DNA of 20,000 bases from Trichodelitschia bisporula (Eukaryota), in contig ML996690.1 of NCBI GenBank assembly GCA_010356995.1, positions 57,510 through 77,509 on the forward strand. The letters are read 5' to 3'. A program made the position numbers and the translations under genes. Shown here piece after piece: positions 1 through 20,000 of this stretch. Numbering within the stretch: the first letter of the stretch is position 1; the number at the start of each line of letters is the position of its first letter. Under the pieces are notes generated by a model. It was not told the origin of the DNA. It ran no database searches and saw nothing but the letters and a program-made list of their open reading frames with translations.

Positions 1-271
1 CAGCAATGGACTTTGAGCAGGGGCAGAAGCTGCTCAGACAGTCTTCCCTATTTGCGTTGAGTTAGGGAACGAGCTTCACTTATGCCCTTCCCATCACCCT
101 TTGTGCTCCTACCGCTCGTGGCCGGGCGTGTATGCATGCTCAACGATGAATGCTGATTCAAGTCTACAGTACCACCATTCAATACTCCCTAACTCCGCTC
201 AGCATCAAGGACCCGCCTCTCGCACCATTCGCCTCACCTCTCCCCAACAGCATCCCACCCTCGGGACCGCC

Positions 272-1112
272 TCACCTCCCCTCCTCCCCCTCAATCCACT
301 CCTCCAACCTCACCCCTCTTGTCCCATCCTCCACAACCAACCTCCACGTCGAAAACTCAAACCCCTCATAAAACTCCCCCGCCGCCCGTCGCGCCCTCGC
401 ATGTCCCGGCCCCTTCCCACCGCGATGCGCATCCGCGCGGCTATGCCAGATACCTATCCCATTAGCGCCTCCCCAGCACCGCACCACTCGCCTACTCACA
501 AGTCGCCAGATTCCGCCTCTCGCCATCCGTGTCCCCGAACCAGTACTTCAACAGGCCACCGCTGGCCACTGCCTCGACGTGGCTCCCCTCATCTAGCTCC
601 CCGAGACGCGTGCGGTAGGCCGCGCCTTTGTGCTTTAGGGTTGAGCGGAAGATGACTGTGTAGAAGGTCGTGTTGGTCCAGACGTGCTGTGTGGCGGTGC
701 AGAGGTCCCGCAGCAGCGCCAGCACGGCGGGCCAGTTGAACGACTCGAGGTACGGCGCCGTGGCGTAATCCGCCCGCGTCGGGGTCAAGGTCGTGAGGGC
801 TAGGCTGAGGAGGGCGGAGGCGCGGGGAAGGGGGGTCAGGTCTTGCGTGTGGAAGGGGGTGTTGTAAGGGGAGGTTATAAGGCGGTGGACCGTGGTTGGG
901 AGTTGGAAGAACGAGGAGATGGTGGGCGTGAGGAGGGGAGTTAGTTGGAGGGCTGCTGCGGCGTGGAAGCGGAGGGCGGTGGAGGAGGTGGTTATTAGGT
1001 CCGGAGAGAGGATTGAGATAGACGCTGCTTCGACCGGTGGAGTAAGCGGCGGAGTCGCCCCGATCGTGGTAGAGGGGGGGGTGATGTGCTTCGGCTCGAG
1101 CTGGAGAGCCAT
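272..1112 (-). CDS. UPF0643-like conserved fungal protein; 2 exons (1112-500, 453-272)
   Basis: ORF 492..1112 has ISSPY-like, ESFNW, FYTVIFRS and GGLLKYWFG...RRNLATC motifs. A 46-nt intron 499-454 (GTGAGT...GCTAAT...ATAG) splits TGT (Cys) and joins to IWHSRADAHRGGKGPGH...LEEW, with the stop at 272. Confidence 0.8.
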
Positions 1113-1982
1113 GATGCTGGTGGTGACGGATGTGAGAAAAGAAGATAGGGAGTTTGTTCACGATGTGTGAGAAGCAATGCGCGCTAGAGGATGACAGAGG
1201 ATGTACGGCTGTGGTGGAAGGTGTTTGCCAGTACGCCATTTCTGAGCCCGGAGCCGTGCGCGCACGGCGGTATGGCGTCAGATTACGCCATCGCTGTGAT
1301 GAAGTTTTGGGAAGGAGGGCGGTGGGAATGCGCGATGGCGTATATTGCGCGTTTGGTGTTTCGGGATGTCTCCTGGTACTTTTTGCGGGACGGCAATTAG
1401 GTCCGATGTCGCGGTCGCGGCCGAGGTCGCATTCTGTACCTCGCTGCTGGTGCATCTGAAGCTTCATGGTCGGATGGTTTTGGCGATCCGGTTCTTCTCA
1501 AGGTATAAATGATCTGACATGTGCGCCTACGATGGAAAGCCTGGTGGTTTTGAGGTAGACTTGGTGCGCAATATCATTGGCTCGTGATGCTGTTGTACCT
1601 AGATGGCGTCTGACAAGGCTGGCGTCCCCACTAGGGATCTTGTGCCCCCACATCACGAACCCCCACACTGTGAGGCTGAACTGTCGACAGCGTCAAAACC
1701 AATTCACGAAACAATGCACTTGGTTTAAACTTCACACTTAACATTTGATTAGACGGAGCATTTGAGCGGCATGCCAGATGAGTGAATTTTTCAGGATCTG
1801 GAAAGGCTTCATTTTGATGAGTGGAATTAGCCTTCCGATCGTCACCTCCCGTTGCAAGTGACGCCTTCCCATATCTCTCAGGCTTCCTTTGAGCTTTCTT
1901 TACTTTGGCCCCTAGGCTGACCCTCCTTCAACTGAACTTCCTCGCATGTCCGAAACCCTCCAGCGCTGGCAAGCTTACAGCC

Positions 1983-2228
1983 TCAGCTTGCATTACAACC
2001 GTTCCCGCCCGCATGCTTTCCCACGTCCTTTTCAGCCTTGCAACCACCACAGATTCGCCGCCCCCAAGGAACTGCAGCGACAAGATCGCGACCCTTGACC
2101 TCATGCCACCTCAAGCAGCCATCATTGGTGCCCTTCGCCTTTGGATGGGGCCTCTCGCATTCCTTGAGGATGTGAAGGAACGCCCGCTCGTCGCACTGTG
2201 TACAGTGCAGCATCACAGCTTCGCACAT
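1983..2228 (-). CDS. Small Cys-rich hypothetical protein (81 aa), possibly zinc-binding
   Basis: MCEAVMLHCTQC...C...C...CGGC. Its N-terminus matches 8 of the first 12 residues of the neighbouring 3738 gene (MCRAVELHCTSC). Confidence 0.55.
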   Translation of the reverse strand: MCEAVMLHCTQCDERAFLHILKECERPHPKAKGTNDGCLRWHEVKGRDLVAAVPWGRRICGGCKAEKDVGKHAGGNGCNAS

Positions 2229-2627
2229 TGTTTTGAATGAGGAATAACAGTGCTCTGAGTCGTTTGAGATATTCGAGTTTGCTTAAGGGGAGGAGATCTG
2301 GGGAAAACTTCAACCGCCGCTTTATGCTTCGGGATGTGTGACTTGAAGCTTCTGTGACGGCACGCCGCGGTGTCTTAGTCTTGTAACCCTTTTGGAAGAA
2401 GTGTATACGGAACAAAAGCATAGAACGAATGACATTATGGCATCAAGACATCAAGGTACTAGGGCATTAAGCAAACGCATGAAAGCCAGAACCGTTCTCC
2501 AATGTATCATTCGCCGCAAGGCTTCCAATCTCGTGTTCCAAGCATCATTCAAGACATCTGCCATTGCCGAAGCAGCTTTCCAACATGGCTCTGAGAGACC
2601 AAGTCATCCATCATTTTATCAACCAAA

Positions 2628-3738
2628 TTAATCGGTCGCGTCGATGGCGAAATCCTGTTCGACGATACCATTAAGGAAACGGTCGATGGCGCCGAAGCAA
2701 CGCTCTTCGATCTCCTAGATCCACATCAGCTTCACCAAACGGCATAAACCCAAACCCACTGACCATTTCAACTAATATCTCTCGAGCAAGCATGATGTCG
2801 TCGAGATCGCAATGCTCAACCTCCTTTATTCACATCAGCTCAATCTAGCGGCACGACCCCGAGTCCACTCACCACTTCAAATGACATCCCCTCATCCAGC
2901 ATAATGCCGTCAACGCGGCAATATTCGTCCTCCTGGATCCACATGAGCTCCGTCCAGCGGCATAAACCCGAACCCACTCACCACTTCAATTAACATCTCT
3001 CGATCAAACATGATGTCGTCGACACCACAATGTTCAACCTTCTAAATACACATCAGCTCCATCCAGCAGCATTACCCGAACCCACCCACCGCTTCCGGGG
3101 ACGTCCATCCATTGGGCATCATGGAGTCAACACTGCGATATTCGCCCTCCTGATACATATCACCTCCATCGAACGGCATGCAACCAAACCCCTCCATCAC
3201 CTCATATGACGCCCCCCGGCTGGCCGCGGCATGGGCGTCAAGAGCATCGAAGACGATATCGGGGATCTGGTTTTGCTGGACAGCCTACTCCACATAAGCT
3301 CATCCAACCGCAAAAAGTCCTCCCACTCACCCTCTCCGGCGTCCCCAAATCATGCACAGCACACGGCCTGTCCGGCGCCCCAATCCACAGCCGCGCCCGG
3401 CAAGGCCAGTCCAAACGTCCCAGTTCCGCCTCATCCATCATGACAAGCTCACTCTGAGGCGAGATCGAACTATACCCGCTGTCGCGTCGCTCGAGAACAA
3501 CGATACCGGGACTTTCAAGAGCAAGTTTGACGACCGCATTAGCTTTCTCGGCTGGAGACGGGAGCTTGACACACCCGCAGTGGCGCGTGGTGAAGGGGAT
3601 GGTGTCGAGGAGGGCTATGGTCATGTCGACGCGCATCCGGGACTGCTTGGAACATGCTTCTCCCCATTGACAGCAGTAAAGGAGGTGCTCGTACTTGCTT
3701 GCGCAGGACGTGCAGTGCAACTCCACGGCACGGCACAT
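2628..3738 (-). CDS. Hypothetical protein (~289 aa) with a Cys-rich N-terminus and acidic 20-aa repeats; exons 3738-3331, 3284-3090, 3041-2982, 2932-2873, 2823-2764, 2714-2628
   Basis: Removing five GT-AG phase-0 introns (3330-3285, 3089-3042, 2981-2933, 2872-2824, 2763-2715) gives one continuous frame ending ...FAIDATD-TAA at 2628. Retaining any one of them causes a frameshift or a stop. Confidence 0.7.
2715..3200. repeat. Diverged tandem repeat, period 108-109 bp (60-nt exon + 48/49-nt intron), about 4.5 copies
   Basis: The plus-strand motif CACAT(C/G)AGCT...GCAT/GCAC...CCACT recurs near 2722, 2831, 2940 and 3050, with a more diverged copy near 3156. Confidence 0.9.
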
Positions 3739-4540
3739 GTTGTGCGGCTATCAATGGGGTCGCTCTGGGGTGAGGATGTGGGAGAATGTGGAAGTCTGCG
3801 AATAGTGAGCTGAGGATAGGGTGTGGTGGTGCACTCACGAGGCTGAGGGCAAAAGTGTTGACCACAACTGGACACTGGAGAACGGAGAAATGGAAAAACG
3901 CTTAAATGCACGACTACTCGCTGATAGTGATGTTGCGTGAAATGTGCTCGTCCCAACGGCATACTTGTAGGCCATGTATATACTCCTTCCAGCTTGTAAG
4001 TCGCTCCTTCCCAAGGCCACGACAGTACGTCGGATGGACTATGTTGACCGCTGGGCTAGATTTGTTGTCGACACCAATTACGAATCCGAAGCCGCCCTGG
4101 AGTATTATTGCACCTTTGAAAAATGGGTCCTTCAAAAGTCCTATTCATGTCTTGTGGATACGCTACACCCGAAGCAGTCCTGATAGAAAGCCCTGTTGAT
4201 GTCGTGTTGATGCAGTATACCCCAAGCAGTAACTGTGGTCAAGGTGAAGGAAGGAACGCACGAGGGCATCATCCGACATGACGATAACTGCGAACCATAA
4301 GCATACATTGATGACTGTACAGCAGAGCACATGTGGTGAAGATAAAGCGCAGCAACAAGAAGCCCGACCCAACCCGACGCAAGCCAGATTCAAACTTACC
4401 GCAGAAGCCAAACCAGATACACACAGTTCAGTGCGAACTCACCGTGCAAGCCAAACCGAGCGTACACACCTCAAATCCGACCAAACGGTCAGCCATACCC
4501 ACCTCACCCCCTCTCCACACGCAAACACCATCCCCAGCAC

Positions 4541-5320
4541 CTAAACCTCCTCCCAACTTGGATACGCCTCCAGCGCCTTCCCCATCGTAACCTCAAGCCC
4601 ATCCCACTCATCCGCCGCCCTTGCCCTCACACCGGCATACCGATCCCCGAGCGCAGCTCGGAACGCCTATAGTCATCAAGCATTAGCCCAGTCTCAAACA
4701 TCTACCAAATTCCCCCTCCCGCCCACCCGACCGGGACTCAGGGACAAGTACTCACATCCAGCACCAACCGCTGCCGATGCAAGCAGTGCGCAAGGGACGC
4801 ATAGAACCCCCCCGTCGTCTTGAGCACATCGCGCTGCTCCATGAGCAGGTGCAGCATGCGGCCGTGCTCGGAGACGAACTGCCCCCCCATTAGTCTCCCC
4901 CCTCCGATCCCGGGGACATAACTCACATTCCCCACCGCCGCCCCCAGCGCGCGCTCATCCGCCCCTCCCTCACTCAGCAAGTCCCCCTCATCCTCCGCCC
5001 TAAGCTCGCGAATCGACAGATTCGCAATTCCCGAGATCCTCTGCAGGAGGAGCAGAATCTCCTTTATACACAGTGGTTTCATCAGCCGTGCCCTTGCCCA
5101 CTCTGTAATCCCAAAACGAAGGGGATGGAGGACCTACGGGGGCGATATAACAATAAGCCTCCTCACTCAACAACCCATAGCACTCCCCATCCTCCCTAAT
5201 ACACCCGAGCGCCACATCCAACGCCCCGCACGCCGCGCGCATATCCTCCAGATTCGCCTTCAAGGGGCTCCAGGTGCCTGACGCTGAGGTCGGCAGCGCA
5301 GGATGACTCAAAAACGGCAT
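4541..5320 (-). CDS. Helical hypothetical protein (188 aa), distantly UVI-1-like; exons 5320-5138, 5061-4927, 4878-4756, 4666-4541
   Basis: Three phase-0 introns: GTAGGT..GCTGAT..AAG, GTGAGT..CTAAT..CAG and GTGAGT..GCTAAT..TAG. The spliced frame MPFLSHP...NFVSEHGRMLHLL...VLDAFRAAL...LEVTMGKALEAYPSWEEV* is open. The family assignment rests on a recalled pattern only. Confidence 0.65.
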
Positions 5321-6400
5321 TCTCGTAGTAACCTTATCTTTCTCCTCCTGAATCGTTTCCAAAATGAAAGAGGAGAAACAAGACGGGAAGCAAACCGGCA
5401 GAGAAGACACTCGGAGAGATACCCAGCGCGGAAGTCCCCGGGCCACGCGAGCCCACGACCGCGTGCGGAGCATGTCTTTATCTCTCCCCTCGACCCTGGC
5501 GAGCACGCAAGCCTGATCCTCCCAGCTTCAAGCCTAGATCCGTTCACCATCGCTCGATAGATAGCCCGCTCCAAGCCGGATCCCACGGCCGAACGCACAA
5601 TCCATCCCATACACGCTTCCCCCGCACAAACAGCTTCCTCCAGCCCTCCTAATCCCCCAATATCCGCCGTCAATTGCGCCGTCGTCCGTCTTTGATTCGA
5701 ATGCTTGCATTCCTCCCAAGCGCGCCGAGACTCCGACGTCATTCACATGTCACCCCTCACTCACCCCCACCCCCCCAGTAATGCGCCCCACATGACGCGC
5801 CCCACCAGCAAATCACACACTCCCCCAGCCCTATCGCGATCCACACCAGGCCGATCGAGTCCGATCCGGCACGTGCCGAGCCGTAAGCTGCCGCGTCGTC
5901 GGATACGGATATCGAGGCCGCATGCAGCCGGCCGAACTTACAGCACAAAGAACGCTCTCCTCCCACTCCGCGAACGCAGCGGAAAACGCAGACGGAAACG
6001 AAACCGAGCAAAGTCCACCCCGAACATCCTAGTTCGACCGTCCCATCCCGGTCCGTTTCAAAAATAGCCCATCCAAAGAAGCTTCCTCCACCCCGCAGAT
6101 AAATCCCCCCACTTACGGGGCACGGCAACACCATCAAGCGCCACATAAAAGGCTTGTCCAGGCCCCTGGAGCCCTGTCATTTGCGCTGTAATGCCTATCT
6201 GCCGGGTGAACATTTTGTTCCTTCCGAGGGCCGCGTCGCCTCATCTATCAATTCATCTTCTGCCTGCCCCGCCGTTTGATAGTGATCCTCCCACTGCCCT
6301 ACCTCGCCATCAAAGTGATCCTCCCCGCCTGCCCTACCCCGCTGTCAACGGCGCCACCCCGCACCACGAATGATCGTCAGCAAGGTCCCGTTACGTCTAG

Positions 6401-7767
6401 CTAGCCACTGTGCAACTCCGTACACGGCCCGGCACCATCCCGACTCGGGCATCTCCCAGGCGCCGTACTCTCCACGCCGCTCATCGTCACAAGTGCTTCA
6501 GCGACCTGCATCCTATCCCCAAGCCCATCCATAACCCCTCCATTCCCCTCCCTCCCCCCCGCCCCCCTAACCTCCAAAACCGTCTCCCCCTGCAAAACCC
6601 CCGCAATCCACCCCCCCACCACCCCCCTCAACACCCCAAGCACCCCATTCTCCCTCCAAAAATGCCCCGCCCCAGGAACCTCCACCGCCTTAAACCTACT
6701 CCCAGGCCCCTCAATCCCCGCCGCCCACGCCCTCACCTTCCTCGCAGCCGTAAACCCATCCTCTCCCCCAAAAACTGCCAAACTGGGGTGTTCGGCAAGC
6801 TGCTTCGCCAACGCGCCCTTCTCGCGCTGCAGCGCCTGCGTGCCGAACGGGATGGCCGTGAACGTGCTCACCGGCGCCAGGAGCGGGCTGAGCAGCAAGT
6901 ATGCCGGCTGGAACACAAGTCCGATCTGCGTTACCGCTAGCTCGGCGGTATTGTGGCTGGATGTATACACGGGCCGGGGCGGGGGCCGGAAAGATGCGGC
7001 GTTCGGGATTGCCCGACCGGTGTGTCCTCGCGCTGCGGACACGACGGCGAGGTCCCATGCTACGCGGCGGAGGGCGGGGCCCGACGCTGGACCGTAGGCG
7101 CGGGTGAATATGGCAGCGGGGGTCGGGAGGTGTGTTGTGATTAAACTGCCGTAGGAGTAGCCGGCGAGGATGAAGGGCACTGTGTCAGGGTTATCGGGAG
7201 ATGGGGCGGGGAGCGGAATTGTGCCTTCCGGGAGAACGGCTTGGGTGGGGAGGGGGATGGAGCTCGCGGCACTTCCGTCGAGGGACATGTCCGCTACGCC
7301 CGCTGCCAGCGCGCCGTCCTCGCATCCAACACCCGCCGCGCGCGCGAGTTGCAGGATGAAGTACGCGTAGTGCGCGAGGCACGACGCGGCAGAGACATAG
7401 TCGTCGCATTCCGCGCGGCCGGTCCAGGACGAGCGGCCTTTGGACGAGGGCGCGCCGCTTGGATCATCAGTTCCTTGCTAGAAACAAGGGAGTGAGCGTA
7501 CCGGAAGTTAAACGTGCCTACCACGCATCCACGGTCACGCGCCTCGCGCACAGCCGCACACACAATCGGGTCATCGTAGTTTCCGCCGAGCGGGGCGTAG
7601 GGATGCGCGATGATGGCGATGGGGAGGGAGAGCGGCGGGGCGTGGCCGGGTAGGGGCGGGCCTGAAGGTCGAGGGGTGGCGCTGGGGGGGTGGAAAATGC
7701 GGCAGTCGAGCGGGAGACCGTCGTGCAGGGAGGGGATGGCGAAGGAGAAGGTTGGCGAGAGTGGCAT
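6401..7767 (-). CDS. Alpha/beta-fold hydrolase (440 aa); exons 7767-7502, 7457-6401
   Basis: HPYAPLGGNYDD, TFNFRGA (across the 44-nt intron 7501-7458), SSWTG, nucleophile elbow GYSYG, acid in GGEDGF and catalytic His in GAGHFW. Confidence 0.9.
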
Positions 7768-8307
7768 GGTGGTGTGGGAGAAGAGGTGAGGTTGGGCGTG
7801 GACGCTATATGCATGCAGGTCCCCGGTTGGTACGCTATGCGGGGTGTGGGGGTGCGGGGCTGGGCTGTTGGGGGGTGGGGGGGGTACATTTCCGTCCATG
7901 TCGAAGCTTGTGCTGTGAAGTGATATGGATGGGATTAGAGTAACGATATTGTTGATAGTCAATGATGAGTGATGTTGTGAAGTTGTATCTACGCCGTGGA
8001 TTCAAAGCAGTGGCCTCAAGTACTACGTAGCATGTCCTTGATCCAAAGTAGCAAGTACCACCCGATCTTGTCTTCAGCAGCCGCAGCCTGCGGGCTGTGT
8101 ACTAACGGTTCGAATACATGGCTTGAACGCGTAATAGTTCCTCTATTGCCAATCGGGAGAAGTGTTATCATGAGGTTGTATGTACAGTGACTTCGGTGAC
8201 TGACGTTGGGACCATTTCCCGAGGGTTAATCGGGATGGCGGTGCTGTATTCGCAATAAAATGAGCGACCACACCATCGGTCCCAGTGCTCCCCCGTCAGC
8301 CCCTCTC

Positions 8308-9720
8308 CTACTCGGCATCACTATCCACAGCCCTCGACACCATGAGGTCCGGATCCGGATCCTCATCCCCACTATCCAACAAATCCCGCCTCACAGCCGT
8401 AAGCCGACTCTCCTCCCCAGGCCCATCCTGCTCCCTCCTCCCCAACAACAAGCTCCCATCCCCATACAACTCTTCATGCTCATCCATATCCGACTCTCCA
8501 CTTTCCTTCACAGCATCGCCGCCAACCGCTCCCCGTAGCACCCGTCTCCCCTCCTCCAGAGCCTCCAACTCCGCCCCCGCACACGCAACAAGCAAATTCC
8601 AACCCCTCGCCTCAGCGCCCTCCTTCCCCTCACGCACAACCTCAATAACTCGCTCCATCTCCTCCAGCAGCGCGCGCCCAACCTCTGGCTCATCCAACAG
8701 TCGGGGCATATCCCGCCTCAACTGACTCTCAAATCCCCTAACCTCCTCGCAAATCCCCTTCCACACCCGCGCACCCACCTCAAGGGCCTTAGCCTCCCGA
8801 CGCGCCGCCCGCCCACGAGCCGCCAAGCTCCCCGCCCGCGCACTCCACGCCTCGCGCGCCGCACCCAGCGTCCGTCGAGCCGGCGGCAGAGAGAAGAACT
8901 CATCCCCACCGCTCCTGGGTCGTGGAAGGCGCTCGAGAAATGCGCCGCTCGTACGTTGCACCTCAGCCAACGCAGCGCGAAACGACGCGAGCCGTGCCTG
9001 GCCCTCGCCATCGCGCGTGCGCAGCGCGTCTTTAACCTGCGCCTCACGACGCCGCAGATCGGCGAGCTTAGCCTCGGTGGCGCGGATCGCATTGCCCAGA
9101 CGCTCCTCCTCGGCCCTCAGCGTGCGGGTTTCCCGCTCTGCATTCTCGGCTTGAGATGCGATTTCGGCTTCGAGGGCGGAGGAGCGCGCGGCCCACGTGT
9201 CCAGCTTGGCGAGGATGGATTTCTCGTCCGCGAGGGCAGAGTGTACGAGGCTGAGTTCGCGGTTTTTGAGCTGTGCGTTGGCGAGCATGGCGCGGTGCAG
9301 GGCGCGGCGGGTCGGGTTCAAGGCTAGGGGCTTGGAGGGGTGTGTGGAGGAGACGTGCGAGGCGCGGGAGCTTATGGTATGTGTATCGTCGTTTGTGGAG
9401 GAGGAATTGTGCGAGGGGCGCCGCGAGGTCGTGGTTCGTAGGGTGTGTGCTTCGGTGTCGTGGGCGTTGGATGGCGGGGCGGTGAGGGCGGCGGCCTGGG
9501 CGTCGAGGAGGGCTTGGATTCGGTCGTGGAGTGCCTGTTCTTCTCTTGACTGCAGCACGGCGAGTTCGTCGTCGTCGTCGACTGGCGGGAGGTCCATTGG
9601 GGGGAGAGTCGCGACGGAGTGGGCCACGGGAGGGGGAGGGACGGAGGGGGTTGGCGTGTGCCAGAGGGGGAGCTCGGTGGTTGATTCGCGGGGCTGGAGG
9701 ATGGAGCGGAGAAGCGACAT
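8308..9720 (-). CDS. atg28: Atg28-like coiled-coil protein (470 aa, single exon)
   Basis: Long ORF with a central coiled coil. The motifs IQALLDAQ, LPPARRTL, WNLLVACAGAELEAL and C-terminal DEDPDP resemble proteins annotated Atg28 in filamentous fungi. Confidence 0.7.
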   Translation of the reverse strand: MSLLRSILQPRESTTELPLWHTPTPSVPPPPVAHSVATLPPMDLPPVDDDDELAVLQSREEQALHDRIQALLDAQAAALTAPPSNAHDTEAHTLRTTTSRRPSHNSSSTNDDTHTISSRASHVSSTHPSKPLALNPTRRALHRAMLANAQLKNRELSLVHSALADEKSILAKLDTWAARSSALEAEIASQAENAERETRTLRAEEERLGNAIRATEAKLADLRRREAQVKDALRTRDGEGQARLASFRAALAEVQRTSGAFLERLPRPRSGGDEFFSLPPARRTLGAAREAWSARAGSLAARGRAARREAKALEVGARVWKGICEEVRGFESQLRRDMPRLLDEPEVGRALLEEMERVIEVVREGKEGAEARGWNLLVACAGAELEALEEGRRVLRGAVGGDAVKESGESDMDEHEELYGDGSLLLGRREQDGPGEESRLTAVRRDLLDSGDEDPDPDLMVSRAVDSDAE

Positions 9721-10457
9721 TGTGGGTTGTTGGGTGTCGTCCTTAGTTTCTTGGGAGAGAGAGAGGGGGGGAGGAAAGAGAAGTTAGTGATGTTGGTGCC
9801 TGTGGTGGGGATTCATTGTATGGAGTGAGGTAGGGAGACAAGGCGCGTGGGCAGGTCATCGGCGAGACAGGTACCGGGTCACGACATCACATGATGGGAT
9901 CTCACGCGCGGATATGGCGTTTCGTAAAAGGGGCTTTCAATGAATGGATGAATGAATCTAGAGTAGTGAGAAACAAAGCGAACTAAACACATCGGCTCAT
10001 TTATCAGTGAGAGATATCCGCGCGGCTACTGCGCTTGCCGACAAGCATGGATGGTGATGAAGCTCGCCTGGTCGCCCAGCCGCCGAGTCGTCGCACCCGG
10101 GTTTTCGACGTCGAAGGCGTGCGTTTCAAGGGTGAGGCCTGTGAAAGATGCAGGAAGCTTTAGTTGGCGACGGCTTGGTTGAACGGCGAGAGACCACGAC
10201 CTTCGCGACCTCTCCTCTACCTCACGCATCCACATCACAAGATCCGGCCAAGGGCTTAACTAGACGATCACAGTCACAGCATCCCACGACATCAAGATCC
10301 CACAAGCCAGGAGTACGGCTACGCATCTATACAGTCCTACAGTACCCTAGTCATCCAAACCCAAAAACGCCGACAAATGCTCACAAATCCTCTCGCTAAA
10401 AGACAACTCGGGACCAGCCCGCTAATGCTAGAACTACAGTACCGGATCTGTGATCAC

Positions 10458-11565
10458 TCACTCCCTCCCCGCCCAACGCCCCCTCCTCACCCGCGCCGCC
10501 GGCGTCGCCCTCGGCCCATCAAGCGTAGAGACAGCACCCTCCGTCACAGGTCCCGGCCCACCACCCACCGGGACGGTAGCCGCATCCCCCTCGCCCTGCC
10601 CCTCCGGCAATGCCGGCGGCGCACTCGTTGCCGGGGCCTCCTCCGCCCCCGAAGCGGGCGTTTCGTTCGCCGCAGCGCGCTGGCGGCCCTCATTCTCCTT
10701 CGCAAAGACCCTTAGGAGATTTTCCTCCCCAAGCGCGCCCTGGCTAAACCTAGCATTGAACTTCACAACGCGCTTAAACGCATTATAACTCTCGACATCG
10801 AGCGGAAGCGGCTCCGTCGCAAGTAGGAACGTAACCCCCTCCTTGCAGGGCGGTGTCGTCAAACTACCAGCATACGCGCGGAGCGGCGTGCTCGTGATGT
10901 GCTTCGCGATATCAGCCATATCAGCCGCTTCCCCCAGCGGTGTCGCGGTGCCGGGATTAGCGATGGCGGGGAGCGCGGCGGCGAGGGCTTTGACCAGCGG
11001 TGTTGCGGCGGTGGTGGAGAGGTCGAAGAGCAGTGCTACGACGACGAGGGAGCCGTCTGAGGGGGCTTCGTGCACCATGTGCATTTCGAGCGGGTAGTGC
11101 TCGTCGGACACGCGGTGCTCGGCCGGGGTGTGGAAGTGGAATTGTTTCAGACTGTATGCCTTGCCGTCGAAGGTGAGCGCGGAGGTGTTACCGCTGGCTT
11201 CGGAGAGGACTTCGACGGTTGAGCCGAGGTTTTCGAAGGTTAGGGGGCCCGTCGGGAGGGTGTAGCTTGTGGGGTTGGGGGCGGTAGCGATGCTGGAGTC
11301 TGCTTGGGGGTTAGGTTTGTTGGGTTGGAGGGGGGGAGGGGAAGGTACCGATGTTGATGGGCGATTGGAAGCGGCCTGCGCTGCAGGCTACGTTGTCGGC
11401 GGAGAGGGAGTCCCAGAGGACAGGCCCGGTTGTACCGGTGTAGCCGAATTTGGCGACTTCGATGGTGTTGTTGCCTGTTGAGCGGCGGGGGAGGTAGGAT
11501 GTGCCGTGGAGGCAGCTGGCGGAGGCGAGGCCGGCCAGCGCGGCGAGGGGGAGGAGAGTGTACAT
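10458..11565 (-). CDS. Secreted alpha-class carbonic anhydrase (352 aa); exons 11565-11349, 11299-10458
   Basis: Signal peptide MYTLLPLAALAGLASA, QSPINI, zinc ligands in QFHFH...EH...EMHMVH, YAGSLTTPPCKEGV and FNAR. The 49-nt intron 11348-11300 reads GTACCT...CTAAC...CAG. Confidence 0.95.
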
Positions 11566-12814
11566 GGTGAGTGGTAGGAAGGGATGACGATGGAAGCGAT
11601 GAAGTGGTATCGACCGAACAGGAAATGATATTAACACCCAACAGCTATGCAGTCCTCGCAGCAAATGCAATGTTCTTCCAAACACAGATCAAAAACCCGA
11701 TATGAAGATATAGAAAGGGGATACAGTACCTCACAACGCTCCCCATCGATCTTATATCTCCCATCCCCTCCCCATCCACCCGCCGCCCAGCACCCATCAG
11801 CCCCGCCCAGCCCAGCGGCCCAGAAGGCCAAGTCCCCCCCGTTCCATCACCACCACTTTTCAGCCCGTCACTGCGCCCGGGCGCACGCGCTACCAGCGCC
11901 ACACGGAGCCGCGCCAAGGTGCAGCGCTAGCGTTGCCGAGCCGAAAGGGTCCTACCGAGATCGAGGGAGCCGCGCGGGGATGGGGGCGACGGCGTCAAAC
12001 GGCACCGGACGAAGGGTGGAGGAGATCAGTGGAGTTCTGCAAATAGCATGGCTGACGTCGGGGTGCTTGAATGCGTGCTTGTCTACGGGCCTGGATTTGG
12101 ATGCTGATGGGGCCGGAGGTGCGGATGCTTTCGCTGTGCTTGGCTTGAGGCTGTGGCGCGAGGCTGGGCGCGGGAGAGGCGTCATCGAAGGGGCTGGGGG
12201 GGGGGGGAGTGAGATCGGCAGATGCATTTCCACTACGCCGATGCCGATGATGCCGTGCTTTTTTCATAATCACTCCTTTAGCATCTTTCTCGCATGTCAG
12301 GAGACGGCTACGGGTATCGTGATGCTCATGAACGCGATTGTGGTCCAGAACTCGGGACTTGTAACCACGCGCGGTGGTTTCACCACGTTTCGACACGCAA
12401 CCACTCGTGGGGCGCGAACGCGATGCCGAGCGGAGGGCGTGCTTTGCTGGTGTTTTGCGTCGCTTCGCGGGGTTTGGCTGGGCGGCGCGTGGCACCGCAG
12501 CCGTTAAGGCCACTTCTGACGTGCGCGGGATTCGGTAGCCATTTGTGGACTTCATATGGGTTCATATTTCTCGGCGGGACTGAAGCTCTGCGAGAATACA
12601 TCGCGGGATTCTCGTTCGCATCTTCTGGCGCGCTGGAGCAGCTAGCAAGCGACGTCAGTATCGCCGCGCCGCCCCCCGCACATCCCAATCTACGCCCGCG
12701 CAACCCGGCGCTGCGCAAAGCTTGGGGTGCTTACCTCTGTATTAGTTCTACTGTAGTCGGTGCTCGGGGGGCCAATGCGTGCACCGAGGAGTGCTAAGAG
12801 CGCGGCACGGGCAG

Positions 12815-12874
12815 TGCTTGCTTGATTGCTTGCTTGCTTGCGTGCTTGCTTGCTTGCTTGCTTGCGTGCGTGCG

Positions 12875-12915
<41 letters not shown>

Positions 12916-12919
12916 GCTT
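12815..12919. repeat. (GCTT)n tetranucleotide microsatellite with GCGT/ACTT/GATT variants
   Basis: About 26 tetramer units, read directly. Confidence 0.95.
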
Positions 12920-13147
12920 ACCTTGGGCTACCGGACACCAGGTTTGGAGATACGAAGGACGTCGGAGTCGGGAGTCGAAGGATTACGTCTCGGCAAGTAG
13001 TGAGATGAAGGCGATGAGCTTGGTTGTCTTTAAGATGACTGATGACGGATAATTTTGGAGCGGAGGATGAGGGGCGCGTCACTGCGGGTCTTGGGACTCT
13101 GGGCATATGAGACCTGATGCCAGGGAGCGGGATCGGGGGACGGGAGT

Positions 13148-13182
13148 TGGTGGTGGTGGTGGTGGTGGTGGTGGTGATGATG
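13148..13182. repeat. (TGG)n trinucleotide microsatellite
   Basis: TGG run followed by TGA units, read directly. Confidence 0.9.
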
Positions 13183-13885
13183 TTTCCATGGTGCTTTTCT
13201 CGTCTGGACGAGGATGGCGGTCGCTGTCAGCGAGGAAGCCGACGTCGCACAGCATCTGCGTGTCGGCGTCTTGACGGTTCGCAGGAAAACCCTCAAGCTT
13301 CGGAAGAGCGATATGTACAGCTGCTGAATGCAAGCCGTTGCTCCATAGTCACGAACTAATCCCATTTCCGCAGCAAATTCACCCTCCTCTCATCTTCCCC
13401 CGTTCCACCTCCATCCTCACCATCGTCAACCAAGGCGTTTCGTCGTTTCTCGACTCCCTCACGTCTGCACATCTGCGACGATATCCCGCGTTTCACACAC
13501 TGCAGAGATCTAGACTCTTCGTCTCCAGAAGGCAAAGTCCAGAATTAGGTCTAGCTTCATACCCCTCGCAAGACTTCACTACGTGCACAAGCGCAGCCGC
13601 GCGGCTATCTTGTCCGATAATGGAACTGACAGATCAGTATCACACTCTTCTGGTACGACAATCAGCCTAAAACGCTCGCCGCCACAGCGAGCCTATACAT
13701 CTATCAGCTATACCCGCATCCAGTGCCTACATATCCTTTTAACCTCCCTTCACCACCTCCCCATCCACACAGCAAAGACTCCCGCCCAAACCCCACAAAA
13801 TGCACATCGTGAATCGTACCCCATATTCCATTCTCCACGTTCCCTCCATCTACCACCCCACGTCCTCACAATCCCCTCCAACGAC

Positions 13886-16197
13886 CTACAACTTAACCCC
13901 CCAAACCCCCCTCCCCCCCGCAACACCCACCCACTCCCCCCCCTGCGCCGTAAGCGCACTCTGCGGCGCCCAACTGAGGTTCGCAACCTCATACTCACAC
14001 CGCCAACTCGCGGCGGGGCCCTTCAAACTCACGCCCTGTCCCTGCGTGCTCGTCCCCGGCGCCCCAGCCGCACCCCCCTGCTGCTGGCCGCCCGAAGGCG
14101 TCGCCGCATTCCCACTAACCGGCGCGGGGATCGCCGCGTCGCCATTAAGCACGGCACCGTTATGCGAGTTCAACAAATCCCAGACTAAGACGAGAGAGTC
14201 ATCGGCGCCGGACGCGAGCATACCCCTTCGGTTAGGCGCCCATTCCACCGCCGTGATAGGCGCGGCGTGGCCGCGCAGCTCGAGGAGTGCCTGCCCCGGC
14301 TGGCGCACGTCCAGGATGCGGATTATATTGCTGTCGGCCGCGAAGGTGGCGAGGAGGTGGGAGTCGTGCGGCGAGGCGGCGAGGCGCAGGAGGGGTGGGG
14401 CGTAGGTCAGGGTTTGCTGGGCGCGGGTGGGGGACATGCGGTCTGGTGTGCCTGGGGGGTTAGATACGAAAGATTGGGGGGGGCGGGGGGGAGGGGGGGG
14501 CGTACCTTTGTCCTTGTCGCCTGGTTGCTTGTCCGAGGGCTCGTAGATGATGGTGCTGTGCTCCAGACTGCGCAGATCGAACATGCGGACGCTGCCGTCT
14601 GCGCCGCAGCTGACGAAGACGTCGACGCTGCCGGCGCAGAAGCGCACGTCGAAGACCTCCTTGTCGTGGGCGATGAGCTGCGTCTTTGCGGTCAGGGTAG
14701 GGATGTCCCAGATTGTGCATGTCGTGTCGATGCTGCTCGTGATGATCAGCTTCGGGGACAGCGTGTTCCAGTCCAATGACGTGAGCGGCGCCGTGTGCTC
14801 TGGCGTCTTGGAGTTGGATAGCAATGCCAGCGGCGTCAGCTTCTGCGGGGCCGGTTCGCGCGTGTTAACGCTCGACGAACGCGTGATTGTGCTGGATATA
14901 TTGGCCGATGGGGGCGTCGAAGGCAGCGACCACAGCCGCAGGTGGTCGCCTGACGTCGCTAGCAGGTCCGTCGACTGTTTCTGCGAGATAGGGGGCTCCC
15001 ACAGGATGCGAGTTACGGGATACGAGCAGGTAGCCTCAGCGATGCGCGTGTACTCGAGCCCGAACGGCGGAGCGCCTGGCATCGTCACTTCCTGCGGCGT
15101 AATGGTCGTGTCCAAGATTTGGATCTGAACAGCATTAAACAAGGCGACATAAAAGGGGGCGAAAGCCCAGCAACGGGTAAACCCAAACGTACGAAATTAT
15201 GCGGGTCCTCGAGATAGCTCCCCACAGCAATCTTGCCAGCGCTATTACCCTGCGGCACCGGGTACTTGCACCAGTCAAAGGCAAACACCGCCCACGGCGC
15301 GAGGTAGTTGCTGTTCGTCGGCTGCTTATTGTCGACCTGGTCACCAAACATAGCCGTACCCGTCATAACCTCATCGCCCATATTCGAGTTAGCGCGCGGA
15401 CGGATCTGATCCAGCGCCAGCGGCGAATGCGACACGGCGCTGTTGGGCGTCTGCGACGAGAAGAGCTTCTGGCTCGGCGTCTGCGAGGAGTACTTTTGCG
15501 GGTCTGGGTTCGCGCCGAACGGCACGTACTTTTGCTCCAGGCCCGCGGGACTCGACCGCGAGTGCGAGTGCGAAGTGTTCATGGTGTTGGAGCGCGTCGG
15601 CAGCGTATATTGCTGCGCGTTGGTGTTGATGTGCGGGACTGTGGGGACCGTCGACGGCGCCGTGTACACTGATTGTGGGGGCGGACGGCCTGACGCGGGC
15701 TGCAGACTGCCTGGCACGCCGGAGGACATGGAGGAGTACATGTTCATTTGCTGAGCAGATTGGGAGTAGTCGGTAGGTGTGGAAGAGTATAGCTGTTGCT
15801 GCTGCTGCTGGGTCTGGCTCGGCAAGTGGGCCGGCTGCGAACTGGGCATCTGAATGTCCTCTGGAAGTCTCGCCATTTGTGCGCGACGAGCGTCGAACTG
15901 CTGATACTGGCTAGAAGCGGACGAGGGGGTTGTGGGCATCGCCAGTGAGGACTGCGAGTGCTGCGAGTGCTGCGAGTGCTGCGGGGCACTCTGCTGGCCC
16001 GAGAGAAGCACGTCGGTGCCGGCTGTCGTGGTGCCTGCGGTCGCAGTGCGCAGATTGCCCGTTGGCGCACCGATAGAGCCCAGAGCCTGGGCGGCCTGAA
16101 AGAGGCCCGCTACAGCGCCGGGCTGAGTGGGTGGGTTGGTGTTGTTGGTGCTTGGGTTTGAAGAGCTTTGGTGGTGAGAATGAGAATGGAAGGGCAT
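13886..16197 (-). CDS. DCAF7/WDR68/AN11-family WD40 protein (yeast YPL247C-like) with a long Q/S-rich N-terminus; exons 16197-15193, 15124-14506, 14451-13886
   Basis: LLATSGDHLRLW, APLTSLDWN, SSIDTTCTIWD, KTQLIAHDKEVFDV, GADGSVRMFDLRSLEHSTIIYE and PLLRL. Intron 15192-15125 (GTACGT..CAG); probable in-frame intron 14505-14452 (GTACGC..CTAAC..CAG). The start codon is uncertain. Confidence 0.92.
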
Positions 16198-16495
16198 CGT
16201 GCGCTGCCGCTTGACCTGGGATTAGGAGCAAGCAGGCAGATTAGGGCTGGGGCCGATACGCGGGTGAGGAGTGCGGTTGATAAATGGTGGGGGAGGGGGG
16301 GGTGAAGGATGGCGGGGGACAGAAGGGGTTGGTGGAGAGGATGAAGATGGGGGGGGGCCAAGGCCAGGGCGCTTCGGACGAGCTGTGCCACTTCTCCTGT
16401 CCTCCTCACTTGCTCCACTTCGTCAAGCCGAGAGAAGAAGAGAACAGTTCAACAATTAGAGAAGCGATCTGCCATATGTATATTATGGTCTGAGA

Positions 16496-16768
16496 ATGCC
16501 TCGAGATGCACCTGTGGAGGAGCTTGCTCTCCTTCCGCTCACCGGACGTCCGACCGATGGAGACGACGAGCTCGGCAGCAGCTACGATCACCAACCAACT
16601 CTCGTCCAGCCAGCTTCTTTTGCACACATCAATCTCGTGGTACTTCTTGTACTTCTGCTCATCTTCAGTGGCATCACAATGGCCGTGGCGATGACCAAAA
16701 GGGCAGAAAAGAATTGGCGGGATCTTAAAGTAACGGCCCATGCCTTGCTTGAGATTCAACAGTCATAG
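16496..16768 (+). CDS. Possible small single-pass membrane protein (90 aa)
   Basis: ATG-initiated ORF with an acidic N-terminus, a hydrophobic segment INLVVLLVLLLIFSGITMAVAM and basic residues after it. No recognised homology. Confidence 0.3.
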   Translation: MPRDAPVEELALLPLTGRPTDGDDELGSSYDHQPTLVQPASFAHINLVVLLVLLLIFSGITMAVAMTKRAEKNWRDLKVTAHALLEIQQS

Positions 16769-17127
16769 ATCATCGGCATCATCGCCAGCCACCAGCCGAA
16801 TTTATGGTTCTTCCCTTCACTTACGCTCCAGTGAGAGGACACGACTTCACTGCCTTCAATTGCATGTTGAACGCGATCATTCAGCTGTTCGGCTCAGGAT
16901 TGCAGGCTCGGATGCCACATCTCGGAACCACAGCGTGTCCGATCAGCAGTCATACTGAATGAATCTCGCAGTTCAAGTACCTCGAATCCGTCACTCTCAC
17001 GGAAGCTGCTTCCTCAGTCACAGCACGCACTGCCGGACAGCAAAAAGAAGGACCCTTCCAGTCACCAACTGGCCTCTATCAAACACTCGCCCCAGCAGCA
17101 CCCTAGGAGCCAAAAAGAGCCAAAAAA

Positions 17128-17234
17128 ACATACAGCAGATGGGATTCGCTGCTGGTCACCCACGCAACTACTAGTCAACCGGTTCAAAGCTTAACTTCAG
17201 TGAGCAGACGGGGACTGGTGTTCTCTTTGACCTG
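17128..17234 (-). rRNA. 5S rRNA gene, 5' end cut off by the assembly gap
   Basis: Reverse complement has GTTAAGC, TAGTAGTTGCGTGGGTGACCAGCAGCGAATCC and the 3' end GCTGTATGT, followed by an oligo-T Pol III terminator. Confidence 0.9.
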
Positions 17235-17739
17235 NNNNNNNNNNNNNNNNNNNNNNNNNNNNNNNNNNNNNNNNNNNNNNNNNNNNNNNNNNNNNNNNNN
17301 NNNNNNNNNNNNNNNNNNNNNNNNNNNNNNNNNNNNNNNNNNNNNNNNNNNNNNNNNNNNNNNNNNNNNNNNNNNNNNNNNNNNNNNNNNNNNNNNNNNN
17401 NNNNNNNNNNNNNNNNNNNNNNNNNNNNNNNNNNNNNNNNNNNNNNNNNNNNNNNNNNNNNNNNNNNNNNNNNNNNNNNNNNNNNNNNNNNNNNNNNNNN
17501 NNNNNNNNNNNNNNNNNNNNNNNNNNNNNNNNNNNNNNNNNNNNNNNNNNNNNNNNNNNNNNNNNNNNNNNNNNNNNNNNNNNNNNNNNNNNNNNNNNNN
17601 NNNNNNNNNNNNNNNNNNNNNNNNNNNNNNNNNNNNNNNNNNNNNNNNNNNNNNNNNNNNNNNNNNNNNNNNNNNNNNNNNNNNNNNNNNNNNNNNNNNN
17701 NNNNNNNNNNNNNNNNNNNNNNNNNNNNNNNNNNNNNNN
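17235..17739. other. Assembly gap (505 N)
   Basis: Run of N. Confidence 1.
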
Positions 17740-17832
17740 TGGTCACCCACGCAACTACTAGTCAACCGGTTCAAAGCTTAACTTCAGTGAGCAGACGGGG
17801 ACTGGTGTTCTCTTTGACCTGTGGCCGTATGT
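17740..17832 (-). rRNA. 5S rRNA gene, 3' end cut off by the assembly gap
   Basis: Starts ACATACGGCCACAGGTCAAAGAGAAC at 17832. Positions 17740-17821 are identical to 17153-17234. Confidence 0.9.
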
Positions 17833-18009
17833 GCTGGATTATGGAGGCAACTAACTGATAGCCAGTGGAAAGTTAACAGCCTCATCAAAAGAGCATGAGC
17901 ACACCTCCAAGGAGGTCCCAGGTTAGATTCAGGTTGCGTTCAGCAACGGACTAACCCTCACCCGACCGGCTAGCCAAACAGAAGACCCGCCGAGTGCAGA
18001 AAGACAAAA

Positions 18010-18127
18010 ACATACAGCAGTTGGGATTCGCTGCTGGTCACCCACGCAACTACTAGTCAACCGGTTCAAAGTTTAACTTCAGTGAGCAGACGGGGACTGG
18101 TGTTCTCTTCGACCTATGGCCGTATGT
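18010..18127 (-). rRNA. Full-length 5S rRNA gene (118 nt)
   Basis: ACATACGGC...GCTGTATGT helix I, helices II-V can form, T-run terminator, AT-rich element (TATTATTTAATTAA) about 15-28 nt upstream. Confidence 0.92.
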
Positions 18128-18464
18128 GATGGACTGTATCGTTAATTAAATAATACCTGGCAAAAAAGACGGAAGCATTGTCAAAAGAAGTGTTAGCTCT
18201 CCGAGCGAGAGCGTTCTTGGGTTGGAATAGGGGACGTGCGTTAAGCTGCGGAGCATCTCCCCTCGATCAGCCGGCTGAGCAGAAAGCTTCACGGACCACC
18301 TGAAAAATTATCATGGCTACCTCGCCTGGCAGATTTTGCGGACGGGACAGCTATGACTTTTTCGGCTGGTCCTTCGGCCAGAGTGTCGGTTTACATTAAG
18401 TTTCGGAGCTCCTCCCGCTGAACGGGCCGATCAGCAAGCTTCCGTGGTGCAAAAAGGTCAAAAA

Positions 18465-18580
18465 ACATACAGCAACTGGGATTCGCTGCTGGTCACCCAC
18501 GCAACTACTAGTCAACCGGTTCAAAGCTTGACTTCGGTGAGCAGACGGGGACTGGTGTTCTCTTTGGCCTGTGTCTATGT
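18465..18580 (-). pseudogene. 5S rRNA copy with a damaged 5' end (116 nt), likely pseudogene
   Basis: 5' end is ACATAGACACAGGCC against ACATACGGCCACAGGTC: a 2-nt deletion that disrupts helix I. Further substitutions lie near box A. The T-run terminator is retained. Confidence 0.7.
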
Positions 18581-19222
18581 CGAGTCCCCATTAGGACACC
18601 GCCCTCGGTAACATTTTAATACGGGTTTACCTCATCATATTTATCCTCGTAAAAATACTGTGCTATGCTTGGCCGGCTAGATTTGAATTCGAAAACGTCT
18701 TATCTCTGACCTGTGTCCGTATCCTTAGTTCAATGGGAAAAGTGCTCAATCCGGAGTAGCCTATGCATTGTCATCCTTGCAAGCCAATACTTTCCTCCGT
18801 CTTGCCGCTAAATCCAGCGCCAGATTTCCTTTAATTGGAAATTACTGACGCGCTAAGTGATTTTAGATGGGCAGTAACATGTGCTCGTCCTGCCCTCCGC
18901 ATTGAACCACAACGCCTCCCTTAAATCACCCCGTCTTCGGCCTGTCGCCGCCTCCTTTCTCCAGAACCGGCCCGGTTGGACCTGCAAGCGAAGTATCTTG
19001 AGTATCGGAAGGGACATATCTCAATTAAGCGGGGGCGCCTGTTAGGACCCCTATTCCGTCTTCACAGTGTCAGCTCTGCCTCAACGTGACTCAGGCAGCA
19101 CTACCCCGCACTCCGATTCTCCGAGTGGGGTGGCTAGGGGGCTAAGTGTGGGGTTGTACCGTGGTGAGGGAAGGGAAGACGAGCTGAGGCAGTGGCGCAG
19201 GTGGCGAGTGGGTTGCTGGCAC

Positions 19223-19290
19223 GGGTGGAGTTGGTGGCGCGGGTGGAGTTGGTGGCGCGGATGGAGATGGCGGCGCGGGCGGAGGTGGTG
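19223..19290. repeat. 18-bp minisatellite (GGGTGGAGTTGGTGGCGC), about 3.8 copies
   Basis: Units start at 19223, 19241, 19259 and 19277. The minus strand reads APPTPP repeats. Confidence 0.85.
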
Positions 19291-19778
19291 CTCAAGAATC
19301 GGGCTCTCTGTGTAGGGTCTCAGATGACAAAGATAGGATTATCTACCTAGCATCCTAACGCAGTTTCACGCCTTTATCAATAGAGGCTAATGAGAGGACA
19401 TGGTGTACGTGACCGTCTCCCTTTTCCGGCTTTGATCAGGTTGAGCTAGAGCCTGGTCCCGTCTTCATCAACGCTCTGCTTGAGGCAAGAACTTGGAGTG
19501 GAAAACATTGAACACAGCCATTACATTCCATCATGCCTTCTCTGTGCACTGAAGGAATGGTTAATTCCAGATGTTTCCAGATCCCCATTGCATTGAAGCC
19601 ATTACTTCACTGATCTGGCAACACTTTTGTACGCCACTGTTACCATTTGCTAATGGAGTGCTTGATTTCAAAGCCGTACCATTCCTATTTGTAATCCTTT
19701 GCCACTTTCACTCTCAAAAAGGTATAAAAGGGCTAACACCGCAACGGAGCTGGGTGGGGAGGAGGTTAAGAGAAATAT

Positions 19779-20000
19779 TTAGCAAATGAATTCCATGAAC
19801 AGCAGTTGACCAGACAGACATCCCCAGCCAACCTTACCCTCGTGGATAGCGACAGCGCCAGCGCGCGAACTGCGATACTCGACTGGAAGCCAAAGAAGCT
19901 TTTCCGTGCCCCTAGTTACCCATTGCTCCTGGACAATTATGGACCATAGAAGATTCGATGCCGACGCCAGCTGCTTGCCGTCCGGCGAGAAGGCCACGGC
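19779..20000 (-). CDS. C-terminal end of a probable NACHT-WD40 (HET-E-like fungal NLR) protein; partial, runs off the window
   Basis: AVAFSPDGKQLASAS is a HET-E-type WD repeat. It is followed by the typical tail QWV...KLLWLPVEYR...GCLSGQLLFMEF. Confidence 0.8.
   Translation of the reverse strand, partial: AVAFSPDGKQLASASNLLWSIIVQEQWVTRGTEKLLWLPVEYRSSRAGAVAIHEGKVGWGCLSGQLLFMEFIC

Follow-up and report, generated by a model that had tools for sequence, protein, structure and literature searches.

Gene architecture

The DNA analyzed here is a 20,000-nt stretch of Trichodelitschia bisporula (GCA_010356995.1, ML996690.1:57510-77509), referred to below as the window, and is fungal nuclear DNA. Neighboring genes at 10458-11387 (-) and 13886-15196 (-) include a eukaryotic-type (alpha) carbonic anhydrase (PF00194, E=1.1e-24) and a WD40 beta-propeller protein, and the long minus-strand frames at 6401-7477, 8308-9783 and 15085-16221 matched no Pfam family. 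The gene under study (Table 1) has a reading frame that is open from the ATG at 3738 to the TAA at 2628 once five canonical introns are removed. These five segments, hereafter the sister introns, start with GT(G/C)(A/G)GT, contain GCTNAT and end with AG. A further segment at 3150-3200, the candidate, resembles them. Exons 2 to 7 measure 84, 60, 60, 60, 60 and 87 nt. The predicted product is 272 aa long without the candidate and 289 aa with it, and 291 aa in the public gene model.

Table 1. Coordinates of the gene and its parts, numbered from the first nucleotide of the window
Feature	Position	Strand	Description
Whole coding region	2628..3738	-	ATG 3738-3736, TAA ending at 2628; seven exons
Exon 1	3331..3738	-	136 codons, cysteine-rich N-terminal part; identical (100%) to residues 1-136 of public model P0001
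Intron copy 1	3285..3330	-	46 nt, GTGAGT...GCTTAT...TAG; profile match E=3e-07; outside RNA contig coverage
Exon 2	3201..3284	-	84 nt with GT 3200 as donor; 87 nt, to 3198, in the ancestral register
Candidate	3150..3200	-	3197-3150, 48-nt intron paralogue; 3200-3198, GTG codon
Exon 3	3090..3149	-	60-nt exon of the repeat unit; RNA contig over 3090-3117
Intron copy 3	3042..3089	-	48 nt, GTGGGT...GCTGAT...TAG; two in-frame stops; spliced in RNA contig
Exon 4	2982..3041	-	60 nt; sequence and RNA contig
Intron copy 4	2933..2981	-	49 nt, GTGAGT...GCTCAT...CAG; full 49 nt spliced in RNA contig
Exon 5	2873..2932	-	60 nt; sequence and RNA contig
Intron copy 5	2824..2872	-	49 nt, GTGAGT...GCTGAT...AAG; in-frame stop; by sequence and profile, unbridged by RNA
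Exon 6	2764..2823	-	60 nt; by sequence
Intron copy 6	2715..2763	-	49 nt, GTCAGT...GCTGAT...TAG; by sequence and profile, unbridged by RNA
Exon 7 and stop codon	2628..2714	-	87 nt; RNA contig over 2459-2715
3' untranslated region	2459..2627	-	minimum extent, given by the reach of the transcript contig

Exon-intron units in tandem

The 3' half of the gene is a tandem array of units of about 109 nt, each made up of a 60-nt exon and a 48-49-nt phase-0 intron. Tandem Repeats Finder reported only 2712-3095, with a period of 109, 3.5 copies and 73% matches. In an alignment of six units, each unit comprises one exon and one intron and the units follow one another head to tail. Copies that lie head to tail and span both exon and intron are the mark of an internal tandem duplication of an exon-intron unit, and this is the arrangement found. 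In whole-unit alignments, units 3-6 share 64-83% mutual identity, and units 1 and 2 share only 48-58% identity with every other unit. Units 1 and 2, the latter being the unit of the candidate, are the older copies. A length of 109 nt is found in three of the four young units (3-6), that is, in three of the five sister units. Because 109 is not a multiple of three, the array encodes protein only if its introns are removed.

The initial annotation looked to a phylogeny of the six segments, rooted with outgroup orthologues, for the direction of change. The tree gave no such direction: none of the three inner branches of the six-unit tree was supported, units 1 and 2 were placed on long branches, and the collections searched held no outgroup orthologue. 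A comparison of units 4 and 6 yielded a transition to transversion count of 14:5, an excess that could reflect repeat-induced point mutation.

Splicing of the sister introns

RNA evidence was drawn from two coded runs guessed to be RNA, X1 (share 0.15) and X2 (share 0.00); the search over 2550-3850 listed no run on record as RNA. X1 supplied two contigs within 2400-4000, at 2459-2715 and 2872-3117, both placed with zero mismatches and the latter containing two joints. No contig was placed over 3118-4000, and X2 supplied none anywhere within 2400-4000. The X1 contig with joints is 151 nt long and aligns in blocks 2872-2931, 2981-3041 and 3090-3117. Its joint at 3041|3090 skips the 48 nt of 3042-3089, which are bounded by CT..AC on the plus strand and therefore by GT..AG on the gene strand. 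Its second joint skips 49 nt, corresponding to 2933-2981 after the cut is moved by one position. The contig departs from the genome after 2872 with two unaligned letters, and at its other end it stops at 3117, 33 nt short of the candidate.

Introns 3 and 4 are true introns, since the X1 contig joins their flanking exons exactly. The claim of the initial annotation that the sister segments are spliced thus holds for two of the five (3042-3089 and 2933-2981), which are removed from mature RNA at GT...AG boundaries; the other three are unbridged by that contig. Both spliced introns carry a signal that departs from the form prevailing in the array, namely the donor GTGGGT in intron 3 and the branch site GCTCAT in intron 4.

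The candidate segment

The initial annotation described 3150..3197 as a sixth intron homologue that has AT in place of the GT donor and GGTGAT in place of GCTNAT, and that reads in frame. Re-reading of the sequence bears this out. On the minus strand, 3197..3150 comprises 48 nt, is stop-free as quoted there and is in frame with the flanking exons; the translations given for the sister introns are likewise correct on recomputation. A GTG codon (3200..3198) lies directly before the 48 nt, and the resulting 51-nt segment (3200..3150) consists of 17 open codons translating as VMEGFGCMPFDGGDMYQ.

Homology to the sister introns was assessed by pairwise comparison and by profile search. Gapless identity of the candidate is 31/48 to intron 2981..2933, 32/48 to 2763..2715 and 29/48 to 2872..2824. 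Trained on the other five copies with the candidate left out, an nhmmer profile searched against both strands of the 20-kb window recovered the candidate in register (E=0.0013, 13.8 bits), and the next unrelated match had E=0.53. The end of the exon before the candidate, TATGAGGTG, aligns with the sister exon ends TTTGAAGTG and ATTGAAGTG, and the exon that follows begins with GAGG as its sisters do. Because exon end and exon start both line up, the gapless register, in which AT stands for the ancestral GT, is the best alignment. A MAFFT alignment of the bare introns placed GT 3200 on the GT of the sisters at the cost of two gaps; it was rejected because the gapless register also aligns the terminal GTG codon.

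Column by column, the candidate keeps 19 of the 25 intron positions that are invariant in the five sisters. It deviates at columns 1 (G to A), 5 and 6 (GT to AG), 17, 35 (the C of GCTNAT to G) and 40, so that four of the six deviating columns belong to the donor (1, 5, 6) or the branch site (35). In intron 1, which is equally diverged, five of the 30 columns that do not vary among units 3-6 are changed, and these changes leave its donor, branch site and acceptor untouched. The candidate reads ATGGAG for GTGAGT and GGTGAT for GCTGAT. Its 5' end is AT (3197-3196), where all five sisters have GT, and it lacks the GT or GC with which a U2-type intron begins. A CTRAY branch site is also lacking, with GTGAT in place of CTGAT, although CTRAY is a soft criterion. 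The 3' end is intact: CAG at 3152-3150 is aligned with the AG of the sisters. The GT at 3200 that the initial annotation pointed to as the possible start of a 51-nt intron (3200-3150) is present. It is the sole adjacent GT and reads GTGATG.

The candidate is the only one of the six copies compared that is both 3n in length and stop-free. Retention of any sister intron would disrupt the reading frame: four of the five are 3n+1 in length, and the only 3n sister has two stops. A random 51-mer of local composition was stop-free in 46% of draws; among the five sister introns, three are open in frame 0 and one has a 3n length. Taken together, the 3n and stop-free state has a chance of roughly 0.1-0.2 and favors retention only moderately. 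Differences between candidate and sisters fall on the three codon positions as [6,4,6] and [4,6,5], with no third-position excess. The true exons, at [5,2,3] and [6,7,6], show no such excess either, so the codon-position test is powerless in this gene.

The predicted protein

The public model P0001 (291 aa) bears the source name hypothetical protein of Trichodelitschia bisporula. Its exons were rebuilt exactly as 3738-3331, 3275-3090, 3041-2982, 2947-2873, 2823-2764 and 2714-2628. P0001 takes the candidate as coding, as its residues 162-178. Its first intron (3330-3276) ends in a CAG that lies 9 nt beyond the TAG homologous to the acceptors of the sisters, and only 34 nt (2981-2948) are removed at intron 4, which adds five codons (LMWIQ) that are missing from the X1 contig. 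Since the X1 contig contradicts this 34-nt intron, P0001 was not guided by RNA here, and its treatment of the candidate is no evidence for retention.

Searches for relatives returned little. With exon 1 as the query, an exhaustive phmmer search of 1.84 billion representatives returned two matches, P0001 itself and a bacterial repeat protein. The latter, P0002 (2903 aa), aligns to residues 37-100 of exon 1 (3331-3738) in five stretches with 26% identity (E=3.3e-10), an E-value that probably sums many weak repeat matches. A word-index search with P0001 retrieved only P0001 itself among proteins of near length (1 of 826 candidates), and none of 40 candidates of shorter length passed. Scanning of metagenome contigs matched 99 pattern stretches, of which none was confirmed. 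No Pfam family was found for exon 1 or for the 70-aa frame through the candidate. In the ESM Atlas, the best feature score was 0.81, all structure TM-scores were at or below 0.32 and the Atlas model scored 0.36. The AlphaFold2 model, made without an alignment, has a mean pLDDT of 37.6 and shows no confident fold; residues 161-180 belong to its lowest-scoring part.

Exon and intron copies are equally diverged, with values of 0.83 for exons 4 and 6 and 0.81 for introns 4 and 6 (2764-3149 versus 2715-3089). Because the exons have diverged as much as the introns and show no third-position excess, protein-level constraint on the repeat region looks weak. Four copies have kept an exon length of exactly 60 nt, five have kept their splice signals, and the frame has stayed open, which suggests that at least a spliceable, translatable transcript has been maintained.

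Origin and fate of the candidate

The explanation we prefer is that the gene grew by internal tandem duplication of the unit of about 109 nt (60-nt exon plus 48-49-nt phase-0 intron). As the unit consists of exon and intron, every duplication would have copied an intron along with its exon. The intron copy of unit 2 would have decayed: a G to A change at its first base would have destroyed the ancestral donor, +5, +6 and the branch-site C would also have been altered, and loss of one base would have brought it to 48 nt. Since the candidate is 3n and stop-free, a transcript that keeps it would stay in frame and be unmarked for nonsense-mediated decay (NMD), and on this basis we read it as mostly retained. 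We see a nearly even chance that most of the mRNA keeps the candidate and that it adds 16 codons to the translated sequence (17 with the GTG). It would then be an intron copy that has been de-intronised (exonised), in a gene that is lineage-specific and poorly constrained.

The initial annotation had left two origins side by side, one in which an intron became exon and one in which the introns arose from a 36-codon coding repeat. Three parts of its reading hold, namely the homology to the introns of the gene, the loss of the ancestral donor and of the branch-site C, and the open frame. The coding-repeat origin is the less economical one, because five copies, including the equally diverged copy 1, carry all three signals.

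Against retention stands a constitutively spliced intron whose donor has moved 3 nt upstream to the GT at 3200-3199, with 51 nt removed. We consider this unlikely, and equally so its corollary of a protein one valine shorter than the sister repeats would give. The GT at 3200 is preceded by AG (-2, -1) and followed by GA (+3, +4), which counts against retention, and this donor (GAG|GTGATG) would pair well with U1 from -2 to +4, judging from the known 5' end of U1. The AG at 3151-3150 is intact and a near-consensus branch-like GTGAT (for CTGAT) lies at the usual distance, 10 nt from the end, so that an in-frame intron of 51 nt could be formed, and this length is within the 46-53-nt range of the other short, strongly canonical intron candidates in the window. 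The donor itself is the difficulty: at +5 and +6 it has T and G, where all five sisters keep G and T, and the loss of these two letters is counted for retention. Neither does GTGATG fit GTNNGT, the donor form of filamentous ascomycetes given in the cited part of PMC2848559. The branch-site C, kept in all five sisters, is changed as well. This change says little, because the commonest CTRAY-type motif occurs in only 43-51% of introns in four filamentous ascomycetes (PMC2483917, Table 2, the part of that paper used here) and because intron 4, with CTCAT, is spliced; the deviant donor GTGGGT of intron 3 is spliced too. A shifted donor would also make the 3n, stop-free state a coincidence of the order calculated above, in a class of short introns that, according to the portion of PMC2911113 drawn on here, is under-represented in fungi and other eukaryotes, which is explained by selection for introns whose retention NMD can see. 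The prior leans the other way. In the cited excerpt of PMC2740785, none of 28,256 introns in four Cryptococcus species was found to be de-intronised, although boundaries had shifted and alternative splicing did occur; this favors a shifted or an alternative donor.

Alternative splicing of this kind would make the candidate similar to an exitron: the weak shifted donor would be used in part, and both the 272-aa and the 289-aa form would be made, neither of them seen by NMD. This too is improbable, to about the degree of a constitutive shifted donor. The unspliced form has the features of an exitron, being in frame and free of stops over 51 nt (17 codons) with coding exons 2 and 3 on either side. 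The class is characterized, in the cited section of PMC4484396, by weaker splice sites, absence of stops and an excess of 3n lengths, and the candidate looks alike. A precedent among fungi is the in-frame retained 60-nt intron of Yarrowia, which gives two full-size proteins (PMC2911113, in the portion already referred to). However, most exitrons studied so far stem from sequence that was ancestrally coding, and no more than about 3% of them align to introns according to the same section of PMC4484396, so that the candidate would have the rarer origin.

It is very unlikely that the frame is without biological meaning, the locus being a young or decaying transcribed orphan whose upstream part, with the candidate in it, is untranslated or lies outside the mature transcript, with an open frame that is due to chance. 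The dearth of relatives, Pfam families and confident folds described above would be expected of such a locus, as would repeat exons that diverge as fast as the introns without codon-position bias, but the transcript is spliced precisely at phase-0 sites, 272 codons are open over seven exons, each of the four repeat exons has a length of exactly 60 nt and the signals are intact in all five sister introns.

Most improbable is intronisation, in which the candidate kept the state of an ancestral 36-codon coding repeat and the splice signals arose once and were copied into the other five units: unit 2 sits on a long branch of a tree with no supported inner branch, so that one gain would cost the same as one loss if unit 2 branched earliest, and frame 0 is still open in three of the five sisters, but gain requires the joint appearance of three signals against the loss of one base, unit 1, as diverged as unit 2, has the full signal set, three of five sister units measure 109 rather than 108 nt, and the intron-like part of unit 2 is 62-68% identical to the sisters (47 nt) against 50-56% for the whole unit.

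The better conservation of the intron-like part fits an ancestral intron that has decayed only at its signals. Loss is preferred over gain because unit 1 has all signals, because of the 109-nt units, and because the intron part is better conserved with its differences concentrated on the signals. With decay of an intron copy as the preferred reading, we tentatively propose that a duplicated spliceosomal intron has become 16-17 codons beside five spliced paralogues, or else an intron-born exitron. If this is true, the locus would present a natural allelic series of changes from intron to exon, consisting of +1 G to A, loss of +5 G and +6 T, branch-site C to G and the removal of one base.

Comparison with known systems

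Conversions between introns and exons are often discussed but, to our knowledge, rarely documented. The duplication route to new introns was reportedly discussed by Gao and Lynch in 2009. Under the classical AGGT model, new splice sites arise from a duplication within an exon. In the present fungal gene, for which no relatives were found, it is instead a complete, working intron that has been copied, and this at least five times. The array agrees with intron multiplication by internal tandem duplication in that the unit is a whole exon plus a whole intron, arranged head to tail in one gene, and the locus shows cleanly how introns can multiply along with the exons beside them. This duplication route to new introns is discussed for Drosophila and potato (PMC2891723, PMC4974935).

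If retained, the candidate would be a de-intronisation, the term of Roy (2009), in that a former intron without its boundary signal lies in frame between coding exons. The survey of 28,256 Cryptococcus introns in which no such case turned up is Roy's (PMC2740785). The ancestral state was taken from orthologues in other species in that study, whereas here it is legible from five paralogues in the same transcript. Exitrons (Marquez et al. 2015; PMC4484396, section cited above) share with the candidate a stop-free 3n length, weak signals and a frame kept either way. They are nevertheless a class defined by observed alternative splicing and mostly derived from coding sequence, while the candidate is intron-derived.

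Near-identical short introns present in several copies are also known as introner-like elements of Dothideomycetes (PMC4457414, in the part cited), and the present introns are similarly short and multi-copy in a fungus of the same class. Introner-like elements insert alone into unrelated genes, whereas these copies lie in one gene, at a fixed period and together with exons. No copy in an unrelated gene, independent of the flanking exons, was found, the profile giving no further copy in the 20-kb window (next match E=0.33 or 0.53). As far as the window shows, the array is not an introner-like element.

Among the papers listed for the organism name, none deals with this locus, and none with introns as judged by title and start of abstract. 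The case is a new example of known processes and serves as an illustration; it is no new mechanism. Any biological effect is probably minor. The gene has neither a known function nor relatives in the collections searched, and nothing points to constraint at the protein level.

Other features of the window

Four further segments of 46-89 nt, at 454-499, 4667-4755, 4879-4926 and 18418-18470 (-), carry strong intron signals of the form GTGAGT or GTATGT ... CT[AG]AT ... YAG. The last branch-site position is T rather than C in all four, as in the GCTGAT of the gene described here. Because the pattern scan required CTRAY, only this last letter of the branch site is informative.

A run of 505 N at 17235-17739 has one and the same sequence of approximately 80 nt on either side (about 17153-17234 and 17740-17821). 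It looks like an assembly gap with overlapping edges rather than a real duplication, and the low G+C figure for 17001-18000 is due to this run.

Follow-up and report, generated by a model that had tools for sequence, protein, structure and literature searches.

A gene on the minus strand of the analysed window, a stretch of 20,000 nt, carries six homologous copies of one short intron together with copies of the exon sequence beside it. The array very probably arose by multiplication of a pre-existing intron through segmental duplication inside this one gene, a mechanism that is already known. We somewhat favour a reading in which this one array records both the multiplication and the death of an intron: five sister copies would keep their splice signals as their retention is costly, and a stop-free sister with a length divisible by three would have become coding, perhaps with cassette skipping in addition.

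The array gene and its public gene model

Contig C4, which contains the window, belongs to a genome of 25.8 Mb in 44 contigs, and the best named relatives of a WD40 gene at 13.9-15.1 kb are found in dothideomycete fungi (74-76% identity). The frame of the array gene runs from an ATG at 3738 to a TAA at 2630-2628 and comprises 289 codons when five introns are removed (Table 1). Eight cysteines fall within residues 1-65. The ORF track had been said to miss the array, but the gene is present in public annotation: a database protein of 291 aa (P0121), labelled at its source as a hypothetical protein of Trichodelitschia bisporula and forming a single-member cluster, is identical to it over the first 136 codons and models four of the five introns nearly as the initial annotation did. 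P0121 uses an earlier acceptor for I3, whereas an RNA contig agrees with the acceptor of the initial annotation, and one acceptor of the public gene model is wrong. For I1, the acceptor in P0121 lies 9 nt downstream of the site homologous to the other copies (3276-3284, minus strand); the frame is kept by both.

The unspliced frame ends after 166 aa at a stop at 3238, as had been stated. Retention of I2, I3 or I4 alone, with everything downstream, gives 206, 244 or 251 aa in place of the 289 of the spliced frame, and an in-frame TAA lies within I2 if it is retained.

Table 1. Coding segments and intron copies of the array gene, in the direction of transcription.
Feature	Description	Positions	Strand	Evidence
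Exon 1	coding part, 136 codons	3331..3738	-	equals residues 1-136 of P0121
I1	intron, 46 nt, most diverged sister copy, predicted	3285..3330	-	sequence homology
U0	exon segment of 87 nt, probably a unit that has diverged and grown longer	3198..3284	-	weak: global z 2.8-4.4, local z 0.9-2.8 against U1-U4
Ix	sixth intron homologue, 48 nt, candidate de-intronized copy	3150..3197	-	homology; coding in P0121
U1	unit of 60 nt in the odd class, sister to U3	3090..3149	-	homology; 3090-3117 inside spliced contig
I2	intron, 48 nt, spliced	3042..3089	-	RNA joint 3041/3090
U2	phase-0 exon of 60 nt in the even class, sister to U4	2982..3041	-	RNA joints on both sides
I3	intron, 49 nt, spliced	2933..2981	-	RNA joint 2931/2981 (cut +1)
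U3	60-nt phase-0 exon	2873..2932	-	homology; spliced contig
I4	intron, 49 nt, AAG acceptor, predicted	2824..2872	-	sequence signals
U4	60-nt phase-0 exon	2764..2823	-	homology
I5	intron, 49 nt, predicted	2715..2763	-	sequence signals
U5	last coding segment, 28 codons and TAA, diverged unit	2628..2714	-	weak: global z of 1.0-3.1 with U1-U4; inside X1 contig 2459-2715

Homologous introns in a 109-nt array

All five introns begin with GT and end with AG, all are in phase 0, and a CTNAT branch motif stands 11-12 nt before every intron end. A tandem array with a period of 109 nt is called by TRF at 2712-3095 (score 353, 3.5 copies, 73% matches), and peaks of the autocorrelation fall at 109 and 218. 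In pairwise comparison I2-I5 have 34-40 of 49 nt in common, and their interiors, stripped of the ends, score z 7.4-10.4 against shuffles. I1 is more weakly related to the other five copies (z 2.8-4.6), and its range overlaps that of four unrelated neighbour introns used as a control (z -1.8 to 3.3 in 24 pairs). Each copy was therefore scored against the other five and compared with genome candidates, namely all 44 intron-like segments of 40-60 nt with the same signals in 200 kb of the genome, and none of these reached the score of any of the six copies. The mutual homology of five introns of 46-49 nt, with all coordinates and GT...AG borders, was verified.

The units show a similar relationship. 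U1-U4 have 32-50 of 60 nt in common (z 5.3-13.6), with 53-83% identity among the exon copies, while the intron copies are 61-82% alike. Overall the array copies differ by 17-47%, and the earlier description of an array caught in the act was an overstatement. In length the array introns are close to two neighbouring spliced introns (46 and 48 nt), and the RNA folding of the copies is no better than that of shuffles (z -0.82 to 0.52), with no unusual structure.

Two smaller features were noted within the array. U0 is similar to the even class in its first 13 codons, where 19-21 of 39 nt agree with U2 and U4, and the acceptor region of I4 is a tandem NAGNAG (AAG then GAG; 2821-2826, minus strand) which could add or drop one codon.

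RNA evidence for splicing

Contigs from two runs of one sample (X1 and X2), the RNA nature of which was a guess, were compared with positions 300-6000 of the window. In one 151-nt X1 contig with a depth of 2.9, 48 nt are missing at 3041/3090 and a further 49 nt at 2931/2981, with CT..AC borders in either case. These skips match I2 and I3 exactly, hence splicing is shown for two of the five introns by one contig. Four introns of neighbouring genes, serving as positive controls, are also skipped across X1 and X2, and thus the two runs contain spliced RNA. I2 and I3 are really spliced.

Within the gene the cover of the two runs consists of the spliced contig, which starts at 3117, and a second contig at 2459-2715. 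U4 and positions 3118-3738 (exon 1, I1 and Ix) fall outside this cover, which proves nothing either way. The predicted junctions were thus seen in RNA for I2 and I3, and no joint was seen for I1, Ix, I4 or I5. By depth arithmetic 149 of the 151 contig letters could be placed, and the last two do not fit unspliced I4, a weak hint only of I4 splicing.

A sixth copy without donor and branch signals

The stretch between U0 and U1 (Ix) is homologous to I2-I5 with z 5.5-7.4. It has AT at the donor position where its sisters have GT and has lost the branch C, with the acceptor CAG intact; the earlier statement that every GT/AG pair was kept therefore holds for five of the six copies and fails at 3197-3150. 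Four of the ten signal sites of Ix have changed compared with none of 50 in I1-I5 (p 4e-4, in the star-tree test described below). The length of Ix is a multiple of three, and in the gene frame it forms 16 open codons with no stop. It is the only copy that can be read through in frame and the sole copy which lacks donor and branch signals. Since intact sisters lie on both sides of Ix, loss of signals in this copy is simpler than repeated gain elsewhere.

Judged from these features and from P0121, a predicted model which reads Ix as coding, it is probable that Ix now contributes 16 extra codons. As Ix is coding in P0121 and its alternative donor is weak, U1 would probably be the end of a 195-nt exon, leaving U2-U4 as the only true 60-nt exons. 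The four phase-0 units of 60 nt encode the 20-aa peptides originally quoted, but U1 would be a free-standing exon only if Ix were spliced.

Ix may instead still be an intron, the donor having slid 3 nt upstream to give a 51-nt phase-0 intron (3200-3150); the gene would then have six spliced introns and no exonization. A GT at 3200 after GAG, the intact CAG acceptor and the preservation of the frame agree with this. However, the donor would read GTGATG and lack the +5 G and +6 T present in all six introns seen spliced, no CTNAY branch motif of the kind found in those six introns remains, and the stretch is coding in the P0121 prediction. We consider a 51-nt intron rather unlikely.

If Ix indeed went from intron to coding sequence, it would be a de-intronization with five built-in controls in which the consequences for the frame would be directly shown to maintain splice signals. 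De-intronization is reported as very rare, with no case in Cryptococcus (Roy 2009, PMC2740785) and one supported case in fission yeast (Zhu and Niu 2013, PMC3629103), and Ix, if confirmed, would add a case with paralogous controls. Like the published cases it has a length of 3n, is free of stops and has lost splice signals (PMC2740785, PMC3629103). In contrast to those, which rely on orthologues and transcripts, Ix is compared among tandem sister copies and is a candidate from its sequence (PMC2740785, PMC3629103). In fission yeast most signal-based candidates were disproved by transcripts, hence this is the main caution for Ix (PMC3629103).

Selection acts on splice signals

Ten signal columns (+1, +2, +5, +6, four branch positions, -2 and -1) were set beforehand from the fungal consensus. 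In tests that assume a star tree and draw the consensus from the same copies, none of the 50 signal sites of I1-I5 had changed in comparison with 37 of 191 sites elsewhere (Fisher p 1.1e-4), and I2-I5 alone gave 0/40 against 24/155 (p 0.005). The GT/AG dinucleotides alone are weaker evidence, their neutral chance being 0.08 for I2-I5 and 0.013 for I1-I5. Splice signals are conserved beyond neutral expectation. Retention of I5 still leaves a 291-aa frame, and so frame-keeping alone does not explain the intact signals of this intron.

Changes in the exon units showed no codon-position bias (15/13/13). With about 12 synonymous sites in each of the six pairs of U1-U4, dN/dS was 0.92 in the closest pair (U2/U4), 0.71, 0.91 and 0.94 in three others and 0.22 and 0.32 in the remaining two. 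The neutral chance of finding no stop in the four units is 0.18-0.37. Acidic residues number 24 against a neutral expectation of 19.2 (P about 0.04, uncorrected). Selection on the peptide or frame is not demonstrated in the four units by codon positions, dN/dS or the stop test. The proposal that splicing and frame are both under selection was thus borne out for the splice signals but not for frame or peptide.

The protein and a likely adjacent paralogue

No Pfam family was found for exon 1 or for 3090-3284. Among 826 candidates of 160-510 aa the only homologue was P0121, and among 1.84 billion representatives there were two matches, P0121 itself and P0122. The latter is a repetitive protein of 2903 aa with 26% identity over 64 residues and was judged spurious. 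None of 99 pattern matches in metagenome contigs was confirmed, and no orthologue came to light in these searches. Residues 137-291 of P0121 contain 39 D/E and 8 K/R. The Atlas model of P0121 is unconfident (pLDDT 0.36), its Atlas matches are all under 0.9, and structure matches reach a TM of 0.32. We infer that the tail is most likely a low-complexity acidic appendage, tolerant of repeat growth, on a small cysteine-rich and probably metal-binding domain.

The adjacent downstream ORF (1986-2228, minus strand; 81 aa) is also cysteine-rich and is 30% identical over 71 aa to the N-terminus encoded by the array gene (pairwise E 8e-5). The X1 and X2 contigs do not cover it. From this similarity it is likely to be an old tandem paralogue that has no repeat tail. 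It resembles unnamed ascomycete clusters with a best score of 0.91, weak by the recognition value of the tool, and a homologue search gave no candidate. A second match to it (L008, E 0.25) was discarded, there being no similar gene in the three forward frames examined.

These observations bear on a further reading, in which the transcript undergoes splicing without a selected function of the protein, be it in the repeat tail or over the whole frame, and splicing is kept against message decay or for a role at the transcript level. The even distribution over codon positions, the dN/dS near 1 in the closest pair and an absence of stops compatible with neutrality all favour it, as does the lack of any homologue among the 1.84 billion representatives beyond the gene's own record and P0122. 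It is opposed by the two pairs with dN/dS of 0.22-0.32, by the slight acidic excess and by the resemblance of the N-terminus to the adjacent small ORF with its own weak likeness to ascomycete clusters. On balance we hold this reading to be the less probable one, though one to be taken seriously.

Cassette skipping

It had also been suggested that the phase-0 cassettes could be skipped so as to vary the repeat number at the RNA level. The phase permits this, since U2-U4 are symmetric exons of 60 nt, and the end of the spliced contig, placed by arithmetic 3 letters beyond U3, coincides with the point at which the starts of U4 and U5 diverge, as would be expected at a skip branch. Against this, no skip joint was seen in the X1 and X2 contigs, and a contig end at a depth of 3 can arise by chance. 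Fungal introns as short as these are usually recognised through intron definition, a mode that makes skipping less likely. Skipping appears improbable. The ends of contigs near the U4 borders were likewise considered as a sign of exon skipping and set aside as unproven; the end before U5 fits a branch with retained I5, at a depth of about 3.

Duplication history

Quartet analysis of U1-U4 gave six sites for U1+U3 versus U2+U4 and one and none for the alternatives, with bootstrap values of 99-100. This alternating kinship indicates that a 218-nt dimer was duplicated. The tree of the six intron copies, (I1, ((Ix, I3), (I2, I4)), I5), fits their linear order, with bootstrap values of only 43-63. 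Intron substitutions are not in excess at third positions (13/8/11), so that no fossil coding signal was found. Homology between exon and intron was not significant for the two consensus sequences (z 1.3; 238 of 2000 shuffles as good), and for the best of 24 exon-intron pairs 7 of 500 shuffles were as good. No copies were found elsewhere in the genome: the one DNA match and the pattern matches (4 and 3) all lie at the array, these counts being lower bounds.

We propose that the history began with an ordinary short spliceosomal intron, presumably a single one, lying in the 3′ part of an orphan gene that evolves rapidly. The whole intron and 60 nt of adjoining exon, about 109 nt in all, would then have been duplicated head to tail, probably via unequal crossing-over or slippage, and the kinship of the units shows that at least one step copied a two-unit block of 218 nt. 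As the intron is in phase 0 and the exon part has 20 codons, each copy adds one intron and 20 residues and leaves the frame unshifted. Copies whose retention would break the frame kept donor, branch and acceptor signals, as the statistics show, and splicing is shown for I2 and I3. The stop-free copy of 48 nt was probably freed of this constraint and lost its donor and branch signals. The resulting protein would be rich in cysteine at its N-terminus and end in a long acidic tail, probably disordered, with hardly any constraint on its exact sequence.

The order of events might be the reverse, with an ancestral coding repeat of 108 nt (still visible as Ix and U1) of which one copy gained donor and branch signals and was then multiplied. 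Ix does consist of exactly 16 open codons, and similar peptides result when I3 and I5 are translated in frame 0. However, I1, upstream of Ix, is homologous and has all ten signal sites intact, and the intron substitutions lack the third-position excess that a coding past would leave. If tandem duplication followed a simple course, the root falls between the first copy and the last; Ix is second in order and groups, with weak support, with I3, so that it would be derived. Five intronizations and no de-intronization were found in Cryptococcus (Roy 2009, PMC2740785), which speaks for this order of events, but we consider it quite improbable at this locus.

Repeated insertion of an introner-like or transposed intron into one gene is hardly credible: Dothideomycetes do carry introner-like elements (PMC3609843) and the host is a dothideomycete by its WD40 neighbour, but the exons were copied together with the introns at a constant period, the copies are short (46-49 nt) and not stably folded, and the genome search, which the initial annotation had named as the means to tell local duplication from introner-like elements, found matches only at this locus, again as lower bounds. 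Creation of introns by AGGT tandem duplication was rejected, as no derivation of the intron from exon is detectable and every unit changes the peptide by adding 20 codons.

Comparison with known systems

Multiplication of a pre-existing intron by segmental duplication is closest to what Collemare, van der Burgt and de Wit (2013, PMC3609843) described as same-gene duplication (SGD) introns, of which they counted 82 in 24 fungi, half of them segmental. As in the segmental cases there, the homologous introns are confined to one gene and the flanking exon is co-duplicated (weakly so for U0 and U5), and the array introns are likewise ordinary in length and folding energy (PMC3609843). Unlike the SGD introns, which are near-identical by BlastN, the array copies are 61-82% alike and might fall below that clustering (PMC3609843); the array also differs in its six copies, its dimer step and the one copy with lost signals.

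Internal duplications in Arabidopsis TOUCH3 were described as multiplication of a pre-existing intron, distinct from intron creation (Ma et al. 2016, PMC4974935), and the same paper credits Gao and Lynch (2009) with segmental duplications in which entire introns were included. In the present gene, too, a whole pre-existing intron was copied with exon on both sides, but here in a fungal orphan gene, with more copies and very short units. The initial annotation had spoken of intron gain by intragenic duplication. The duplication was indeed local, but in the terms of PMC4974935 it multiplied an existing intron and did not create one. The AGGT model (Rogers 1989 and Hellsten 2011, according to PMC4974935) derives an intron from a duplicated exon and leaves the peptide unchanged. 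The array shares with it the rise in intron number through tandem duplication, but here 20 residues come with every copy, and no homology between intron and exon is detectable. One intron gain by tandem duplication was reported in Neurospora (Sun et al. 2015, PMC4317165).

A large-scale analogue is provided by the 90-bp exon arrays of Tetrahymena (PMC6564038), in which symmetric exons of constant length are multiplied together with introns, there ascribed to unequal crossing-over. Those arrays occur in thousands of genes and encode a folded repeat under purifying selection (PMC6564038), whereas the present one concerns a single gene, is in phase 0 and encodes no known domain, with no peptide selection found.

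No literature on this locus was found in searches that covered mainly open-access papers and their main text, so that the SGD lists could include similar cases. The locus adds an example, not a principle, the mechanism being already known, and it is of value as a small experiment set up by nature. Of the six copies of a 49-nt intron that this gene contains, five have kept their splice signals, and the one that has not can be read through without harm. It also shows orphan fungal genes lengthening acidic tails while gaining introns.

Neighbouring features in the window

Upstream of the array gene, RNA from an expressed transcript at 4315-5718 (minus strand) has had three introns removed (joints 4665/4755, 4878/4927 and 5060/5137); a stretch of 106 codons scanned from this gene had no Pfam match. 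A gene at 450-1157 (minus strand) contains a 46-nt spliced intron (joint 451/498) and gave no Pfam match in the 207 codons scanned. Further along the window are an alpha-type carbonic anhydrase (PF00194) at 10458-11387 and a DCAF7/WDR68-like WD40 gene at 13886-15196, both on the minus strand. A run of N at about 17200-17750 lies between two copies of the same short sequence, of which a third copy occurs near 18400-18600, and marks an assembly gap inside a local repeat. Finally, a TGCT microsatellite of 26 copies occupies 12815-12919.
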